64,000 nucleotides of DNA. Source: an uncultured virus (IMG/VR IMGVR_UViG_3300008107_000170). Lineage: Duplodnaviria > Heunggongvirae > Uroviricota > Caudoviricetes. Where the stretch lies: the IMG/VR virus record IMGVR_UViG_3300008107_000170; one strand, 5' to 3'. Positions within the stretch are counted from its first letter, which is position 1. Each line of letters opens with the position of its first letter. Below are positions 1-64,000 of the stretch, one piece after another. The notes below the pieces were generated by a model. That model made no database searches. It worked only from the letters and a program-made list of their open reading frames with translations, and was not told the origin of the DNA. Made by a program: the position numbers and the translations under genes.

Positions 1-5
1 CAAAC

Positions 6-85
6 TTGTTGGGTTGGTTGCCTAGTTGCCTAAAAGCCCTTATAGCGACTGTCGTCGCTAGGCAACTAGGCAACCAACCCAGCAA
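6..85. repeat. Long inverted repeat element A
   Basis: TTGTTGGGTTGGTTGCCTAGTTGCCTA (6-32) pairs with TAGGCAACTAGGCAACCAACCCAGCAA (59-85); inner hairpin TAGCGAC/GTCGCTA. Confidence 0.9.
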
Positions 86-86
86 A

Positions 87-136
87 ACGCAAAAACGCCC
101 CCTAGCAAGCGCTAGGAGGCGTTTTGGCGGGGTTTT
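87..136 (-). terminator. Intrinsic terminator after the DUF932 gene
   Basis: AAAACGCC-CCTAGC...GCTAGG-AGGCGTTTT hairpin flanked by A and T tracts next to the stop codon at 135. Confidence 0.65.
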
Positions 137-1133
137 AGACCAGTGCTAGTGTTGCCGAGAGAATTCGCGCTTTCTCGGCGTTTACAACAGGGTCAAAGCC
201 ACTTGCGGCGGCTACGATAGACTCGCTACCCTTGCGCCCAGTGCGGTAGTAATCAATGCGCTCAGTTAGGGCGTTGAGAGCGCCCCACGCTGTGCCAGTG
301 ATGTTCGCATTGGTAGCGCCATTCTGGTAGAGGTCATAAATCGTGTCTATCTTGTCGTTCCAAACAGTCAGGGCAGACTTGGCAGACCCAACTTCTGGCT
401 CGGCGTAAATAGACTTGACTAACTTGTCGAACTGAATGTCGGTCAAGGTAGTTTCGAACAGGCTTTTCGCCATTGCTTCGAAATTATCCATGTGGGCAAA
501 AGTTAGACCGAGAGTTTCACGGGCTAACTGAATTTTGCCGTCAACGGTGTTGCTGTGGCGAATTTTAAACGATTGCTTAGAACCGTTTAGCGCCATGTTG
601 AGAGTGTTCTGGCACACCACCCGAACAGGTGTGATGTTCGCCTGAACCGCTGTCGAACCGTCGTGGCTAGTGTGAACAAGCAGGTATGAAACCGTCTTGT
701 CGTTAGCGCCCTCTGGGTCTAGCACGAATTCTTTTGGAATTGTGAGAGAACCGAAAACAACCTTGCCATTCTTGATAGAGCCAGCGCTTTCCCAGTCTGC
801 GCCACCGTCAAGCAGAGCGTCGCCGAAATCGAACAGGGTTTCATTCTGGACAACATTGTAGCGGTTGCCGACAATCGCAAGAACATCAGTTCCCTTGTCG
901 AATGGGTTCGTGCGAATTACCATTTGCTGTTGCGTGCTACTGCGGTAGCCCTCTGGAACAGACAATTCCTCTAAGCGAACATTCCAATCGTTGAGGTGTG
1001 CGAGTTCCAACATCTCGGCGGTTGTTATGTGCTGTTCCTTGTCGAACACTTGACCCAACTTGTGCCAAGCAGGTTCGCCCCTAAGAGCGAAAGCGGTGTT
1101 GCCTTGTTCATCTTGTTCTAATGCGTGTGCCAT
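135..1133 (-). CDS. DUF932 / TIGR03299-type phage/plasmid protein
   Basis: Motifs AWHKLG, YNVVQN..LFDF, SHDGS, TPVRVVCQNTL, IRH, GTAWGALNALTE; ATG at 1133 follows a purine-rich RBS. Confidence 0.85.
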   Translation of the reverse strand: MAHALEQDEQGNTAFALRGEPAWHKLGQVFDKEQHITTAEMLELAHLNDWNVRLEELSVPEGYRSSTQQQMVIRTNPFDKGTDVLAIVGNRYNVVQNETLFDFGDALLDGGADWESAGSIKNGKVVFGSLTIPKEFVLDPEGANDKTVSYLLVHTSHDGSTAVQANITPVRVVCQNTLNMALNGSKQSFKIRHSNTVDGKIQLARETLGLTFAHMDNFEAMAKSLFETTLTDIQFDKLVKSIYAEPEVGSAKSALTVWNDKIDTIYDLYQNGATNANITGTAWGALNALTERIDYYRTGRKGSESIVAAASGFDPVVNAEKARILSATLALV

Positions 1134-1197
1134 GTTATCTCTTTTCTGTAAGCGAGAGGGCATCTCTCGATTAGCGTCATCTGCGCTAACAAGTAAA

Positions 1198-1275
1198 ACT
1201 CTACTAATAGACTTGCTAAAACCGACACTTGTAGATGAACAGCAGGTAAACAGTTCTGTTTACCTCTCGTTTACC
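1198..1275 (-). promoter_or_regulatory. Early-type promoter module 1
   Basis: Minus strand AAGTGTCGGTT, TAGAGT -10 box 20 nt from GTGTC, upstream GATGAAC-N4-GGTAAAC-N6-GTTTACC-N4-GTTTACC. Confidence 0.75.
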
Positions 1276-1282
1276 AAACTTG

Positions 1283-1367
1283 CCAACCCAGCAAAAATAA
1301 GCCGATAAACCTAACCGCGAAGCGGTTGGTTTAGAAGGGCTTTTACGGCTTATTTTTGCTGGGTTGG
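1283..1367. repeat. Long inverted repeat element B
   Basis: CCAACCCAGCAAAAATAAGCCG / CGGCTTATTTTTGCTGGGTTGG 22-bp arms; inner GCGAAGC hairpin and AAGGGCTTTTA linker. Confidence 0.9.
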
Positions 1368-1475
1368 GCTTGCCCCAAAAATGAAAAGCCCCACAGCAGA
1401 CAAGAGAAAGGTCTGCTGTGGGGCTTAGGGGAAACCTAGCCCAGAGCATAAGGGGGGGCGCTCTGGGCTAGGGGT

Positions 1476-1682
1476 CTATCGGTTTCGGCGCTCTGCCTGA
1501 ACCTGCTCTACCAACTTCTGCATTACTAACTGCCCTTTGGCTGTGTCGTATTGCTTGTTTAGTGTCGCTTTGATTTTGTCGTTGCGGAACTGATTGCGTA
1601 AATCGTTTAGGCGCTCGTCGCTGTAATCACGAAACATACCTAGCGCCCATTGGTCGAACGCTTGTGCGATTGTCTGGGTCAT
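1476..1682 (-). CDS. Hypothetical protein
   Basis: 68-aa ORF coupled (TAATG) to the upstream gene and followed by two GC hairpins. Confidence 0.75.
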   Translation of the reverse strand: MTQTIAQAFDQWALGMFRDYSDERLNDLRNQFRNDKIKATLNKQYDTAKGQLVMQKLVEQVQAERRNR

Positions 1683-1960
1683 TAGTTGCTCCTTAGATAG
1701 ATGTTTCCAATTGTAGCAACCAAGTCGTCTTTCGCCGATTGGTCTAGTTCTGGCGTGTCGTGAACAACACCGATAATGTGTCCAGCGGCACGCTGTCGCC
1801 CGAACATAAAGGTCAGGTTATCGTTTTCGATAATAGCCCTGCTTAGTTCTTCCTGTTCTTCGCCAGAGTTGCCTGTTTCCTTTTCGGCTTTGACGATTGC
1901 CCAGACTGCGTTGTAGATGTCGTCTCGGGCGCTGTCCATTTGTTCTTGTGTGATAAGCAT
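1682..1960 (-). CDS. Hypothetical protein
   Basis: 92-aa ORF with AAAGGA RBS. Confidence 0.75.
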   Translation of the reverse strand: MLITQEQMDSARDDIYNAVWAIVKAEKETGNSGEEQEELSRAIIENDNLTFMFGRQRAAGHIIGVVHDTPELDQSAKDDLVATIGNIYLRSN

Positions 1961-2015
1961 TGTAATCCTTTGGTTAGGCTAGGGGGCAAGTTGCCCTGCC
2001 CCCTAGCAAGTTTGT

Positions 2016-2165
2016 TTAGAGTTGGTCTAGCGCTCGCATACGGCGCTCGTGTTGCTCGTCAATTTTCTCGGCGCACTCGGCACAGATGTCTAGTTTCTCA
2101 AACTTGACTAGCGGTTCGAAAACATTGACTTCTAGGCACAAATCGCATTTAGGCGTGTCGGTCAT
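2016..2165 (-). CDS. Small zinc-finger-like protein (49 aa, not in ORF track)
   Basis: Translated by hand: MTDTPKCDLCLEVNVFEPLVKFEKLDICAECAEKIDEQHERRMRALDQL; two CxxC; TAATG coupling. Confidence 0.7.
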   Translation of the reverse strand: MTDTPKCDLCLEVNVFEPLVKFEKLDICAECAEKIDEQHERRMRALDQL

Positions 2166-2458
2166 TACTCGCCCGCCTTTACGATTTTGTAGGTGTCGCC
2201 TTTGGCGTTGATTGTTAGCACGCTGTCCAGCGGAATTGAGCGAAACGCTTGCTTTGCCAAATCCCAGACGGGAATTAGTTTCTTTTCCCCGAAATCGTAA
2301 GCGGCTTCACCACCAGCCAACTTGCTCTGGTAGTTGGTTGTTGCGGTCATCTTGCGAACTTCGCCTGTGGTTCTCTTGACGAATTCGATAGTAAAGAACT
2401 TGCCATTTAGGTCGTATAGAAACTGCCCAACTTCATCGGCTTTTAGTGTCTTTTCCAT
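2165..2458 (-). CDS. SH3-fold protein (DUF2693/WYL_2-like)
   Basis: FFTIEFVKRTTGEVRKM ... VWDLAKQAFRSIPLD pattern; ATG 2458 lies downstream of promoter module 2. Confidence 0.7.
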   Translation of the reverse strand: MEKTLKADEVGQFLYDLNGKFFTIEFVKRTTGEVRKMTATTNYQSKLAGGEAAYDFGEKKLIPVWDLAKQAFRSIPLDSVLTINAKGDTYKIVKAGE

Positions 2459-2512
2459 TTGTTGCCCCTGCTCTCTTATTCTCTTTATCAAGCCTGATTG
2501 CCTGATACCTAA

Positions 2513-2568
2513 ACTCTATGCCCAACCAGCGACAAAACCGACACTTGTAAGGTGAACACTAGGTAAAC
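2513..2568 (-). promoter_or_regulatory. Early-type promoter module 2
   Basis: AAGTGTCGGTT, TAGAGT 21 nt from GTGTC, GGTGAAC-N4-GGTAAAC. Confidence 0.75.
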
Positions 2569-2580
2569 GCTAGCCTAACA

Positions 2581-2651
2581 CCAACCCAACAAACAGCCAA
2601 CAGCCGAAAGAGCATAGAAAAAGCGCGGCTGTTGGCTGTTTGTTGGGTTGG
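2581..2651. repeat. Long inverted repeat element C
   Basis: Perfect 26-bp arms CCAACCCAACAAACAGCCAACAGCCG / CGGCTGTTGGCTGTTTGTTGGGTTGG with a 19-nt loop. Confidence 0.92.
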
Positions 2652-2690
2652 GACACGCCCGAGCTTTTACACTCGGGCGTGTCGCAAGTC

Positions 2691-2891
2691 CTAGTCCAGT
2701 TTGTTATCCTGCTCAACCAAGTGGCCAAGGATACTAAACTTGCCCTTGATTCTGGCCGGTATGTCGATTTCCTCAACATCGCCCTCAACTTCTGAGGCCA
2801 GCACCTTCCATTCTTGGTCGGTCAGTTCGCGGCCAATTACTCGCTCAAAGTCGCCGCGAGTCCATACGATTTCGATTCTGTTTTCTAGCAC
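2691..2891 (-). CDS. Hypothetical protein
   Basis: 66 aa, GTG start with GAAAGGA RBS. Confidence 0.7.
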   Translation of the reverse strand: MLENRIEIVWTRGDFERVIGRELTDQEWKVLASEVEGDVEEIDIPARIKGKFSILGHLVEQDNKLD

Positions 2892-2955
2892 GGTAAATCC
2901 TTTCAGGTTTTGGGGGTGGCAGTTTTGGGAAGGTCTGCCAACTTCATCGGGGGAA

Positions 2956-3327
2956 CTATCTGGCTACTACTGCACCAGTTTTGATACCGCTAATAAAGGT
3001 GTTTAGCGTTTCGGCTACTACTTCCAACTGCTCTAAGGTCATCTTAGTAGATAGCAAGTCATAACTTCTGTAATTGCTATCCCCGAACACCCCGTTTAGA
3101 TAGGTGAAAGTAGTTTCTTCAATTTGGAACGAGTGCTGCCCATCGCTATCCGCAAAAATCTTGACGGCGAGGTCTCGGTCAGCGTGAGGTGCTCTTAGTT
3201 TTACATCGCCCTCATCGTCTAGCGGTTCGCTAGAAAAAGTGGTAGAGTGCTCACCCTTGACCCAAGTGTTGCGGTCGCCACAAATCTCAACTTCACTTGT
3301 GGTTTTGATAACTACTGCTTTCGACAT
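2956..3327 (-). CDS. Hypothetical protein
   Basis: 123 aa, directly downstream of promoter module 3. Confidence 0.75.
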   Translation of the reverse strand: MSKAVVIKTTSEVEICGDRNTWVKGEHSTTFSSEPLDDEGDVKLRAPHADRDLAVKIFADSDGQHSFQIEETTFTYLNGVFGDSNYRSYDLLSTKMTLEQLEVVAETLNTFISGIKTGAVVAR

Positions 3328-3376
3328 AATGTCTCTTTCTCTTTTCTAAATCGTAGCCCCGATGGCTACAAGTAAA

Positions 3377-3454
3377 ACAATACTATTAGCCCCGACAAAA
3401 CCGACACTTCTAGGTAAACACTAAGTAAACAATTTTGTTTACCTGCCGTTCACC
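3377..3454 (-). promoter_or_regulatory. Early-type promoter module 3
   Basis: AAGTGTCGGTT, TATTGT 20 nt from GTGTC, GGTAAAC-N4-AGTAAAC-N6-GTTTACC-N4-GTTCACC. Confidence 0.75.
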
Positions 3455-3538
3455 AACCCAACAACAAAGTAAACAACAGGTAAACAGCTATGAGGCAAGC
3501 CGGCTGTTTACCTGTTGTTTACTTTGTTGTTGGGTTGG
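3453..3538. repeat. Long inverted repeat element D
   Basis: Perfect 36-bp arms CCAACCCAACAACAAAGTAAACAACAGGTAAACAGC and its reverse complement; 14-nt loop. Confidence 0.92.
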
Positions 3539-3583
3539 GAGGCTCCCCGCCGGCCAGAGGGGGACTGACCGGCGGGGAAGTTT

Positions 3584-3820
3584 CTAGGCCTGAATTACTC
3601 GGACCGGACCTTCCCAGTCGTGAATCGGCTTGTGAGCCCATTCAAGCGCTTCGTCTTCGGTGGCGAAGTATGGTGCCCATTGGACACGCAACCAACCGCC
3701 AATGTTGACTTCGAGAGTGTATCGAATGCTTGGCTCGCATTCGTGGCCTTCCATAGTTTCAGTTGCTTCAGCGAACATAAGTCCGCAACCTGAGCATTCT
3801 TGGTATCCAATTTGTGGCAC
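3584..3820 (-). CDS. Hypothetical protein with N-terminal CxxC...HxC zinc-finger-like motif
   Basis: ECSGCGLMF...GHEC; GTG start with AGAAGGG RBS. Confidence 0.65.
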   Translation of the reverse strand: MPQIGYQECSGCGLMFAEATETMEGHECEPSIRYTLEVNIGGWLRVQWAPYFATEDEALEWAHKPIHDWEGPVRVIQA

Positions 3821-3887
3821 GGTGTTTCCCTTCTAGTTGTGTGAGTGAGTCAGTTTAACAACTTGACTCAGGTTGTCTAGGGGGGAC

Positions 3888-4328
3888 CTATTCGAACGCT
3901 TGCCTGTCTTCATCAGTAGCAACCCTGATAAAGAACGGAGCAGTGCCTGTGTTCTCATCGTGAGAGTAGCGAGTTGCGCTTAGTTGCCCGAATTTGTCGA
4001 TTCGGAATTCTAAGCGAAAGTCGCCGTTTAGCGATAAGGCGCTGAGTATCTTCTCAGCCTTGATTAGCGCCCTGAAGCCTGTGTGAGTCCAACGCTGAGA
4101 GTCGCAACTAATGTAAACATCAGTTTCTTTATCAGCGTCATTATCGGCTAGCCAGTCTTGGAGATAACTATCCAAGTCATCGGCTTGCCAGTGCCAGCAT
4201 TCGCCTTCTCGACAGTCATCGGCGGGTATCTCATTGCCTTTCTCATCAAGTAAGCCTTCGCCGTCATCATCAACGGCTGAGCAAAGGCAGTCAGTAGTAA
4301 TGCTTGCGCTACTGATTATTTCTTCCAT
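3888..4328 (-). CDS. Hypothetical acidic protein
   Basis: ATG 4328 (MEEII) with AGGGAG RBS; the longer track start overlaps promoter module 4. Confidence 0.75.
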   Translation of the reverse strand: MEEIISSASITTDCLCSAVDDDGEGLLDEKGNEIPADDCREGECWHWQADDLDSYLQDWLADNDADKETDVYISCDSQRWTHTGFRALIKAEKILSALSLNGDFRLEFRIDKFGQLSATRYSHDENTGTAPFFIRVATDEDRQAFE

Positions 4329-4375
4329 GTTGTATCTCCCTAGTTTCTTATCAAGCCCGTTTGCTTGATGTATAA

Positions 4376-4454
4376 AGACTAGGGTATCTCTCTCAATAAC
4401 CGACACTTCTAGGTAAACTCTCGGTTAACAAATGCCGTTATCAAACTGTTATCA
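4376..4454 (-). promoter_or_regulatory. Early-type promoter module 4
   Basis: AAGTGTCGGTT, TAGTCT 20 nt from GTGTC, GGTAAAC-N4-GGTTAAC then GTTATCA-N4-GTTATCA. Confidence 0.75.
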
Positions 4455-4460
4455 ACACGC

Positions 4461-4580
4461 CGCCAACCCAACAACTACTAGGGAAACGAAGTTTCCCAGT
4501 AGTTGTACAATTTGCGAAGCAAATTGGCAAATCGGCAATAGCAAGCGAAGCATAGCTATTGCCGATTTGCTGGGTTGGCG
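4461..4580. repeat. Branched inverted repeat element E (four-way junction)
   Basis: CGCCAACCCA/TGGGTTGGCG closing stem enclosing three hairpins, each with CGAAG in the loop. Confidence 0.85.
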
Positions 4581-4679
4581 CGACACGCCCGGGCGTACGA
4601 CACGCCCGGGAATTTGTTCATCTAAAGTTTACCTAGGCGACACGCCCGGGCGGTTGGGGGGAACCTGCCCGGGCGTGTC
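4581..4679. repeat. CGACACGCCCGGG repeats (three direct, one partial inverted)
   Basis: Copies at 4581, 4598 and 4638; inverted GCCCGGGCGTGTC ending 4679; related GACACGCCCGAG hairpin at 2652-2683. Confidence 0.85.
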
Positions 4680-4694
4680 TATCTAGGGGTCTGG

Positions 4695-4907
4695 CTAGTC
4701 CATAAACCAACTAACCAGTTTGGCAATCTGCTTGGCGAATACCAAGCAGAGAACAGTCATCACGGCGATAGTCCAGAGAACATCAGCGGGTGGTATGTTC
4801 GGTTGGTCTGCCAAAGTTGCTAGCAGACCATAGGCACTCGCATAAATTGCGAGAACGATTGGTGCGGTGATAATTCCAAAGCCTAGACGGCGAATAAAGA
4901 ACTTCAT
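4695..4907 (-). CDS. Small membrane protein (two predicted TM helices)
   Basis: Two hydrophobic segments in 70 aa. Confidence 0.7.
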   Translation of the reverse strand: MKFFIRRLGFGIITAPIVLAIYASAYGLLATLADQPNIPPADVLWTIAVMTVLCLVFAKQIAKLVSWFMD

Positions 4908-5047
4908 TAGTTCGCCACCTTTTCACGCTGAACATTGGCACAGGCGTAGCAGATTGTGCCAATTCGGTCTAAGCACTCCAAGAGCAGAGCGTCAGTGCCA
5001 GAGTGAACGATGTTTTCAGTAGTGCCACAGATAGAACAGATGTTCAT
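4907..5047 (-). CDS. Small zinc-finger-like protein (46 aa, not in ORF track)
   Basis: MNICSICGTTENIVHSGTDALLLECLDRIGTICYACANVQREKVAN; AGGAG RBS; TAATG coupling to the next gene. Confidence 0.7.
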   Translation of the reverse strand: MNICSICGTTENIVHSGTDALLLECLDRIGTICYACANVQREKVAN

Positions 5048-5106
5048 AATTATTACTCCTAGATTAGTGAGAGAGCGGGGGATTGCTCCCCCGCCCGCTC
5101 GGTTGA

Positions 5107-5310
5107 TTATTCGGTTGCGGTGCTAGTTGCTTTGACCATAGCCAAAGCGTCCTGAGTAGCGTGAACTACGCCAGTCTTGTAAGCCAAGTCCCAAACTTCT
5201 CGCAGGCTTACTACTTGATTAGGCGTGAGGTCGTGGCTATCAGCGTATGACTTTACCAAGTCATACATCTCAAAGAACGCTACTTCACTGCGGTTATCTT
5301 TTTGCTCCAT
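5107..5310 (-). CDS. Hypothetical protein
   Basis: 67 aa with AGGGG RBS, downstream of promoter module 5. Confidence 0.7.
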   Translation of the reverse strand: MEQKDNRSEVAFFEMYDLVKSYADSHDLTPNQVVSLREVWDLAYKTGVVHATQDALAMVKATSTATE

Positions 5311-5388
5311 AATGCTCTATCCCCTAAGATAGTTTTGCTAAGTTGTCTTGCTTAGCCAAGTTATCAGGCTTGCTTGCCTGATGTATAA

Positions 5389-5454
5389 AGACTATGCCCT
5401 AAGTGTAAAAAACCGACACTTCGTAGGTTAACAATAGGTAAACTCTCGGTGAAC
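5389..5454 (-). promoter_or_regulatory. Early-type promoter module 5
   Basis: AAGTGTCGGTT, TAGTCT 20 nt from GTGTC, GGTTAAC-N4-GGTAAAC-N4-GGTGAAC. Confidence 0.75.
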
Positions 5455-5572
5455 GGCTAGGGGGGGTAGGGTTAGCCGACTGCCCCAGCCAGCCCCCCGC
5501 CAGGTGTCAGAAACGACCAACGACCATTTTGGCTAGGCAGTAGCCTAAACGGCGGCGTGGTAGACTGGGCCT

Positions 5573-5776
5573 ATGATTATACAACTTAATCCGCCTTTGC
5601 CATTGGACACTCCGAAGGGCTCGGCCTTAGCGCACTTCTTGATTGATATGGGTCCTGAGCACAACATTCAGTGGGTTTGCTTCCAGGATGAAACGGGCGA
5701 GTGCTGGACCTGGCAGAACAGCGACGTTAGGGCCCAGAAGAACGTTACGATGCATCGCTACCCAGCTGGCAAGTAG
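5573..5776 (+). CDS. Hypothetical protein, probably leaderless
   Basis: 67 aa; TAGACT -10 box 6 nt before ATG and no SD. Confidence 0.7.
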   Translation: MIIQLNPPLPLDTPKGSALAHFLIDMGPEHNIQWVCFQDETGECWTWQNSDVRAQKNVTMHRYPAGK

Positions 5777-5957
5777 ATAACGGTTTGGTAACAATTGCTG
5801 CGGCATGCAAATACTGCTTAATATTTAATTAACATAATCAAATATTTAGTTGTAGTAGCGGTGTCTGCTGCGCCCCCAATATGCAGGTTTCTTTAAGTAA
5901 ACAAATGTTGTCAAGTATTCCCAGACTATGTCCTTGTTTTAATCTATAGTAGGAACT

Positions 5958-6281
5958 ATGGAACCTATAACCCCACAGATGAAGCGAAAAGCTTTCGAAG
6001 AGAAACGAGCTAACGAGCGTAAAGCGCTCTATGCCGTTGGACATATCCTTGACGACGCCGATGAAGCCGTTAAAAGAGACCCTGATAACAAAGCGGCTAT
6101 CTACGAAAGGTCTAAGGCAGTTCGCCGCGAGAACCAGCGAGAGATTGACACTGCTTACGCAGTCAAGTCTGGGGCTACCATGGCTGAACTTGCTGAAAAG
6201 GGCAAGGACATCGAGGTAAGCGGAGATGCGCTGCGCCGGGCCAAAACTGGTCAGAAGCCTAAGATTCAGACCACTCTTTAG
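5958..6281 (+). CDS. Hypothetical protein (paralog of 6539-6877)
   Basis: Shares REIDTA.AV..G.TMA.L.E...EVSGDALRRAK with the downstream paralog. Confidence 0.8.
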   Translation: MEPITPQMKRKAFEEKRANERKALYAVGHILDDADEAVKRDPDNKAAIYERSKAVRRENQREIDTAYAVKSGATMAELAEKGKDIEVSGDALRRAKTGQKPKIQTTL

Positions 6282-6290
6282 GAAAGACTA

Positions 6291-6464
6291 ATGGCGGGCC
6301 GCGTCCACGAGTTCCAACTGGGTGTATTTCCACCAAAAATGCCCATTTTTGGAAGCAGAAGAATCAATGATAGAATCTTTACTGGCCCTAGGGGCTCAGT
6401 AATGCGTTACGGTGCATCACCTGCCGCATCTGATGTCGTAAAGAAGCCCTATAATGTGTCTTAA
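6291..6464 (+). CDS. Small basic hypothetical protein (57 aa, not in ORF track)
   Basis: MAGRVHEFQLGVFPPKMP...; AGGAAAG RBS. Confidence 0.5.
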   Translation: MAGRVHEFQLGVFPPKMPIFGSRRINDRIFTGPRGSVMRYGASPAASDVVKKPYNVS

Positions 6465-6538
6465 ATGTGGAAATTGCAGTGCCGAACATGACATACTAGA
6501 AGACGACGACACCGTCGATATTTGGGATAGGAAATAAC

Positions 6539-6877
6539 ATGGAACCAGTAGATAACCAGTTTGGTACCTATCAAGAACGTAAAGACAAGATTTTGTCTAA
6601 CGTACAGGCGGGTGGTGCCGCCTTTAGCGCTCTGTGGAGGAAGCACGGCGTTCAAAGAAAAAACATGTCTCTAAACGCTGAAGTGCGTGCAAAAGCCATC
6701 ATGGATGATAAGCTTGATGAAAACGTTAGAGAAATCGACACCGCTAATGCAGTACTCAGGGGCGACACTATGGCTGACCTTAAGGAAGCCAGCAACATGG
6801 GTATTGACCTCGAGGTAAGCGGAGACGCTCTCCGTAGAGCTAAAAACAATCTTCCACCTAAACTTCACAAGGAGTAA
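6539..6877 (+). CDS. Hypothetical protein (paralog of 5958-6281)
   Basis: Shared C-terminal half; AGGAAA RBS. Confidence 0.8.
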   Translation: MEPVDNQFGTYQERKDKILSNVQAGGAAFSALWRKHGVQRKNMSLNAEVRAKAIMDDKLDENVREIDTANAVLRGDTMADLKEASNMGIDLEVSGDALRRAKNNLPPKLHKE

Positions 6878-6879
6878 AC

Positions 6880-7212
6880 ATGGCTGAAAAGAAAAAGGCG
6901 TTTAAGCCTAAAACCAAGCAGGGCACTACCAAAGACGGCAAGAAGGTCTACGGGCCGTTTAAGGGCTCTGCCAAGAACGGTGGCCGCCCAATCATGTCCG
7001 TAGTGAACGCAGACGGCTCTCGCACTACTATTGATGCTGCTAAGTACAAGTACGAGAAGACTCATGGTAAAGTGCCAAAGGGTAAGGATGTTGACCACAA
7101 GGACAACAACCACAATAATGACAACCCTAAGAACCTCCGCGTTCTAGCTCACGGCAAGAACACCGCCAAAGAGAACAAGCGCCGCGCCGGCAAGAAAGAG
7201 AACGACAAATGA
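6880..7212 (+). CDS. HNH endonuclease-family protein
   Basis: DVDHKDNNHNNDNPKNLRVLAHGKN beta-beta-alpha-Me motif. Confidence 0.8.
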   Translation: MAEKKKAFKPKTKQGTTKDGKKVYGPFKGSAKNGGRPIMSVVNADGSRTTIDAAKYKYEKTHGKVPKGKDVDHKDNNHNNDNPKNLRVLAHGKNTAKENKRRAGKKENDK

Positions 7213-7397
7213 GTAGTCATTACGCAACAGGCGAGCCTGGAGAAGTTAAGCCAAAGTCACAGTCACCTGATGGCCACCCTGAGCGGGTTTACTACGATGA
7301 CTGCGAAAGTCAGCACGGACAAAAAGGTCAAAACTGCCTAGTACAGGGCACCGGCGACGTCGTACACATGTGCGAGCCACACGCGAAGGATTGGTAA
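7209..7397 (+). CDS. Hypothetical Cys/His protein
   Basis: 62 aa, coupled to both neighbours. Confidence 0.6.
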   Translation: MSSHYATGEPGEVKPKSQSPDGHPERVYYDDCESQHGQKGQNCLVQGTGDVVHMCEPHAKDW

Positions 7398-7576
7398 TGG
7401 AACCGAAAGACCCTCAGTTTGATAAGCCTAAGAGTCACTTTGAAGAAGTGTTTGGCATGCTTTACGGAGAAGACACCCTAGCCCGTATGAAGAAGAGCGA
7501 GGCTGAAAAGAAAGCGGCCGAGCCTGACGAGCAGGATGATGACCGCGACCCTAAGCACGACCACTGGGACGCGTAG
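7397..7576 (+). CDS. Small acidic protein, MEPKDPQF family
   Basis: ATG 7397 (TAATG coupling); paralog of the next ORF. Confidence 0.75.
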   Translation: MEPKDPQFDKPKSHFEEVFGMLYGEDTLARMKKSEAEKKAAEPDEQDDDRDPKHDHWDA

Positions 7577-7578
7577 TA

Positions 7579-7788
7579 ATGGACCCGAAAGACCCTCAGT
7601 TTGAGTACGGTAAGCCTAGGAACGCTTTTGAAGAAGTCTGGGGCGCAATTTACGGAAACAGTGGCAGCGACCGCAGCTTGTCGGCTATGCAGAAAAAGCA
7701 GGATGAACAGAAGGCCGCCGAGCAAAAAGAAACCGATGAGAAGTTTGACGAAATCATCAAGAACAACGAGCCTGACAAAGATAAGTAA
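7579..7788 (+). CDS. Small acidic protein, MDPKDPQF family
   Basis: PKDPQF...FEEV.G shared with the previous ORF. Confidence 0.75.
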   Translation: MDPKDPQFEYGKPRNAFEEVWGAIYGNSGSDRSLSAMQKKQDEQKAAEQKETDEKFDEIIKNNEPDKDK

Positions 7789-7967
7789 TGAAGCCTAATA
7801 AGTCCCAGTTTGATGACGCCCCTGAGTGGTGGGCCACTACTATGACTTCTGATGAGATGGCCTCAATGACTGGGCCAGAGGATGCGGGAGAAGCGCCTGA
7901 TAAGGACACCCCTGAGGCTAGCGAGTGGCTAGATAAAACTACGGAAAAAAATACTCCGCCTTTTTAA
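7788..7967 (+). CDS. Small acidic protein MKPNKSQF (59 aa, not in ORF track)
   Basis: Translated by hand; TAATG coupling. Confidence 0.65.
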   Translation: MKPNKSQFDDAPEWWATTMTSDEMASMTGPEDAGEAPDKDTPEASEWLDKTTEKNTPPF

Positions 7968-8063
7968 CTAATTTTGGTTTATACCAAATTATCTTTACTC
8001 TACCGAGATACTAGTATTAAGCGTCTTGCGCGGGCGCTACTTATCTCTAGAGAAAGAATAGAC

Positions 8064-9032
8064 ATGTCAGTAGACTCGAGCGGCAAGCAAGCCGTTGATT
8101 TTGTATGGGGAAACGTCCCTATGCAGCCGAACGATGACCGTGCGGCAACCATTTCAAACATCGGTGGTAGCACCGGTGACTATGGATGGTCAGCAACTAC
8201 CCAGGTAGCCAGCGTCCGTCTAGACCCAGCCCTTGACAACCACGCCAACGTAGAGGCTGGATGGTCAGGTTACCCAAGCTTTGTGGCTGGAGCAGGTAAC
8301 TACATTGTTACTGCGGCTTCAGGTAACGGAACCACTGTTACCTACCAGTCACAGAACTTCTTGGCACCAGGTACTGTTGTAAACATCACCGGCCTAACCG
8401 CCTCAGCATACAACCTATCAGGTGTAACTGTTGCTACTTCTAAGTTCGGTAACTTCACCGTTACTAACTCAGCTAACGCAGGTGAAATCACCGGCCAGCG
8501 TGGCAAGGTAGAAAGCACCACTGCTCTAAGTGCAGCTGACGGTGTCGGCCTTGGTTACATCATCGTACCTAGCGTTGTAGGTGCAACCACTGCTGTTGCT
8601 CTTGACGCCCTACGTGACGCTGGTTACGAAGCAGCTAACATCACCACTGCCTCTGCAACAGCTAACGCTAAGAAGGATGTAACTCGCTTCAACGCCACCT
8701 CGGCTACTGTAGCGGTTGTTTACACCACCTCAGCAAGCACTGCTTACCCAGTCGGTACCAAGATTACCTTGGCCGCAGGTACCGCAGCAGGCAGCAGCCC
8801 AGTTAACCTTCCTGCATACGCACTTGGTACTTGGACTGTAACCGCTGCTGCATCAGGTAACATCACCATTGCTGGTACTGGATTCACCGTAGCAGACACT
8901 ACCGGAATCAACGAGACCGGAAACGTATTTGGTGTTGCTGGAACTATCAAGACCCAGTCAACTGCTGCTAACGCTGCAAGCATTGCGACTGACGCAACTA
9001 TCACCATCACCCCATACGCTGCTGCAAGCTAG
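8064..9032 (+). CDS. Putative virion structural/decoration protein (Ala/Thr/Gly-rich, beta-rich)
   Basis: ATG 8064 after AGAAAG; highly expressed codon style; own terminator. Confidence 0.65.
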   Translation: MSVDSSGKQAVDFVWGNVPMQPNDDRAATISNIGGSTGDYGWSATTQVASVRLDPALDNHANVEAGWSGYPSFVAGAGNYIVTAASGNGTTVTYQSQNFLAPGTVVNITGLTASAYNLSGVTVATSKFGNFTVTNSANAGEITGQRGKVESTTALSAADGVGLGYIIVPSVVGATTAVALDALRDAGYEAANITTASATANAKKDVTRFNATSATVAVVYTTSASTAYPVGTKITLAAGTAAGSSPVNLPAYALGTWTVTAAASGNITIAGTGFTVADTTGINETGNVFGVAGTIKTQSTAANAASIATDATITITPYAAAS

Positions 9033-9048
9033 TAGCCCCAAAGAAGGA

Positions 9049-9078
9049 CCCCAGCCAATCGGCTGGGGTTTTTCTTTT
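9049..9078 (+). terminator. Intrinsic terminator
   Basis: CCCCAGCC-AATC-GGCTGGGG followed by TTTTTCTTTT. Confidence 0.85.
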
Positions 9079-9116
9079 GCCAAGTTTATTTAGTTAAAAG
9101 CTAATAAAATCTAAAC

Positions 9117-9764
9117 ATGAGTGAAAACATTGAAGGCGCAGCCGCCAAAAGAGCTGCTAGTGGTGCAGGCCGTTCGTCGGGTACATTTGCAGGACTTGTA
9201 GGCTACCTGCTTGGTCGTGGCAGGAGAGGTGGTAAGGGCAGTAAAAAAAGCGGCCCACAGACCGCTGCTGACTGGCACAACGAAGAAATCGCTAAGCGTT
9301 ATGACTTTGGTAGAGAAAACACTAGAACCCTGCGTGACTGGCAGATAGATGAGTCAAAAGCCAACACCAGCTTTACCCGCGAAGAAGGTGCAAAAAATAA
9401 TGACTTTATCCGCACCCGTGCATCAAATAAAGACGCAGCTACAATTAGGCGCGGAGACTGGGCAAGCGCTGCTCGCACCGGAGCTAGGTATTCCGCAGGT
9501 GACATAATCATAAATGATGGCGGAGGCTTTTCTGTCTCAGGTCCAAGACAGGGTTCAGCGCCTCTAAAAACACCTAAGCCGCCCACTGGTAGAGCCGGTT
9601 CAGCCAGAGACGCAATTGCTCCGTCTAAGTCTACCGTTCCTAAGGGAAAGCAGTTTACACCTCCTGCTCCTGCTGCACCCGCTGCCCCTGCTAGAGCTCC
9701 TAGAGGGACTTCTAAGCCTGGGGGCGGAAAATCAGCCCTAACCGGGCTTGACCAGCCAGTATAA
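9117..9764 (+). CDS. Basic, low-complexity hypothetical protein, probably leaderless
   Basis: 215 aa G/R/P-rich; TAAAAT 6 nt before ATG. Confidence 0.7.
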   Translation: MSENIEGAAAKRAASGAGRSSGTFAGLVGYLLGRGRRGGKGSKKSGPQTAADWHNEEIAKRYDFGRENTRTLRDWQIDESKANTSFTREEGAKNNDFIRTRASNKDAATIRRGDWASAARTGARYSAGDIIINDGGGFSVSGPRQGSAPLKTPKPPTGRAGSARDAIAPSKSTVPKGKQFTPPAPAAPAAPARAPRGTSKPGGGKSALTGLDQPV

Positions 9765-9767
9765 TCC

Positions 9768-9965
9768 ATGCTTCAGCGCAAAGTAGACATTAGACACAAG
9801 GGCCCGCTAGCGCGTCGCTCTGGTGTCGTCACTGCGCTGGATAACCAGACTCAAACTGCACCCACAGGGCGCGGAAGAGAATTTAGAGACGCACTAACTA
9901 GGGCGGTAGGCGCAGTACCTGGCGTGCCGTTTGCTGCAAAGGAGTGGGGCTGGTGGCTTCGTTAA
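9768..9965 (+). CDS. Small basic hypothetical protein
   Basis: 65 aa ending WGWWLR. Confidence 0.55.
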   Translation: MLQRKVDIRHKGPLARRSGVVTALDNQTQTAPTGRGREFRDALTRAVGAVPGVPFAAKEWGWWLR

Positions 9966-9985
9966 ACAAAGATTTTAGGAAAGCT

Positions 9986-10111
9986 ATGCCTAAGCCCACT
10001 ATTATCAAAGACTCACGGTTTGGTATTAGAAAGTTTTATCTAAACCCAAATGAAAAGCCGTCTATCTTTGTGTACAACAACCCCGGCCGTAACTGGTGGG
10101 GAACAAGATAG
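9986..10111 (+). CDS. Small basic hypothetical protein (41 aa, not in ORF track)
   Basis: MPKPTIIKDSRFG...NWWGTR; AGGAAAG RBS. Confidence 0.55.
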   Translation: MPKPTIIKDSRFGIRKFYLNPNEKPSIFVYNNPGRNWWGTR

Positions 10112-10165
10112 CCTTTATTTGCTCAGCAAATAGGCTAATCTATTTAAGTATTCGAAAGGAATAAC

Positions 10166-10504
10166 ATGGCAACTTTCACTGCTGTCCGCATACTAGGACC
10201 TGTTCAGCTTACTACTACAGCCACCAACACCTCATACACCGTTGGTTCTGGGAAGACCGTTGTAGCTAAGCAAATTATTTTTAACAACACCTCAACGTCT
10301 GCCGTTACTTTGCAGGCTTATGTAGTGCCAGTTAGCGGTTCTGCCAGCACTGCAACCGCTATTATTACTGACCTATCTATTGGCCCTAAGTCACAGGTTA
10401 TCTGGAGTGCCGACATCCCAATGGTCGCTGGAGAAAAGCTTCAGCTTTCTGCAGGCACCGGTGCTGTAGTTACTACTGTCGTTAGCGGAATCGAGATTGC
10501 ATAA
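10166..10504 (+). CDS. Putative virion structural protein
   Basis: Small beta-rich protein (YTVGSGKTVV...SGIEIA); AAGGA RBS. Confidence 0.65.
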   Translation: MATFTAVRILGPVQLTTTATNTSYTVGSGKTVVAKQIIFNNTSTSAVTLQAYVVPVSGSASTATAIITDLSIGPKSQVIWSADIPMVAGEKLQLSAGTGAVVTTVVSGIEIA

Positions 10505-10647
10505 TGCCACGTTCAGGTGATATCCAAGTTTACGGCCCTACCGTTCTTCCAAACAACGATGATGGTGACCGCAACATTTTTGTCTCTACCGCAGACCCAA
10601 CATCGGGTCAAGGCCAAGACGGAGATGTCTGGATTAAATACGCGTAG
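10504..10647 (+). CDS. Small fibre-related protein (47 aa, not in ORF track)
   Basis: ...VSTADPTSGQGQDGDVWIKYA, a GDxW motif typical of fibre junctions; TAATG coupling. Confidence 0.6.
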   Translation: MPRSGDIQVYGPTVLPNNDDGDRNIFVSTADPTSGQGQDGDVWIKYA

Positions 10648-10656
10648 TAGGTAGAC

Positions 10657-11421
10657 ATGCCTGACGTATATAGAAATAAAGTTTATGACCTGGGCGCGTG
10701 GCGTAACGTCGTTGCCCAGTACGTAAAGGTTTCTGGCTCATGGGTAGCCGTTACCGCTATGTATACGAAAGTCAACGGCACTTGGAAGACCTCATACCCA
10801 TTCCCGCTTTCATCAGATACGACTCTTTCGGCCCTTACTGTAAATGGCTCAGATGTGTTATCTACTCTCGCATTTGCTGCGCCTAACGGCACTACCTCAG
10901 TAACTCTTGCGGCCACTGCTACTAACCCCGCGTCTACAATCACCGGCCTTGGTGCTAGGTCAGTTAGCCTTGCAGGTAACCCAAACAACCTAAACGTAGT
11001 GGTTACCGCAGAAGACGGCGTTACAACCAGGACTTATACAATTGTGGTTACTGTAGCGCCGCCTTCAACAGTTACTATCTACTGGGCGTATTGTAGTTCA
11101 GGCGGATATGAGCCAACACAAACTGGTAATGCAACTATTAGCGGAACTAACGACCCTGTCGTTGCCTGCAACAATAAAAAGGCCGAGCTAGGAAATCCGC
11201 CTAACTGGGTCTGCCAAGGTACATCTGCCCCTGCTGCTCCTGGCTGTACACCCGTTCCGCCAACTCCATGCTGCCAGACATCTTACTCCACATTTGATGG
11301 TAGGGTTGGAAACACCTGCTACTACACTTTCTACCAGACAGACCCCTGCGCTGGGACCACATGCCCTAATGTTCCTTACACTGTAGTGGTACCTTCCAGC
11401 GGAAGCTGCCCAGAGTTCTAA
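10657..11421 (+). CDS. Putative fibre/adhesin with cadherin-like beta-sandwich and Cys-rich C-terminus
   Basis: YVKVSGSW / YTKVNGTW repeats; SSDTTLSALTV...VTAEDGVTTRTYTIVV; 10 Cys in the C-terminal ~110 aa. Confidence 0.65.
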   Translation: MPDVYRNKVYDLGAWRNVVAQYVKVSGSWVAVTAMYTKVNGTWKTSYPFPLSSDTTLSALTVNGSDVLSTLAFAAPNGTTSVTLAATATNPASTITGLGARSVSLAGNPNNLNVVVTAEDGVTTRTYTIVVTVAPPSTVTIYWAYCSSGGYEPTQTGNATISGTNDPVVACNNKKAELGNPPNWVCQGTSAPAAPGCTPVPPTPCCQTSYSTFDGRVGNTCYYTFYQTDPCAGTTCPNVPYTVVVPSSGSCPEF

Positions 11422-11433
11422 TTCGAGGATAAA

Positions 11434-11799
11434 ATGAGAGCTGTTATTAAAGTTAAAGTTGGCGATGAGCTCGCTGGCGGAATCTCCGTACCAAACTTTG
11501 AAGACTCACCGTGGCTAGCTATCTCTGCGGCCCCGTTGTCTATTGTAGACGTCACGTCCCTGCCAGTCGTTCCAGCAGAGGGAAGCGCATGGGACGGAGA
11601 ACGCTTTGACACGCCATCCACTAGAGCACCATTAGCCGGGCACATTAGTCTCGCTTTTATCGTAGAGGGTAAATGCGCACACGTAATGCCTCTAAGCCCG
11701 ACGTTTAATCCAGCATTAATTGCGGCGTTCCGAAGCGGCGCTACATTTGAAGTGGTGCTAGACCCACCTGCGGACTTTACTTATGACCCAGAGCAGTGA
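11434..11799 (+). CDS. Hypothetical protein (possible fibre assembly factor)
   Basis: GSAWDGERF motif; position after a fibre-like gene. Confidence 0.55.
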   Translation: MRAVIKVKVGDELAGGISVPNFEDSPWLAISAAPLSIVDVTSLPVVPAEGSAWDGERFDTPSTRAPLAGHISLAFIVEGKCAHVMPLSPTFNPALIAAFRSGATFEVVLDPPADFTYDPEQ

Positions 11800-12043
11800 C
11801 TGGGAAAAGTTTAAACAGGACTCTCAAGGCTACGCAGAAAGCATTGCTAAATCTGCCAGACCGTGGGACTTTTTAAACCCTAACACCGAATACGCAAGTA
11901 AAGAAGAAGCATCTAGTAGGCTAGACATTTGCAAGTCTTGCCCGTTTCTTATTAAGGCCACTGTTCAGTGCAAAAAGTGCGGCTGCTTTATGAAAGCAAA
12001 AACTAAGTTAAAGCAAGCAACCTGCCCAGAAGGCCACTGGTAG
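11783..12043 (+). CDS. DUF6171-like Cys-rich protein
   Basis: RLDICKSCP...QCKKCGCFMKAKTKL..ATCPEGHW. Confidence 0.7.
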   Translation: MTQSSDWEKFKQDSQGYAESIAKSARPWDFLNPNTEYASKEEASSRLDICKSCPFLIKATVQCKKCGCFMKAKTKLKQATCPEGHW

Positions 12044-12104
12044 TTAGTCATTACATATCTACAAATTTCTGTAACACTGTTATAGACGTTTAGTTTTTGG
12101 AGTT

Positions 12105-12377
12105 GTGATGACTATTGCCGAGCTAGCCACTACGCTTGCTGGATTTGCCGCCTTTCTAACCTTTATCGCCGCAATTATTTCCTGGGTGTTTAGGCGGTAC
12201 ATGAACAGCGTTCTATCTCAACTAACTAAAGAATATCTCTCAGAATTGAAGCCAAACTCAGGCTCTTCGATGAGGGATGAAGTCAAAGCTATACGTTCCG
12301 ACCTTACTGACCTCAAAGTTGATTTGGCAAGTCTAGAAGGAAAGTTCGACCAGCACATTAAAGAAACATCTTTTTGA
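12105..12377 (+). CDS. Single-pass membrane protein with coiled coil (holin-like or lysis accessory)
   Basis: N-terminal TM helix; ELKPNSGSSMRD motif followed by coiled coil. Confidence 0.6.
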   Translation: MMTIAELATTLAGFAAFLTFIAAIISWVFRRYMNSVLSQLTKEYLSELKPNSGSSMRDEVKAIRSDLTDLKVDLASLEGKFDQHIKETSF

Positions 12378-12410
12378 TAAATACCTGAGCCACTGATTTA
12401 AGGAGAAAAT

Positions 12411-12617
12411 ATGAAATGCGACAACTGCGAAGCTCTAGCGGCTTACAAGCACGACCCAAAGATTGCTAACGTAGCCTTCTTTTGCGCACCGCATCTACCT
12501 GTTAATTTGCGTTCGGCAGCGGATAACTACCTGATTGTAGAGACCCCAGCGCCTACGACTTCTAAGAAGAAGTCAACCTCAGCTCCTGCAGCAGAAGAGA
12601 CTGCGTCAGACGAATAA
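12411..12617 (+). CDS. Hypothetical zinc-binding protein
   Basis: MKCDNC...FCAPH; AAGGAG RBS. Confidence 0.65.
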   Translation: MKCDNCEALAAYKHDPKIANVAFFCAPHLPVNLRSAADNYLIVETPAPTTSKKKSTSAPAAEETASDE

Positions 12618-12967
12618 TGAGAATTATTCGCGTGCAGGCAGTGCAGGCACACGCTGTGCCAAAAACCGCCCATGCGCCTAGAGGACCGTTTCCGCCGGAG
12701 CTGCGCGGATTCAATCCAAAAGCGGGTGAGCTAAGTGTCGATGGCGCAGACATGGATGACCTTGAAGAATTTGGCGATGACGCCCACCCTTCCGCACAGC
12801 CAGAGATTATTACTGACTATGCCCCTGAGCAGAACGAAGACGGTTGGGGATTTGAGCTTGGAGCTACTGCTCAAAATAATTTTAAACCAGAGAAAAGATA
12901 CCGCTGTCGTTATTGCCGTACACTAGTCTTAGAGAATCAACTTGACTACCACGATTGTGAGGACTAA
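12617..12967 (+). CDS. Hypothetical protein with C-terminal CxxC...HxC
   Basis: RCRYC...YHDC; TAATG coupling. Confidence 0.65.
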   Translation: MRIIRVQAVQAHAVPKTAHAPRGPFPPELRGFNPKAGELSVDGADMDDLEEFGDDAHPSAQPEIITDYAPEQNEDGWGFELGATAQNNFKPEKRYRCRYCRTLVLENQLDYHDCED

Positions 12968-13431
12968 TGGACCCGTTTTTTTATCTAGGTTTGCGCCAGG
13001 GCGGTAAGAAGAAAAGCACCCCTGTTCAAGAAACAGACGAGGCCGCCTCTGAACTTATCAAGGGCGAGGGACAGGATGAGGACGACCCCGATTTTGAGGT
13101 TCAAGACTCTGCTGTATCTGCAACTACCTCTAGCAACCCTAGTCGGCCTAGAACCCTAAGCGCAGGGTACGACAGTAAAAATCAGGTCATGACGGTTTTA
13201 TTTCGTGACGGCCAGTGGTGGGAGTATCGAGGCGTTTCGCCGAGCATTTGGCGAGGCTTTAAATTTGCTGATTCTAAGGGCAAGTATCTTCGCTCATCTG
13301 GGCTAGATAGCTGGGGCGATATGGGCCCGGCTAACGTGTCTGCGATGCCTAGACACCGACGCGTACAGCTTAACCAATTGACTAACTGGGCTCAGAACAT
13401 GTATCCTAATGAGAGGCCTTACGAAGGATAG
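12967..13431 (+). CDS. KTSC-domain protein
   Basis: AGYDSKNQVMTVLFRDGQWWEYRGVSPSIWRGFKFADSKGKYL. Confidence 0.75.
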   Translation: MDPFFYLGLRQGGKKKSTPVQETDEAASELIKGEGQDEDDPDFEVQDSAVSATTSSNPSRPRTLSAGYDSKNQVMTVLFRDGQWWEYRGVSPSIWRGFKFADSKGKYLRSSGLDSWGDMGPANVSAMPRHRRVQLNQLTNWAQNMYPNERPYEG

Positions 13432-13433
13432 TA

Positions 13434-13730
13434 ATGAAATCAATCGGACCACTATACGTTGACACAATAAAACTTAAACACCCAACTCTCCCACTATTTG
13501 AGTGGGGCTGGTCACAGGAGACTGAGCACCCATACAGAGAAAGCAAAGTCTGTGCGGTATTCTGGATTCCGTTTGTGCCACGAGGTTACGCACTTGGCAT
13601 CTGGGGTGACTCAGTTAGAGAAGAACAGGCGCTTCGCAAAGTCGTCAAATTCGGGCGCAATAACCCAAATGACATCCCTGTAAACGACATACGTCGGTAC
13701 GTCCCTATCGACAGAGAAGAGGGTTGGTAA
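13434..13730 (+). CDS. Hypothetical protein
   Basis: 98 aa, in operon. Confidence 0.65.
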   Translation: MKSIGPLYVDTIKLKHPTLPLFEWGWSQETEHPYRESKVCAVFWIPFVPRGYALGIWGDSVREEQALRKVVKFGRNNPNDIPVNDIRRYVPIDREEGW

Positions 13731-13978
13731 TGCCCTGGTTTAAAAAGAAAACTAAGTGGGACAAGCCCTTCTCTGAGAAGATTGCTAAGAGGGTTTCTAG
13801 GATACCTACCGGTGAGCTTTCTGTTTGGGCAGACCAGACTATATACGAGGTTGGCAGACTCCTTAGCCAATACGAACGTAGTCGCTCAATAGAAAATATG
13901 ACCGAGCTTGCTGAAGGCGCAGAGGCGCTCCACGCAGTAGTTCATGAGTTAAATAAGAGAATGAACAGCACTCTATAG
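13730..13978 (+). CDS. Hypothetical helical protein upstream of the terminase
   Basis: ATG 13730 via TAATG coupling. Confidence 0.65.
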   Translation: MPWFKKKTKWDKPFSEKIAKRVSRIPTGELSVWADQTIYEVGRLLSQYERSRSIENMTELAEGAEALHAVVHELNKRMNSTL

Positions 13979-14090
13979 ATTTTAATATTTTTATGTGTTA
14001 TCATTCTTTAGCCAACCTATTTCTCTCCCGTGTGGCACTTGGTAACCCTGAGTCGTCTCGGCTCAGGGTTATTTAGTTTTAAGGTATTAG

Positions 14091-15677
14091 ATGAGCACAG
14101 TAGAAGATTTTTACGACGAAGACGACGAACTAGAGCTAGAAGACCAACTCGAGCCTGAATATGAGGAAGAGTATGATGACGGCCTAGATGAGCTGTCACG
14201 CGAGTTCGTAAACACGCTAATAGATAAAATAATGATTTTTATCAAGGCGCTTGTTGGCCACGACCTGAGGACCTATCAGAAGCCTCTGGCTCGCCGCATT
14301 ATTGAGTCTGTGGTTATTAACGAGGGTGAGGAAATCACCGCCCTGGCATCACGTCAGTCAGGTAAGTCCGAGACTGTTGCCGATACCGTAGCCGCTCTTA
14401 TGGTAATCCTTCCTAGACTTGCCCGTATGTATCCTGACCTTCTAGGCAGGTTTAAAGACGGCTTTAGGGTAGGTCTATTTGCCCCTGTAGAGGGCCAGGC
14501 TGAAACGTTGTTTAGCCGTGTTATTTCGCGCCTTACCAGCGAGCACGCACTTGCTGTGTTGGGCGACCCTGAGATTGATGATGAGGCTAAGAAAGTCTCT
14601 GGCGTTACTAAGCAGGTAAGGCTTACTAACTCTGGCTCATCCGTAATGATGATGACCGCTAACCCTAGAGCAAAGATTGAGTCTAAGACCTTTGACCTTA
14701 TCGTTATCGATGAGTGCCAGGAAGCGGATGACTTTATCGTGGCCAAATCTATCGGCCCGATGCTTGCGTCTACAAACGGTACCATGGTTAAGACCGGCAC
14801 CCCCACTACGCACAAGAATAACTTTTATCGCGCTATCCAGCTAAATAAGCGCCGACAGACAGGACGAGGCTCTCGACAGAACCACTTCCAGTGGGACTGG
14901 CGTGATGTGTCTAAGACGAGCCCAGAGTACGCAAAGTTTATTAAAAAAGAGATGCTCAGAATTGGAGAAGACTCAGATGAATTTCAAATGTCGTACAGCT
15001 GCAAGTGGCTCCTCGAAAGAGGAATGTTCGTCACCTCAACGACGATGGATGACCTCGGAGACACTTCTCAAGAGGTGGTTAAGGCATGGCACAGGACCCC
15101 AGTCGTTGTGGGTATTGACCCGGCACGCAAGATGGACTCGACAGTCGTCACGGTTGTATGGGTGGATTGGGACAGACCTGATGAGTACGGGTTCTTCGAC
15201 CACCGAATCCTCAACTGGCTGGAAATCCAAGGAGACGACTGGGAAGACCAATACTTCCAAATAGTTAACTTCCTGGAGAACTACGATGTCCTAGCAGTGG
15301 GGGTAGACGCTAACGGTGTCGGAGATGCCGTAGCCCAGCGCCTTCGTTTGCTACTGCCTAGGGCTGAGGTTCACTCTATTGGCTCTAGCCAGCAGGAACA
15401 GTCCAAGAGATGGAAGCATCTAAAAACCCTAATTGAACGCCGGTTAGTGGGGTGGCCTGCACACGCTAAGACCCGCCGATTGAGAAGCTGGAAGCGGTTC
15501 TATCAGCAGATGACTGACCTAGAGGTTAAGTTCCAGGGCCCTAACTTCCTTGCTCACGCCCCTGAAGAAGCACACGCACACGACGATTATGCCGACTCTC
15601 TAGCGATTGCCTGCTCACTAACTATGGACTTGACCATGCCATCGGTAGAAGTCACCACAAGCCCATTTTTTAGATAA
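14091..15677 (+). CDS. terL: Terminase large subunit
   Basis: Walker A ASRQSGKS, Walker B LIVIDE, GTP coupling motif, nuclease GIDPA ... HDDYADS. Confidence 0.93.
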   Translation: MSTVEDFYDEDDELELEDQLEPEYEEEYDDGLDELSREFVNTLIDKIMIFIKALVGHDLRTYQKPLARRIIESVVINEGEEITALASRQSGKSETVADTVAALMVILPRLARMYPDLLGRFKDGFRVGLFAPVEGQAETLFSRVISRLTSEHALAVLGDPEIDDEAKKVSGVTKQVRLTNSGSSVMMMTANPRAKIESKTFDLIVIDECQEADDFIVAKSIGPMLASTNGTMVKTGTPTTHKNNFYRAIQLNKRRQTGRGSRQNHFQWDWRDVSKTSPEYAKFIKKEMLRIGEDSDEFQMSYSCKWLLERGMFVTSTTMDDLGDTSQEVVKAWHRTPVVVGIDPARKMDSTVVTVVWVDWDRPDEYGFFDHRILNWLEIQGDDWEDQYFQIVNFLENYDVLAVGVDANGVGDAVAQRLRLLLPRAEVHSIGSSQQEQSKRWKHLKTLIERRLVGWPAHAKTRRLRSWKRFYQQMTDLEVKFQGPNFLAHAPEEAHAHDDYADSLAIACSLTMDLTMPSVEVTTSPFFR

Positions 15678-15755
15678 ATTTAGTTTGACCTGCAAATTAG
15701 AGAGTTTCATATAAAACTTGTAATGAGGACCTCAACCTTTAACTAGGAGAATAAA

Positions 15756-16154
15756 ATGGCAATTGCCCCAGCACCAAAGTTCCCTGAGTCACCAGGGACC
15801 ACATACGACCGCAAGGTCACCCCAGCAGTACCTGGCCAGCGTGGCCCACTACGCTTCCAGGAGGGTCTCGGTACCGACACCGATATCCCTGAAGAGTTTG
15901 CTAACGGCGCTATGCAGGGCTACGTTCCTGCTGCGGGCCGACCAAACCGTAATGCACCTGTACACACCAAGCCTGCCGAAGAGACCATGCGTGAACGTGC
16001 TCACGTAGGCTCAGCAGCATGGATAGAAGCTCCAGACTACCTAGGCGAGTTCTCTACCGGCTCGTTCCAGGACTACGGAACTAACACCTACGAAGAGAAG
16101 TTCGTTAGCGGCTCGCACCAGCAGCGCGTTAACCCTGCTCAGGTTCAGGACTAA
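15756..16154 (+). CDS. Hypothetical protein (probably virion-associated)
   Basis: 132 aa, strong AGGAG RBS, between terL and portal. Confidence 0.75.
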   Translation: MAIAPAPKFPESPGTTYDRKVTPAVPGQRGPLRFQEGLGTDTDIPEEFANGAMQGYVPAAGRPNRNAPVHTKPAEETMRERAHVGSAAWIEAPDYLGEFSTGSFQDYGTNTYEEKFVSGSHQQRVNPAQVQD

Positions 16155-16224
16155 TTTAGTCGGTACTTAACCCCGTCTGCCCTATGTAGGCGGGCGGGGT
16201 TAAGTTTCTTAAAGGCAGGACATC

Positions 16225-16521
16225 ATGGCCCTCATTAAGGGTAAAGAAGTAAAAGAGACACCGAGACAGGTGCCCGCTAATCCTCGTCTTTGGAACATGA
16301 TTACTACACAAGCAAAAACTAAATTTGCTAAGTATCCTTCTCCTGCCGCAGCTCACTGGGTGCACTCACGCTACTTGCAGCTAGGTGGGCGCTTTGTGGA
16401 CTCTGAGAAAGATGTCGACCCTAGATTTAGAGACAGGGCTCAAGAAGCCATGGACAAAAAAGAAGAAAAAGCTAAGAAAAAGGTCACTAAAGACGTCAGC
16501 AAAAAGGTCACCAATAACTAG
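16225..16521 (+). CDS. Basic hypothetical protein
   Basis: PANPRLW...AKTKF.KYPSPAA..WV...Y...GG.F motif. Confidence 0.7.
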   Translation: MALIKGKEVKETPRQVPANPRLWNMITTQAKTKFAKYPSPAAAHWVHSRYLQLGGRFVDSEKDVDPRFRDRAQEAMDKKEEKAKKKVTKDVSKKVTNN

Positions 16522-16605
16522 CACTTCAAGCGTTAAATATTATTTTTGCGCTACACTAGTAACTATACGATGCACCTGACCTAGAACCGGAAGCGTTTTA
16601 ATTTA

Positions 16606-18312
16606 ATGTCAATCGACTTTTCACCCCCCAGTTATAGAGCGGCGTCTTCTGACCTAACCATCTCTATTTCTCCGCTCGGACTTGTAGAGCTTGCTGATGA
16701 AGAGTTTGAGGTACACGGTCCTCGCCTAAACCGCTACTCACTTAACTGGGCCATGTACCTTGGCCACCACACCGGATTTCGTCGCCAGGCCGGCGAGCCC
16801 TCTATTGTCCTAAATTATTACAGGGCAATTACCGATTTTATTATTAACTTCACATTTAGCAAGGGCGTACAGTTCCGCTCAGCTAAGGCCACCGAAGCTA
16901 TCGTCCCGTCACTTCTAGAGCGAATCTGGGAAGTAGACAACAACAAGTCCACCGTTCTCTGGGAAATTGGACAGCAGGGCGGCGTGTCCGGTGACTGCTT
17001 TATTAAGGTTGCTTACGAAGAGGCTTACACAGATGCAGCTGGGGGATACCACCCGGGTCGTGTTCGCATCCTGCCCCTTAACTCGTCTTTTGCATTCCCT
17101 GAGTTCCATCCACATGACCGCGAGCGCCTTATCCGTTTCAAGCTCAAGTACCGCTTTTGGGGCACCTCGCTAGAAGGTACTCGTCAGGTTTACACCTATA
17201 CTGAAATCCTCACGGACGACATGATTGAGGAGTATCTAAATGATGAACTTATTGACTCGCGCCCTAACCCACTCGGTGTTATACCTATCATTCATATTCC
17301 TAATGTTCGTGTCTCTGGTTCTCCTTGGGGTCTTAGCGACTGCAATGAAATTATTAGCATTAACCGCGTATATAACGAGACCGCTACGGACATTGCGGAC
17401 ATCATCAACTACCACGCAGCCCCTGTAACTGTTATCACAGGCGCTAAAGCTTCTCAGCTTGAGAAGGGCGCTAACAAGGTTTGGGGAGGCCTTCCAAAAG
17501 ACGCTAAGGTTATGAACCTAGAGGGCGGCGGCACAGGTCTAAAGGGAGCTATGGACTTCATGGACCGCCTAAAGCGAACTATGCACGAAATGACTGGTGT
17601 GCCCGAGACCGCCTTGGGAACTGCCCAGCCTATCTCAAACACCTCTGGTGTTGCACTTAGCATTCAGTTCCAGCCTTTGATGAACCGCTACCACCAGAAG
17701 ATTGTGCAGTATGCGCATGGCCTAGAGCGAGTTAACGAGTTGGTTCTTCGCACCCTAGCGATTAAAGAACCCGAGACGTTCTTCTTCGACCCTAACTCGA
17801 CTACGCTTCCAAAGCCAGACCAACTAATGGAGCTAGACCCGGCTGACCCAGAGACTTACCGCACCTACTGCCACTTCCCTCCACCGCTACCTCTAGACAA
17901 GCTAATCGTCTTGAACGAGGTGCAGTCACTATTGTCTCTAGGCTTGCAGTCTAAGGAAGGCGCTCTGCGTGACCTTGGCGAGGAGTTCCCAGAGTCGAAG
18001 CTCCAGGAGATTCGCCAAGAGCTTATCGACGACGCTCTTGCTGAGGGTTCATTGAACTTGATTAAGACCGAAATTCAGAACGAGATTATGTCTCTTACTG
18101 GAATGTCTGTAGACCCGAGCGGTAACGCTATGCCTGCTGCTCCTGAACAAGTTGCCATGGCGCAACAGGGTGCTGCACAGACACCGATTCTAGACCCTGC
18201 AATTATCGAGAACCTACGACTAGGTGAAGCAAAAGTTAGAACCAGGCTTGTAACTGAAGCCTATGGCACCCGACTTCCGCAACGCCAAGTTCCGCAGGAT
18301 TATCAAAAATAA
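16606..18312 (+). CDS. Portal protein (SPP1 gp6-like)
   Basis: 568 aa after terL; NPLGVIPIIHIPN, GLSD, SGVAL motifs. Confidence 0.88.
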   Translation: MSIDFSPPSYRAASSDLTISISPLGLVELADEEFEVHGPRLNRYSLNWAMYLGHHTGFRRQAGEPSIVLNYYRAITDFIINFTFSKGVQFRSAKATEAIVPSLLERIWEVDNNKSTVLWEIGQQGGVSGDCFIKVAYEEAYTDAAGGYHPGRVRILPLNSSFAFPEFHPHDRERLIRFKLKYRFWGTSLEGTRQVYTYTEILTDDMIEEYLNDELIDSRPNPLGVIPIIHIPNVRVSGSPWGLSDCNEIISINRVYNETATDIADIINYHAAPVTVITGAKASQLEKGANKVWGGLPKDAKVMNLEGGGTGLKGAMDFMDRLKRTMHEMTGVPETALGTAQPISNTSGVALSIQFQPLMNRYHQKIVQYAHGLERVNELVLRTLAIKEPETFFFDPNSTTLPKPDQLMELDPADPETYRTYCHFPPPLPLDKLIVLNEVQSLLSLGLQSKEGALRDLGEEFPESKLQEIRQELIDDALAEGSLNLIKTEIQNEIMSLTGMSVDPSGNAMPAAPEQVAMAQQGAAQTPILDPAIIENLRLGEAKVRTRLVTEAYGTRLPQRQVPQDYQK

Positions 18313-18439
18313 TGCGGGTTTAGCAACAAAATAATAAAAATGTCAAGTCATACTTGATATTGAAAACACACCGAGCGGTCATACGAGCTACGGACGCAAG
18401 TCCACATGAAAAACGACCTAAAGAAACTAAGGAATCAAC

Positions 18440-19243
18440 ATGGAAACAGCAGAAACTCAGGCTGTTGCTGCAGAGGCATTTGCCGCTGAAGCAGGAGTCA
18501 CACCAGTAGTAACAAGCACTGACGCTGATGCGCCAGCTGCTATCAACATCACCGAAACCCCCACCACCCCAGCCTCTTCTAAGTCATACACTGAAGAGGA
18601 CTTGGCTAAGGTCAGGGCTCAGGAAAAAGACAAGCTCTATCCTCAAATTGACAAGCTAAAGTCTGAACTCGAAGAGCTAAAAAAGGCTCGCGAAGAAGAA
18701 GTAGCTGCCAAGCTTGCGGAAAAAGAGTCCAAGGATGCTGAGGCCCGCGCAGCGGCTGAGGCTGACATGGACGTTCGAGACCTGCTTAAGCAGAAAGAAC
18801 TCGAATTCAACGAGCAGTTGGAGCGTGAGCGTCAGGAACGCGAACGCGCCTTCGCGCTACTGGAGCGAGAGAAGCAGTTTACAGAACTCCAGTCTTACAG
18901 GCAGACACTGCTGGAGACTGAGCGGGAAAACATCATCCCCGAACTTGTAGACCTCATCGCGGGCAGTACCCGTGAGGAGCTCACACAAAGCGTTGAGAGC
19001 TTGAAAGAGCGCTCAGCAAAAATTCTTGAGAGTGCACAAGCAGCGATGCAGAACACTCGAAGGGAAATGACAGGCACAAAGGCTACTTTGCCGCCTGCCG
19101 GGCCAATGGACATCAATTCGGAGCAACGTAACTTCACGGCTGAGGAAATCTCAGCCATGCCGATGAACGAATACGCAAAATATCGCCAACGTCTATTGAG
19201 CGACAAAGCTCAGGGACGCGGGCAGGGTCTGTTCGGTAACTAA
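18440..19243 (+). CDS. Capsid scaffolding protein
   Basis: Acidic coiled coil (YTEEDLAKVRAQEKDKLY) directly before the major capsid gene. Confidence 0.8.
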   Translation: METAETQAVAAEAFAAEAGVTPVVTSTDADAPAAINITETPTTPASSKSYTEEDLAKVRAQEKDKLYPQIDKLKSELEELKKAREEEVAAKLAEKESKDAEARAAAEADMDVRDLLKQKELEFNEQLERERQERERAFALLEREKQFTELQSYRQTLLETERENIIPELVDLIAGSTREELTQSVESLKERSAKILESAQAAMQNTRREMTGTKATLPPAGPMDINSEQRNFTAEEISAMPMNEYAKYRQRLLSDKAQGRGQGLFGN

Positions 19244-19286
19244 CCTAAACCCAAGTCAATCACTACGTCTTTAAGGAGACAACCAC

Positions 19287-20372
19287 ATGGCATCAGGTAT
19301 TACGGGAACTGGCAATCTAGCCGCAGCCCCTACCTCATACTCGGGTACTAACACCCAGCTAACTCAGGCGATTCAGCAAATCTGGTCAAAGGAAATCCTT
19401 TTCCAGGCTATGCCAATCCTTCGCTTTGAGCAGTTCGCAGTTAAGAAGACTGAACTAGGTGTTGCACCTGGTCTTCAGATTAACTTCCTACGTTACAACA
19501 ACCTTGGAGTTGCATCACCACTTGTTGAAGGTGTTCGTATGCAGACCAACGCGTTGACCGCACAGCAGTTCTCAATCACCGTTTCGGAGCACGGTTACGC
19601 ACTAGCAGTTTCAGAGCTATTGCTTAACGCTTCATTCGATGATGTAATGGCTTCGGCATCGCGTCTTCTAGGCCGTAACATGGCCCTTTACCTAGACAAG
19701 TTGAGCCGCGACACCCTATACAGCGCGACCTCAACCATCTACGGTGAAGACCGCACCGACATGCTCGCAATCACCGACGGAACTGGTACCTTCAACCAGT
19801 ACGCATACGGTACTCTTGGAACCAGCCGTGCTTCAATGACCGGTAACTTCCACTTGACCCCACGCACCGTCAAGGATGCAGTTGAGACCCTCTCGACTAA
19901 GAACATCCCAAGACTAGGCGAGACCTACGTTGCTTTCGTGCACCCACACCAGAGCCGCCGTTTGCGCGACACTGCTGAGTTCATTGAAGTAACCAAGTAC
20001 GCAGCACCTGGTAACTTCATGCTTGGTGAAATCGGCCGTCTATACGACACCGTATTCATCGAGACCACCCAGGTTCGCAAGGTTGTCGGTGGAGCAGGAA
20101 CCAGCTACACCGCTGACACTGCAGTCACCCCAACCGTAACCCCTGGTGGTGGCTACATTACCCCAGCTGAGTTCACCGGTAACGGTGGCGCAGACCGCTA
20201 CGACTCTATCTTCATTGGAGACAACGCATTCGGTCACGCTATCTCACTACCTGTTGAGCTTCGCGACGGTGGTATCCTCGACTTCGGTCGTGAGCACGCA
20301 CTAGCATGGTACTCAATCTTCGGTCTTGGTCTAATCACTGACCAGGCTGTTGTGATTGCAGAAACCAACTAG
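19287..20372 (+). CDS. Major capsid protein (N4 gp56-like family)
   Basis: LRFEQFA, YVAFVHPHQ, GEIGRLYDTVFIET, DFGREHALAWY; strong RBS; terminator follows. Confidence 0.9.
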   Translation: MASGITGTGNLAAAPTSYSGTNTQLTQAIQQIWSKEILFQAMPILRFEQFAVKKTELGVAPGLQINFLRYNNLGVASPLVEGVRMQTNALTAQQFSITVSEHGYALAVSELLLNASFDDVMASASRLLGRNMALYLDKLSRDTLYSATSTIYGEDRTDMLAITDGTGTFNQYAYGTLGTSRASMTGNFHLTPRTVKDAVETLSTKNIPRLGETYVAFVHPHQSRRLRDTAEFIEVTKYAAPGNFMLGEIGRLYDTVFIETTQVRKVVGGAGTSYTADTAVTPTVTPGGGYITPAEFTGNGGADRYDSIFIGDNAFGHAISLPVELRDGGILDFGREHALAWYSIFGLGLITDQAVVIAETN

Positions 20373-20384
20373 TAACAACTTGTC

Positions 20385-20412
20385 AAGGGGGGTCAGCAAT
20401 GGCCCCCCTTTT
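20385..20412 (+). terminator. Intrinsic terminator
   Basis: AAGGGGGGTCA-GCAA-TGGCCCCCTT followed by T. Confidence 0.8.
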
Positions 20413-20448
20413 CAAACCCAAATCAGCTATTAATTAGGAGAACACACC

Positions 20449-20814
20449 GTGGCAACACAAAAAAGAGCAACCGATTTTACCGGTCGTCAGCGCGAGCAGC
20501 TTCAGGCTGAAGCGATTGAAAAGCAGCAGGAAGCTGCAAACAACATGGCTATGGCCACTGCTGAGGCAGCGTTTAAGGCAGAGCACGAAGTTCTAGACGC
20601 AACCAAGCCAAACAGGGTAGAAACCGTAGTTGTTGAAGAGATTAAGAAAACCTCTGAAAACGCATCTGTAGTTATCCGTGTATCTGAGGACATTGAGTCA
20701 ATGACCTTTGGAGCAGGAAACTACTACAGTTTTAAAGCCGGTCAGAAGTACGAAGTAATCCCAGAGATTGCAAATCACCTCGAAGCAAAAGGTTATCTAG
20801 CAGCTAGACTCTAG
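20449..20814 (+). CDS. Head-associated hypothetical protein
   Basis: 121 aa after the capsid gene; GTG start with AGGAG RBS. Confidence 0.7.
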   Translation: MATQKRATDFTGRQREQLQAEAIEKQQEAANNMAMATAEAAFKAEHEVLDATKPNRVETVVVEEIKKTSENASVVIRVSEDIESMTFGAGNYYSFKAGQKYEVIPEIANHLEAKGYLAARL

Positions 20815-20921
20815 ACCTATTTGCAAACACTACAGCGGGCTTAGGCCCGCTGTTTTGTTTATCCAGACATTTTTGCTGCAGTAAGGCAACATAGAAGTAG
20901 TCAATTTGTAAAGGGTCTTTT

Positions 20922-21986
20922 ATGGCAACTCTCACGGAACTTGTGGAAAAGGTAAGGACTGAGTTAAACGACCAGCCTAAACAGTTCACCAAGTCATTTA
21001 CCGGTGACGGTTCTACCAAGGACTTTACTTTGGGGTATAAGCCCCTAGACCTTACTACCCTTATGGTCACTGTGAATGGTACAGTACAAGCCAACCCAAC
21101 AAATTACACCGCCGAGGCTAACCACGGCGTAATCCACTTCACCTCTGCCCCAGCTAACAACGCTGTAATTAGGATAACTGGAAGCGTTTTCAGGTACTTT
21201 TCAGAAGCGGACTTAGAATACTTTGTCAATACTGCCGTAGGACAGCACCTACTTAACCGCACAGACCGGTTTGGCACGCAAATGACAATAAGCATGTTGC
21301 CAGAGGTCGAGGCCTACCCCGTCACGATTCTGTCTACTATTGAGGCTCTATATGCCCTGGCAACAGACGCTTCGTTTGATATAGATATCCATGCTCCTGA
21401 TGGTGTGACTATCCCGCGTGCTCAGCGCTACAGCCAGCTTATGAATCTAATAGGCCAGCGACAGGAACAGTACCGCAACATCTGCTCTGCTCTAAACATT
21501 GGTCTATGGAAGATTGAAATAGGAGTGCTACGCCGCGTGAGCCGTACCACAAATAAACTTGTTCCAATCTACATGACTCAAGAAATTGATGATTCTCGCA
21601 GGCCGGAACGAGTCTACATTGAGAACAACCTTAATGGCCGTGTTCCTGCGCCTAGCACGGTCGGTATCTATGACCTAATCGTAGAGCAGGGAGACACTTT
21701 CTCGGTAACGCTAGACTTCCCAGACGACACTAACTTTAGTGATTTGGTATTTAAGGCGCAAATTCGTACCTACCCTGGCTCACCTACTCTTTGGGCTACT
21801 ATGACTGTCACTGTCAACAACCCTACGTTAAAGAAACTTACTGTATCCATGACTCCGGAGCAGACTACAAACCTTCCTGTTCGCTGTGCGTGGGACATCC
21901 AGGCAACTTCTATATCAAACCCAGACTTTGTTAGAACCTACCTCAGGGGCCAGGTATTCGTTAACAGGCAGGTGACCCTAGACTAA
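20922..21986 (+). CDS. Head-tail adaptor / neck-type structural protein
   Basis: N-terminal MATLTELVEKVRTELND, FTGDG repeat, C-terminal IVEQGDTF...YLRG domain. Confidence 0.65.
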   Translation: MATLTELVEKVRTELNDQPKQFTKSFTGDGSTKDFTLGYKPLDLTTLMVTVNGTVQANPTNYTAEANHGVIHFTSAPANNAVIRITGSVFRYFSEADLEYFVNTAVGQHLLNRTDRFGTQMTISMLPEVEAYPVTILSTIEALYALATDASFDIDIHAPDGVTIPRAQRYSQLMNLIGQRQEQYRNICSALNIGLWKIEIGVLRRVSRTTNKLVPIYMTQEIDDSRRPERVYIENNLNGRVPAPSTVGIYDLIVEQGDTFSVTLDFPDDTNFSDLVFKAQIRTYPGSPTLWATMTVTVNNPTLKKLTVSMTPEQTTNLPVRCAWDIQATSISNPDFVRTYLRGQVFVNRQVTLD

Positions 21987-22300
21987 TGCCAGACGAGATT
22001 ATTGTTACGCCATCGCCAGCCATTACAGTAACTGTACTGTCTGGTCAGCCTGGTCCTCAGGGTGTTCCTGGAGACCTTGACGAAGTATACGAGGCTATTC
22101 CATCCTTGGTGTCTTATACTCATAATCAGGTCTCCGTAGCTACTACGTGGACCATCACCCACAACCTAAACTTCCGCCCAAATGTAACGGTGTTTGATAG
22201 CGCCAACACTATGGTCGAAGGGTCAATAACCCACATCTCTAATACCCAACTATCAGTTAGTTTTTCTGCTGGTATTTCGGGCACGGCGTATCTCTCATAA
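21986..22300 (+). CDS. Small fibre-associated protein with short collagen-like segment
   Basis: GQPGPQGVPG; WTITHNLNFRPNVTV. Confidence 0.7.
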   Translation: MPDEIIVTPSPAITVTVLSGQPGPQGVPGDLDEVYEAIPSLVSYTHNQVSVATTWTITHNLNFRPNVTVFDSANTMVEGSITHISNTQLSVSFSAGISGTAYLS

Positions 22301-22330
22301 CTAACCTACTTATCTTAAGGAGATAAACAC

Positions 22331-23812
22331 ATGTCACGTTCATTTTTGACGGGTATTAACCTAAATAAGAACGAACTTCTAAACGCTAGAATCCAGAACC
22401 TGTCTTCAGCACCTTCTAGCCCTGTTGCTGGTCAGATTTACTACAACACTGGCGACAACACCCTCCGCTATTACAGCGGGACTGCATGGGTTACCCTAGC
22501 CCAAGGCGGGGACCTGTCCAGTGCTATTTCAGCAGCAATCGATGCTCTGACCACAAATGACATTGAAGAGGGTCTAAATCTCTACTTTACCGACGAGCGT
22601 GCTCAGGACGCAGTAGGTAACGCAGTTGGAACCGGTCTGTCATACAACGACGGTAGCGGCGCAATCTCTCCTGACCTTACTTACCTAGTAGACAAGACAA
22701 CTGCACAAACGCTAACTAACAAGACGCTTACCTCACCTAAGCTAAACGAGGATGTTGCTGTTACTTCTACCGCAACCGAACTTAACATCCTTGATGGTGC
22801 GACCCTCAGCACCACTGAGTTGAACTACGTAGATGGTGTTACCAGCTCTATCCAGACGCAGTTGGACGCAAAGCTACCTAAGGCTGGTGGCACCATGACT
22901 GGTGCTATTGCAATGGGCACTAACAAGATTACTGGTCTTGGAACCCCTACCGATGCAACAGACGCTGCAACTAAGGCGTATGTTGATGCTGTAGCCGAGG
23001 GGCTCCACATTCACGAATCAGTTAGAGTTGCTACTGGTGCAAACGTTTCAATTGCAAATGGCCTTGAAAATGGAGACACCCTTAGTGGAGTAACCCTTGC
23101 AACTGGCGACCGCGTTCTTGTAAAGGACCAGACAACTACCTCGGAGAACGGTATCTATGTCGTTCAGGCTTCAGGGCAAGCGGTACGTGCACTGGACTTT
23201 GACACTGCACTAGAGGTAGACAGCGGAGACTTTGTTTTTGTAACCTCTGGAACTTACGCTAACACTGGTTGGGTACAGACAAGCCGCCCAGCAACAGTCG
23301 GCACAGATGCCATTTCCTTCCAGCAGTTCTCTGGTGCTGGCACCTTCACTGCAGGTAACGGTCTAACCATAACTGGCAGCGAGTTTAACGTAGTCGGAAC
23401 AGCTGACCGAATTACAGCAAACGCTGACAGCATCGATATTGCTTCTACCTACGCTGGTCAGTCAAGCATTGTTACCGTTGGAACCATCACCACCGGTGTA
23501 TGGAATGGCACTGACATTGCTATTGCAGACGGTGGTACTGGTGCTTCAACTGCTGCTGGTGCTCGCACAAACCTAGGCGCTACTACCAAGTACGCAGTCA
23601 GCAACGGTGCGTTGACCGCTTCTAGCGGCGTAGTTACCTGGACCGTGACCCACAGCCTCGGCACCTCAGACGTAACCGTACAGGTTCGCAACCTTACCAG
23701 CAAGGAACTAGTAGAGGTAGACGTGGTAATCACCGACACCAACACCGTCACCCTCTCGTGGGTCTCTGGTGGCGAGCTGGCAGATGCTTACCGCGTAGTC
23801 GTGGTAGGCTAA
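22331..23812 (+). CDS. Fibre protein
   Basis: QTLTNKTLTSP, ELNYVDGVTSSIQTQLD, DAATKAYVD, GDRVLVKDQ...ENGIY motifs. Confidence 0.8.
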   Translation: MSRSFLTGINLNKNELLNARIQNLSSAPSSPVAGQIYYNTGDNTLRYYSGTAWVTLAQGGDLSSAISAAIDALTTNDIEEGLNLYFTDERAQDAVGNAVGTGLSYNDGSGAISPDLTYLVDKTTAQTLTNKTLTSPKLNEDVAVTSTATELNILDGATLSTTELNYVDGVTSSIQTQLDAKLPKAGGTMTGAIAMGTNKITGLGTPTDATDAATKAYVDAVAEGLHIHESVRVATGANVSIANGLENGDTLSGVTLATGDRVLVKDQTTTSENGIYVVQASGQAVRALDFDTALEVDSGDFVFVTSGTYANTGWVQTSRPATVGTDAISFQQFSGAGTFTAGNGLTITGSEFNVVGTADRITANADSIDIASTYAGQSSIVTVGTITTGVWNGTDIAIADGGTGASTAAGARTNLGATTKYAVSNGALTASSGVVTWTVTHSLGTSDVTVQVRNLTSKELVEVDVVITDTNTVTLSWVSGGELADAYRVVVVG

Positions 23813-23833
23813 TTACCTTAAAGGAAAATAGTT

Positions 23834-24073
23834 TTGTCAAGAAAATTTCTAACACCCGTAGGCCTACCGTCTGGCAGCACCTTGCCAGCGGCAGGTTCGG
23901 CGGGAGATTTATTCTTCAAAACTACTGACACCACTGTCTATGCACACGATGGTACATCGTGGGTTGCTCAAAAGACCGCTGCAGGTGAAGGCGGTAACAT
24001 AGACGGTGGAACATCGGGCAGCGTTTACGGCGGTACCACACCAATTGATGGCGGAGATTCAGGGAGTTTCTAA
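23834..24073 (+). CDS. Small fibre-associated protein
   Basis: MSRKFLT N-terminus like 22331; GDLFF; IDGG repeats. Confidence 0.65.
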   Translation: MSRKFLTPVGLPSGSTLPAAGSAGDLFFKTTDTTVYAHDGTSWVAQKTAAGEGGNIDGGTSGSVYGGTTPIDGGDSGSF

Positions 24074-25722
24074 TGGCACAACAAATTCAAATCAGACGAG
24101 ATACAGCGGCAAACTGGACATCAGCAAACCCCATACTTGCCTCTGGTGAAATTGGTTTTGAGACAGACACAGGCCGCTTTAAGATTGGTAACGGAAGCAC
24201 AGCTTGGACTTCTCGTTCGTATGCTGCTCCTGCAATTAACGCCGTGTCTGACCACGCCGCCCTGACTACAAGCGTACATGGAATTGAAGATACCGCAGAC
24301 CTCGTTGTCACTAGCGACTTAGCTCTTCTAGCTCCGCTTGCTGGCCCTACCTTCTCAGGCACTGTAACCCTCCCTAGCACCACTTCGATAGGCGACGTTA
24401 GTTCCACCGAACTTGCTTACGTCAACGGCGTTACAAGCGCCATACAGACCCAACTAGATGGCAAACTAGCATCTAGCACCGCCTCTACCACGTACGCTCC
24501 TTTGTCTGGGCCAACCTTTACTGGGACAGTAACCCTACCAAACACCACATCTATTGGCGATGTTTCATCAGCAGAAATAGGCTACGTAAATGGAGTGACC
24601 TCGGCAATCCAAACTCAGTTAGATGCTAAGGCTCCTCTTGCAAACCCAACATTTACGGGAACCGTCTCCGGCATTACCAAGAGCATGGTTAGTCTTGGTA
24701 ACGTTGACAACACGGCTGATGCTGACAAACCAGTTTCAACTGCAACTCAAACTGCCCTTGACGCAAAACTAGCCTTGGCTGGCGGAACCATGACCGGCAA
24801 GATTACTCTTGACGGAGACCCAAGCCAGGCACTCCACGCAGCAACTAAGCAGTATGTAGATAATCTTGCTGCTGGCCTCCACATCCACGAAGCAGTCCAC
24901 GTTGCTACCACAAATACGCTTGCGGTTTTGTCAGGCGGCACAGTTACCTACAACAACGGAACTGATGGCGTAGGCGCAACCCTGACTCTAGGCACTGCGC
25001 TAAGTACGATTGACGGTCACTCACTAACCAACGGTGACCGAGTTTTGGTTAAGAACCAGGCTACTGCGGCCCACAATGGTATCTATGTAAGGACCTCTTC
25101 TACGGTTCTTACTCGTGCAGATGACTTCAACACTGCAGCCGAGATTGCTGGTGGAGACCTAGTCTTCGTTGAGAACGGCACTCTCTACAACAGCACCTCG
25201 TGGGTAGTAGAAAACGAAGTAAACACTATTGGCACCGACGACGTATTGTGGGCGCAGTTCTCTGGTGCTGGAACAGTGACCGCTGGAACCAACGTTAGCG
25301 TTACTGGACTTCAAGTTTCAGTTGTATCAGACCCCACATTCTCCGGAGTAGTGACTGCTAGCTCAGGCGTAGCCTTCTCAGACGGTACCCAGACTAAGGT
25401 TGGCGTACCATCTATCACCACCATTTCTCAGAAGACCGATTCATACACCCTTGCTAATCTCAACGAGCGAGACACCATTATTGAGATTAACAAGGGTAGC
25501 GCAACTACGCTCACCATCCCTGCAGATGGCACTGTGAACTACCCAGTAGGAACTACTCTAGATATCATCCAGACCGGCTCTGGTCAGGTGACCATCGCAG
25601 GCGTAATCGGAGTAACCGTTAACGCTACCCCAGGCCTAAAGTTACGTACTCAATGGTCATCTGCTACACTATTAAAGCGGGCATCGAATACATGGCTTGT
25701 ATTTGGTGACCTGTCAGCATAA
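24073..25722 (+). CDS. Fibre protein with Mtd N-terminal-like domain
   Basis: IQIRRDTAANWTSANPILASGEIGFETDTGRFKIGNG; repeats shared with 22331; C-terminal LRTQWSSATLLKR...W...GDL. Confidence 0.8.
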   Translation: MAQQIQIRRDTAANWTSANPILASGEIGFETDTGRFKIGNGSTAWTSRSYAAPAINAVSDHAALTTSVHGIEDTADLVVTSDLALLAPLAGPTFSGTVTLPSTTSIGDVSSTELAYVNGVTSAIQTQLDGKLASSTASTTYAPLSGPTFTGTVTLPNTTSIGDVSSAEIGYVNGVTSAIQTQLDAKAPLANPTFTGTVSGITKSMVSLGNVDNTADADKPVSTATQTALDAKLALAGGTMTGKITLDGDPSQALHAATKQYVDNLAAGLHIHEAVHVATTNTLAVLSGGTVTYNNGTDGVGATLTLGTALSTIDGHSLTNGDRVLVKNQATAAHNGIYVRTSSTVLTRADDFNTAAEIAGGDLVFVENGTLYNSTSWVVENEVNTIGTDDVLWAQFSGAGTVTAGTNVSVTGLQVSVVSDPTFSGVVTASSGVAFSDGTQTKVGVPSITTISQKTDSYTLANLNERDTIIEINKGSATTLTIPADGTVNYPVGTTLDIIQTGSGQVTIAGVIGVTVNATPGLKLRTQWSSATLLKRASNTWLVFGDLSA

Positions 25723-25734
25723 TAAGGACCACTA

Positions 25735-26430
25735 ATGAGTAAACGAGCCGGTAGAAAGTCTCAACAGCAAAATGACTTTTTGCAGCCTTCCGCTCCAGTA
25801 AGCGTATCTGCTACTGACGTAGGAACTAACCGTGCGTTTAACAACGGTGCAGCAACCGTGAGTTTTAGTTTGCCTGGTGGCTCTCCTGCTGCTACCTCAT
25901 TCACAGCAACTTCTAGCCCAGGCGGCTATACTGCAACCGGCTCGTCCTCGCCTCTAACTGTTGAGGGATTACAATCAAGCACTTCTTACACGTTCACCGT
26001 AACAGCCACTAACGCTTCGGGAACATCTGCCGCATCTTCGGCTTCTACTGCTATAACCGCCACTACAGTCCCCGATACTATTGGAACCCCGACTGCGACT
26101 GCTAACGTAGACTACGACAATCTAGCTTGGACTGCCCCGTCTACTGGCGGTAAAGGTATCTCTCTTTACAGGTGGACCTCGTCTGACGGAAAAACGGGAA
26201 CTACCACTTCTACCTCTGTAAACATTACTCAGGAAGCTAACACTGCTCAGACATACCAAGTTCGAGCAGAAAATGCAAATGGTAATGGAACGTATTCTGC
26301 CAACTCTAACAGCGTCACGACTTTACCCCCATACTTTCCCCCGTACTTTCCTCCTTATTTCCCACCGTACTTTCCACCGTCTTTTGGGCCATACTTCCCA
26401 CCATATTTCGGCGGGTTTGTAGGAACATAA
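25735..26430 (+). CDS. Fibronectin type III domain protein with C-terminal (PPYF)n tail
   Basis: Two FN3-like repeats (GLQSSTSYTFTVTATNASG; YQVRAENANG) then PPYFPPYFPPYFPPYFPPSFGPYFPPYF. Confidence 0.8.
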   Translation: MSKRAGRKSQQQNDFLQPSAPVSVSATDVGTNRAFNNGAATVSFSLPGGSPAATSFTATSSPGGYTATGSSSPLTVEGLQSSTSYTFTVTATNASGTSAASSASTAITATTVPDTIGTPTATANVDYDNLAWTAPSTGGKGISLYRWTSSDGKTGTTTSTSVNITQEANTAQTYQVRAENANGNGTYSANSNSVTTLPPYFPPYFPPYFPPYFPPSFGPYFPPYFGGFVGT

Positions 26431-26455
26431 ATCAAATAATAACTAGGAGAAATAA

Positions 26456-27112
26456 ATGACTGAAAAAACTTGGACTACAGAAGAGCAGCTAGCCCCAGGA
26501 ATTTTTGTGTACCGTGATGCTCTTACTAACGGCATGGATGTAATAAAGAGGCTAGAGGCAGTCCTAGAAGACCCCTCTACTTACTACAACTATGAAGAGG
26601 CCTTGGTAGGATACCGCCAAAAAATGCCTCAGTACCGTGACTGCTACGACTTTAAATATAAGCGCACTGACATAGACAGCGACCAGTCTGCTGCTGGTGA
26701 TGAGCTAAGGGCTGTCTGGGACACTGTGCATGAGGCCATGGTTGGTCCGGTAGCGGACTACTGCAGAAAATTTCCAATTGGCGAGCTTAAGTACTGGGAA
26801 GCTAGCAATTTTATTAAGTATGGTCCGGGACAGCACTTCCAAGAGCACACCGACCACGGCTTCTCTTACAACAGCACACTGTCTGCTGTTCTTTACCCAA
26901 ATGACGACTATGAAGGTGGGGAACTATTCTTCCGCCTGCAGGGCCTCAATGTAAAAGCGAAAGCTGGGGACCTATTCCTGTTTCCGTCTAACTTCATGTA
27001 CCCGCACAGAGCAATGCCAGTTACTTCTGGATTCAAGTACTCTATTGTGACTATGCTTGATTACAGCGCCAAGTACCACACTCCAGAGATGTATAAAGAT
27101 TCTGGGGACTAG
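26456..27112 (+). CDS. 2OG-Fe(II) oxygenase, prolyl-4-hydroxylase-like
   Basis: KYGPGQHFQEHTDH (HxD), LYPNDDYEGGELFF, FPSNFMYPH, VTSGFKYSIV. Confidence 0.88.
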   Translation: MTEKTWTTEEQLAPGIFVYRDALTNGMDVIKRLEAVLEDPSTYYNYEEALVGYRQKMPQYRDCYDFKYKRTDIDSDQSAAGDELRAVWDTVHEAMVGPVADYCRKFPIGELKYWEASNFIKYGPGQHFQEHTDHGFSYNSTLSAVLYPNDDYEGGELFFRLQGLNVKAKAGDLFLFPSNFMYPHRAMPVTSGFKYSIVTMLDYSAKYHTPEMYKDSGD

Positions 27113-27164
27113 TACCTAAAACACTGCGCACATTAATTCGGAACACGACATTTAGGACTAACAA

Positions 27165-27896
27165 TTGACAAGCATAATTAAGTTTTTTTCTAATCGCTCT
27201 TGGCTAACCCCTAATAGCATGTCAAAGCCGGAACCTATCATAAAAACTATTCCAGAATGGTATAGAAAGTCGGACAAGTTTGCTGTAGACCCCGTGACCA
27301 ATGAAGTCTGGGTAGGCCCTGATGGCGGTAAAATGCCAACATGGAAAGCTTGTCCAGCAGTGTTTGATGTAATGGGCGCGGGGTATGCTCTTATGACCCC
27401 CTGTGATTTAGAGTTCTATCTAGACCAAGAGGGGGTTATACAGGTAAGAATAGAAAACCCCGCATACAAGGATTTTTGCACTAAACGTCCTCCAATGCCG
27501 CAGTTTAAAAACCCGGATGGATATCACCCTCACCATTTTGCTTGGTATCCTGACTGGGGAATCGGTGTTCCAGAAGGCTATAGCGTTCTTTACACCCAGC
27601 CTTTAAACAGGTTTGAGCTTCCTTTTTTAACCACTAGCGGAGTCGTTGACAACGATGTCATAAACCAGCCTGGAATGATGCCGTTTTTTCTTAGCAGGTC
27701 TTTCCTGGGCATCCTGCCCGCAGGCACTGTCTATGCGCAAATGCTGCCGTTTAAACGAGACAACTGGGAGTCTGAGACAGTTATTAGGTCACAAGAAGAG
27801 ATTGTTGAAAAATATAAAGAGTCGGCAGAAACATACAGAATACCTAATGGCGGAGTCTATAAAGACAAGGTTTGGACAAAGAGGTCCTACAAGTAA
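27165..27896 (+). CDS. DUF6065-like protein
   Basis: TWKACPAVFD...GY...P; W.I.VPEGYSVL.TQP.NR; SGVVDND; GT..AQ..PFKR. Confidence 0.55.
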   Translation: MTSIIKFFSNRSWLTPNSMSKPEPIIKTIPEWYRKSDKFAVDPVTNEVWVGPDGGKMPTWKACPAVFDVMGAGYALMTPCDLEFYLDQEGVIQVRIENPAYKDFCTKRPPMPQFKNPDGYHPHHFAWYPDWGIGVPEGYSVLYTQPLNRFELPFLTTSGVVDNDVINQPGMMPFFLSRSFLGILPAGTVYAQMLPFKRDNWESETVIRSQEEIVEKYKESAETYRIPNGGVYKDKVWTKRSYK

Positions 27897-28582
27897 TGAC
27901 GTTGTCGGATAGGGCTTACAAAACTATTTCGGAACTTCTTGCGGAAACCAGAGACAAAGGCGGCCGCTACGTAGAAGCCCCTGAGTTTGTAGTTGACGGC
28001 TATCCTAGGTCTGCTAATACATTCTTGGTTACCGCCTTAAACCTGTCCTGGCCTAATATGTCTGTGAAAAGTCACGGCCACGATTCAAAACATCTCTCAG
28101 CTGCTGACGGCCTAGTTCCGGTAGTATCGGTAATCAGAAACCCAGTAGACGCAATCGCCTCTTACGCTGTTCACCTATCCCTTTATGACCCAGATAGAAT
28201 CAATAATTTAGATTTATTGATTGGCCTCTACGGGGACATGTCGAAGCAAGCCCTCGACAATCCACATGTGCTCGCTATCCCATTTGAGGAAGTAGTCTCT
28301 GATGTAGCCGGCACACTAGACTTGCTAGAGAGCAAATACGCGCTGAAGAATAGGGTGCGCGTTAGTCCTGAGGAAATACTCAGTCAGACGCAAGACCTTA
28401 GTAAGCGGGTTAATTTAGATAAAGAGGCGTTTACTAAAATGGGCCATGTTCCTAGAGACAAGGACCCGGTACACGCAGAAGTTTTGGCAAAACTGCAAGG
28501 CCCAGAGCATGAGAGGGTGCTAAGCAGATTGACTAAGCTGTATAACAGCGTAATTGCCCAGTATTACTCGGGTAATAAATGA
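27896..28582 (+). CDS. Sulfotransferase-like P-loop protein
   Basis: 5'-PSB-like DGYPRSANTFL and 3'-PB-like VIRNPVDAIAS; ATG 27896 via TAATG coupling. Confidence 0.65.
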   Translation: MTLSDRAYKTISELLAETRDKGGRYVEAPEFVVDGYPRSANTFLVTALNLSWPNMSVKSHGHDSKHLSAADGLVPVVSVIRNPVDAIASYAVHLSLYDPDRINNLDLLIGLYGDMSKQALDNPHVLAIPFEEVVSDVAGTLDLLESKYALKNRVRVSPEEILSQTQDLSKRVNLDKEAFTKMGHVPRDKDPVHAEVLAKLQGPEHERVLSRLTKLYNSVIAQYYSGNK

Positions 28583-28739
28583 TAATCTATAGGGGAATTA
28601 TATAAGGCTTACCTGGTGTGCAGGTGAGGAATGAAATACCCGACAAGGTACGAGAGTAAAGCCCTCTGCAGAGGTGACAGGGGGCTTTACTTATTCCCCG
28701 ACAAAGGGACAATATTTAAGTATACTGAAAAAGAGTATT

Positions 28740-29273
28740 ATGAGAGCGTATACACCAGGCGGCCGATTCGACTCAGACTTCGAATCAGACAGTATCAGTG
28801 ATGGTATCACTGAGGACTTAACCAACCCTGCCGGAACCATGGCTAAGTGGTGGAAGTATAACGCAGCCGCATCTGTTAAAGACCCTGTGTATGACGTAGA
28901 GCCAGTAGGCGCTGGTCGCGTGTGGACAGGCGCGTTTGACCTAAAGGTAGCCAGGGCAACCCTGACTCAGGGCTCTAACGCACTTAACGAGCGCGGTTTC
29001 TACAACGTTGACGTTCTGCACCTAACCACCAACATTGATGACCTTTACGACATTAGCCCTGAGTTGTTCCTGAATCGTGCGCTAATTAGCCCTAATATTG
29101 ACTTAGCAAACAAGTACCGCGTTGTATGGAAAAACCAGGTTTACCGCCCAATCCGTACACAATCAGCCGGACTAGTAGCCGAGCGCCACACCCTAGTAGT
29201 TCTTGACCTTATCCAGGTAGCTCCAGATGAGCTGGTAAACGACACCCAGTTCCTGGCCTACGCCCAACCATAG
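28740..29273 (+). CDS. Head closure / head-tail connector-type protein
   Basis: Position in morphogenesis order; ATG 28740 (MRAYTPGGRF). Confidence 0.6.
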   Translation: MRAYTPGGRFDSDFESDSISDGITEDLTNPAGTMAKWWKYNAAASVKDPVYDVEPVGAGRVWTGAFDLKVARATLTQGSNALNERGFYNVDVLHLTTNIDDLYDISPELFLNRALISPNIDLANKYRVVWKNQVYRPIRTQSAGLVAERHTLVVLDLIQVAPDELVNDTQFLAYAQP

Positions 29274-29280
29274 GAAAAAA

Positions 29281-29821
29281 ATGGCTAAAGATAAAAACCC
29301 TGACCCGTATTTTGTGACTCAAATTAAAGACCTTGAGGGTAACTACCATGATTATGAGGTCACCAATAATGCTGATTTTGCGCACCAGACCCATAAAATC
29401 ATCACTAAACATTTTCCTCACTATGAGCCTGTATTAGTTACCAGAAATGACGGTGACTATGAGAAGTCAACTACAGTGGACGCGCAGAAGAAAAGATATA
29501 AGAACTACAGCCAGGTTACGCGAGATGTTGATGCCAAGAAGAGCGCTGNNNNNNNNNNNNNNNNNNNNNNNNNNNNNNNNNNNNNNNNNNNNNNNNNNNN
29601 NNNNNNNNNNNNNNNNNNNNNNNNNCGCTGCTAAGCCAGCCGCTGCTAAGCCAGCCGCTGCTAAGCCAGCCGCTGCTAAGCCAGCCGCTGCTAAGCCAGC
29701 CGCTGCTAAGCCAGCCGCTGCTAAGCCAGCCGCTAAGAAGGCAGCCCCTGCTGTTAAGCCAGCAGCTAAGCCAGCAGCTAAGCCAGCAGTCAAGAAGGCT
29801 GCTGCACCGAAGAAGAAGTAA
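29281..29821 (+). CDS. Protein with histone H1-like (AAKPA)n tail spanning an assembly gap
   Basis: N-terminal globular part, N-gap 29549-29625, then AAKPA repeats ending KKAAAPKKK; frame across the gap is unknown. Confidence 0.65.
29626..29730 (+). repeat. 15-bp tandem repeat CGCTGCTAAGCCAGC (7 visible copies)
   Basis: Perfect copies abutting the N-gap. Confidence 0.95.
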
Positions 29822-29991
29822 TGGACAAGAAGAAGCCCGTCTGGGAAAAGCCAGACCCTACCAAAAAAGACAAGCCGCTATCTAGCAAGAAGAAGGCTGC
29901 CGCCAAGGCTAAGGCCAAGGCTGCTGGTCGTCCTTACCCTAACCTAGTAGACAACATGAACGCAGCAAAGAAGAAGAAAAATGGCAAGTGA
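29821..29991 (+). CDS. Small Lys-rich protein (56 aa, not in ORF track)
   Basis: MDKKKPVWEKP...AKAAGRPYPNLVDNMNAAKKKKNGK. Confidence 0.75.
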   Translation: MDKKKPVWEKPDPTKKDKPLSSKKKAAAKAKAKAAGRPYPNLVDNMNAAKKKKNGK

Positions 29992-30298
29992 AGCTTGGCA
30001 GAAAAAAGAAGGCAAGGCCAAGAAGGGCGGCCTGAATGAAAAGGGCCGTAAGTCTTACGAGAAGGCCAACCCTGGCTCTGACCTAAAAGCCCCAGTTAAG
30101 TCTGGGGACAACCCTCGCCGTGCCTCGTTCTTGGCACGCATGGGCGGAAACCCTGGCCCAGAGCGTAAACCAAATGGCGAACCTACTCGTCTTCTGCTAT
30201 CATTGCAGGCATGGGGAGCATCCTCAAAAGCCGACGCTAAGAAGAAGGCTGCGGCTATGTCTAAGCGACTAGAAAGCAAGAAGAAGAGTGGCAAATAA
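29981..30298 (+). CDS. Basic protein, DUF6321-like
   Basis: AWQKKEGK..KGGLNEKGRKSY...LKAP...RRASFLARM. Confidence 0.7.
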   Translation: MASEAWQKKEGKAKKGGLNEKGRKSYEKANPGSDLKAPVKSGDNPRRASFLARMGGNPGPERKPNGEPTRLLLSLQAWGASSKADAKKKAAAMSKRLESKKKSGK

Positions 30299-30476
30299 AA
30301 AGCCTTCGCCTTTGAACAGGGCGGCTCAGGCTCGGCGTAACGCTGAGTCTAAGGCGCTTCAACCAAAACTTAAAGCTGCTGCTAAGGGCACTGGCCCTAT
30401 CAAGAGCGCAGCTGAAAAGCGGATGAGCACCCGCTCAGCTGTAAAGAACAATGCCATCAAGGACCAGGAGAAATAA
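30288..30476 (+). CDS. Small Lys/Ala-rich protein
   Basis: 62 aa basic ORF in the cluster. Confidence 0.65.
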   Translation: MANKKPSPLNRAAQARRNAESKALQPKLKAAAKGTGPIKSAAEKRMSTRSAVKNNAIKDQEK

Positions 30477-30527
30477 TTATGTGCAATGGAAACTGCACCT
30501 GTGGCAAGGAAAAGAAGGAGCCTACTA

Positions 30528-30722
30528 ATGGCTAACACCCCAAAACCAGTTCGTAAGACCAGAGCTGCCGGTATGGCAGTGTCTAGGGCTAGCGGCACTA
30601 AAAAAGAGCCTGGCGCTTACGCTAAGTTTGAAAGAGCTTCAGACAAGATGGCTAAGGGCGGTCCAAAGAAGGTCGGCGGAGCGCCTAAATCACAAGGGCC
30701 TAAATCGAAAGGAGCCTACTAA
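30528..30722 (+). CDS. Small Lys-rich protein
   Basis: ATG 30528 (MANTPK) after AAGGAG RBS. Confidence 0.7.
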   Translation: MANTPKPVRKTRAAGMAVSRASGTKKEPGAYAKFERASDKMAKGGPKKVGGAPKSQGPKSKGAY

Positions 30723-30994
30723 TGGCTAACGCTAGACAGTTAAAGAAAATGGGTCAAACGGCATACAAAGCCGATTCCGGAAAAACCGATAGCCCTAAGG
30801 CGCGAGCAATCTCTAAAAAAACTACTAAAATTGTTAACAACGCTCGGTCAAATAAAACTTTTGATTTTAAAAGAACCCCGGCAGAGAACAAGGGTAGCGT
30901 AGTAAAGGGTCAAACTGGAAAAAAAGCTAACGCAGTAATTGAAGGCCGAATTAGCGAAGTTAAAAAAGAGGCTAAGAAGGGCGGGAGCAAATAA
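30722..30994 (+). CDS. Small Lys-rich protein
   Basis: 90 aa; AAGGAG RBS; TAATG coupling. Confidence 0.7.
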   Translation: MANARQLKKMGQTAYKADSGKTDSPKARAISKKTTKIVNNARSNKTFDFKRTPAENKGSVVKGQTGKKANAVIEGRISEVKKEAKKGGSK

Positions 30995-31245
30995 TGGCTA
31001 AGAAACCAGCATTCCTAAAAGGTAAGTACACCGATGAAAAGGACAAGAAGAAAGACGCCGAAATGACTAAGCGTCTAAGTCCTAAGGAAAAGGCTAAGTT
31101 CAAAGAAGAAGACAAAAAGCACCCAAAGCCAAAGACCATGGCTGAGGACAAGGCTTCGGACGCCAAGATTATCAAGGACATCAAGTCTAATCGTAAGCCA
31201 GCACCTAAGGGCAAAGCACCTGCTAAGAAGCCAGGTAAGAAGTAG
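30994..31245 (+). CDS. Small Lys/Asp-rich protein
   Basis: 83 aa, followed by a terminator. Confidence 0.7.
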   Translation: MAKKPAFLKGKYTDEKDKKKDAEMTKRLSPKEKAKFKEEDKKHPKPKTMAEDKASDAKIIKDIKSNRKPAPKGKAPAKKPGKK

Positions 31246-31263
31246 CCTTAAACAGTTTAGATT

Positions 31264-31291
31264 AGCCCTGCGAAAGCGGGGCTTTTCTTTT
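31264..31291 (+). terminator. Intrinsic terminator
   Basis: AGCCCTGC-GAAA-GCGGGGCT followed by TTTCTTTT. Confidence 0.85.
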
Positions 31292-31363
31292 ATTCTAAGA
31301 GTGGCTCTATGCGGGAGCCGTACCACCCTTGCGCTGTATCTTGCTTACTCTATTGGAGACGTA

Positions 31364-31534
31364 ATGTCTAGCATTTCTAGAGACCCGAAACGAAAGGTCT
31401 CCGAGCCTACCGAGGCTGATTTCGCCAGAGGTATCGCTGGCAGTGCTGACCTTACACGCGGAACCGCCAGTTTCTTGGTATCGCTTGCCGCAAATATCCT
31501 ATTGAGTAAATCAAGACAGCGGAGGAAGCGTTGA
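31364..31534 (+). CDS. Hypothetical protein
   Basis: ATG 31364 after GGAG RBS. Confidence 0.55.
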   Translation: MSSISRDPKRKVSEPTEADFARGIAGSADLTRGTASFLVSLAANILLSKSRQRRKR

Positions 31535-31851
31535 GTATAGTACCAACCTTAACCGCATCAATTAAGTCCCTAGAGACTCACTTTACCAAAGAACTACACA
31601 ATGTAGCTAAGGCCGCCGGTTGGCCTGAGGACATCTACTCTCAGCTTAGGGTCGTATCTGACCAGGACGGCGTTGGAATACGAGTCCCTATGAAGATTGA
31701 AAAAGAAGTTGGCGACCTAGAATACGGGATTATTGGCGGACCAGCCGCGCCTGTTCTTAGGAAGTTTGCTAACCACATCTCTCAGACGCTTGCCAATAAC
31801 ATCGTAGACACCTCCCTAGACCGCCTAGTAGCAGAGGGGGTAATCCCGTGA
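31531..31851 (+). CDS. Neck/tail-completion-type protein
   Basis: A.AAGWP...DLEYG...P.PVLRKF motif; position. Confidence 0.55.
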   Translation: MSIVPTLTASIKSLETHFTKELHNVAKAAGWPEDIYSQLRVVSDQDGVGIRVPMKIEKEVGDLEYGIIGGPAAPVLRKFANHISQTLANNIVDTSLDRLVAEGVIP

Positions 31852-32459
31852 GTTATCTATTTAGCGAAGACGCTGCCCTAAAGTCTTTCCTGCAAGGGTT
31901 CACTGTCTCAGATGAGAAGGTGGCCAGCCGCCCTGTTCAGGTCTGGTATGTTACCCCGGACCTTGAGTTTAGAAACCAGTCTTTCCCGTTCATAACACTA
32001 GAGCTTATTGACTCAGTTCCTGCTACTTACAGGCAGCACTCTGGAGTTGTAGTTGACAATGACCGTCAGGGCACTGTTACTCCTGTGGCTAACAAGGCTT
32101 ACAGGTACGAAATCCCTATCGCGTGGGACCTTACCTACCAGATAACTACCTATGCTCGTCACCCGAGGCACGACCGTTTGCTTATCGCTAATCTTCTAAA
32201 TAAAGCTTTCCCAGGCAAGCGTGGTTACTTGCCTGTGCGTAATGACCTGAACACTGAGACGGGATACCGTCACATGTTCCTAGATGAATTCACTAAACGA
32301 GACACCGTAGAGGATGGGCGACGCCTGTACCGAAACGTATTCACCGTTTCAGTGACAAGTGAGGGCAGCGTTTCTCAGACACCGTCTGTAAGAGAAGTCG
32401 CAACCGTCCTTATCAACGACACAACTGAAAACATCCCAGCTGGAATACAAATCGTCTAA
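31848..32459 (+). CDS. Tail terminator / completion protein
   Basis: FPFITLELID, DLTYQITTY; directly before the sheath gene. Confidence 0.65.
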   Translation: MSYLFSEDAALKSFLQGFTVSDEKVASRPVQVWYVTPDLEFRNQSFPFITLELIDSVPATYRQHSGVVVDNDRQGTVTPVANKAYRYEIPIAWDLTYQITTYARHPRHDRLLIANLLNKAFPGKRGYLPVRNDLNTETGYRHMFLDEFTKRDTVEDGRRLYRNVFTVSVTSEGSVSQTPSVREVATVLINDTTENIPAGIQIV

Positions 32460-32501
32460 CACCCGTTCATTTACGAAAACTAAAGTCAAGGAGAATACCT
32501 T

Positions 32502-33823
32502 ATGACGTACCTACGTCCCGGTGTCTACGTTGAAGAAACCCTCAACGCTATTGCACCAGTTGTCGGTGCTGCGTCTACCTCTGTGGCTGCCTTTGTAGGC
32601 ACCATTGACCGTGGGCCAGTTACCCCTACCCTAGTTACCTCGTGGTCTCAATACACTAGCCTATTTGGCTCGTGGGGCACGAACAACGATGTGACTACCG
32701 CAGTGTACTTGTTCTTTGCTAACGGAGGAAGCCAGTGCTACATTAGACGTGTAGTGTCTTCTACAGCTGCAGCAGCAACTCGTACGCTAAATGACACCAA
32801 CAGCACACCTGCCGCTACTCTTGCTATAGCTGCAAAAAACCCAGGTACTTGGGGTAACAGCGTATACGTTGCAGTTGATGAGTCTACCGTAACCGGCTAT
32901 GTAAACATCACCGTATTCTACGGCGGAACAACTCAGGCGTATGCTGTAGAGCGATTCCCAGATGTAACCATGCTTACAACTGACCCACGCTATGCAGTTG
33001 CAATTATTAACGCTACCTCTAAGTACGTTACTGCTACGGACTCTAGTGCAGGAGACTCGCACAGCGCACTAGATAACCCAGCTACCACTGGTGGAACTCC
33101 ACTAGCCTTGTCTAGCGGTAGTAACGGTACCTCTGTTACCACAGCAAACATTGTTGCCGGGGTTACTGCGTTTGACACAGTTAACTCGTCTCTAATCCTT
33201 AACGCACCTGGTGTAACTGGCGCTACTGACGTAAACGCTTTGATTACCTATGCAGAAGGACGCGGAGACGTATTCGTTGTAATCGACGCATTGAACGACA
33301 CTGTATCAGCGCAGATAACCCGTGCTGCTCAGTACTCGTCAAGCTCTTACGCAGCGAACTACTACCCCAACCTAACAATTCCAAGCCCTACCTCAACTGC
33401 TTCAGGTGCAACTGTAACCGCTCCTTGTGGTGCAGCAGTCATCGGACGCATGGTGTCTACCGACGCATCTCGTGGTGTGTTTAAGGCTCCAGCAGGGTTC
33501 GTCGTAGCCTTATTTACCTACGCAAGGCGCTTACTGACCTGACTTCATTTGCTGTATTTGAGCCAAATGACTTCAGACTATGGAGCCAGATTACCTCAGC
33601 ACTAGAGGCATTCCTTACTGACTTCTGGCAGCAGGGTGGCCTTCGAGGTCTAGCTCCTGCTGACGCCTACTTTGTTAAGTGTGACTCAGAGAACAACCCT
33701 ACTGAGTCAATTGACCAAGGTGAGGTAAACATTGAAGTCGGTGTGGCTCTACAGCGCCCTGCTGAATTCGTAGTTATCCGCATTAGCCAATACGACAGCG
33801 GCGCTGTTGTAACCGTATCCTAG
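32502..33823 (+). pseudogene. Tail sheath protein gene, internally deleted and frameshifted as assembled
   Basis: YLRPGVYVEE ... RGVFKAPAG in one frame; VRRSLIYL...FEPND...ALQRPAEFVVIRI in the -1 frame at 33497-33823. Confidence 0.85.
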
Positions 33824-33834
33824 GAGGAACATAA

Positions 33835-34434
33835 ATGGCAACCAGCAGCATCTCACGCTTCTCTAAGTTGGAGACGGACCCGCTAAGAAATTTTAGGTTC
33901 CTAGTGAACTTTACATTCTCTTCTGGCGGTGACAGCAACAATGAGCCTAGCGCATGGCGCAGCTTTACCGGTGGCTTTACTCAGGTAACCGGTCTAAGCA
34001 CGTCTATTCAAAGTATCGGATACCGTGAAGGCGGTTTTAACACCACCCTTCACTACGTTCCTGGTCAGGCATCATTCCAACCAATTTCGCTTCAGCGAGG
34101 CGTATTGTACGGAAAGTCAGAGGCCATCAACTGGATGAAGCAGCTATTCACTGCAGCAGCCGGTGAAGGTATTCCAGGCTCTGGCGGAAAGAACTTCCGT
34201 TGCAACTTGGAAATCCTTGTCCTTGACCACCCAATCGTAGCCTCACCACAGCTAACCGCATCTGGTGCTGGAGACGCTTACAGCCCAACCGCCTACAAGA
34301 TGAAGTTCATTGTCCACAACGCATGGATTACGAGCCTAAACTTTAGCGGCCTAAGCGCAGCTGACAACAACTTGATGTACGAAGACATGACCTTGGTACA
34401 CGAGGGCTTGTCAGTCAGCTTCGTAAACAACTAA
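33835..34434 (+). CDS. Tail tube protein (T4 gp19-like)
   Basis: DPLRNFRFLV, GFTQVTGL, YREGG, ISLQRG, NAW, LVHEG. Confidence 0.9.
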   Translation: MATSSISRFSKLETDPLRNFRFLVNFTFSSGGDSNNEPSAWRSFTGGFTQVTGLSTSIQSIGYREGGFNTTLHYVPGQASFQPISLQRGVLYGKSEAINWMKQLFTAAAGEGIPGSGGKNFRCNLEILVLDHPIVASPQLTASGAGDAYSPTAYKMKFIVHNAWITSLNFSGLSAADNNLMYEDMTLVHEGLSVSFVNN

Positions 34435-34486
34435 ATATTTTAGTTGTTAAACTAATAGGTAAACCCGAATTAACTAGGAGCATTAA

Positions 34487-35284
34487 ATGGAGAACTTTAC
34501 TAGCGACCCAAACGCTATAAACGCAGCAGCAGCCGAACTCGAGAATCCGGAAAAACCTGCTATTAAGACGGTAGCACCGTCTAAGACTGAGGTGTCGCTC
34601 CCCGGCGGTTTCATAGCCGGGGACGGCAGCCTCGTCAAGTACGCAGAAGTACGAGAGCTTACTGGCTCAGATGAAGAGGCCATTTCTAGGGCAGGGTCTA
34701 TCGGCAGAGTGCTGGTAGCCATGTTGCAGAGAGGCTTAGTTTCAATCGGTGACCAGACGGTGAAGAAGGAAGACTTGGATAGCTTGCTAAGCGGAGACCG
34801 AGACACAATTCTACTCGGCATTCGAAAAGTAACATTTGGCGACTCTATCGACTACAACCTTACCTGCCCTAGCTGCTCCACAGAGCTAGATGTAACGGTG
34901 GATTTGAATAAGGACATCCCTTACAAAAATCTTGAAGACCCAATTAACGAGCGAAGCTTTACGTACAAGTCAAAGACCAAGGGAGACATCGTTATCTCTC
35001 TACCTAATGGTATGACGCAAAAGAAACTTCTGGAGAACAACGACAAGACCAGAGCAGAGCTAAACACCATTCTGCTTGCGGGCTGCGTTGACTCCGTAGA
35101 CGGAAAGGTGTCCCTCGGGGCATCAACCGTACTAGGTCTTGGCATGGCTGACCGAGAGGCCATCATTGCTGAGATTGTAGACCGTAACCCGGGCCCACGC
35201 CTCGGGGAGGTGAAGACGACCTGCGAGGCTTGCGGAGAGGACATTCCTATGCCGCTGTCGTTAGCAGACTTGTTTCGTCTATAA
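34487..35284 (+). CDS. Tail/baseplate assembly chaperone (T4 gp26-like)
   Basis: VRELTGSDEE, GDRDTILLGIR..TFG, two CxxC; lies between tube and tape measure. Confidence 0.7.
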   Translation: MENFTSDPNAINAAAAELENPEKPAIKTVAPSKTEVSLPGGFIAGDGSLVKYAEVRELTGSDEEAISRAGSIGRVLVAMLQRGLVSIGDQTVKKEDLDSLLSGDRDTILLGIRKVTFGDSIDYNLTCPSCSTELDVTVDLNKDIPYKNLEDPINERSFTYKSKTKGDIVISLPNGMTQKKLLENNDKTRAELNTILLAGCVDSVDGKVSLGASTVLGLGMADREAIIAEIVDRNPGPRLGEVKTTCEACGEDIPMPLSLADLFRL

Positions 35285-35435
35285 AGAATCAGATTACGAA
35301 GCACTACTCGACCAGTACGAAGCATTATCCCGTTTCTTCCCTGGATGGACGCTCTCTGATATTAAAGAGCTTTCTTCCAGAGAACGTAATAACTGGCTGT
35401 CGCGAGCGGCTGGAAGAAAAAATACTGGTAAGTAG
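35274..35435 (+). CDS. Start-less +1-frame extension of the chaperone (putative frameshift product)
   Basis: Open frame YKESDYEALLDQYEALSRFFPGWTLSDIKELSSRERNNWL with no ATG/GTG/TTG. Confidence 0.6.
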   Translation, partial: FVYKESDYEALLDQYEALSRFFPGWTLSDIKELSSRERNNWLSRAAGRKNTGK

Positions 35436-35446
35436 AAGGTAATAAC

Positions 35447-37504
35447 ATGGCATCTGACTTCATGAGTAAGTTTGGAATCGGCGGGCAGTCCGGAAACAAA
35501 GTCCGCCTGGTCGCTGACCTTACCTCAGAGTACGCCAAACTAAACACCGTTCTTGAAAAGACCAAAAAGCTTTCTGAAGATATTGCTAAGAACCTCAGAA
35601 AAGCAACTGGAAAAGGCGGCGGCACTGGCGACGTAATGGGCGGCATGAACCTGCCTCCTATCGGCCCTGCCGCAAACATACCTATGGGCCAGGGCTCTGG
35701 CGACTTTACTTCCCTAGGATTCCAGGGCAAGGGGGCTGGAAAGCTAGAAGTCACTACTCCTACTGGATTTGTCTCCCCCAATAGAAAAGCTGAAGTATGG
35801 GACAACTTTAAGGCAAACATAGGTCAACTTGGACTCGGACTAGCTGCGGGCGGTGCCCAAGCGGTTGATGTCGAGGGCATGATTATGAACGACGTAGTTC
35901 GTCGTCGTTTTGGTTTCTATTCTGGTCAGCCTGGAACTCAGGCGGGCTCTGGGGCTATGAGAACCCTTATGAACCGCGGAACATTTATGGACCCAATGGA
36001 TGCTGCTGGCGCAGTATCTGCCGGGGCCAGCATGGGCCTAATGCCTGGAATGAAGAACTACAATACAGTTCTTAACAGCATGGCCACTGTGTCTAACCTC
36101 ACACCTGGCGTAAGCGGTGAGCAGGCTGCGGGCGCTGTGTCAGGACTGAACCAGGCTAGAAATGTCAACATGCTTCGTATGATTGGCATTAATGTTCGAA
36201 ATGAACAAGGTTTAATGCGCGGGTTTGAAGACATTGCAAATGACCTTTGGTCAACCTTAACCCGTCAAAAGACCGGTGCTGGAAAAATTACAGCTGAAGA
36301 CTTGGCGCTGTCTTTGCAGCCTGGTAACTCGCTTGACATGCTTCTTAACCAGTACTTTGGTAACGACCCTGTGCTAAGACAAAGTGTTGTGGCAGCTCTA
36401 TATCAGAAAGCTGGTGGCGGAAGTTTTTCTAAAGAGTCTCTACAAAAAAGCGGCGCTAACCCAGAAGTTACACAGTCATTTGGACGTCGCAAGGCTGCAG
36501 AGTACGGCGCTATTGACACCTTCACTGATGCAGGCACTAGAGGAGTAATTACCTCAAATGACATGCTTACAAATGTTGCTAATGTATTTGCTGACGCAAC
36601 TGGGCTGTTCAAGAGCGCCGTAGATGTATTCGTAGGTTTTACTTCTGGCGGACAGAACATCATGGGTGCCTTTGGCGGCGCTCCGGGAACCATCCTTGGT
36701 AGCGTAGTTAATTTTGGTAGAAATCTTTTCAGCAAAGCAGCTGGAGGCGAGGGCGTAGGTGGTGAGGGCGTAGGTGGCTCTGGAGTATCGTCGCCACTAA
36801 AAGGAAAGTTATCTACCCCTACTCACGGTGAGTTTGGTAACCAGGCAAGCTTTAGAAGTAGAAAACACCGAGGCGTAGACTTTAGGGCAAACACTGGAGA
36901 CCCTGTATTTGCTGTTAAAGACGGAACCGTAGTCAAGGCCGGTGACGAGGGAGACCTCGGAAACATGGTACGAATTAAACACAAAGACGGCAATAGAACT
37001 GTTTATGCTCACCTTAGTAAAATTGCCGCTAGAAAAGACTCCTCTGTTTCTGCGGGTGAGTTAATTGGGTATGCGGGGTATTCTGGCGGGGTTAACCCTA
37101 AGGGGCCAGCAGGGGCTCACCTACACCTCGGTCTTGAAACAAGTAGCGGCAAGGCAATTGACCCCTCGGCTTTCTTAAGCGGCGCGTCACCAGTTAGTTC
37201 TGCTGATGAAGGGGAGGCATCAGATACTGCCGAGACTAAGCCTAAAAGCCTATGGTCTCAGACAAGCGGTTCTAGTTCTTTGTGGTCTGACTCACCGACT
37301 ACTGACGCTGCTGGCGGTGAGGGCGTAGGGGCAATCGGCGGAAGCTCATACGTCAGTGTTGGAAACTCTGGAGTTAATTACGGTGGAGTAACGGTAAACA
37401 TTAACGTGCCTACTGGAACTGCGCTTAATGAAGAAAAACTTGCTAGAGAAATCAAGCGAGTATTGGCAGACGAAGAACAGCTAAGAATGGCGGTAACCCG
37501 ATGA
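35447..37504 (+). CDS. Tape measure protein with C-terminal M23 peptidase domain
   Basis: Gly/Ala-rich helical body; HRGVDF (HxxxD), YAHL, HLH motifs. Confidence 0.82.
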   Translation: MASDFMSKFGIGGQSGNKVRLVADLTSEYAKLNTVLEKTKKLSEDIAKNLRKATGKGGGTGDVMGGMNLPPIGPAANIPMGQGSGDFTSLGFQGKGAGKLEVTTPTGFVSPNRKAEVWDNFKANIGQLGLGLAAGGAQAVDVEGMIMNDVVRRRFGFYSGQPGTQAGSGAMRTLMNRGTFMDPMDAAGAVSAGASMGLMPGMKNYNTVLNSMATVSNLTPGVSGEQAAGAVSGLNQARNVNMLRMIGINVRNEQGLMRGFEDIANDLWSTLTRQKTGAGKITAEDLALSLQPGNSLDMLLNQYFGNDPVLRQSVVAALYQKAGGGSFSKESLQKSGANPEVTQSFGRRKAAEYGAIDTFTDAGTRGVITSNDMLTNVANVFADATGLFKSAVDVFVGFTSGGQNIMGAFGGAPGTILGSVVNFGRNLFSKAAGGEGVGGEGVGGSGVSSPLKGKLSTPTHGEFGNQASFRSRKHRGVDFRANTGDPVFAVKDGTVVKAGDEGDLGNMVRIKHKDGNRTVYAHLSKIAARKDSSVSAGELIGYAGYSGGVNPKGPAGAHLHLGLETSSGKAIDPSAFLSGASPVSSADEGEASDTAETKPKSLWSQTSGSSSLWSDSPTTDAAGGEGVGAIGGSSYVSVGNSGVNYGGVTVNINVPTGTALNEEKLAREIKRVLADEEQLRMAVTR

Positions 37505-38847
37505 CAGATTTTGATACCCAAAGCGGCCCAGTTAATACCACAGCGGCTAGGGATACCCAGGTAGTTTACGTTTATGGAAATGGTCAAAGGCAGTACCAAC
37601 CAGTAGTTAGAACTACAGTAGGCACTGGTGTGTCGCCTACTATTTTCTACCAGTCGCCGCCAATCATTCAAAAAGAAGCCGGATTACCAATTGACGTAAA
37701 ACCCGGTGACATAGTAACTAAGTACGGCTGGAACTATAACAGCCAAACTGCGTATGACAGCCCCTTTGAAGCAAAATATATATACGGGCAGCCTGCAACA
37801 AATTCAAGCGTCATTGACAATCAGGCGACAAAACCGTACAGACTTGCCGACGGCTCATACACCTATGTTCCTGCAGCAAACGCCAGTAGTGTTATTGAAG
37901 ATTACGCTGAGCAAGGCGGCTCTATCCCCGCACCGCCAGAAAACCCAAACAAATATAAGTGGAACTTGCCGCCGCACAAGTGGAGCATGCCTCTACGACC
38001 GGCCCCTGACAAATTTGCCGCAGGCGATAAAGGCAGGATGAGAAAACCTGTCTCTGATGCATACAGGCGCGGACGTATTTGGTGGAAAGCGAATGACCCT
38101 ACCGTACAAGTTTTTTCCTCTGATAAACGTGGAGCCGTTGATAAGACTGCTAAACTAAACCTTCAGGACTCAGAGGCCAGACGGTACGGTTTTCAGTTTC
38201 TGTGGAATCCAGAGACATTCGGCACTAGTGTTGCAGTTCAGATGGAGGCGACCCCTAATGCGAACGACCGATTTCTGGCCGTTGCTGGTGCATTTCCTGC
38301 TACCGAAACAATTACTTTTAATATAAGAATTGACCGAACAAACGACTTTGCTTGTGCCGCTGGCGCTACTGGCAGGCCAACGCAAATAGCTAAAGTTGGT
38401 ACCGGGGTAATTGCAGATAACTGGGTTACTAAAGACTACGCTAGGCGGTTTAAAGATTTCTACGCCACTCCTACCAGTTTCTTCGCCGGCTCAGATGTTA
38501 ACGAAGAGCTATTTGTAAACAACATTGTTGATTTATTGCAACGAGGTACTATAGCGGATATTGAATATCTATATATGGCTATTAATGGACCTGGTCCTGG
38601 TACTCAAAACGCATTAAGTGTTGGCAACAAATGGATTAACAGCCGAGGCATAGCTACCGCTGATATTGGTTTCTTGATGCCTACATTGTTAAACATAGAC
38701 ATTGGGCCTCTTTCTTATCAGGGTTATGTAACCAATCTTCAGGTAAACCACACTTCGTTTACCCAGGAAATGATTCCTATTCGCAGTGATTTAACTATCT
38801 CCCTAAACCTGCTTGCTACAGTCGGTTTGTCTGGGACCACACAGTAA
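37501..38847 (+). CDS. Baseplate hub / tube-initiator-like protein
   Basis: GFQFLWNP, YQGYVTNLQVNHTSFTQEMIPIR; position after tape measure. Confidence 0.65.
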   Translation: MTDFDTQSGPVNTTAARDTQVVYVYGNGQRQYQPVVRTTVGTGVSPTIFYQSPPIIQKEAGLPIDVKPGDIVTKYGWNYNSQTAYDSPFEAKYIYGQPATNSSVIDNQATKPYRLADGSYTYVPAANASSVIEDYAEQGGSIPAPPENPNKYKWNLPPHKWSMPLRPAPDKFAAGDKGRMRKPVSDAYRRGRIWWKANDPTVQVFSSDKRGAVDKTAKLNLQDSEARRYGFQFLWNPETFGTSVAVQMEATPNANDRFLAVAGAFPATETITFNIRIDRTNDFACAAGATGRPTQIAKVGTGVIADNWVTKDYARRFKDFYATPTSFFAGSDVNEELFVNNIVDLLQRGTIADIEYLYMAINGPGPGTQNALSVGNKWINSRGIATADIGFLMPTLLNIDIGPLSYQGYVTNLQVNHTSFTQEMIPIRSDLTISLNLLATVGLSGTTQ

Positions 38848-38855
38848 GGACTAAT

Positions 38856-39137
38856 ATGGCTATCTATTTAGGCTCTAGGTACGAGAACTCTACTGTAGAT
38901 TTTCTTGCATACCGTTCCCCTGAAACCGCAGCTCCTGTTGTGTTTTACCAATTTCCTGATATCGGGCGGATTACCTATTCAGAATACTCCTGGCAAGAGG
39001 GTGACCGCATGGACCAGGTAGCTGCTAAATTCTATAGGTACCCGGAGCTGTGGTGGCTTGTTGCACAGGCTAATCCTCAAATTGATGACCACAATAAAAT
39101 ACCAGCCGGAACTGTGTTAAGGATTCCAGTTGTTTAA
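38856..39137 (+). CDS. LysM / tail-X-like baseplate protein
   Basis: EGDRMDQVAAKFY...LWWLVAQANP...GTVLRIP. Confidence 0.85.
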   Translation: MAIYLGSRYENSTVDFLAYRSPETAAPVVFYQFPDIGRITYSEYSWQEGDRMDQVAAKFYRYPELWWLVAQANPQIDDHNKIPAGTVLRIPVV

Positions 39138-40443
39138 TTATGTTTCTGTAGAGCTTCCTGCTAGCACGCTGCAATTTAAGCGCGTGTTTAAAGTTACCTA
39201 CCGTCAGCATAACTACGAGCACGACTACGCTAGGGTTTATTTTAGGGACTGGAACGCTGCCCTCAACAAGTCTAGGCCAGGCAGCCCAATTATTATTAAA
39301 CTAAAAAATAAAGAGTTTTTTGGCTATGTCCATGACGTTAGAGGACACCAGGACTCAAACTCTAACTTTACCGAGGTCGGTATTATTGGGGCATCCTACG
39401 TTATGCGCCAGGGTAGCCAAGAGGTTTACAAGAACGTTACCGCAGACCAGGTCATCGTAAAAATAGCTAAGAAGTACGGGTTCTCGTACAAGGTGACGCC
39501 GCACCCACGCGTTTACCCGCAGATTTCTCAGGCCGGTCTTACTGATTGGGAGCTTATGGTTAAGCTAGCCAAGCAGTGCGGGTACTTTTTGCGAGCAGAA
39601 AATACATCTATATATTTTCAGCCACTTACTCAGGACTTTGAAGAGTACATCTATGAAGCGCCAATCTTTGCTAAAAATGACGCGGGCTTTAAATCCTCTG
39701 TTCCGCTGTATTCATTTAAGCCGCTGATTGGCGAGACCCTAGCGCATAACGGGGCGGACAAGTCAGCAATATCTATTGCGGGTGTAGACCCTGAGACAGG
39801 CAAATATTTTAAATATACAAAACAACGCCGCTCACTACCCACCAGGCGTAACTCACAGCCTGAGCTATTTGATAAGCACAGCACGGCTGTTGTTGCAAAT
39901 AACTACAATACAGCCGTTCAAGAAGCCAAAAGTGCTGATGAGAAAAGTCGTTTTCCGTACTCTGCTGAGGCGGAGGTAATTGGCGATACTCGTCTTAAGC
40001 CAGGTCATCCGGTATACATTGCCGGTGTTGGAACTGAGTACTCTGGATACTGGACAGTGCTACGCGTAGAGCATTATGTTATCGAAGAGTCTTTAAACGC
40101 TCAGAGGTTTACTACAAGGCTTCTACTAGGCACGGACTCTTTAGGAGAAACCGCTGACCCTAAGTATCCAATAACACCGCCATCTAGGGCTACTCGACTA
40201 ATATCTTCTAGGACAAGAAGCACTCGAGTAATACCACAAACTGTGTTGAGGTCTGCGGGTAACCAGTCAAAACCAAAAGGCGCTGTTTCTTTGGTAAGCA
40301 GGACTAACAGAGCAAACGTTGCTAGCAAGCACATACGTCAAAATACCTGGGTATCAGTTCAGGGCAACTTGAATAGCCGTCCACAAAAACCATCTATGTC
40401 GCCCACAATTAGAGCTAAGGTGGCCCGAAATGTCGCACGATGA
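39130..40443 (+). CDS. Baseplate hub protein (gpD/gp27-like)
   Basis: IAKKYGF, QAGLTDWELMVKLA, G...LKPG.PV.I.G.G..YSG.W.V..V.H. Confidence 0.8.
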   Translation: MFNYVSVELPASTLQFKRVFKVTYRQHNYEHDYARVYFRDWNAALNKSRPGSPIIIKLKNKEFFGYVHDVRGHQDSNSNFTEVGIIGASYVMRQGSQEVYKNVTADQVIVKIAKKYGFSYKVTPHPRVYPQISQAGLTDWELMVKLAKQCGYFLRAENTSIYFQPLTQDFEEYIYEAPIFAKNDAGFKSSVPLYSFKPLIGETLAHNGADKSAISIAGVDPETGKYFKYTKQRRSLPTRRNSQPELFDKHSTAVVANNYNTAVQEAKSADEKSRFPYSAEAEVIGDTRLKPGHPVYIAGVGTEYSGYWTVLRVEHYVIEESLNAQRFTTRLLLGTDSLGETADPKYPITPPSRATRLISSRTRSTRVIPQTVLRSAGNQSKPKGAVSLVSRTNRANVASKHIRQNTWVSVQGNLNSRPQKPSMSPTIRAKVARNVAR

Positions 40444-41113
40444 AAAGTACTTTGGGTTATATAGAGGAGTCGTTGTAGATAATAATGACCCTAAAAATCT
40501 GGGCAGAGTAAAGATGATAGTCCCACAAGTTATGGGTGAACAAGTAACGGATTGGGCTTGGCCAGTTGGCGGGGCTATCAGTCAGGTAAGTTACCCTTAC
40601 GGAACTTTTTACACAACCGCTGACCAAAGTATCGGAGTTAACACAGCTACGGTAATTAATACTAGCTGGGTTGAAGGCGATACTAATAAGACTTACCTGG
40701 ATGGTGCTAAAATATACGTAGAAGAAACTGGAGATTACTTTGTACAGTTTTCTTCCATGCTTATTAAAACTAACTCTAGCTCTGGCACCGCAAACATATG
40801 GTTTAGGAAGAACGGCACAGACATACCGGATAGCAACACTAAGATTACTCTGGCAGGCAATGACGCTGAAGTTACAATGACCGTCAGTCTTATTTTGGAC
40901 TTAGAAGCTGGAGATTATATACAGTTTGTTTCTTCAGCCAGCAGTACAAACACCTTTATCAGCTCTGATGCCGCAGGAGTTGGCCCCGCTACGCCGGGTA
41001 TTATTGCTACCCTTAATTTGGTGGGTAAGTACAAACCCAGACCTTCTCAAGCTGTTTGGGCCTCGTTTGAAGGCGGAGACCCTAACTTCCCACTATGGAT
41101 TGGAGCCTCATAA
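40430..41113 (+). CDS. Baseplate spike protein (gpV/Gp5 OB fold) with internal insertion
   Basis: GLYRGVVVDNNDP..LGRVK..VP...WAWP and VWASFEGGDPNFPLWIG separated by ~150 aa. Confidence 0.8.
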   Translation: MSHDEKYFGLYRGVVVDNNDPKNLGRVKMIVPQVMGEQVTDWAWPVGGAISQVSYPYGTFYTTADQSIGVNTATVINTSWVEGDTNKTYLDGAKIYVEETGDYFVQFSSMLIKTNSSSGTANIWFRKNGTDIPDSNTKITLAGNDAEVTMTVSLILDLEAGDYIQFVSSASSTNTFISSDAAGVGPATPGIIATLNLVGKYKPRPSQAVWASFEGGDPNFPLWIGAS

Positions 41114-41514
41114 TGTCAGTTATCGCTATGCCTTTTAGGTTTAACTCACTAGGCCGTATAGAAGCTACTACAGACGCCAGGATTGTCTGGAAGAACCGCA
41201 TAGTTATGCTGCTTGCTACTAAGTTTGGCGAGCGAGTTATGCGCCCTGACTTTGGCAGCGACTTGCACACAACCGTATTTGAGAACGAAGAAACGGCCAT
41301 GGAAATAGCCCAGCGCAGCATCACTATCGCCTTTAATCAGTGGCTCGGTGACCTACAATTGTTAGAGATTAACCCTACATACGACGACTATTCGGGCATC
41401 ATGGAGTTTGAAATCAGGTACTCACTTCCGTCTGGAGAGCAGGATAGCGTCTCCCTAAACACGGCCCTGTTCAATAGAACCGGCGACTTACTACAGGAGA
41501 TAGCACGTGGATAA
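41113..41514 (+). CDS. Baseplate wedge protein (gp25/GPW-like)
   Basis: LLATKFGERVMRPDFGS. Confidence 0.88.
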   Translation: MSVIAMPFRFNSLGRIEATTDARIVWKNRIVMLLATKFGERVMRPDFGSDLHTTVFENEETAMEIAQRSITIAFNQWLGDLQLLEINPTYDDYSGIMEFEIRYSLPSGEQDSVSLNTALFNRTGDLLQEIARG

Positions 41515-43216
41515 TAACATTAATTATATCCCACAGGTAGATTACACCTCTAGGGACTACATAGCAATTAGGGACGACCTAACTAATCTTATTAATCAGT
41601 TTGCCCCTAACTGGACTAGCCGTGACCCGTCTGACCTAGGCATGGTCATGATTGAGTTGTTCTCATACCTTGGCGATTTGATGAACTTCTACACTGACCG
41701 AGCTGCAAACGAAGGTTTTATTGCAACTGCGAGCCAAAGGGACAGCCTTCTTCAACTTGCTCGTATGCTTGGCTACGTTCCAACAGCAATCTCAGCTGCA
41801 TCCGTAACGCTGACCTTTAGCAACTCAACCGCCTCTAGCGTAGTAGTTCCAGCTAAGACTCAGGTAGCAACCACCTCGGTAGTAAACGGCCTTAACACGC
41901 AAATCATTTTTGAGACAGACTCGGCAGTTACGGTACCCGCTAAAGTGGGCGCTACTAACGGAAGCGCTACGGTTTTGGCTAGCGAAGGCGTGACTATCTC
42001 CAGTGAAGTGCTTGGCACATCTAATGGTGCTCCTAGCCAGGCCTTCCGACTATCAGAGCCTGACGTAATTAACTCTAGCGTTTCAGTATTAATTAACGGA
42101 GTTAACTATTCGTACAGCTCGTCTTTGCTGAACAACAACTCTTACGACTCTGTTTTCTCTTTGAATACTGACGCTGAGGGATACACGTATGTTGTATTTG
42201 GAGACGGAATCGGTGGCCGAGTTCCCCCTACGGCATCCACAATTTACGCAACATACAGGGTTGGAAATGGAACTCTCGGTAATGTTCCAGCGTTTACTCT
42301 CGACAACATGCTGACCAACATCACCGCAGGAATTACGGTGAGCAATAATGAAGGAGCAATTGGTGGAGCGGATGAGGAGTCCTCTGACTCTATTCGACTA
42401 AACGCCCCAAGAGCTTTGAAGGCTTTGACTAGGGCTGTGTCTCTAAAAGACTACTCCTACCTCGCGCTTCAAGTACCGGGCGTTGCCAAGGCTAACGCTA
42501 GTTCATCTGTCTACACAAACGTGATTCTATATGTTGCGCCATTTGGAGACCTTGGAGTAGTTCTATCTGGCGGTGTGTACGTACCAACCGCTGCGTTTAA
42601 TGCGCTAGCGACTAACGTAGCTGCTTACTTCTTAGATAAAACTCCTCCAAACACTACGCTTACTATTCTTCCGCCTACGTATGTAGAAATTGACATTGAC
42701 ATGACTGTCCGTGTATTACCGCAATACCAGCAGGCTGCTACCACAACCAGTGCACTGGCATCTATTAGAGAGTTAGTTTCTCAAGATAACTCATTCTTCT
42801 CTGAGATAATTCCGGTGCAGTATATCCTGAACGCGGTAAGCTCTGTTCCTGGTGTGGACTATGCAACCGTAGAGCTATTGAGACGAACAACTGCTGCTCA
42901 AACATTTTCTGTAAACAACTACAGTAGAAGCACAAACGTAGTAACCATTACTACTAGCGCAACCCACAACATTACAGTCGGTCAAACAATTGTTGTTGCA
43001 GAAGTATCGTCCGCCGCTAATGGTACGTGGGTAGTTACAGCTGTTACTGGAACTACTATCGCATACGCAACTTTGACCAGCGGAACAATTACTTCTACTG
43101 CTGTATCCCCAGTAGGGTCTGTTAAGGCTCAGGTAGTTGAAACAATCACATGTGCCGTAAACGAAATTCCGTCAGAAGGCACGTTTAACCTAACCGCTAT
43201 CGGCGGAATTCAGTAA
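41507..43216 (+). CDS. Baseplate J-like wedge protein
   Basis: DYTSRDY, WTSRDPSDLG, FGDG..G.VP, GGADEES, RAVSLKDY. Confidence 0.88.
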   Translation: MDNNINYIPQVDYTSRDYIAIRDDLTNLINQFAPNWTSRDPSDLGMVMIELFSYLGDLMNFYTDRAANEGFIATASQRDSLLQLARMLGYVPTAISAASVTLTFSNSTASSVVVPAKTQVATTSVVNGLNTQIIFETDSAVTVPAKVGATNGSATVLASEGVTISSEVLGTSNGAPSQAFRLSEPDVINSSVSVLINGVNYSYSSSLLNNNSYDSVFSLNTDAEGYTYVVFGDGIGGRVPPTASTIYATYRVGNGTLGNVPAFTLDNMLTNITAGITVSNNEGAIGGADEESSDSIRLNAPRALKALTRAVSLKDYSYLALQVPGVAKANASSSVYTNVILYVAPFGDLGVVLSGGVYVPTAAFNALATNVAAYFLDKTPPNTTLTILPPTYVEIDIDMTVRVLPQYQQAATTTSALASIRELVSQDNSFFSEIIPVQYILNAVSSVPGVDYATVELLRRTTAAQTFSVNNYSRSTNVVTITTSATHNITVGQTIVVAEVSSAANGTWVVTAVTGTTIAYATLTSGTITSTAVSPVGSVKAQVVETITCAVNEIPSEGTFNLTAIGGIQ

Positions 43217-43224
43217 GGAGAATC

Positions 43225-43692
43225 ATGGCATCTTATCCAGGAAACCTACACACGTTTACTACTAAGGTAGATAACACGGACCTAGTTCTTGCTGCGCACG
43301 TGAACGTGTTGCAAGACGAAGTTGTTGCTGTTCAGACTGCTGTAGGCACCAACCCAGCAACTGGAACTAACACCTACACTAGCTCTGGGTTCACTGTAGG
43401 AACTAGCCACCTGACCCTAGCCGCTAGGCTTACAAACCTAGAGGTTGGAATTATCGGCGACTCTCACAACCAGTACGTTAAAGTTGCGGGAGGAAGCTTG
43501 ATTACTGCAGCTACCTCTTCGACCAAAGGCGTTATTATCAAAGGCGCGTCTAGCCAGTCTGCAAACCTTCTAGAGGTTCAGAATAGTAGCGGAACTGTAA
43601 TCGCATCTATTAGTGCATCTGGAGAGCTAACAGACACCAAGCTAACCCCAGACCTAGACAACCTGTACGTAACTACATACGTATTCGGATAG
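43225..43692 (+). CDS. Small tail/baseplate structural protein
   Basis: MASYP...AAHVNVLQDEVVAVQ motif. Confidence 0.65.
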   Translation: MASYPGNLHTFTTKVDNTDLVLAAHVNVLQDEVVAVQTAVGTNPATGTNTYTSSGFTVGTSHLTLAARLTNLEVGIIGDSHNQYVKVAGGSLITAATSSTKGVIIKGASSQSANLLEVQNSSGTVIASISASGELTDTKLTPDLDNLYVTTYVFG

Positions 43693-43700
43693 GACTTTAA

Positions 43701-45710
43701 ATGGCTGTATACGGTAGTAATTTTTATGGGCTCTTTACATACGGCGCTGAGCCTCTTGTAGAGTTTGACGCTACCCCGTTCATTGTACGGCCACACTACT
43801 ACAACACCATTTCTATTAGATGGACAAAGCCATCTGGAGACTGGACTAATTTGCTTCTGGTAAGAAACACGTTTGGTTTTCCGGTTACCCCGGATGATGG
43901 GGACATACTGCTGTCGGTTACAAATGCTGAACACGACTCCCTGGACCTGCCTTATATTGATTCAGGCGCGTCTATTGCAAACGAGAACTTTCTACTAGGT
44001 TCTGACTTTGTATACTACTACTCGCTTTTTGTAAAGAGAACTATCGACGGCAAATGGGTAAAGGCTGGCAATAACCTAACTACCTCTGTGGGTGATGGCG
44101 GTACCGGTGCCTTAATGTACGACTACACCCCACTCCCATACCGCGCGATTAATACTGACGACCTCCTGTCATTAGACGCTAAGAAGAATCTAGACCTTGC
44201 TAACTTTTTAAATGTATTTGGGTTTGAGTATGACTACTTTAAGTCTTTAGCCACTAACGTTAAAGACAGATACAACGTCTCTAAGTTGCACGGCCGCCTT
44301 GTTCCATTAATGATGGACCAGCTTGGGTTTGTCTACGAGCCTGAAATGGGTATCGAACAAGGCCGCAGACTTCTAGAGAACGCTGCTGCTATCTACCTAA
44401 CTAAGGGCTCATCTTACGGAATACGAGCATTTGTAAAGTCATTCTCAGGCTACTCAACAACGATAGCTGCAATGAAAAACTTGTTCCTTACAATCGAGGA
44501 CTCTTCTTTTGAGAACGCTAAGGGCTCGTGGTCTGTAGTATCTAACGGAACAATAACTAACATAAGCGGAGCTGGAGAGTCTCCTGCGGTTCCTCCGTAC
44601 ATTGAGTCGACATCTCCAGCCCTGTTCCCGAACTCACAGCTTGGAATACTGAAGGTCGTTGCGGCCTCTACTGCAAACTCAGTGCTAGCGTGTGGAGCTG
44701 CAAATCCAATTAACCAGGGTATCCCAGTAGTAGCCGGACAAGCGTACACATTTAGCATCTACACCAGGACTAGCCTGTCTGGAACAGCCCGCTCTGTTTC
44801 TTTAAAGATTGACTGGTACAAGTCTGACGGAACGTTTATTAGCAGCTCATCTTCTAGCTCTGCTACAAACAACGAAAGCAGTTGGACTCGTGTATCAACT
44901 GCTAACAGGACCGCTCCCTCCGGTGCGGCTTTTGCTGTACCAGTAGTTACTATTGCCGCTACTGCAGCAGATATTCACTACCTAGATGCGGGTCAGTTTG
45001 AGCAAGCTTCCTCAGCGTCAGACTACGTAGACGCTAGAAGAATTGACCTATACCTAGCCGCTATGCGTGTCAACTTGGCTAAGAACCCGACATTTGCGTC
45101 GGCTACAACTAACTGGTCTGTAGTGTCTTCATCAGCAAACTCTGTAAGTACCGCGGCAGCTTACTCTGGAACGGGGTCACTACTGCTAACCTCCAACGGA
45201 GGGGCAAAGTTTGGTTGTAATCAATCTTCAGTTCCTGTTACAGCTGGCTCAGCATACACGTGGTCAATGTATGTAAAAGACGTAAACAGCGCCGTTAGTT
45301 ACAAGGCAGGGATAAGTTGGTATGACGGCTCTTCTACGCTTATCAGCACATCAAGCGGAACTACAACTGCAGTTAGTTCGTCAGGGTGGACTAGGGTTTA
45401 TGTGACTGGAGTAGCGCCTGCTAACGCAGCCACTGCAACTATCTCAATTGAATCTTATTCTGCTGCTGCGTCTGGTACTCAAGCCTACTTTGATGGGGCT
45501 TTGTTTGAGCAAACAGACTCACTAAACCAGTACTTCGATGGTGACGCTGGATACTACGAAACTACCGACCTTTTGTGGGAAGACAACGACGACACAAACG
45601 GCAAAAGCTACTACTACAAAAACAGGCTTTACGTTACCAAACGATTGATTACCGCCCTGCCAGAGTACATGCAACTCGGGTCTACTTGGGCACTTTTCAT
45701 TGGAAGTTGA
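43701..45710 (+). CDS. Baseplate/tail protein (P2 gpI-like) with two carbohydrate-binding-like domains
   Basis: IYLTKGSSYGI; two PV.AG.AYT.S.Y...WY...WTRV...AP..A repeats. Confidence 0.7.
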   Translation: MAVYGSNFYGLFTYGAEPLVEFDATPFIVRPHYYNTISIRWTKPSGDWTNLLLVRNTFGFPVTPDDGDILLSVTNAEHDSLDLPYIDSGASIANENFLLGSDFVYYYSLFVKRTIDGKWVKAGNNLTTSVGDGGTGALMYDYTPLPYRAINTDDLLSLDAKKNLDLANFLNVFGFEYDYFKSLATNVKDRYNVSKLHGRLVPLMMDQLGFVYEPEMGIEQGRRLLENAAAIYLTKGSSYGIRAFVKSFSGYSTTIAAMKNLFLTIEDSSFENAKGSWSVVSNGTITNISGAGESPAVPPYIESTSPALFPNSQLGILKVVAASTANSVLACGAANPINQGIPVVAGQAYTFSIYTRTSLSGTARSVSLKIDWYKSDGTFISSSSSSSATNNESSWTRVSTANRTAPSGAAFAVPVVTIAATAADIHYLDAGQFEQASSASDYVDARRIDLYLAAMRVNLAKNPTFASATTNWSVVSSSANSVSTAAAYSGTGSLLLTSNGGAKFGCNQSSVPVTAGSAYTWSMYVKDVNSAVSYKAGISWYDGSSTLISTSSGTTTAVSSSGWTRVYVTGVAPANAATATISIESYSAAASGTQAYFDGALFEQTDSLNQYFDGDAGYYETTDLLWEDNDDTNGKSYYYKNRLYVTKRLITALPEYMQLGSTWALFIGS

Positions 45711-45760
45711 CAAGCCCATAACTTCGTCATAACATGATATCTCCGTCAAAGGAGGAAACC

Positions 45761-46447
45761 ATGAGACGAGTAACCATCGCGGTTATTGGAAACGCAAAAT
45801 CAACCAGGGCTAACGTAGAGGCCCTAATTACAGACATGGCTGATGCCATGGATTCGGTAGCACTGGCTACTGTTTACAAAGACAAGCAGTCAGACGGCCA
45901 AATATGGGCAGAACAACTTGCTCAAGACAAAAGTATCCCGTGGGTAGCGTACGACAAGAATGACTACAAAACCCTACTTAAAGAGCACAAGGATAATGAG
46001 ATTAAGTTCTTTATCCTGTGGGATGACGAGGACCCGGAGTGCCAACTGGCAGCGTCCGTGGCGCAGGAAAACTCAATTATTGCATACGACCTGACTAACG
46101 GTCTGATGCAAATTCCGTTCTCTTCTAGCACGATACAGAAGCCGGCTGTAACAGAAATTCCGGAGATAGAAACTCAGGTTAGTTCTGAGCCTGTTGAGCC
46201 GCAGTTATCTCAAGGGTCTGGCAGTCGAAGAGTCGTACTAGACGTAGGAGAGGCTGTGGCCACTCTGATAGAGGGCGCTCTAGCAAGCGATGACGCGGAA
46301 GAAGAGCCAGAAGAAGAAGACCTTGATGAGTCTGAGGAAGACGAAACTTGGGACTTAGGTGAGCTTTTAGAAAATGCTATAGAAGAAGCAGCTCGGCATT
46401 TTGCTCGCTCATTTGCTGATGAATTCAAAAAAATAATCGGCAAATAA
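45761..46447 (+). CDS. Hypothetical protein with acidic C-terminus
   Basis: AAGGAGG RBS; TTGACA...CATGAT promoter-like sequence upstream. Confidence 0.7.
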   Translation: MRRVTIAVIGNAKSTRANVEALITDMADAMDSVALATVYKDKQSDGQIWAEQLAQDKSIPWVAYDKNDYKTLLKEHKDNEIKFFILWDDEDPECQLAASVAQENSIIAYDLTNGLMQIPFSSSTIQKPAVTEIPEIETQVSSEPVEPQLSQGSGSRRVVLDVGEAVATLIEGALASDDAEEEPEEEDLDESEEDETWDLGELLENAIEEAARHFARSFADEFKKIIGK

Positions 46448-47301
46448 TGAGCCCTAACATAAGTGACCAGGCTAAGGCTTGGTTGGATTTCTTCTACCTG
46501 CACCCAGAGGTGCGGATTAATTACCATGCTCTGATGAAGTACGGCCCAGTTAGCCGTAGAAAAAGCATGGACATCATCCGTGAACTTAAGGCCGCAAAAC
46601 TAATTCATGCTAAGCGCTCACGCCACATCGGAACTAATTTAGAACTTACCGTAGCGGTAAGCTCCGTTACATCCGTTACAGCAGTACAGCCAATAAGCAG
46701 TATTTCCAATAGCAGTATTGCTAGTACTAGCAGTTATGCTACAAATAAATTCTTCGACGAGGTCGAAGAGGAAGGCGACAAAGTGGGTTACGACTTTTTT
46801 GAAAGCACATCTACTGGCGATGATGAGATTATCCGCGAGCGCGAAAAGCACATGGCGGTTAAGAAGGCCGAGTATGCTGAGGCTCAAGAAAAGAAGGCTC
46901 AGCAGCGTAAAGACATACACCGGTCAAAGCTGGACCCAATTAGTTGGACTTGCAAGGACGTGGCCTACGAGTTTGCAGACCGCATGGCAAACATTTGGAG
47001 CATCAAGCCATTTAGCGTAACTCAGTCCAGGTTTGTGCAGGCGTTGGCCGGATTCCGCAAGCAGCACGACACAAACGGGGCGCTGGAGCTAGAAATCATT
47101 AACATGTTTTTCTCTGGTCTTCAGGCTGAAAAGTACACTGATGGCAACCACTTGTGGCGGGCATTTATGTACAAGGCCCCGCTGCTTTTGCAATCTGCGA
47201 AAGAACGTGTAGTATCTGCAGAAGATGTGCAGACCGCTATTGTCGATGACCAGCAGGTTAGCAAGAAGAAACTAGCCCTTTTGGAGGACGAAGATGTATA
47301 A
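46447..47301 (+). CDS. Putative replication initiator (N-terminal HTH)
   Basis: IIRELKAAKLI HTH-like segment, Ser-rich linker, directly before the DnaC-like gene. Confidence 0.6.
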   Translation: MSPNISDQAKAWLDFFYLHPEVRINYHALMKYGPVSRRKSMDIIRELKAAKLIHAKRSRHIGTNLELTVAVSSVTSVTAVQPISSISNSSIASTSSYATNKFFDEVEEEGDKVGYDFFESTSTGDDEIIREREKHMAVKKAEYAEAQEKKAQQRKDIHRSKLDPISWTCKDVAYEFADRMANIWSIKPFSVTQSRFVQALAGFRKQHDTNGALELEIINMFFSGLQAEKYTDGNHLWRAFMYKAPLLLQSAKERVVSAEDVQTAIVDDQQVSKKKLALLEDEDV

Positions 47302-47980
47302 GCCTGACGAACTGCCTGCTCGCAGGAGAACCTGGGTTAAGACCGCAAACGTGCCTCCAGCCAAGATTGGCTGGGAACTAACTGACTGTAAGGACATCCC
47401 AGGGGAATCCACAGAAGCCATCCAAAAGTGGCTTAAAAGCCTCTACAACGGCCGTATACTGCGTGCTGAGGGTAAGGAGACCTGCGGCCTTGGAATGCTG
47501 TTCTACGGCCTCCCAGGGCGCGGTAAGACCACAGTAGCCAATGCTGTGATACAGGACATCATCCGCAACGTAGACCCTTCTGTGGTCGGTATGGAGCCGG
47601 GGAGAGCCGTTCCACGACCTTGCTACTTCATCACCTATAACGGCCTCCTAGACCTAAAGGGAGCCATTATGGAGGACCACGACCCTAACGACGAGCTGCT
47701 CTACAATGGCCTGCTAGGCGAGGCTACGGATGACTCATACAACGTCCGAATCCTGGTTCTAGACGACGTAGGCAAGGAGCACTCAAGCGCTTCGGGCTGG
47801 CAGAAGAACATGCTCCACCACGTCTTGCGCACCCGATTCAACAACGGATTGCCCACAATAGTTACAACAAATGTAGCCCTAAACGATTGGGATGCCCACT
47901 ACGGAGCAGCGACTCAATCCTTTATTCACGAGGCATTCATTTGGCTAAACATGAACACAGCAGAAGATTTGAGGAAGTAA
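47294..47980 (+). CDS. dnaC: DnaC/IstB-like AAA+ helicase loader
   Basis: GLPGRGKT, LVLDDVGKE, RTRFNNGLPTIVTTN. Confidence 0.85.
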   Translation: MYKPDELPARRRTWVKTANVPPAKIGWELTDCKDIPGESTEAIQKWLKSLYNGRILRAEGKETCGLGMLFYGLPGRGKTTVANAVIQDIIRNVDPSVVGMEPGRAVPRPCYFITYNGLLDLKGAIMEDHDPNDELLYNGLLGEATDDSYNVRILVLDDVGKEHSSASGWQKNMLHHVLRTRFNNGLPTIVTTNVALNDWDAHYGAATQSFIHEAFIWLNMNTAEDLRK

Positions 47981-48273
47981 TGTCCAGCCACTTGTTACAG
48001 GTATTTTTAAGCTACCGAGGAAACAATCCAGGAATCTTTGAGGTTCTAGTTAGCAAAGAAGACAATGAGCTGACTTGCACATGCCCAGGGTTTAACGTCA
48101 AAGGCGACTGCAAGCACGTACAGACTGTTGAGACCAGAATCGGTAACAACGGCGGGATATACCCGTTCAAGTTCCTAGGCACGGTCAAAGAGAACGACCT
48201 AAAAGCAGCCATGGAAACAGAAATCTTGTTCAGAGAGTTTGTCATCAAAAACACCAAAATAGAGGTGATTTGA
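47980..48273 (+). CDS. SWIM zinc-finger protein
   Basis: CTCPGF....CKH; ATG 47980. Confidence 0.75.
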   Translation: MSSHLLQVFLSYRGNNPGIFEVLVSKEDNELTCTCPGFNVKGDCKHVQTVETRIGNNGGIYPFKFLGTVKENDLKAAMETEILFREFVIKNTKIEVI

Positions 48274-48680
48274 TGCAAGGCAACGACATCAGCAACGCGC
48301 TTCCTCAGCGTATTTTAGTAACGACTGACGTTATTACTGACGAGTACAAATCTGTTACAAAGGTACTAAAGGTAATCCCTGTCAGGTCTAAAAAAATAGA
48401 GTACAACCGCCTGGTCCTAAGCCACCTTTATGTCTTTACGCTTAAGCGGGGCATAACCCTAGAGCTAGTAAGTTTTGACCGAACAGAAAAAGAAATGATA
48501 GATTTGATGATTCACCTTGATAAGGTTGGAACGAACCCGTTTAGATACGGCACCGCTTACAAGTCCGTAGACAAGCTGGTTTCTGAGCTTCCTTACAGAC
48601 CAGAGGTTGCCGGAGTAATTGACATACCATCCCGCCTATTGAGGTACGGACGATGGGGATTGGACTTTCCTACAGTATGA
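48270..48680 (+). CDS. Hypothetical protein
   Basis: 136 aa, coupled within the replication operon. Confidence 0.7.
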   Translation: MMQGNDISNALPQRILVTTDVITDEYKSVTKVLKVIPVRSKKIEYNRLVLSHLYVFTLKRGITLELVSFDRTEKEMIDLMIHLDKVGTNPFRYGTAYKSVDKLVSELPYRPEVAGVIDIPSRLLRYGRWGLDFPTV

Positions 48681-49903
48681 GTACCGAATCAAAACTACTC
48701 AGTTCAGTAATTAGAGTAAGAGACCTATCCCCGTTATTTGAGCGCAACATCTCAGACAGCTGGTTCCCCGACGAGGAGGACCGCAGAGTCTGGGCGTTCC
48801 TACGCAGCCACTTTGCTAAGTATGCGGAGTGCCCAAGCATGGAAGTTGTCCAAGCAAACTTCCCCGCCTATCAACTACAAGAACTTACTGACTCAGTAGA
48901 TTATCTGCTCGATGATTTGCTAGACAAGCGCCGCAAGAATTCCATATCAAGCACCTTGCGTCTGGCTGTCGAAGAGATTCAAAACAATAAGGACCACGAG
49001 TCCGCCTTGATGGTTATGCAGGGCGGGATTGTTAGGTTGGAAGAAGAGGGCCTAAACAAGACCTCGGATGTAAACCTTATTCAAACTACCGAGTCTCGCT
49101 GGGAAGATTACGTATTCCGTAAGAACAACCCAGGCCTACTAGGTGTTGCTACAGGATTCCCAACCATTGACGCTGTCACCAACGGTCTGCAAAAGGGCCA
49201 GTTGATTGTTGTCGTAGCAACGCCTAAGACCGGTAAGTCAACCCTCGCCCTACAGATTGCGAATAACATTCACAAGCAGGGGCTGTCTCCAATGTTCCAG
49301 TCATTCGAGATGACAAACCGCGAGCAGCAGGACCGATATGACTCAATGCGTGCCCAGGTCTCTCACAATCGACTAATCACCGGCTCACTTAATGCTGATG
49401 AAGAAAAGCGATACAAAGAGTCTCTCGAGACTATGGCTGACGATAAGACAAACTTCTGGCTTGTTGACTCAGCGCACGGTATCACGGTATCTGCTATTCA
49501 AAGCAAGGTGCAGGTGCTACAGCCTGACGTAATATTCATTGACGGTGTCTACCTGATGCTGGACGAGCAGACTGGCGAGTCAAACACTCCACAGGCCCTG
49601 ACGGGAATTACGCGCTCGCTGAAGAGACTTGCGCAGCGCATGAACAAGCCAGTGGTAATTACGACACAGGCCCTCAACTGGAAGACTAAAAAGGGCAAGG
49701 TATCTACCGACTCGATTGGTTACTCTTCCTCGTTCCTACAGGATGCAGACGTTGTATTCGGTCTAGAAAAAGAAGACGAGACTGTAGACGACACTCGTAT
49801 TCTCAAAGTCATGGCCGCACGTAACAGCGCAAACGTAGAAGCGTCTCTAATGTGGGACTGGGCCTCTGGTATGTTCCGTGAGATGAACGGTGATGACGTA
49901 TGA
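48677..49903 (+). CDS. dnaB: Replicative DNA helicase
   Basis: TGFPTID...GL..GQL.VV.ATPKTGKS, SFEM, IFIDG.YLM, QDADVV. Confidence 0.92.
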   Translation: MSTESKLLSSVIRVRDLSPLFERNISDSWFPDEEDRRVWAFLRSHFAKYAECPSMEVVQANFPAYQLQELTDSVDYLLDDLLDKRRKNSISSTLRLAVEEIQNNKDHESALMVMQGGIVRLEEEGLNKTSDVNLIQTTESRWEDYVFRKNNPGLLGVATGFPTIDAVTNGLQKGQLIVVVATPKTGKSTLALQIANNIHKQGLSPMFQSFEMTNREQQDRYDSMRAQVSHNRLITGSLNADEEKRYKESLETMADDKTNFWLVDSAHGITVSAIQSKVQVLQPDVIFIDGVYLMLDEQTGESNTPQALTGITRSLKRLAQRMNKPVVITTQALNWKTKKGKVSTDSIGYSSSFLQDADVVFGLEKEDETVDDTRILKVMAARNSANVEASLMWDWASGMFREMNGDDV

Positions 49904-50853
49904 TGCTAAACGAGATGGAGCGGGTCTTAGAGCGTCTAAACATTGAGCCTGTACAGACCCGCGGAGACGAGATACTTGCTCTGTGTCCAGGCCACAAAGA
50001 GATTACGGGAAAAGAAGACCACAATCCATCATGGTGGATAAACGCTGAGACAGGTGCTCACATTTGCTTTTCTTGCGGGTTCAAGGGAAACATCTGGTCA
50101 CTGATTGCTACGGTGCAGGGGCTCAGGGACGCTAACGGTTTTCTAGACTACGCCGATGCAAAAGACTGGCTATACCTGTCTTTTGACAACATCTCGCTTG
50201 GGCCTACCGAAGACGACCAGGATGACGAGCCTGTATTCAAAGAGGTTCAGGGAATGGGCGAGTCCCGTTTAGCCTTGTTTACCTACCCTCCGGCGTCTGC
50301 CCTAAAAGCGCGTGGACTAACTCTAGAGTCGGCAAGCAAGTATCAGCTACTCTGGGACCCTAACTTTGGTAACTGGATTACTGTGATTAGAGAGCCTAGA
50401 ACAAACAAGCTTCTAGGGTGGCAGGAAAAAGGATTTAGGCACCGTTACTTTAAGAACTACCCGCCAGGTGTTCAGAAGTCAACGACGCTATTTGGATTTA
50501 ACAGGTATGACGGCGGTCGTATGATTGTCGTAGAGTCCCCGCTAGATGTAATCAGGCTAGACTCTCTAGGAATCAGCGGCGGGGTTTCTACCTACGGCGC
50601 TTTAATTTCAAACACGCAACTAAACCTAATTAGAGAGGCTGAAGAGGTAGTGTTTGCACTAGATAACGACGAAGCGGGACTAGCCGCATCTAAGTCTATG
50701 CTCGAGAAAAGCATACAGTTAGGTTTTGAGGCGTGGTTCTTTAACTACGCGCACACGGAGATGAAAGACGTTGGAGGCATGAGCAAATCGGAGATACTTA
50801 CTGGCCTAAATAATGCCAAGCACAATGTACACGGATTAGGGGCACTACAGTGA
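49900..50853 (+). CDS. dnaG: DNA primase (zinc finger + TOPRIM)
   Basis: CPGH...CFSC, VVESPLD, ALDNDEAG. Confidence 0.9.
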   Translation: MMLNEMERVLERLNIEPVQTRGDEILALCPGHKEITGKEDHNPSWWINAETGAHICFSCGFKGNIWSLIATVQGLRDANGFLDYADAKDWLYLSFDNISLGPTEDDQDDEPVFKEVQGMGESRLALFTYPPASALKARGLTLESASKYQLLWDPNFGNWITVIREPRTNKLLGWQEKGFRHRYFKNYPPGVQKSTTLFGFNRYDGGRMIVVESPLDVIRLDSLGISGGVSTYGALISNTQLNLIREAEEVVFALDNDEAGLAASKSMLEKSIQLGFEAWFFNYAHTEMKDVGGMSKSEILTGLNNAKHNVHGLGALQ

Positions 50854-52433
50854 GTTTTGTAGGCACCCTTCTCCCATACCAGCCAGAGGCTGTGGACAAA
50901 ATGTGCGAGCGCAAAAAGATGCTAGTGGCATACGACCTAGGGCTTGGAAAAACTGTTTTGACAATTGCAGCAGTTGAGCGCCTAATGGATGAGCGAAAGG
51001 TCACAGAGCCCGGCTTAATTATTTGCTTATCTAGCCTTAAGTATCAGTGGGCTGAATCCATAAAAAAGTTTACTAACGGGTCTACCTCAGTAGTTATAGA
51101 CGGTACCCCAGACCAGCGTAAGCGCCAGTACGAACGCGCTATGAAGTGGAAAACAACCGGCGTAGACTACATCATCATGAATTACGAGCAGGTAGTAAAC
51201 GATTGGGAATTTGTAAGCAAGCTCCCTAGAGGCTTTGTTGTTCTAGATGAAGCAACCGCTATTAAGTCATTTAGGTCCAAGCGTGCTAAGGCTACTAAGA
51301 AGCTGGCTACTTGCGAGTACAGATTTGCCTTAACCGGAACCCCCGTTGAGAATGGCAAGCCGGAAGAACTATTTAGCATTATGCAGTTTGTTGACGACTC
51401 TGTGCTCGGACGCTTCGATAAGTTTGACATGACCTTTATTGTGCGCAATAACTGGGGCGGAGTAGACCGCTACCGAAACTTGCCTATTCTTCACGAGAGG
51501 ATGAAAGAAGCGTCTGTACGTAAGGCGCAAAAAGACCCGGACGTAGCCCCTTTCTTGCCTGAGACTATTCACAAGGACCCGATTTACGTTCACTTGGACC
51601 GCAAAACTTCTAAGCTCTACAAGCGAATCGTAGATGACCTACTACTTGACCTAGATAACGCGCAGACCATGTTTGGCAGCTCATTTAATATTATGGCCCA
51701 CTATGGCTTTGAGAAGTCGTGGGGAGGACCTGCAGACGAGCTACGTGGCCAGGTTATGTCAAAGATTGGTGCTCTGAAGATGCTTGCCTGTTCGCCTGAG
51801 CTGCTAAAGGTAAGTTCCAGAAAGTTCTTAGAGGGAAATGGCGAAGGCTCTGCCTACGCTAATCAACTGGTGGAAGAAGACCTGCTAGAGGGACTGCCAA
51901 ACACCAAATTGGATAATTTTGTACAATATGTACAATCTTTCTTAGAGCAGGACGAGCGCAATAAACTGGTGGTGTTCTGTTCATACGTAGACATGGTAGG
52001 TATAATAGCCGATAGGATTGGACGCGATATAACCGTCACCTACACCGGTCAACTAGACGCAAAAACTAAGGAGAAGCACAAAAATGCTCTTAATAATGAC
52101 CCTAACACTCGTGTCATTGTTAGCTCAGATGCTGGTGGTTATGGTGTTGACCTGCCGGCAGCAAACATGCTCATTAACTACGATTTACCTTGGTCTAGCG
52201 GCCTGGCTACTCAGCGCAACGGCCGTATTCGCCGCGCTAGCTCTGAGTGGAAAACCATTGTAATTCAGGACTTCCTAATCAACGGCTCAATTGAGGTCCG
52301 TCAATATGAGGCCCTGCAGCAAAAGAACGCCGTAGCCTCTGCTGTAATTGACGGAGAGGGAATTAATGATAAAGGTGGCGTGGACTTGACAATTGGGTCA
52401 CTACGTGGTTTCCTGTTAGATACATCTGTTTAG
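50850..52433 (+). CDS. SNF2-family helicase
   Basis: DLGLGKT, VLDEA, LTGTPVEN, QRNGRIRR. Confidence 0.9.
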   Translation: MSFVGTLLPYQPEAVDKMCERKKMLVAYDLGLGKTVLTIAAVERLMDERKVTEPGLIICLSSLKYQWAESIKKFTNGSTSVVIDGTPDQRKRQYERAMKWKTTGVDYIIMNYEQVVNDWEFVSKLPRGFVVLDEATAIKSFRSKRAKATKKLATCEYRFALTGTPVENGKPEELFSIMQFVDDSVLGRFDKFDMTFIVRNNWGGVDRYRNLPILHERMKEASVRKAQKDPDVAPFLPETIHKDPIYVHLDRKTSKLYKRIVDDLLLDLDNAQTMFGSSFNIMAHYGFEKSWGGPADELRGQVMSKIGALKMLACSPELLKVSSRKFLEGNGEGSAYANQLVEEDLLEGLPNTKLDNFVQYVQSFLEQDERNKLVVFCSYVDMVGIIADRIGRDITVTYTGQLDAKTKEKHKNALNNDPNTRVIVSSDAGGYGVDLPAANMLINYDLPWSSGLATQRNGRIRRASSEWKTIVIQDFLINGSIEVRQYEALQQKNAVASAVIDGEGINDKGGVDLTIGSLRGFLLDTSV

Positions 52434-52441
52434 GAGATAAA

Positions 52442-52675
52442 ATGACGTTTGATGAATGGCTACAAACTGGCCTAAAAAACAACTGGTGTGGCCCATCAGT
52501 CTGTGCCACGCACGATGGCATTCCAATGACTGAGGGTGAGGAGGACTTCATGGATAATGAAGACGCCTGCATTCACATCATTCGCCTTTACAAAGACGTA
52601 GTAGAAAAACGTCTAGTAGAGCAAAACCACTCGCCGAGTATTTGGCGGGCAACTAATTCTGGCTTTGAAGTATAG
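52442..52675 (+). CDS. Hypothetical protein
   Basis: WCGPSVCATHDG...CIHIIRLY; AGGAG RBS. Confidence 0.7.
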   Translation: MTFDEWLQTGLKNNWCGPSVCATHDGIPMTEGEEDFMDNEDACIHIIRLYKDVVEKRLVEQNHSPSIWRATNSGFEV

Positions 52676-52683
52676 GAGAAAAG

Positions 52684-52818
52684 ATGGCTAAAGGCAAAGG
52701 CAAAGGTGGAGCACCTGCCCCAAAAAAGAGCAACGAGGGTGACCGCAAGAACGGCAAGGCCTTCAAGAAGCGCCCAAAGATTTTTGATGCTATTAAGCGT
52801 CGTCTAGTACGCAAATAA
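52684..52818 (+). CDS. Small basic protein (44 aa, not in ORF track)
   Basis: MAKGKGKGGAPAPKK...; AGGAG RBS. Confidence 0.65.
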   Translation: MAKGKGKGGAPAPKKSNEGDRKNGKAFKKRPKIFDAIKRRLVRK

Positions 52819-52821
52819 AAT

Positions 52822-52868
52822 AAAAAAGCCGCCTAAGCAGGTTACCTGCAAAGGCGGCTTTTTATTTA
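52822..52868. terminator. Bidirectional terminator between convergent operons
   Basis: AAAAAAGCCGCCT...AGGCGGCTTTTT. Confidence 0.8.
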
Positions 52869-52869
52869 A

Positions 52870-53262
52870 TTACTTAGCGTCTTCTCCAGGAGCAACGGTA
52901 GCTTCGTCATCGTCATCGTCCTCGTTGAGGTCGTCGTCTGAGTCAAAGTTGACATCATCGAAATCAAAGTTGTCATCCTGCTTTACCTTCAAAGCGGCCT
53001 CTAGGTTCTCGTTGCCATCGGCGGCCTTAGCCACAGCCGCACGGAACGCATTAGCGATGTCCTGCGGGTTCAAAGTTCCTGACCAGGCTAGGGTCACACC
53101 AATGGTGGTTAGTACGACAGCAAACGCTGAACCTACACCAATTAGTGAACCGAGTACCCAGTCACCGTTGGTAGCAATAGCACCAACACCTGTACCTGCA
53201 AAGAACGTTGCAAGTAGAAGACCGAACGCGCGGGCAAGAATAGTTTTAATGAGCTCTTTCAT
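52870..53262 (-). CDS. Holin-like membrane protein
   Basis: Two TM helices and an acidic tail; coupled to the M23 gene. Confidence 0.65.
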   Translation of the reverse strand: MKELIKTILARAFGLLLATFFAGTGVGAIATNGDWVLGSLIGVGSAFAVVLTTIGVTLAWSGTLNPQDIANAFRAAVAKAADGNENLEAALKVKQDDNFDFDDVNFDSDDDLNEDDDDDEATVAPGEDAK

Positions 53263-53747
53263 TATTTAGCTCCTTCTGCAGCTGGGGCTGCGACTGGGGT
53301 TGAGTTTTTCTTCCAAAGTTTGACTAAGTCAACCTTGTCTGATGTTGCTCCGAATACACCCTTAACCTTGCGGCTAGCGGTTGCGTGAAGGTGGTTTCCG
53401 CTTGATGCGGTACCAGTTGTTCCTACGAGGCCGATAGTCTCTCCAACCTTGATTGGGTCTCCGACCTTTAGGGTAGGGACCTTCTGTAGGTGGCAGTAGC
53501 CGATGTACCAGATGTTACCTTCTTTGTCAGCGACTGACTGTACAATTACGTTGCCGAGAACCTTAGACTCGCCAACAAACTTGATTCGTCCGTTACCAAC
53601 GGCTGGAATCTTGGTGCCACCAGGCATAGCCCAGTCAGTACCAGAGTGTGGCTGAAGTTTCATCTTCTTGCGGAATGCACTCATTTCACCGTAGTGCTCG
53701 GTTACCTTCTTTTCAGGGAATGGTAGTTTCCATGGTGTAAATGCCAT
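53262..53747 (-). CDS. M23-family peptidase (endolysin candidate)
   Basis: HSGTD (HxxxD), YCHL, HLH. Confidence 0.85.
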   Translation of the reverse strand: MAFTPWKLPFPEKKVTEHYGEMSAFRKKMKLQPHSGTDWAMPGGTKIPAVGNGRIKFVGESKVLGNVIVQSVADKEGNIWYIGYCHLQKVPTLKVGDPIKVGETIGLVGTTGTASSGNHLHATASRKVKGVFGATSDKVDLVKLWKKNSTPVAAPAAEGAK

Positions 53748-53782
53748 GTTGTTCCTTTCGGGTATCTATCTATTGTCGGTTA

Positions 53783-54007
53783 TTAGGCCAAATTTAACTT
53801 GGCTAATTCTTTGGCCATTTCAGCCTGGGCGTAAGCTCTGCGATAGGCCTTAATAAAGCCGTCCTGAAAAGCACGGAACTCTATTCGGGTCCAGGTCTTA
53901 TCTTTGTAGTAGGCAATCGCTTCTTCAAAGGCAAGTTTTTGAATATCTTTAAATTTTGGAGTGTAGTAGTGCATCCGGTACCTAATCCAATAAGTGAGCC
54001 AAGACAT
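53783..54007 (-). CDS. Hypothetical protein
   Basis: 74-aa ORF in the minus-strand operon. Confidence 0.6.
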   Translation of the reverse strand: MSWLTYWIRYRMHYYTPKFKDIQKLAFEEAIAYYKDKTWTRIEFRAFQDGFIKAYRRAYAQAEMAKELAKLNLA

Positions 54008-54013
54008 GAGGCG

Positions 54014-54181
54014 TCACTCTTTCGGGTTGCGTAGGCGGTAAGTTACTGCCCACAGGATTAGGGTGCCAATAATGCAGTACCCGACAATGGTCTTTGCAGA
54101 CCCCTCGAGCACCACCCAGGCCACGAACATACCAAGCAAGGTCCATACCTGGCCCAGTAGGTCATTCACGAATTTCTTCAT
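54014..54181 (-). CDS. Small membrane protein (55 aa, not in ORF track)
   Basis: [30 protein letters not shown]...; overlaps the upstream stop; AAGGAAAG RBS. Confidence 0.7.
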
Positions 54182-55587
54182 TGTTCTTTCCTTCTGATAG
54201 TTGATTCTGCTGAAACTGCACCACCGCCGGTAGAGCCGCCGGTAGAGCCTCCTGTTGGCGCTGAGGCGGCCATAGAAGCCGCTGCAGTGGCCGCTCCTAC
54301 AGTCGCCTGTACGGCGGCTCCAGTTGCGATAACGGACGCAAGGACAGTTTTCTCTGCGTCTTCACGGACCTGTGGTGCCATGTCGGCTCCCACGTTTCCT
54401 AGGGCGTTGAACGACTCCAAAACTGCTGTAGCCACAGCTCCAACCACAGGTACCGCTGCTAGCTCTTCAGATACCTCTGGGTCATCAGCAACTGCGGCAA
54501 TCGCTAGCGCTTCAAGAGCCTGCTGGTACTCTGGAGACCCCTGCTCAGTGTTAGCCAGGACTTCTTCAGCTGCTTCTACAAGCTCTTCTACTTCGGCGTC
54601 GGTTAGTTCTTCTGGCTTAATGGCAGTTAGGTCTTCAATTACGGCAACGGATTCTTCGGTGGTATCGCTCGGCTCTGGTTCTGGTGTCGGTTCAGGCTCA
54701 GGTGTTGTTGGCTCTTCAGTAGGTTCCTCGGACGGCTCAGGCGTTGGTTCAGGTTCAGGTTCAGGTTCTGGCGTCGGTTCAACTGTAGGTTCCTCCGTAG
54801 GTTCTGGGGTGGGCTCAGGAGTCGGTTCTGGAGTCGGTTCAGGAGTAGGCTCTACAACAGGAGGAGCGACAGTAGGTTCTGGTGTAGGCTCTGGGGTAGG
54901 TGTTGGAGTGGGCTCAACTACCGGTTGAGATGAAATCGGAACAATACCCCAAGTAAAACGTGTTACTTTGACTACGCCACCGCAAGGGTCGCCAAACGTC
55001 CCGTTATCTAAGGCGATAGTGGCAGTGGTCTTACCAAGCATGTAGGTGCCCATAATCTCTGACACATCTACGCCACAGTTCCAATCGTTAGGCGCACCGT
55101 ACCACCCACGTACATAAGCAAACTCCCAGCCCTCAGGGGCAGTTAAAGTAACAGATTCGCCTTCCCAGTTTTCCTGTGCCCACCAGTTCGGCACAGGTGG
55201 AGTTAGTGGAGTAGAACTAATCTCCATGATTGGGCCATAGTTGCCTGACCAAAAGCCATTATCAATGCCCTCAAGTTTTATAGTTTGAGTACCTACTACG
55301 TCAAACACGTAAGGCCTTGCCCCGTGTTTCTCAGTTACCTCAATAACTTGAGTGCCAAAAGTAATACGGTAGGAGTCAACTACCTCACCGTCGCCGCCGA
55401 TTTTGTTCGTAATGTCGTTAGTAACGACAACGGTCACCTGTTCATCGGTAAACGTGAAGTTTTGCTCAGTCCAGTAATACGTGAACTGAATCGCGGTACT
55501 TGCGTACGCTGGTGTGGCGAGTAGAAGAGGCCCAAAAACAACGGTTAATACGCCAAATGATGCTGCGAGCTTGCGCAGTAGGGTCAT
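54178..55587 (-). CDS. Secreted/surface protein with SUEL-like lectin domain and PEPT linker
   Basis: Signal peptide ending AYA; YG...C...[10 protein letters not shown]; long P/E/T repeat; Ala-rich C-terminus. Confidence 0.75.
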
Positions 55588-55793
55588 TAGCTCCTCAAAT
55601 TTGACTTATTTCAATTTTGCCCTATAAGCTTGGTTTTTAGGGTGTAAACTCCCCTCCCCGCGGGCCATAACTGGCAAGTTTAGCCAGCGGGGGGTATTCT
55701 GTGCTAGGCTTGACCTACAACTGAATATAGAAACAATGTCACTTTGACAATAAACGACCGAGTACTAACTACCAAGGAAAGGTAGGTCGCTAA

Positions 55794-56330
55794 ATGAAAA
55801 AGCTCATTGCAGTTAGTGTTATCGCACTAGTAATGACAGGGTGTTCCGCAAGTATTGGGCCCCAAGAAAAGGCTAGTGCAGTAGCCGTTCAGCAGGTTGT
55901 GGAACCTGCGCCTGAATTCATGGCTAAAGTCGCTCTTATGGCTGAACGTCACAGAATTCAAAAAGTAGTAACCCGCCTGGAAAAGCGCATCGGAAAAACC
56001 TGGTACGTATTTTCAGGCTCAACGCCTAGTGGCTGGGACTGTTCAGGTCTCGTTTACTGGGCATATCAACAATTAGGAATAGAAGTCCCTCATTCAGCAA
56101 ACAAGCAGGGACACCTAGCCAAGGGTGTAAAAGACCCGCAGGTTGGGGACATTGTGGTATGGGGCTATAAAGGCTCCAAGTCTTACTACCACGCCGGAAT
56201 TTATATCGGAGATGGAAAAGCAATCCATGCAGGTTTCCGCAAGGGGACCACTACCCAGGTCATTGACGTGGATAGTCCAGCATTTAAAGGCAGTACGGTT
56301 AAGTTCGTACGGCTAATTAAAACCTTGTAA
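55794..56330 (+). CDS. NlpC/P60 peptidoglycan hydrolase with lipoprotein-like signal
   Basis: YVFSG...GWDCSGLV, HAGIYIGDGKAIHA; LVMTGC lipobox-like. Confidence 0.88.
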   Translation: MKKLIAVSVIALVMTGCSASIGPQEKASAVAVQQVVEPAPEFMAKVALMAERHRIQKVVTRLEKRIGKTWYVFSGSTPSGWDCSGLVYWAYQQLGIEVPHSANKQGHLAKGVKDPQVGDIVVWGYKGSKSYYHAGIYIGDGKAIHAGFRKGTTTQVIDVDSPAFKGSTVKFVRLIKTL

Positions 56331-56333
56331 CAG

Positions 56334-56360
56334 AAAGGGCCTCCGAAAGGGGGCCCTTTT
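56334..56360 (+). terminator. Intrinsic terminator
   Basis: AAAGGGCCTCC-GAAA-GGGGGCCCTTTT. Confidence 0.85.
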
Positions 56361-56478
56361 GCTATACTGTAGGGGACACGCCAACCGGGTGTCGCAAACA
56401 AGTACTGTGCTTCGGGCAGTAAAATACATAAAATACTACGTATTTTGTCTAGGCACAGCTATCGTCGAAAGAGATAAC

Positions 56479-57015
56479 ATGCTAAACCGTAATGATGATT
56501 TCTACCCACCTCGTCCAGAAAAAGACTGGCACAAGAAACCATACATTTCTCCTCAGGACCCCCGCATTTCCGAGGGTATTAAGAAACCAGAACCGCCTAG
56601 GGTTCTCACCATCACCGACCTGTTCCCAAATCTGGGGCGACTATCTATTGGCTGGTCACCAATTCTCGACACTCTCAAAGAGGTCACTGCAACCAAACCT
56701 TCTTACCCGCCTTACGACATCGTCAAGATTGACGACGAGACTAACGTTCTAAATGTCGCTGTGGCAGGATTTAGCAAGAAGGACCTTACCGTGTCTGTTC
56801 AAGACTCTGTCCTCAAGATTGAGGGCAAGAAGAAGGGTAGGCCGGAGGGCGAAGTAGTTTACCAGGGAATCGCTGGGCGTAACTTCACTCTATCCCTGGC
56901 TGTGGCAGAGTTCTGGGAAATCAAGGACGCCAAGGTAGAGGACGGCATGCTGGTCATTACCTTTGTGAAAGAATTGCCTGAAGAAAAGAAGCCTAAGGTA
57001 ATTGACATCAAGTAG
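56479..57015 (+). CDS. Small heat-shock protein (Hsp20/IbpA-like)
   Basis: SYPPYDI, VAVAGF, YQGIAGRNF, AKVEDGMLVI...PEEKKPKVIDI; ATG 56479. Confidence 0.9.
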   Translation: MLNRNDDFYPPRPEKDWHKKPYISPQDPRISEGIKKPEPPRVLTITDLFPNLGRLSIGWSPILDTLKEVTATKPSYPPYDIVKIDDETNVLNVAVAGFSKKDLTVSVQDSVLKIEGKKKGRPEGEVVYQGIAGRNFTLSLAVAEFWEIKDAKVEDGMLVITFVKELPEEKKPKVIDIK

Positions 57016-57088
57016 CTAATCTGCTACCATAGTTAGCGAAGCCCGAGATACACCGATGTTGTGCCTCGGGCTTTGCTATACTTGGTGT

Positions 57089-57253
57089 ATGCCAAACGCA
57101 CACAAAACACCTACCCGTACAGTGAGAGTTCCAGACGAGCTCTGGGCCGCTGTTCAGGCTAAGGCCGCAGAAGAGGGCGTCACTGTAACCAGTGTAATTC
57201 TAGAAGCCCTAGAAAAATACCGCGTGTCAGGACTTGACAACCCAGACGAATAG
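57089..57253 (+). CDS. Ribbon-helix-helix DNA-binding protein, probably leaderless
   Basis: TRTVRVPDELWAAVQAKAAEEGVTVTSVI; TATACT 6 nt before ATG. Confidence 0.8.
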   Translation: MPNAHKTPTRTVRVPDELWAAVQAKAAEEGVTVTSVILEALEKYRVSGLDNPDE

Positions 57254-57317
57254 TCTTAGCGTATGTATTGCTAAAAGTTAGCAACCCTCAAGAGGGTTTA
57301 GACTAATAAGGAAATAC

Positions 57318-57752
57318 ATGCCAATCATCAACGACTCTCCAGACCAGAACATGGATACCATCAAACGCGAACTTCAGCAGTACGTCACTCTTAAGGACGA
57401 GGCCGAAGCCATTACCGAGCGCGTTACTACAATCAAGAAGCGCCTTACTGCGTACATCGAAGACCTAGGCGAGCCAAACGAAAAAGGCAGCATCGTTCTT
57501 CCTGTAGAAGACGACCGCACCGGCACCCGCGCTATCGTAAAGCAGCGCCGTGTCTCTAAGCAGTTCGATGAGAACACCGCCAACGACCTCTTGAAGTCAA
57601 AGGGCTTGTTCGACACCTGCACTACCACTGTCACTATGCTTGACCAGGATGCTGTAATGGCTGCCTACTACGAAGGCAAACTCACTGATTCTGACATTGA
57701 TACCATGTTCCCTGAGAAGGTTACCTGGGCCCTAGTTTTGGAGAAGAAATAA
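57318..57752 (+). CDS. Hypothetical protein with N-terminal coiled coil
   Basis: 144 aa; AAGGA RBS; TTGACA promoter-like sequence upstream. Confidence 0.7.
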   Translation: MPIINDSPDQNMDTIKRELQQYVTLKDEAEAITERVTTIKKRLTAYIEDLGEPNEKGSIVLPVEDDRTGTRAIVKQRRVSKQFDENTANDLLKSKGLFDTCTTTVTMLDQDAVMAAYYEGKLTDSDIDTMFPEKVTWALVLEKK

Positions 57753-57955
57753 TGGCACGCATCGCTGACCTAGATGCTCAGGGAGTCCGTGACTTACACT
57801 CTTACAATGTTGGTGTTGAAGATGCTAACGCTCGCATCATCGAATGGATTGAAGCTAACCGTTCTGCAATTGAGCTCGAGCCTGGCAATAACCTTTACCG
57901 TGACCACTTCAACTCTCAGTCGTTGATTGCCTTTATCAAGGGAGAGAACAAGTGA
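57752..57955 (+). CDS. Small hypothetical protein ending IKGENK
   Basis: Coupled ORF. Confidence 0.7.
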   Translation: MARIADLDAQGVRDLHSYNVGVEDANARIIEWIEANRSAIELEPGNNLYRDHFNSQSLIAFIKGENK

Positions 57956-58134
57956 GCCAGTTCAAGCGGGACATCGAAAAAAAGATGCTTAACCCTGAGT
58001 ATGCCTACGAGTTCGGTCGGGCAGAGCGTGAATTAGAGATTATCGAACTGCTAGAAGAACAAGCAGAAATTACGGGCTATGTCGAAATTAAACTTAGCCG
58101 CCTCATCGCTCTTATCAAGGGAGAAAATAAGTGA
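57952..58134 (+). CDS. Small hypothetical protein ending IKGENK
   Basis: Coupled ORF with the same C-terminus as the previous gene. Confidence 0.7.
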   Translation: MSQFKRDIEKKMLNPEYAYEFGRAERELEIIELLEEQAEITGYVEIKLSRLIALIKGENK

Positions 58135-58256
58135 GCTTAGTGACGGTTTTGTCTTATGCAGTTGCAGTTATGTATACCGCTGTGTTTGTTTACATCATAT
58201 TTGTTTGGAACAAAGAGGACCGCAATAACAAGCGCGACCTAGACAAAAAGAAATAA
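58131..58256 (+). CDS. Small membrane protein (41 aa, not in ORF track)
   Basis: GTG start after GGAG; one TM helix and a basic tail. Confidence 0.55.
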   Translation: MSLVTVLSYAVAVMYTAVFVYIIFVWNKEDRNNKRDLDKKK

Positions 58257-58322
58257 AAAAGTCACGCTAAACTTTAAAAATTTAGTTGCTAGACTACTTG
58301 TCCAACTACTACGAGATACAAA

Positions 58323-58538
58323 ATGACCCCAGAAGAAAACGACAAAGTTCACCAGGCTTTATCTGAAGCCAGGTGGGACTCGTACCTTTACGGACGAGCC
58401 ATGGAACGAACAGCTATGCTTAAAGCGGTTAACGACCTCATCGAGTCTGGTTCTTTCAGCGATGCAACAATTGTTCAATCAGTGTTGGTGTATCTAAAAA
58501 CCAAAATTAAGAAGGACAAGAATGAGCAAGTTAGCTAG
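58323..58538 (+). CDS. Hypothetical protein
   Basis: 71 aa, YLYGRAMER. Confidence 0.6.
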   Translation: MTPEENDKVHQALSEARWDSYLYGRAMERTAMLKAVNDLIESGSFSDATIVQSVLVYLKTKIKKDKNEQVS

Positions 58539-58701
58539 CTTTTTAAAAAGATTCGGCCCAGAGTATTCAGAATGGCTTAGACTGCATGATGAATATATTG
58601 CAATGTCGGAGCGTGAGCGTATACTTACTGTCCTGAGTAAAAACAAAATAGTCCTTCCAGAGAAGGCTTTAAAATTAGTAACTGGAGAACCTAGTGAGTG
58701 A
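58522..58701 (+). CDS. Hypothetical protein (59 aa, not in ORF track)
   Basis: MSKLASFLKRFGPEY...SERERIL; AAGGA RBS. Confidence 0.55.
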   Translation: MSKLASFLKRFGPEYSEWLRLHDEYIAMSERERILTVLSKNKIVLPEKALKLVTGEPSE

Positions 58702-59155
58702 CTTCATCGAAGAAACGTTTGGTGGCCTGGACGTATTTTATCCCGGTAGTAAACGTAAGCGTCGAGAAGCCCCAGCAGAGGCTGCAAAAGACAGCTCATG
58801 GGAAACAGACTTTTTTGAAAAAGCTTTGCCAAATGGTAGACAAATTCAAATGTATACGCTAGGCTCGTTAGCCAAGGCCCTAGGCCGACCAACCAAGACC
58901 GTAAGGTATTGGGTGGAAAATGGAATACTTCCAACATCGCCTTACCGCCTCCCGTCCAAGCAGGGTGTCGATGGTAAGGTGTATGCTGGTAGGCGCTTGT
59001 ATAGCAAGGCAATGGTACAGGCCACTATAGAGTTGTTTTCTAAAGCTGGACTTTTGGGAACAGTTCGTATAGAATGGTCATTACACCGGAGTCTTGTTGA
59101 CAAGATTGCCGAGGCGTGGGAGAATATCCGCGCAGAAGAAATGCAAAATAACTAA
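58694..59155 (+). CDS. MerR-like HTH DNA-binding protein
   Basis: YTLGSLAKALGRPTKTVRYWVENGILP...RRLYS. Confidence 0.75.
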   Translation: MSDFIEETFGGLDVFYPGSKRKRREAPAEAAKDSSWETDFFEKALPNGRQIQMYTLGSLAKALGRPTKTVRYWVENGILPTSPYRLPSKQGVDGKVYAGRRLYSKAMVQATIELFSKAGLLGTVRIEWSLHRSLVDKIAEAWENIRAEEMQNN

Positions 59156-59167
59156 TAAAGGAAAAAC

Positions 59168-59827
59168 ATGCCAATTCAGCAAAATGCCCCAGATGCCGCC
59201 AGCTACGTTGCAGACGACATTGACGACCGCCCAGAGCAGGCAACTGCTTCGTCAACCTCAGTACTTTCAGGCTGGGACGCGGCGGACACACTAACCACTT
59301 CTACTGACTTCCCTACTGAAGTTAAGTTCGAAGATGGCAAGCACTTGGTCTTCAAGTTCCTAGATGAGAACGGACCATTTGCTATCTACAAGCAGCACTT
59401 CCTAAAGCAGAAGACCAGCGGTAAGCGCTCGTATGTCTGCATTGGTGCTGACTGCCCTCTCTGCATTAAGTTGCAGGACCGCCCAGAGAACAAGCGAGCA
59501 TTCACTGTTGTCACCCTAAATGGTGAGCAGGGAATGCAGCGTCAGATGCTTATCTCGGGTGCCCGTCTATACCAGGCACTACACGCAGCTCACTATTCAC
59601 CACAAGGTCCTCTAACCAAAGGATATTGGGCTATTGTGCGCCTTGGCAAAGGCCCACAGACTGCATACACAGTTACCCCTATCAAAGAGCGTGACCTAGA
59701 GGAAGACTGGAAGATTGATGCCGAAAAGGCAGCCTCTTCTGTAGCCTCGTCTGAGGTCTACACCCGCAATCTCATCAAGGAGCACTCACTAGAGGAGCTC
59801 ACCGAGATTGCCGAAGCCCTTATCTAG
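59168..59827 (+). CDS. Single-stranded DNA-binding protein (gp32-like)
   Basis: KFLD...YKQHF...YVC....CPLC zinc motif; G.G..T.Y; directly before polA. Confidence 0.7.
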   Translation: MPIQQNAPDAASYVADDIDDRPEQATASSTSVLSGWDAADTLTTSTDFPTEVKFEDGKHLVFKFLDENGPFAIYKQHFLKQKTSGKRSYVCIGADCPLCIKLQDRPENKRAFTVVTLNGEQGMQRQMLISGARLYQALHAAHYSPQGPLTKGYWAIVRLGKGPQTAYTVTPIKERDLEEDWKIDAEKAASSVASSEVYTRNLIKEHSLEELTEIAEALI

Positions 59828-59890
59828 ATAACCCTAGCGATTGGCGGGGGCTTAGCGCCCCCGCCTTTTGCGTCAATGCCAGGATGCCAA

Positions 59891-61873
59891 ATGAACATTA
59901 TTACAACTGCCGAACAACTTTCTGACATGGTAGAGTACTACCTTGCCCAAGATGCCTTTGCTTTTGACGTTGAAACTGTAGGCCCATTTAGAGGGCTTAC
60001 TCCAGTAAACGAAGTCTTATGGATTACGTTTGCTACTCACGGTAGGTGCGACGTTATCCCGATGGGGCACCCGCACGGAGACTTTATTGAAGAGGTATTT
60101 CCTCTAACCGGCCAGGGTGAACTTAGAAAACAGAAGGGCCTGTCACTTCGACCAAGTGACTACAGCCGCGATGCCAAGAAAGCCACCAAGGTATTTGGCC
60201 CAGCGCCCAAGCAACTATACCCAGCCGAGGTTTTTAAGGCGATAGAGCCTCTAATGTTTAATGACCAGATTCTAACTATCGGTCACAATCTAATGTTTGA
60301 CGTAACCTCAATATCAAAATACTACGGCGGCAGAATACCTACTGCTCCCTACTTTGACACGATGGTGGCGTCTTTTATATCCGATAACCGCAACAAGAAC
60401 AAGTGCGGTCTTGCTGATTGCCTTAAGCGAGAGTTTGGCTACGAGATGGCCAAGGGAGTAGGTAAAGAGGTCGAGGCTTACGACTTTAATACCGTTGCGA
60501 AGTACGCATACCTAGACTCAAAGTACACGTTCCTATTGTGGAAGTCGCTAGTGCCAAAGCTAGAGGCCGGAGACCTAGGTCGCGTGTTCTCGCTAGAGAT
60601 GGATGTCCTAGCAGTTCTATGCGACATGAAACTAACTGGCGCAACTATCGACACCGATTCTCTAAAGCAACTAAAGATTGACCTCGAGGCAAAGGTAGAA
60701 GAGGCCCGCGGCAACATCTACAAAGCAGCTGGTCGAGAGTTTAACATCAACTCAAACCCAGAGAAGCAGGCTCTACTTTACGGCCCTAAGTCAGAGGGGG
60801 GTCGAGGGCTAAAGGCTCAGGTGCTAACCCCAAAGGGGAACACCAAGTCGCGCGGTGAAGAGGAGTTGGCGCTGTCCGACTACTCGGTATCAGCTGAAGC
60901 ATTAGAGCCATACCGTGACAAGGACCCGCTAGTAACTGCCATGCTGGAGTATGCCGACTACAACAAACTTCTTTCTACGTATGTAATTCCTTATCTAGGC
61001 GGTGACATCGAGAAAACAGTCGGGGGAAAGACCAAGACTGAGACTAAAGAAAGCATCCTAATAAATGGCAGAATTCACGGAGACTTCATTCAGATAGGTG
61101 CAGAGACCGGCAGGTTCTCTAGCCGTAACCCAAACTTGCAGAATGTACCCGCTCCTCACACGCCGCACGGTAAGGCTATTCGTAATCTTTTCGTGGCTCC
61201 GCCAGGGCACAAGTTAGTGGTCGCTGACTACTCGCAAATTGAGCCGCGAGTTATTGCCTCTTTCTCTGAAGACCCAATTATGATGGACAACTACCTAAAC
61301 GGTAAGGACATCTACACCACTGTAGGAGACACCATGGGAGTGGACCGCAAGGCAGGCAAGGTCCTTGTGCTAGCCATGGCATACGGTGTAGGGCCAGACA
61401 AGATTGCTGCAAGCATCGGGTGTACTAGGACTGAGGCTAAAGATTTGCTTGACCGGTTTGCCTCTGAGTTTAGTTCTATATCAAAGTACCGCGCAAAAGT
61501 AATCGGCTCAACTAAAATGGCAAAGCCTGTACCCTGTGTAAAAACCATCACTGGACGTCGCAGATACTTACCAGAGATTATGTCGCGTGACAATAGCTTT
61601 AGGGCCGGTGCTGAGAGGCAGGCATTTAACACTAAGATTCAAGGCAGCGCCGCTGACATCATCAAGATTGCTATGGTAAGGGCGCACACTATGATTCCAA
61701 AAGAGAGTAAGATTATCCTCACAGTTCACGATGAACTCGTATTAACTACTCCGGCCGATATGGCAGAGGAAACTGCAGAAAAACTAAGAGAGGCTATGGA
61801 GGACATTCAAGTGTTAAAAGTACCGCTAGTAGCAGACGTAAAGATTGTTGACAGATGGGGTGAGGCTAAATGA
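59891..61873 (+). CDS. polA: DNA polymerase family A with 3'-5' exonuclease domain
   Basis: FDVET, GHNLMFD, TGRFSSRNPNLQN, ADYSQIEPR, IQGSAADIIK, VHDE. Confidence 0.95.
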   Translation: MNIITTAEQLSDMVEYYLAQDAFAFDVETVGPFRGLTPVNEVLWITFATHGRCDVIPMGHPHGDFIEEVFPLTGQGELRKQKGLSLRPSDYSRDAKKATKVFGPAPKQLYPAEVFKAIEPLMFNDQILTIGHNLMFDVTSISKYYGGRIPTAPYFDTMVASFISDNRNKNKCGLADCLKREFGYEMAKGVGKEVEAYDFNTVAKYAYLDSKYTFLLWKSLVPKLEAGDLGRVFSLEMDVLAVLCDMKLTGATIDTDSLKQLKIDLEAKVEEARGNIYKAAGREFNINSNPEKQALLYGPKSEGGRGLKAQVLTPKGNTKSRGEEELALSDYSVSAEALEPYRDKDPLVTAMLEYADYNKLLSTYVIPYLGGDIEKTVGGKTKTETKESILINGRIHGDFIQIGAETGRFSSRNPNLQNVPAPHTPHGKAIRNLFVAPPGHKLVVADYSQIEPRVIASFSEDPIMMDNYLNGKDIYTTVGDTMGVDRKAGKVLVLAMAYGVGPDKIAASIGCTRTEAKDLLDRFASEFSSISKYRAKVIGSTKMAKPVPCVKTITGRRRYLPEIMSRDNSFRAGAERQAFNTKIQGSAADIIKIAMVRAHTMIPKESKIILTVHDELVLTTPADMAEETAEKLREAMEDIQVLKVPLVADVKIVDRWGEAK

Positions 61874-62331
61874 GTGAGCACGAGGACCACGAGCACGACT
61901 TCTCTGAGGGTCACTACCTTAGCAAGATTCCGCTTACTACCCTATACCGCTGGTTTATGTATGACATACACACAGAAAACCCAAACAACCACGTTGACAT
62001 ATTTAAAATAACAGCGGTAAGCGATGAGGGTGACGAAAAGGAGCAGGAAGAGTCGAGGCTCAGAATGGAGCAGATTCAAGAGCTTCTTCCACTTATGAAT
62101 CTGTACTCAACCATGACCGCTCAGTACGTTTTTGAGATGCAAAAGCGAGAGGTCATAGACGAGGTATCACCTGAGATTGCTGAGAAGCTAGAAAAAGATT
62201 CAAACAAGATGAAGCAGTTTTACAAACTAATTTCTCTTTCAGCGCTTATGACAATGCTGTCTAGCGCAGTAGAGCTAGGAATCCTATCTACAGAGGGTTC
62301 ATTAATTGACGTAGACGAGATAAAGGAATAA
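61870..62331 (+). CDS. Hypothetical protein
   Basis: 153 aa, coupled to polA. Confidence 0.7.
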   Translation: MSEHEDHEHDFSEGHYLSKIPLTTLYRWFMYDIHTENPNNHVDIFKITAVSDEGDEKEQEESRLRMEQIQELLPLMNLYSTMTAQYVFEMQKREVIDEVSPEIAEKLEKDSNKMKQFYKLISLSALMTMLSSAVELGILSTEGSLIDVDEIKE

Positions 62332-62332
62332 T

Positions 62333-62698
62333 ATGTCAAATTCATGGTGGGCTAACAAGCTCGGTAACCAGCCGCCTCAGCAGGCACAAAACTACCTTCC
62401 CCCGGTATCCCCACAACAGCAGGTGCCTCAGCAGCAAGTGCCTCAGCAGGGTCAGAGGCTACCCAGCAGTGCCCAGTCGTATGACCGATGCCCTAACTGT
62501 GCCAGCGGCAACTACGGCAAGATGCCGGGGTTCCCAGAGGCTAAAGCTAGGTGCTATGATTGTGGCTACCCACTGACCCAGTCAGGTACAGGTATGCCGG
62601 GAATGCACATTCCATCTAACGGCAACACTGTAGCGGCGACACAAATTAATACAGCAAACAACTTTAACCCAGGCGTAATTATCGACAGGATTGGCTAA
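62333..62698 (+). CDS. Zinc-ribbon protein with Gln/Pro-rich N-terminus
   Basis: CPNC...RCYDCGYP. Confidence 0.7.
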   Translation: MSNSWWANKLGNQPPQQAQNYLPPVSPQQQVPQQQVPQQGQRLPSSAQSYDRCPNCASGNYGKMPGFPEAKARCYDCGYPLTQSGTGMPGMHIPSNGNTVAATQINTANNFNPGVIIDRIG

Positions 62699-63714
62699 TG
62701 TCACTTCAAAAACTACTCGCATCAATCAACAAGAAGTACGGCGAAAACACCATAGTACTAGCATCAGAGATTGTTGCTCCTACACGGTTTACGTCCGGCT
62801 CGTTATCGCTAGACATGATTCTCGGCGGAGGGTGGCCTACTAATCAGTGGCACGAGATTATTGGCGAGGCCAGTAATGGTAAGACGGCGCTCGCCCTTAA
62901 GACCATCGCAGCCAACCAAAAACGAGACCCTAACTTCACGACTATATGGATTGCTGCTGAGGAGTGGGTACCGGAGTACGCAGAGATGTGCGGGGTAGAC
63001 CCTTCTAGAGTTCACGTGTTTACAAGCAACATTATGGAGGTAGCTCTTACAGCAGTTCTAGAGTTTGTAGAGACCCAGGAAGTAGACTGCGTAGTTATTG
63101 ACTCGTTGCCTGCCCTAGTCCCATCTGCTGAAGATGAGAAAGAGATGGACGAGTTTACTGTAGGCCGTGGCGCACAGTTGATGGGCAAGTTCTTCCGTAA
63201 AATGGAGAAGGCCGGAAAGCGCGACCTACTAGGCGGAGAGCGCCCATTCATCGGTATTATTATTAACCAGTGGCGTATGAAGATTGGTGTCATGTACGGT
63301 GACCCACGAACCACCCCTGGCGGAGAGGCTAAGAACTATTTCTTCTTTACACGAGTAGAAGTAAAGCGTGACGACTGGATTGAGGTCGGCACTGGCCAAG
63401 AAAAGCGTAAAGTCGGTCAGTCTATTAAGTTCACTACTAAGAAGAACAAATCAGCGCCTCCGGGCCAGGTTGCCTTTACTGATTTTTACTTCGATGACGG
63501 GACCGGGATTGACAAAGGCGAGTACGACTACGCCAAAGAAATTGTGTCACTAGGAATCTTAAACAAGATTATTACCAGAGCTGGTGCATACTATCGGTAC
63601 GCAGAACGCCAGTGGCAGGGCGCAGACGCTTTACTATCTTCGATTCGTGAAGAGGTAGACCTACAGGAAATGCTGCAAAAAGACGTTCTTGGGACACTTA
63701 AGCTGGCTGTATAA
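62698..63714 (+). CDS. recA: RecA-family recombinase
   Basis: SGSLSLDMILGGG, GEASNGKT, VVIDS, INQWRMKIGVMYGDPRTTPGG. Confidence 0.95.
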   Translation: MSLQKLLASINKKYGENTIVLASEIVAPTRFTSGSLSLDMILGGGWPTNQWHEIIGEASNGKTALALKTIAANQKRDPNFTTIWIAAEEWVPEYAEMCGVDPSRVHVFTSNIMEVALTAVLEFVETQEVDCVVIDSLPALVPSAEDEKEMDEFTVGRGAQLMGKFFRKMEKAGKRDLLGGERPFIGIIINQWRMKIGVMYGDPRTTPGGEAKNYFFFTRVEVKRDDWIEVGTGQEKRKVGQSIKFTTKKNKSAPPGQVAFTDFYFDDGTGIDKGEYDYAKEIVSLGILNKIITRAGAYYRYAERQWQGADALLSSIREEVDLQEMLQKDVLGTLKLAV

Positions 63715-63908
63715 TGGCTAGGCCAAAAGTAAATAAAGAATGCGAAGAGTGCGGAGAAGGGCACTACGCAAAAGGCCTATGCAAGCGACACTACATGGCA
63801 GTTAATAAAGACCGATTTAATCCAAGTATTAATCCAAAACCGAAGTCGGCTCAACTAGACAAGGATGACTTCTGGGAGTTTGTTAAGAAAGAGCTAAATA
63901 TTGCCTAA
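63714..63908 (+). CDS. Small zinc-binding protein
   Basis: CEEC....AKGLCKRHY. Confidence 0.65.
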   Translation: MARPKVNKECEECGEGHYAKGLCKRHYMAVNKDRFNPSINPKPKSAQLDKDDFWEFVKKELNIA

Positions 63909-64000
63909 ATCAGAGGGCCAAAAGCAGTCCCAGAAGCACGAAAAGAGGCTAGCTAAAACCATAGGCGGTCAGAGAAGCGTGGCCTCTGGCGCGTTCTGGT
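63901..64000 (+). CDS. Probable Holliday-junction resolvase-like nuclease (partial)
   Basis: TTG start, SQKHEKRLAKTIGG...ASGAFW; truncated by the window end. Confidence 0.5.
   Translation, partial: MPKSEGQKQSQKHEKRLAKTIGGQRSVASGAFW

Follow-up and report, generated by a model that had tools for sequence, protein, structure and literature searches.

What function keeps five long palindromes, with fixed ends and drifting interiors, at the junctions between early gene units of this phage? The window, that is, the whole stretch of 64,000 nucleotides analysed here, appears to come from a tailed phage of roughly 85-95 kb, and the array that carries the palindromes appears to consist of early gene units of a host-takeover type. 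The terminase is nearest to those of Streptomyces phages (53%). The host is probably an actinobacterium, and in the source habitat probably one of the freshwater Actinobacteria.

Palindromes and the layout of the junctions

The initial annotation described five palindromes, and all of them are present: element A (6..85), element B (1283..1367), element C (2581..2651), element D (3453..3538) and element E (4463..4578), each delimited by its sequence, arms and ssDNA folding, with no strand assigned. They are confirmed as real and lie far beyond chance. The 12-mer CCAACCCARCAA has 15 matches at no more than one mismatch, against 0.64 expected, and 15 was reached in none of 100 shuffles; its 10 exact matches form the five element pairs. 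Folded as ssDNA, both strands of all five elements give z-scores from -9.8 to -14.3, matched by none of 200 shuffles.

Each palindrome consists of inverted 12-bp boxes, a drifting self-complementary stem of 13-25 bp, and a centre in which an A/T tract (consensus AGCTGTTTT) lies beside a small GC hairpin whose loop is often a GNA triloop. Element A is of type A (TTGTTGGGTTGG ... CCAACCCAGCAA), with arms at 6-32 and 59-85 (27 nt, 96% paired), a variable stem of 15 bp, and a centre made of TAAAAGCCCTTATA and the mini-hairpin GCGAC-TGTC-GTCGC. Its swapped box order, pointed out at the outset, is present but not exceptional, being the commoner type among the collected relatives, although the swapped order was the only pattern searched in the metagenome scan. 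Elements B to E are of type B (CCAACCCAGCAA ... TTGCTGGGTTGG). Element B has arms at 1283-1309 and 1341-1367 (27 nt, 93%) and an inner hairpin with the predicted GCGAAGC at 1317-1323; the motif said to be common to A and B is also found, as TAAAAGCCCTT at 31-41 in A and as its complement, AAGGGCTTTTA, at 1335-1345 in B. The arms of element C (2581-2606 and 2626-2651, 26 nt) and of element D (3453-3488 and 3503-3538, 36 nt) are 100% paired around centres of 19 and 14 nt, respectively, and those of D hold two GTAAACA words resembling operator repeats. In element E, a type B base stem (arms 4461-4474 and 4567-4580; box-to-box span 4463-4578) carries three inner hairpins; its ssDNA fold is the four-way junction proposed earlier, with C-GAA-G triloops (CGAAG at 4487-4491, 4515-4519 and 4546-4550). 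The inner stems had been called unrelated; their sequences do drift, but a loose AGCC repeat, spaced about 8 nt, is common to them.

In other studies, independent contigs run across B, C and E with 0-1 differences (across E in four runs), so these elements are not artefacts of a single assembly. Element D, whose 36-nt arms exceed the word size of the bridging search, is identical in two further IMG/VR contigs.

On the transcribed strand, a junction reads gene stop, GC-rich terminator, palindrome, two or three lineage-specific operator repeats, and promoter, the palindrome following immediately on the terminator of one early unit, with 25-55 bp between it and the next promoter. All these flanking features are on the minus strand. 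The terminator scan places the intrinsic terminator of the DUF932 unit at 92..125. Here, as in type A generally, the U-tract enters the box directly, so that transcription should mostly stop short of the palindrome. Upstream of element B, the unit ends in two GC hairpins (1386..1476), of which the second, at 1386-1426, is followed by a U-tract. A GC hairpin without a U-tract adjoins element C (2648..2687), another precedes element D in the sense of transcription (3544..3578), and repeated GACACGCCCGGGC hairpins precede element E (4582..4679). The operator repeats (GGTAAAC) and putative promoter module (AAGTGTCGGTTTT ... TAGAGT) of the DUF932 unit lie at 1198..1282; further operator repeats with putative promoter modules lie at 2513..2580, for the unit downstream of element C, and at 3380..3452 and 4376..4462, downstream of D and E. 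The modules are repeated in every unit, with TAnnnT as the -10 sequence; it is from this repetition only that the junction promoters are predicted, as a sigma-70 consensus scan did not detect them.

The palindromes occur only between units, exactly one per junction, with none elsewhere in the 64 kb. The first putative promoter module of the leftward array (5390..5455) has operator repeats and no palindrome upstream, and at the distal end of one relative's array a lone box stands beside the last terminator. Because the elements follow terminators and precede promoter modules, they should lie largely outside the mRNAs, in agreement with the initial annotation.

Pairing is constrained at the level of DNA rather than RNA

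Related freshwater phage contigs contain at least 63 distinct elements of this family. In the variable stems of 63 elements, 749 of 756 cells are Watson-Crick pairs, with one G·T, one A·C and five others, whereas the adjacent terminator hairpins (n=50) show 673 Watson-Crick pairs, 26 G·U on the sense strand, one A·C and six others. The G·T share differs between palindromes and terminators (Fisher p = 8e-8), and the 26:1 sense-strand asymmetry of G·U in the terminators is itself significant (p = 4e-7). G·U pairs are thus a feature of the terminators, to which alone the RNA signature belongs. In columns 13-22 of the stem, compared across 48 distinct type-A elements, one-sided changes are absent and double changes number 7-32 per pair; up to four Watson-Crick pair types occur in a stem column. 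The covariation score is 0.533 versus 0.144 in shuffles (reached by 0/500), and slid partners score at most 0.131. Near-strict Watson-Crick pairing starts about 7 bp inside the element ends.

The centre motif points either way. With orientation assigned from flank folding energy, by which at least two instances were mis-assigned, type A centres point 13 times minus and 10 times plus relative to transcription, with two ties, and type B centres four times plus and twice minus. In one orthologous element, the centre is inverted between collinear strains, while the stems are identical and the terminator flank is collinear. Covariation confined to Watson-Crick pairs, together with a centre of either orientation, argues for selection on self-pairing of DNA, as a hairpin or cruciform, rather than on an RNA hairpin. 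The constraint is therefore shown to act on DNA, beginning about 7 bp inside the ends, and the selection on DNA structure proposed initially is upheld.

These data also bear on the possibility that the palindromes work as RNA upon terminator read-through, namely as back-up bidirectional terminators, RNase III processing sites or 3'-end stabilisers. Their position directly downstream of terminators would suit such a role, their long perfect stems would be strong RNA hairpins if transcribed, and the upstream GC hairpins at C, D and E lack a U-tract. However, a single G·T in 756 cells compares with 26 G·U in 706 terminator cells, biased 26:1 to the sense strand; the palindrome stems are not followed by a U-tract; neither strand is preferred by the conserved centre motif; the box is conserved in sequence; and an Rfam search gave nothing above a gathering score. 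We regard a role at the RNA level as quite unlikely.

Boxes, exchange between relatives and a possible role

The box contains two CCAAC pentamers, and two inverted copies of it bracket the fast-drifting core. Box positions 3, 7 and 9 are variable in both types, and the copies covary only at a distance of at least 7 bp from the open end. Among 14 elements of type B, positions 7 and 9 show six double and no single changes, whereas independent variation is seen in type A at positions 4 and 6 from the end. The box is most likely a recognition site for a protein. Comparison with a collinear relative of 78% identity shows stretches of 25-60 nt without any difference in boxes, terminators and parts of the promoter flanks, while the stems of two elements differ at five or more positions, every change being compensated; the orthologue of element A carries one stem change and one mini-hairpin change, both compensated.

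Gene-content differences between relatives map at or beside the elements, as had been suspected. Whole units may differ: one genome (G001) has the order F2-[A]-178 aa gene-[A]-DUF932, and three relatives have F2-[A]-DUF932. In one pair, the outer edge of a box is precisely where homology ends; certain phages share one element at 95% identity, with 55% identity in its 40-nt flanks on both sides; and the core of element B is replaced in a collinear relative beside a terminator flank still 93% identical. With the inverted centre described above, and with the sequence ACCCAAC/GTTGGGT in the A-variant box, which fits the end consensus of attC sites, these cases would suit dedicated recombination sites, at which folded palindromes serve as substrates of a putative structure-specific or site-specific enzyme and boxes as crossover points for moving units or cores between co-infecting phages. 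We nevertheless consider this unlikely. Tyrosine and serine recombinases and Y1 transposases were found in none of four records, one of them 97% complete, and no HUH or recombinase family among the 69 + 43 ORFs scanned. The perfect stems contain none of the extrahelical bases typical of attC strands, and each unit is equipped with its own promoter. Further breakpoints fall between a gene and its terminator, outside the boxes, and mosaics are few (2 + 2 + 3 of 1233 same-type pairs, counts that depend on the thresholds chosen in this analysis). Moreover, pairing is under strong purifying selection, which suggests an advantage gained in each infection and not evolvability.

Could the elements instead be signals for replication, such as priming or helicase-loading sites on ssDNA, or programmed nick sites? 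The GNA triloop mini-hairpins lie beside a conserved unpaired motif, and the phage encodes a DnaB-like helicase, a DnaG-like primase, PolA and RecA. In one run, a contig spans exactly 2645-3459 with library adapters on both ends, and three of the four listed adapter junctions are at the same bond, CCAACCC^AACAA. Such junctions are most simply explained by tagmentation bias at a repeated word, and they come from a single run. The early array holds all copies, at least eight or nine in each genome, an arrangement that would be odd for origins; relative to a fixed direction of forks or transcription, the motif is oriented at random; and no HUH nickase was found in the records and ORFs scanned. 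This explanation appears very unlikely.

Less probable again are selfish miniature palindromes, MITE- or REP-like, at a box-flanked target, or a perfection maintained purely by templated repair. The terminal inverted boxes, the cores with a history unlike that of their flanks, and the loose arm repeats, which suggest slippage, would fit. However, any two of eight elements within a genome differ at five or more of 15 stem positions, where spreading would yield near-identical copies; there is one element per junction; 185,579 reference genomes yielded a single 2.9-kb contig with elements; no transposase was found in the four records; and the palindromes persist across lineages in which the operator type has changed.

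Our best guess is a cruciform boundary or insulator that doubles as a recombination joint. Tentatively, and from sequence evidence, the palindromes may be cruciform elements between early gene units that mark or insulate each promoter-gene-terminator unit. The element would work as an extruded pair of DNA hairpins, with negative supercoiling behind the strong downstream promoter driving extrusion, the A/T tract melting and the mini-hairpin nucleating the fold. The boxes would then lie at or beside the four-way junction, and the cruciform would mark one unit and insulate it from the next. Control of promoters by the elements in a supercoiling-sensitive manner may also be envisaged. At these same elements, units and palindrome cores would be exchanged, inverted, gained and lost, since every junction repeats the boxes and the modules next to them, and palindromes are prone to breakage; the recombination role would thus be a consequence and not the selected function.

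The equally good DNA folding of both strands speaks for a cruciform. On the other side, linear phage DNA needs a topological constraint for extrusion, positive supercoils from the upstream unit would oppose it, and arm-to-arm templated repair could keep palindromes perfect without structural selection, although box mismatches that persist near the ends speak against a blanket homogenisation. The two box arrangements, types A and B, are left unaccounted for by the cruciform reading. Fixed ends and pair-matched stem change nevertheless point to hairpins or cruciforms of DNA as functional components of the junctions at which such phages gain and lose genes.

Comparison with known systems

The nearest known systems appear to be the promoter/terminator cassettes of T4-type phages known as PeSLs (promoter-early stem-loops) and, by logic only, the attC sites of integrons. 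attC sites are imperfect palindromes of variable length that bound every gene cassette, with conserved ends (RYYYAAC/GTTRRRY) and an interior kept only for DNA folding. The present elements likewise are boundary palindromes with conserved ends and a fold-only interior. Unlike attC, they come without a detected integrase or extrahelical bases, the cassettes contain promoters and terminators, there are two box arrangements, and the phage is lytic. REP/BIME elements of enterobacterial chromosomes are palindromic units 3' of transcription units, with proposed gyrase or protein binding that shapes supercoiling and mRNA ends; they are short, conserved in sequence, spread across the host chromosome and linked to RAYT transposases. 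Our palindromes also follow the 3' ends of transcription units, but they have unique cores, are confined to one phage region, are absent from the reference genomes apart from that one contig, and lack a Y1 transposase in the records searched.

The promoters of the N4 virion RNA polymerase, an injected protein of about 3,500 aa, are hairpins with stems of 5-7 bp at a fixed place before the start, extruded from supercoiled DNA in early infection. A DNA hairpin with a 3-nt, purine-centred loop is common to both systems. However, the stems here are 21-36 bp, the mini-hairpins point either way, the units have promoter modules of their own, and no N4-type polymerase was found, the largest ORF of the 97%-complete relative being at most 791 aa; the N4-like hairpin promoter considered earlier is therefore not supported. 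Stoperators of L5 and conserved inverted repeats of phiC31, both temperate phages whose repressor is known, are simple duplex sites. They resemble the box in being short, sequence-specific, putative protein sites repeated across actinophage intergenic regions; in the present phage, the boxes come in pairs around a structure-selected palindrome, and neither a repressor nor an integrase was seen.

In Vibrio parahaemolyticus, HlyU, a sequence-specific protein, sets the state of an intergenic DNA cruciform that governs nearby transcription (bioRxiv 10.1101/2022.03.07.483294). This is a single host locus rather than a repeated family, and covarying stems or cassettes are not part of that description. 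Finally, PeSLs, as described by Arbiol et al. (2010, PMC2839356) and Comeau et al. (2014, PMC4122927), are closest in arrangement: small early genes of unknown function, each with a promoter and a stem-loop terminator, lie in a variable region, and the repeated composite junctions are sites of gene insertion, deletion and replacement between close relatives, without a known dedicated recombinase. The present phage is not of the T4 type, as the terminase comparison indicates, and its junctions add to the PeSL plan described there a palindrome of 70-120 bp with invariant 12-bp boxes and DNA-type covariation, set apart from the RNA-type terminator.

Palindromes and junctions in the early array

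The first 5.4 kb of the window is occupied by small minus-strand genes, and an inverted-repeat search found five palindromes in it: A at 6-85, B at 1283-1367, C at 2581-2651, D at 3453-3538 and the branched element E, which has its base stem at 4461-4580 and extends from box to box over 4463-4578. All five are terminated by the 12-mer CCAACCCARCAA and its complement (the boxes). With up to one mismatch allowed, the 64 kb contain 15 matches to this 12-mer where 0.64 would be expected, and a count of 15 was reached in 0 of 100 shuffles; ten of the exact matches are the five palindrome pairs. The lone copies at 21091 and 43349 and three one-mismatch matches sit in coding sequence and were rejected as elements. 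They look like chance occurrences in A/C-rich tail-fibre codons. When folded as single-stranded DNA, each element is far beyond shuffles on both strands (z = -9.8 to -14.3; 0 of 200 shuffles as good), with element E forming a base stem and three hairpins. The search and the 12-mer count thus bear out the five palindromes with common ends described in the initial annotation, and the GAA triloops, the GCGAAGC in B and the TAAAAGCCCTT common to A and B match the positions listed there. An Rfam search gave 14 matches at E<=1 and none at the gathering threshold, the best being the mir-30 hairpin (46.8 versus 50.2).

Fold-back artefacts in the raw reads had been named as a result that would count against the structures. 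Elements B, C and E are bridged by independent contigs from four sequencing runs with 0-1 differences, which speaks against an artefact of one assembly for these three, but fold-back contigs do exist at palindromes. Such contigs, consisting of a flank, the palindrome and the reverse complement of the flank, occur at two elements in two data sets (L130:1-400 in a relative, and the joint 85/2569 in run X15), and represent either an assembly artefact or both orientations of the centre coexisting. Several candidate rearrangements were discarded. The joint from 85 to 2569 on opposite strands is a fold-back contig, as is L130, where the left flank and the element are followed by the left flank in reverse complement. 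The joint from 2569 to 1 reflects the start of the window 5 nt left of A: its contig, which continues into the next promoter module, had been placed on the paralogous module at 2534-2569. In run X18, one contig corresponds exactly to 2645-3459, with the library transposase adapter at each end. The adapter junctions at 1361, 2645 and 3459 fall on the same box bond, CCAACCC^AACAA, and a fourth lies at 2594 (3 of the 4 junctions listed for one run). Tagmentation bias at a repeated word is probably the cause; programmed breaks are a less favoured explanation.

On the minus strand, the gene stop at a junction is followed by one or two GC-rich hairpins and then by the palindrome. After the palindrome come two or three GGTAAAC/GGTGAAC repeats, the conserved module AAGTGTCGGTTTT ... 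TAG(A/T)NT, a 5'-leader hairpin and a start codon. The module has five copies in the window. Because a scan with the sigma-70 consensus misses all five, which have no canonical -35, they are called putative promoters here from their position and repetition. With that qualification, the order agrees with the earlier statement that palindromes lie upstream of promoter modules. Operator repeats but no upstream palindrome accompany the first module of the array (5390-5455), and at the far end of the array of G005, a 97%-complete related record, a lone box directly follows the last terminator, again with no palindrome. Therefore, the elements belong between units, that is, between promoter-gene-terminator blocks. 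In elements with the box order of A (type A; B-E have the opposite order, type B), the U-tract of the terminator continues straight into the box (GGGGCTTT followed directly by TTGCTGGGTTGG, sense strand), so most transcripts should end before the palindrome. This is in line with the suggestion that the palindromes lie outside the mRNAs.

Lineages differ in the short repeats that separate palindrome from promoter (GGTAAAC/GGTGAAC in the window, GRTAACG in the related G002 and L061 and CACAGG in G006), while the box is kept unchanged through these switches. In the window these stretches are at 1198-1282, 2513-2580, 3380-3452, 4376-4462 and 5390-5455, and others are found in L018 and L119. In one pair of phages, only the operator stretch is replaced, between an otherwise common element and the downstream gene. 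The lineage-specific repeats look like operators co-evolving with a phage-specific regulator. Other repeats are also present: 4582-4679, between the first unit and element E, holds four copies of GACACGCCCGGGC in both orientations, which can form alternative hairpins, and GACACGCCCGGGC also flanks element C (2653-2686). The divergent control region at 5430-5960, which separates the leftward early array from the rightward genes, has G/C runs and a stretch, GCAGTGTCTGCTGCGCC, also present in G002.

The family in related phages

The window has the gene content of a tailed phage, including terminase, portal, baseplate wedge, DnaB-like helicase and DnaG-like primase, together with an SNF2 helicase, a family-A polymerase and RecA. 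The terminase is closest to those of the Streptomyces phages BRock and LuckySocke (53%), the DUF932 protein (135-1163, minus strand) matches terminal-repeat genes of other Streptomyces phages, and G005 encodes WhiB. Judging by these genes, the host is probably an actinobacterium. Sequencing runs with DNA of this phage come from 16 studies, all of lake and freshwater samples, from 2017-2025. Proteins of the early array include DUF932, DpnD/PcfM-like, DUF1281_C-like, MoxR-type AAA and VWA proteins (135-1163, minus strand, in the window; 78074-84688 in G005, locus L187), a combination characteristic of conjugative-plasmid leading regions. Immediately to the right of the divergent control region, a 57-aa ORF (6291-6464, plus strand) occurs in 4 of 4 loci with the box and in 0 of 13 relatives lacking it; a family search with this ORF gave no match. 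The box-bearing phages form one clade, which confounds this co-distribution with phylogeny and makes it only a lead.

Relatives were collected by pattern scans and by a protein-anchored search of IMG/VR and metagenomes. The reference genome collection provided a single match, a 2.9-kb contig, and a megablast of window 1-6000 against phage records gave no match. Altogether, 82 distinct elements of at least 60 nt were gathered, 75 of them with flanks of at least 80 nt. Removal of 12 instances from 8 loci, which looked like chance matches or another family, left 63 elements, of which 48 are type A (TTGYTRGGTTGG ... CCAACCYARCAA) and the other 15, with the boxes in reverse order, type B. This ratio is biased by the metagenome scan pattern, which was of type A only. 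Within arrays, type B elements adjoin the divergent control region and type A elements lie farther out. One of the loci removed, L174, had contributed five "elements". It is an unrelated AT-rich metagenome contig in which a 20-bp palindrome, TTGTTAGGCYRGCCTAACAA, recurs about 20 times at intervals of about 88 nt (L174:200-1961), with two alternating spacers and no genes. It resembles a centromere- or origin-like array of tandem protein-binding sites built on a similar half-site.

The initial annotation described the stems as unrelated. They are in fact non-random, type A tending to WWGCCTWWWWGCCTA and type B to AAAGCCAACAAGCCA, and the description holds in that, among eight stems of one genome, any two differ in at least 5 of 15 positions. 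The centre between the arms is usually an A/T-rich word (consensus AGCTGTTTT) beside a small GC hairpin. In more distant relatives without the box (L077:6533-6632 and 7452-7559; L046:1423-1497 and 1790-1868; L055:659-879), early promoters are flanked by inverted copies of GTGAGAGATACATAG, 40-70 nt apart, around a non-palindromic interior. This is a different architecture, and these repeats were rejected as the same element. Among cultured relatives, BRock has a tRNA array in the region corresponding to the early array. Phage Peebs has a similar early array, also leftward and with DUF932 located in the terminal repeat; there, 14 kb contain six unrelated inverted repeats and no palindrome family.

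Selection on pairing of the DNA

In stem columns 13-22 of the 48 type A elements, one-sided changes are absent, each pair has 7-32 double changes, and a column can hold as many as four kinds of Watson-Crick pair. Covariation scores 0.533, compared with 0.144 in shuffles (0 of 500 reach the observed value) and at most 0.131 for slid partners, and 96.7% of the cells pair versus 74.8% in shuffles. Individual elements were also compared with a collinear relative, about 78% identical. Element A (4354 in G001, a record nearly identical to the window that reaches 4.3 kb further left) has one change in the stem and one in the mini-hairpin, both compensated. In two other type A elements, the boxes and 25-60 nt of flank are identical while the stems differ at 5 or more positions, including an indel, all compensated; in element B, the core was replaced outright beside an unchanged terminator flank. 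The stem thus appears to drift at about the neutral rate with its complementarity retained. The initial annotation had named a lack of compensatory changes in homologs as a refutation of its inference, and the relatives do have such changes.

The distribution of mismatches indicates where pairing begins. In both types, the variable positions of the box are 3, 7 and 9 (numbered from its CC end). In type B these are 3, 7 and 9 bp from the open end; in the 14 unbranched elements, position 3 is mismatched in 4, and positions 7 and 9 show 6 double changes and no single one. In type A, box positions 9 and 7 are 4 and 6 bp from the open end, where the two copies vary independently (TA 30, TG 15 and CA 3 at 4 bp; GC 23, AC 11, AU 8 and GU 6 at 6 bp), and further inward the one change seen is compensated. 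Therefore, the arms must pair from about 7 bp in from the ends, in either orientation of the box. The pattern fits a real stem with its outermost turn open or protein-bound, and does not fit two independent duplex binding sites separated by an arbitrary spacer.

The adjoining terminators provide a built-in control. For every distinct junction, the 80 nt next to the palindrome on the side of the terminator were searched and the best hairpin kept, giving 50 hairpins; counting G·U over whole minimum-free-energy folds gave no clean contrast, and the best-hairpin count was used instead. The ungapped variable stems of the 63 palindromes comprise 749 Watson-Crick pairs, 1 G·T, 1 A·C and 5 others in 756 cells. 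The terminator hairpins comprise 673 Watson-Crick pairs, 26 sense-strand G·U, 1 A·C (that is, antisense G·U) and 6 others in 706. The G·T share differs between the two (Fisher p = 8e-8), and the 26:1 strand asymmetry of the terminators is itself significant (p = 4e-7). Thus, the terminators evolve as sense-strand RNA hairpins, unlike the palindromes only a few bases from them. These counts speak against the palindromes being ordinary terminators, and no U-tract follows them. An RNA-level role in general is quite unlikely: the stems are nearly without G·T next to terminators rich in sense-strand G·U.

The orientation of the centre relative to transcription is mixed (type A, 13 minus, 10 plus and 2 ties; type B, 4 plus and 2 minus). 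In one orthologous element (L017:3590 and L157:2269, both short-read assemblies) the stems are identical and the collinear terminator flank is 95% identical, and the centre appears inverted, subject to the fold-back contigs known at these palindromes. Two further candidates for centre inversion, the pairs of L101:4232 and L128, had mis-assigned orientations and were dropped. Only in a cruciform would an inverted centre be indifferent, and a cruciform fits the orientation data. The best-supported reading is that each unit boundary carries a structural element acting at the DNA level, as a hairpin pair or cruciform. The boxes could be a protein site at or beside the four-way junction, and the A/T tract with the mini-hairpin could be a nucleation centre for extrusion. 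Beside the terminator, the junction contains a second, separable element, whose evolution shows selection on self-pairing of the DNA. This raises a testable question, namely whether early regions of phages make programmed use of cruciforms or DNA hairpins. The element is small enough for plasmid tests, and the phage is widespread.

Exchange at the junctions and comparison with known systems

The initial annotation had asked whether gene-content breakpoints map to the palindromes, and unit gain, loss and swaps are indeed seen at junctions, in few cases (2, 2 and 3 of 1233 same-type pairs at the thresholds used). G001 carries an extra promoter-gene-terminator-palindrome unit between two genes common to its relatives. 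In one pair, homology extends from DUF932 across the terminator and the complete element up to the outer border of the box on the promoter side, where it breaks off; past that border lies another unit with a different operator type. In three pairs, the whole linker (terminator, palindrome and promoter) is common and the upstream gene is different. One element is 95% identical between phages, with the adjacent 40-nt flanks only 55% identical on both sides. BLAST breakpoints among relatives of about 70% identity are set by gene conservation and are uninformative. The junctions, and sometimes the cores alone, thus have histories of their own.

A role of the structural element as a boundary or insulator, with recombination as a by-product, is quite possible, if somewhat short of an even chance. 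A further possibility, which we regard as unlikely, is that lytic actinophages have an integron-like early-gene cassette system without an integrase, in which structure-selected, box-anchored hairpins or cruciforms are the joints for unit exchange. A putative box- or junction-specific protein, or RecA-type machinery of the phage acting at extruded or broken palindromes, would be the exchanger, and promoter-gene-terminator units, or even cores, would be swapped, inverted and imported between co-infecting phages. Early host-takeover regions hold the fastest-changing genes of phages, many of them anti-defence genes. To our knowledge, the insulation and exchange of such genes are known only in outline, through the promoter-early stem-loop (PeSL) cassettes of T4-type phages. 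If the boxes bind a protein, that protein would give access to the control of early genes or the exchange of cassettes in phages infecting the abundant, hard-to-culture freshwater Actinobacteria.

A dedicated attC-like recombination site would also account for exchange at junctions, and is unlikely as well. Integron attC sites are recombined by the tyrosine recombinase IntI (PF00589); tyrosine recombinases, serine recombinases and Y1 transposases were found in 0 of 4 records, one of them 97% complete. Extrahelical bases or asymmetric bulges mark the recombined strand of attC, unlike the ungapped stems here with 749 of 756 cells Watson-Crick. The attC end boxes follow the consensus RYYYAAC ... 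GTTRRRY. By inspection against this consensus, ACCCAAC/GTTGGGT occurs inside the A variant of the box in type B order only; neither the G variant (ACCCAGC) nor type A matches it. A priming or nicking signal is very unlikely. HUH and recombinase families are absent among the 69 ORFs of the window and 43 further ORFs of G005.

Hairpin promoters like those of phage N4, which the initial annotation had brought up, are not supported by gene content and orientation. They work with a giant virion RNA polymerase and are short hairpins in a fixed position and orientation ahead of each early start, whereas G005 has no ORF longer than 791 aa and the mini-hairpins and centre motifs are in mixed orientation. 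REP and MITE elements have many near-identical copies and an accompanying RAYT or IS, unlike the unique cores seen here, with one match in the reference genomes and PF01797 absent; that the palindromes are selfish or non-functional is the most doubtful of the readings. RNA terminators combine tolerance of sense-strand G·U with a U-tract, and the palindromes have neither. The element lacks the integrase and the extrahelical bases that define attC, and the defining features of N4 hairpin promoters, REP/MITE elements, RNA terminators and any Rfam family, and no description of such an element came up in literature searches.

The closest parallel is provided by the PeSLs. As in these, promoters and stem-loop terminators stand between small early ORFs, here as five modules with GC hairpins of the G·U type upstream of the palindromes, and gene indels and replacements between close relatives are bounded by junctions, here as unit gain, loss and swaps. 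The difference is in the phage: PeSLs belong to T4-type myoviruses with sigma-70-like early promoters, and the present phages are nearest to Streptomyces phages, with a relative encoding WhiB and modules having no canonical -35. Recombination between repeated regulatory linkers is described for T4-type phages (PMC2839356; PMC4122927), and the separate histories of junctions and cores match that picture. Mini-circles arising by recombination of neighbouring junctions are a further PeSL feature; in the run contigs, the one joint that runs backwards is a window edge effect. In function, the junctions correspond to a PeSL-like cassette system in a non-T4 phage, with the palindrome as an added component.

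Follow-up and report, generated by a model that had tools for sequence, protein, structure and literature searches.

Four genes at the end of the fibre module

The window, by which we mean the whole 64-kb stretch of DNA analysed here, comes from an uncultured lake phage and holds four open reading frames on the + strand at 25735..28582, and all four lie where the first-pass annotation had put them. They follow immediately on a gene for a 549-aa fibre-like protein (24073..25722, + strand; Pfam Mtd_N at 2.1e-17 and matches to many PHROG tail-fibre families), which places the cassette at the end of the fibre module. The genes are tightly spaced, at 12, 25, 52 and -1 nt, which resembles an operon inside a unit of late structural genes. 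A terminator-like hairpin lies 5' of the fibre module (20832..20853, + strand; a 9-pair stem with 7 GC pairs and a T-run) and the next strong one at 31264..31283 (+ strand; an 8-pair stem with 6 GC pairs and a T-run). Both come from a consensus scan only, and it is possible that the former is the start boundary of a transcription unit and the latter the end of the unit that contains the fibres and the cassette; between 20853 and 31264 the + strand carries a single weak 5-pair site and no strong terminator-like one.

The first gene of the cassette (25735..26430, + strand) encodes a 231-aa protein with a Pro-aromatic C-terminal tail, and this protein is the candidate substrate in what follows. 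Residues 39-105 form a fibronectin type III (FN3) domain by Pfam (PF00041, 32 bits against a cut-off of 25, E 1.5e-7), and a second, PKD-like domain brings the FN3-type domains to two in total. The tail had been described as a (PPYF)n repeat in which codons vary while the peptide is kept, and both points are borne out. Translation and TRF give seven 12-nt units of the P-P-[Y/S]-F type (26326..26409, + strand), which read PPYF four times, then PPSF, GPYF and PPYF, with a period of 12 nt and 78% matches in TRF. Mean pairwise identity among the seven units is 0.71 for DNA as compared to 0.86 for peptide, and 46 of the 72 same-residue codon pairs use different synonymous codons. The FN3 open reading frame contains six PPxF motifs; each of the other open stretches of at least 60 aa contains one at most (315 examined across the whole window).

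The second gene (26456..27112, + strand) encodes a 2OG-Fe(II) oxygenase of 218 aa and of prolyl 4-hydroxylase (P4H) type. It belongs to the superfamily of PF13640 (2OG-FeII_Oxy_3; 50.5 bits against a cut-off of 27, E 4.1e-13), as do 100% of its atlas neighbours. The HxD...H pattern with a C-terminal Lys is present as annotated: H131, D133, H184 and K194 are invariant among 41 orthologs, and the Lys falls ten residues past the distal His. We take H131, D133 and H184 to be the iron triad and K194 to be the basic residue for the C5 carboxylate of 2OG. Among solved structures, the profile of the orthologs finds the Bacillus anthracis prolyl 4-hydroxylase first (PDB 3itq, 5hv0; E 1.9e-4), which aligns over the HxD, the distal His and the Lys. 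The similarity is weak, however (24 bits), with PiuC (4e-3) and collagen lysyl hydroxylases (7e-3) close behind, and a search with the single window sequence places PiuC first among solved relatives. Its closest relatives of known structure thus include collagen-type hydroxylases of peptidyl Pro and of peptidyl Lys, and these relatives and the invariant HxD...H...K count in favour of the substrate hypothesis given below.

Tails and oxygenases across the relatives

Relatives of the FN3 protein number 451 in viral contigs, and 79 loci were examined. The Pro-aromatic tracts of the relatives run from 14 to 166 residues, with a median composition of 43% Pro and 47% Phe, and the Pro-aromatic tail is shared as a family trait by many freshwater phages, a large group whose hosts are probably actinobacterial. 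An attempt to assign a host from cellular genomes was set aside: the matches were short contigs that belong to this phage group themselves and had been placed in MAGs of unrelated taxa. Some of the FN3-protein relatives have an intein-like, possibly cleaving end that the FN3 protein of the window lacks.

As the pairing proposed in the first-pass annotation would lead one to expect, the tail and the oxygenase ortholog are almost always found together, whether loci are anchored on the FN3 protein, on the oxygenase or on the DNA pattern of the repeat. With the FN3 protein as anchor (distinct proteins with at least 4 kb downstream, an oxygenase of at least 40% identity, and 17 loci dropped for short downstream sequence), a close oxygenase lies downstream of 33 of 34 Pro-aromatic tails and of 0 of 19 Phe-Gly, Gly-rich or other ends. 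The one miss, a locus with a Pro-Phe tail and no oxygenase behind it (L063), fails as a counter-example, since its contig carries an ortholog array 7-13 kb upstream, in which the ortholog and six paralogs stand 22 nt behind a second Pro-Phe-tailed gene. When 80 loci were chosen by the oxygenase alone and the 53 with at least 2.5 kb upstream were counted, 52 had a Pro-aromatic open reading frame on the same strand within 6 kb upstream and the 53rd had one at 7 kb (median gap 856 nt, minimum 24). With a DNA pattern for PFFPPFFPFFP alone, P4H-type genes lie downstream in 59 of the 67 loci that have at least 4 kb there; the eight exceptions comprise six contigs with a strong ortholog elsewhere, one with a weak oxygenase match only and one with none.

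The enzymes also differ with the chemistry of the tail. An oxygenase-like family (c3), related to Syn9 gp47 and PF13759, is carried by Phe-Gly loci (all 14 of the c3 loci are Phe-Gly), and no P4H-type gene was found at the Pro-free GAFG and Gly-rich relatives. P4H-type genes number 0-2 at tracts with 0-17% Pro as compared to 1-6 where Pro makes up 30-48%; for one of these latter tracts the array is not adjacent but elsewhere on the contig. The correlation of P4H-type gene number with Pro fraction over all classes (0.52, p 3e-4, n=45) is due to differences between classes; within the Pro-aromatic class, loci with more repeat units do not have more oxygenase genes (Spearman 0.12, p 0.5, n=32, with counts censored by the 6-kb flanks).

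These counts come from one broad group of freshwater phages, and the association in them is largely lineage-structured. Tail class shows 4 Fitch changes against a shuffle mean of 13.3 on a Biopython neighbour-joining tree of 56 FN3 cores, that is, about four independent switches, so the large co-occurrence counts amount to some 3-4 independent contrasts. Since the tail and the enzymes are encoded side by side, a joint switch could come about through linkage alone. Nor do the four genes travel as one conserved cassette, as had been supposed: the sulfotransferase is limited to the clade of the window, and most relatives have 2-6 oxygenase paralogs and two DUF6065-type genes instead of the set seen here.

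An alternative is that only synteny is conserved, and that the enzymes form an island for metabolism or host takeover, placed by chance behind the fibre module in this phage lineage and acting on host proteins, nucleotides or small molecules. We rate this as rather unlikely. The lineage clustering and the lack of a dose relation described above are both in its favour, and the enzyme arrays of relatives end beside a ribonucleotide reductase and a glutathione-peroxidase-like gene. The closest cultured-phage homologue likewise has metabolic genes around it, in an island that contains no Pro-rich gene. Against this, the ortholog occurs without a Pro-aromatic open reading frame only at loci where flanking sequence is missing, relatives with the same upstream fibre gene and FN3 core but other tails have no ortholog, the enzyme family switches with tail chemistry, and the spacing in the window is operon-like inside a late structural unit.

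Alternatively, the oxygenase might act on another residue or another fibre protein, for instance on Lys, Asp or Asn of FN3 or fibre domains, while the tract stays unmodified, serves structure or anchoring and simply marks the same class of protein. In sequence comparisons P4H has little advantage over collagen lysyl hydroxylases and PiuC, Syn9 has such enzymes beside fibres without Pro-rich tracts, and several contigs encode more than one fibre protein with a Pro-Phe tract but a single array. The presence of the ortholog follows the tract, though, rather than the FN3 core or the fibre gene upstream, and P4H-type genes are more numerous in the band of Pro-rich tracts; we consider this alternative improbable.

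Two other candidate partners were rejected. Homologues of the upstream fibre gene are also found at loci without an oxygenase, so the enzyme does not track that gene. Lys/Ala/Pro-rich basic proteins (29281-31245 in the window), considered as a general substrate, are encoded at 1 of the 42 oxygenase loci for which 8 kb or more of downstream sequence is available. With regard to a cultured model, a tblastn search of 50,697 phage records (low-complexity filter on) gave no match for the FN3 protein, the sulfotransferase or the true DUF6065 protein. Streptomyces phage Alone3 has a capsid protein 71% identical to that of the window, the module order in common and a tailspike gene in the same capsid-to-sheath interval, in which no oxygenase is annotated.

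The dUTPase-fold and sulfotransferase-fold proteins

The third gene (27165..27896, + strand) encodes a 243-aa protein of phrog_7084 that had been labelled DUF6065-like. It has no Pfam match of its own, even at E 10, and falls short of the threshold for DUF6065 (PF19541). A paralog family in the relatives (c2) matches DUF6065 at E 8.5e-25, and the family of the third gene (c1) is homologous to c2 (hhalign 96%). We therefore regard the protein as a diverged, distant relative of DUF6065 and not as a member, and the label is retained in that weaker sense. By fold the protein belongs to the dUTPase / dCTP deaminase superfamily. Residues W32, C63, G73 and D81 are common to c1 and c2, Cys63 being invariant, and c1 has an invariant G-[IV]-[IV]-D-x-D, presumably the equivalent of dUTPase motif III, where c2 has Ser at both Asp positions. 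The protein also matches Syn9 gp43 at 97.3%, and halovirus homologues adjoin thymidylate synthase and DNA polymerase genes and are without oxygenases; both the fold and these neighbours would suit the nucleotide-metabolism variant of the island explanation. A dUTPase-fold protein with a conserved Cys was already noted beside dioxygenase arrays in 2010 (Iyer et al., PMC2938197), and a literature search for DUF6065 by name, with supplements outside its scope, returned nothing.

The fourth gene is listed from a TTG at 27872, but translation probably begins at the ATG at 27896, which shares bases with the stop codon of the third gene (TAATG) and gives a product of 228 aa (27896..28582, + strand), the length of its database relatives. 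Its best Pfam match is Sulfotransfer_3 only, at E 0.032 and 14.9 bits against a cut-off of 27, which leaves it outside Sulfotransfer_1, 2 and 3; there is no PDB match by sequence, and 13 distant relatives have no sulfotransferase match in Pfam. The predicted fold is that of a PAPS-dependent sulfotransferase. With the Pfam match so far below threshold, the assignment as sulfotransferase-like is one of predicted fold; that part of the earlier description, which had called the protein a PAPS-motif sulfotransferase-like enzyme, is upheld, and family membership is not. P-R-S-A-N-T-F, S-H-x-H and R-x-P-x-D-A-x-x-S are invariant in 33 sequences, and these presumably correspond to the 5'-phosphosulfate (PSB) and 3'-phosphate (PB) binding motifs. 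The fold matches range over small-molecule, glycan and peptide sulfotransferases. Cytosolic SULTs and heparan sulfotransferases equal or outscore StaL/Teg12 and tyrosylprotein sulfotransferase among them, so the acceptor cannot be inferred from the fold.

The fourth gene is confined to the clade of the window (8 of 8 viral-contig loci, 4 of 38 metagenome loci). Of 87 tracts compared, the four distinct tails beside it have the highest Tyr content, at 21-25%, whereas the others have a median of 0 and do not exceed 16%. This link between sulfotransferase and Tyr rests on one lineage, and the enzyme might well have nothing to do with the tail: it could be a clade-specific moron that sulfates a glycan of the host envelope, a lipid or a small molecule, and we lean slightly towards that explanation. 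The restricted distribution and the breadth of the fold matches are consistent with it, as are other Tyr-containing tails that have no sulfotransferase gene and distant relatives (25-49% identity) that lie in unrelated contexts, on contigs without a Pro-rich or oxygenase gene. The overlap of its start with the stop of the preceding cassette gene and the exceptional Tyr content of the adjoining tails argue the other way, and so do the operons of dioxygenase and sulfotransferase with tail-collar proteins described by Iyer et al. 2010 (PMC2938197).

A candidate tailoring unit and its known counterparts

Gene content, folds, catalytic residues, and co-occurrence with adjacency across relatives are what we observed; from these we infer the tail as substrate, proline as the residue, a place for the FN3 protein on the virion, and every step given to the sulfotransferase- and dUTPase-fold proteins. 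On balance we regard the window as a plausible substrate-enzyme unit, with an even chance that the Pro-aromatic tract of an FN3 protein of the fibre module is the substrate of the co-encoded P4H-type oxygenase. The FN3 protein and the oxygenase would be produced together late in infection, and prolines in the (P)P[Y/F]F units would be hydroxylated by the enzyme, on the model of collagen-type, algal or viral prolyl hydroxylases acting on Pro-rich repeats. Hydroxylation might then make a polyproline-like aromatic rod more or less stiff, soluble or sticky. The clade of the window would be a minimal case, with one oxygenase, one dUTPase-fold partner and one clade-specific sulfotransferase-fold enzyme, and the last may add sulfate to tail Tyr or to a new hydroxyl.

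The first-pass annotation had read the locus as a substrate with its tailoring enzymes. The co-occurrence of tail and ortholog, the hydroxylase relatives and the sulfotransferase fold speak for that reading; the restriction of the sulfotransferase to one clade and the lineage structure of the association weaken it. The locus resembles a RiPP cluster only loosely: what would be modified is a structural protein of 231 aa and two domains, encoded in a fibre operon and with no leader-like part evident. More tentatively, we speculate that freshwater actinobacterial phages run a dedicated post-translational tailoring of their own fibre proteins, with enzyme sets matched to tail chemistry and sulfation in the clade of the window. 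P4H-type oxygenases would serve Pro-aromatic tracts and another oxygenase family Phe-Gly tracts, and a greasy repeat would be turned into a hydroxylated rod or adhesive, functionally like extensins or mussel foot proteins.

P4H-type 2OG oxygenases are described as among the most abundant "auxiliary" genes of aquatic viromes, and their viral use has been called cryptic (PMC9301287). For such phage oxygenases the tail represents a good, testable candidate substrate: the repeat is co-encoded, co-varying and chemically simple, and a synthetic peptide and one 218-aa enzyme would allow a direct bench test. The window is the smallest version of the system and has an added candidate sulfation step. 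If the proposal is true, phages modify the structures with which they recognize their hosts by chemical means, with consequences for adsorption, host range and the stability of virions in lakes. The abundant viral "prolyl hydroxylase" genes would then also have a first natural substrate and, with sulfation, this would be the first hydroxylation-plus-sulfation of a phage structural protein. Literature searches, with supplements outside their scope, found nothing joining bacteriophage tail fibre, prolyl hydroxylase and post-translational modification, and nothing on a tail-oxygenase system under prolyl 4-hydroxylase or hydroxyproline in phage virions.

The chlorovirus PBCV-1 offers one counterpart, with a small virus-encoded 2OG oxygenase of P4H type and virus-encoded Pro-rich repeats as candidate substrates. 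Those repeats are of another type, Pro-Ala-Pro-Lys. The prolyl 4-hydroxylase of PBCV-1 and the Pro-rich repeats of that virus are reportedly the subject of work by Eriksson et al. in 1999, in J Biol Chem 274:22131. PBCV-1 is a eukaryotic giant virus whose enzyme activity has been measured and whose genes are not adjacent, whereas the window has a bacterial host and a Pro-aromatic tract, and its candidate substrate and enzyme, known from sequence alone, are adjacent and co-varying. According to a review (PMC7019647), the PBCV-1 enzyme is active on Pro-containing peptides, its natural substrate is not known, and hydroxyproline has never been detected in virion proteins, a point in favour of the island explanation.

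A cellular counterpart comes from Iyer, Abhiman, de Souza and Aravind (2010; PMC2938197), who predicted hydroxylation, then sulfation, of co-encoded tail-collar or collagen-like proteins. The bacterial operons of dioxygenase and sulfotransferase (some with PAPS synthetase) share with the window the proposed series of structural or repeat protein, hydroxylase and sulfotransferase acting on the new hydroxyl. They differ in being cellular, in their Gly-rich collagen-like or tail-collar substrates and in their PAPS-synthesis genes, none of which was found in the 64-kb window.

The tandem dioxygenase array of Synechococcus phage Syn9 (gp41-gp54) is a further counterpart, with classical 2OG dioxygenases immediately 3' of tail-fibre genes, the accessory family of our third gene (gp43) and a match between c3 and gp47 at 88%. 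The same authors read the Syn9 dioxygenase arrays as secondary-metabolite clusters (PMC2938197), a proposal that again suits the island explanation. The extension of the tail link to phage oxygenases generally, as first suggested, does not hold given the Syn9 array and the metabolic island of the cultured-phage homologue, and the link cannot be generalized to cyanophage oxygenases. Syn9 has ten dioxygenases of several families and two halogenases, and its neighbouring fibre genes have no Pro-rich tract; the window, in contrast, has one P4H-type enzyme and an obvious repeat as its candidate substrate.

The tail and the oxygenase in their genomic setting

By gene content the window is part of a contractile-tailed phage, with terminase (14091), portal (16606), major capsid (19287), tail sheath (32502) and tube (33835) genes, baseplate genes and a replication module; GC content is about 48% and its 64 kb hold no tRNA genes. 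Streptomyces phages BRock, Alone3 and LuckySocke share 70-71% capsid protein identity with the window. Every related contig is of lake-metagenome origin, and from this we infer that a freshwater actinobacterium is the probable host. Short contigs of this phage group (L220-L229) carry the MAG labels Chitinophagaceae, Lishizhenia, Flavobacteriales, Acidimicrobiaceae, Luteolibacter, Sediminibacterium and Beijerinckiaceae, most likely mis-binning and uninformative on the host. Elsewhere in the window, and unrelated to the finding, an Hsp20-family protein (56359-57015), an NlpC/P60-CHAP hydrolase (55794-56330) and an M23 peptidase (53262-53747) are grouped as lysis or host-interaction genes.

Between capsid and sheath, an interval that a tailspike gene occupies in Alone3, lie two fibre-like genes (22331-23812 and, with an Mtd_N domain, 24073-25722) and then the four genes of the cassette (25735-28582), at spacings of 12, 25, 52 and -1 nt counted from the second fibre gene. 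A consensus scan of the + strand placed strong terminator-like hairpins at 20832 and 31264 with one weak site only between them, which is compatible with fibre genes and cassette in one late transcription unit.

The first cassette gene (25735-26430) encodes, as the first-pass annotation had it, an FN3 protein (231 aa, PF00041 above threshold, a PKD-like second domain) whose C-terminal tract at 26326-26409 reads as four PPYF units followed by PPSF, GPYF and PPYF. The proposal that the peptide rather than the DNA repeat is kept agrees with the identities of the seven 12-nt units (71% for DNA versus 86% for peptide) and with synonymous differences in 46 of 72 same-residue codon pairs; more than one PPxF was found in no other open stretch of the window. 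Behind it, the expected 2OG-Fe(II) oxygenase (26456-27112) matches PF13640, and the HxD...H and Lys residues noted earlier (H131, D133, H184, K194) are invariant in 41 orthologs. The best solved relatives of the ortholog profile are B. anthracis prolyl 4-hydroxylase (E 1.9e-4), PiuC and collagen lysyl hydroxylases, with PiuC ranked first when the single sequence is the query; on these comparisons the oxygenase is a predicted relative of collagen-type peptidyl hydroxylases, an assignment of class only, not of substrate. The best explanation is that tail and oxygenase form a candidate substrate-plus-hydroxylase unit, a reading in which we place about as much belief as doubt.

Tail classes and the genes behind them

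A search of viral contigs found 451 relatives of the FN3 protein; the nearest record matches the region at 100% identity and so adds no comparative information. Among the best 79 of these 451 loci (68 distinct proteins), C-terminal ends sort into Pro-aromatic, Phe-Gly and Gly-rich classes. Pro-aromatic tracts, a family trait, run to 14-166 residues (median 43% Pro, 47% Phe) with the motifs PFF, PPFF, PPYF, PPSF, FCPxF and APPxFF, and later also PPHF and PPRF. Phe-Gly tracts are built of FSPFG and GAFG, reminiscent of nucleoporin FG repeats. Gly-rich ends are PF21722 domains, closing in GGSGIVII.Y (L068-L072, L075, L078-L080); similar ends occur in Syn9 gp36, gp38 and gp39 (L210:10856-14328; annotated tail-fibre assembly), directly 5' of the Syn9 dioxygenase array.

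Behind many tracts comes either a Cys-rich end or a domain with an N-terminal Cys and a terminal HN-K. The former, 25-40 aa with 6-10 Cys on many Pro-Phe tracts (L018, L024, L028, L035, L048, L049 and others), are possibly disulfide knots or metal sites. The latter, a Hint/intein-like domain of about 170 aa with a Cys start and a VHNK end, follows Pro-aromatic or Phe-Gly tracts in many relatives (for instance L015:5989-7287, L027:1632-2816, L043:6001-7281, L050:3730-4971 and L051:6001-7329) and is absent from the window's FN3 protein. Intein_splicing matches were sub-threshold (E 1e-5 to 8e-4) in three of seven Cys-start domains tested; if functional, the domain would permit self-cleavage directly behind the tract.

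Clustering of 445 downstream ORFs gave families c0, c1, c2, c3, c8 and others, and enzyme sets appear specific to tail class. The PF13640 oxygenases (c0) reach six paralogs per locus, the window having one. The third cassette gene (27165-27896), called DUF6065-like at first, itself belongs to c1 (phrog_7084; 48 loci), which is homologous (hhalign 96%) to true DUF6065, c2 (E 8.5e-25; 39 loci, all Pro-aromatic), a family absent from the window's clade. Family c3 (14 loci, all Phe-Gly) is oxygenase-like: its structural neighbours in the atlas are 98% PF13759 (TM 0.73-0.76), it matches Syn9 gp47 at 88% with H-D-H and G-H-P-H motifs conserved, and the family looks like a double-stranded beta-helix oxygenase. 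One to three copies (about 220 aa, HDH...GHPH) stand behind Phe-Gly tails in L016, L025, L027, L031, L034, L037, L043, L044, L055 and L065. A class II ribonucleotide reductase or a glutathione-peroxidase-like gene often closes the array, and several arrays include the latter (PF00255, 2.8e-9).

The spread of phrog_7084 across bacterial phages and archaeal viruses is unexpected. This dUTPase-fold, conserved-Cys protein occurs in KC117376.1 at 28132-29001 (L001:5896-6765) and in 48 other haloarchaeal virus records; in HF1/HF2/HSTV-2-type haloarchaeal myoviruses it adjoins thymidylate synthase and DNA polymerase, with no annotated oxygenase.

Co-occurrence and its limits

Searched three ways, the anticipated pairing of tail and oxygenase was found nearly always, but tail class is clustered by lineage. 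Starting from tails (distinct proteins whose contigs extend at least 4 kb further downstream, which left out 17 loci), an oxygenase of at least 40% identity lies downstream of 33 of 34 Pro-aromatic tails versus 0 of 19 other ends; three Phe-Gly loci have oxygenases at 24-33%, and whole Phe-Gly contigs gave 27-36% or none. The contig of the single miss, L063, does hold, 7-13 kb upstream, the ortholog (60%) along with six paralogs, c1 and c2; this array starts 22 nt downstream of another Pro-Phe-tailed gene (164 aa), and fibre, tail and array follow one another in the usual order. Starting from the oxygenase (80 loci at 59% identity or more), 53 loci reach at least 2.5 kb upstream; 52 of them have a same-strand Pro-aromatic ORF no more than 6 kb upstream, and the last has one at 7 kb; misses sit at contig ends. 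Starting from repeats, a degenerate DNA pattern matched at least 123 stretches. Among the 77 new loci analysed, 67 extend at least 4 kb downstream, and in 59 of these P4H-type genes follow; six of the eight exceptions have a strong ortholog (E 1e-57 to 1e-124) elsewhere on the contig, another has only a weak oxygenase match, and the last has none.

Several genomes encode two or more fibre proteins with Pro-Phe tracts (the longest 1566 aa) yet a single array, which suggests that the array enzymes would act in trans. A good reference genome for the tail-oxygenase system is the relative G012, the source contig of L306 (114443 bases; completeness rating 100%), with 14 oxygenase-profile matches and a 1566-aa fibre-like protein bearing an internal Pro-Phe tract.

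Tail class switches just 4 times across a neighbour-joining tree built from 56 distinct FN3 cores (shuffle mean 13.3, minimum 9), so informative contrasts are few: L076 versus L074/L077, L032/L040 versus L021, and the main Phe-Gly clade versus Pro-aromatic clades. All co-occurrence loci, MAG-binned matches included, fall in one broad phage group, and linkage could shift tail and enzymes together, as they are neighbours. Oxygenase number bears no relation to repeat number within the Pro-aromatic class (rho 0.12, p 0.5, n=32); the correlation it shows with Pro fraction over all classes (rho 0.52, p 3e-4, n=45) stems from differences between classes.

Alternative partners and known systems

Alternatively, the substrate might lie in the small, strongly basic Lys/Ala/Pro-rich proteins at 29281-31245, an idea rejected as a general explanation because they are present in 1 of 42 related loci, this virus only. 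They include an (AAAKP)n repeat broken by 77 masked bases (N run 29549-29625) and may be DNA-binding internal proteins. The upstream fibre gene as the partner tracked by the oxygenase was likewise rejected, being present also in loci without the oxygenase.

The features specific to the window are a minimal cassette, a Tyr-rich tail and the sulfotransferase-fold protein (27896-28582; c8), found in four loci, all of the window's clade. A link between this protein and the tail is weaker than the hydroxylase unit and, in our estimate, rather unlikely. The broader suggestion of a specific substrate for generic phage oxygenases does not carry over to phage oxygenases at large, since in cyanophage ACG-2014f, which has the nearest homologue among cultured phages (39% identity in the catalytic core), the gene sits in a metabolic-gene island.

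In the literature searched, Pro-aromatic fibre tails accompanied by oxygenases are nowhere described. PBCV-1 combines a viral P4H with viral Pro-rich repeats, with the caveat that hydroxyproline was not found in its virions (PMC7019647). Syn9 has dioxygenase arrays with a dUTPase-fold protein, and the operons of Iyer et al. 2010 (PMC2938197) are predicted to perform hydroxylation then sulfation. Viral P4H with repeats, dioxygenase arrays and hydroxylation-sulfation operons are each known separately.
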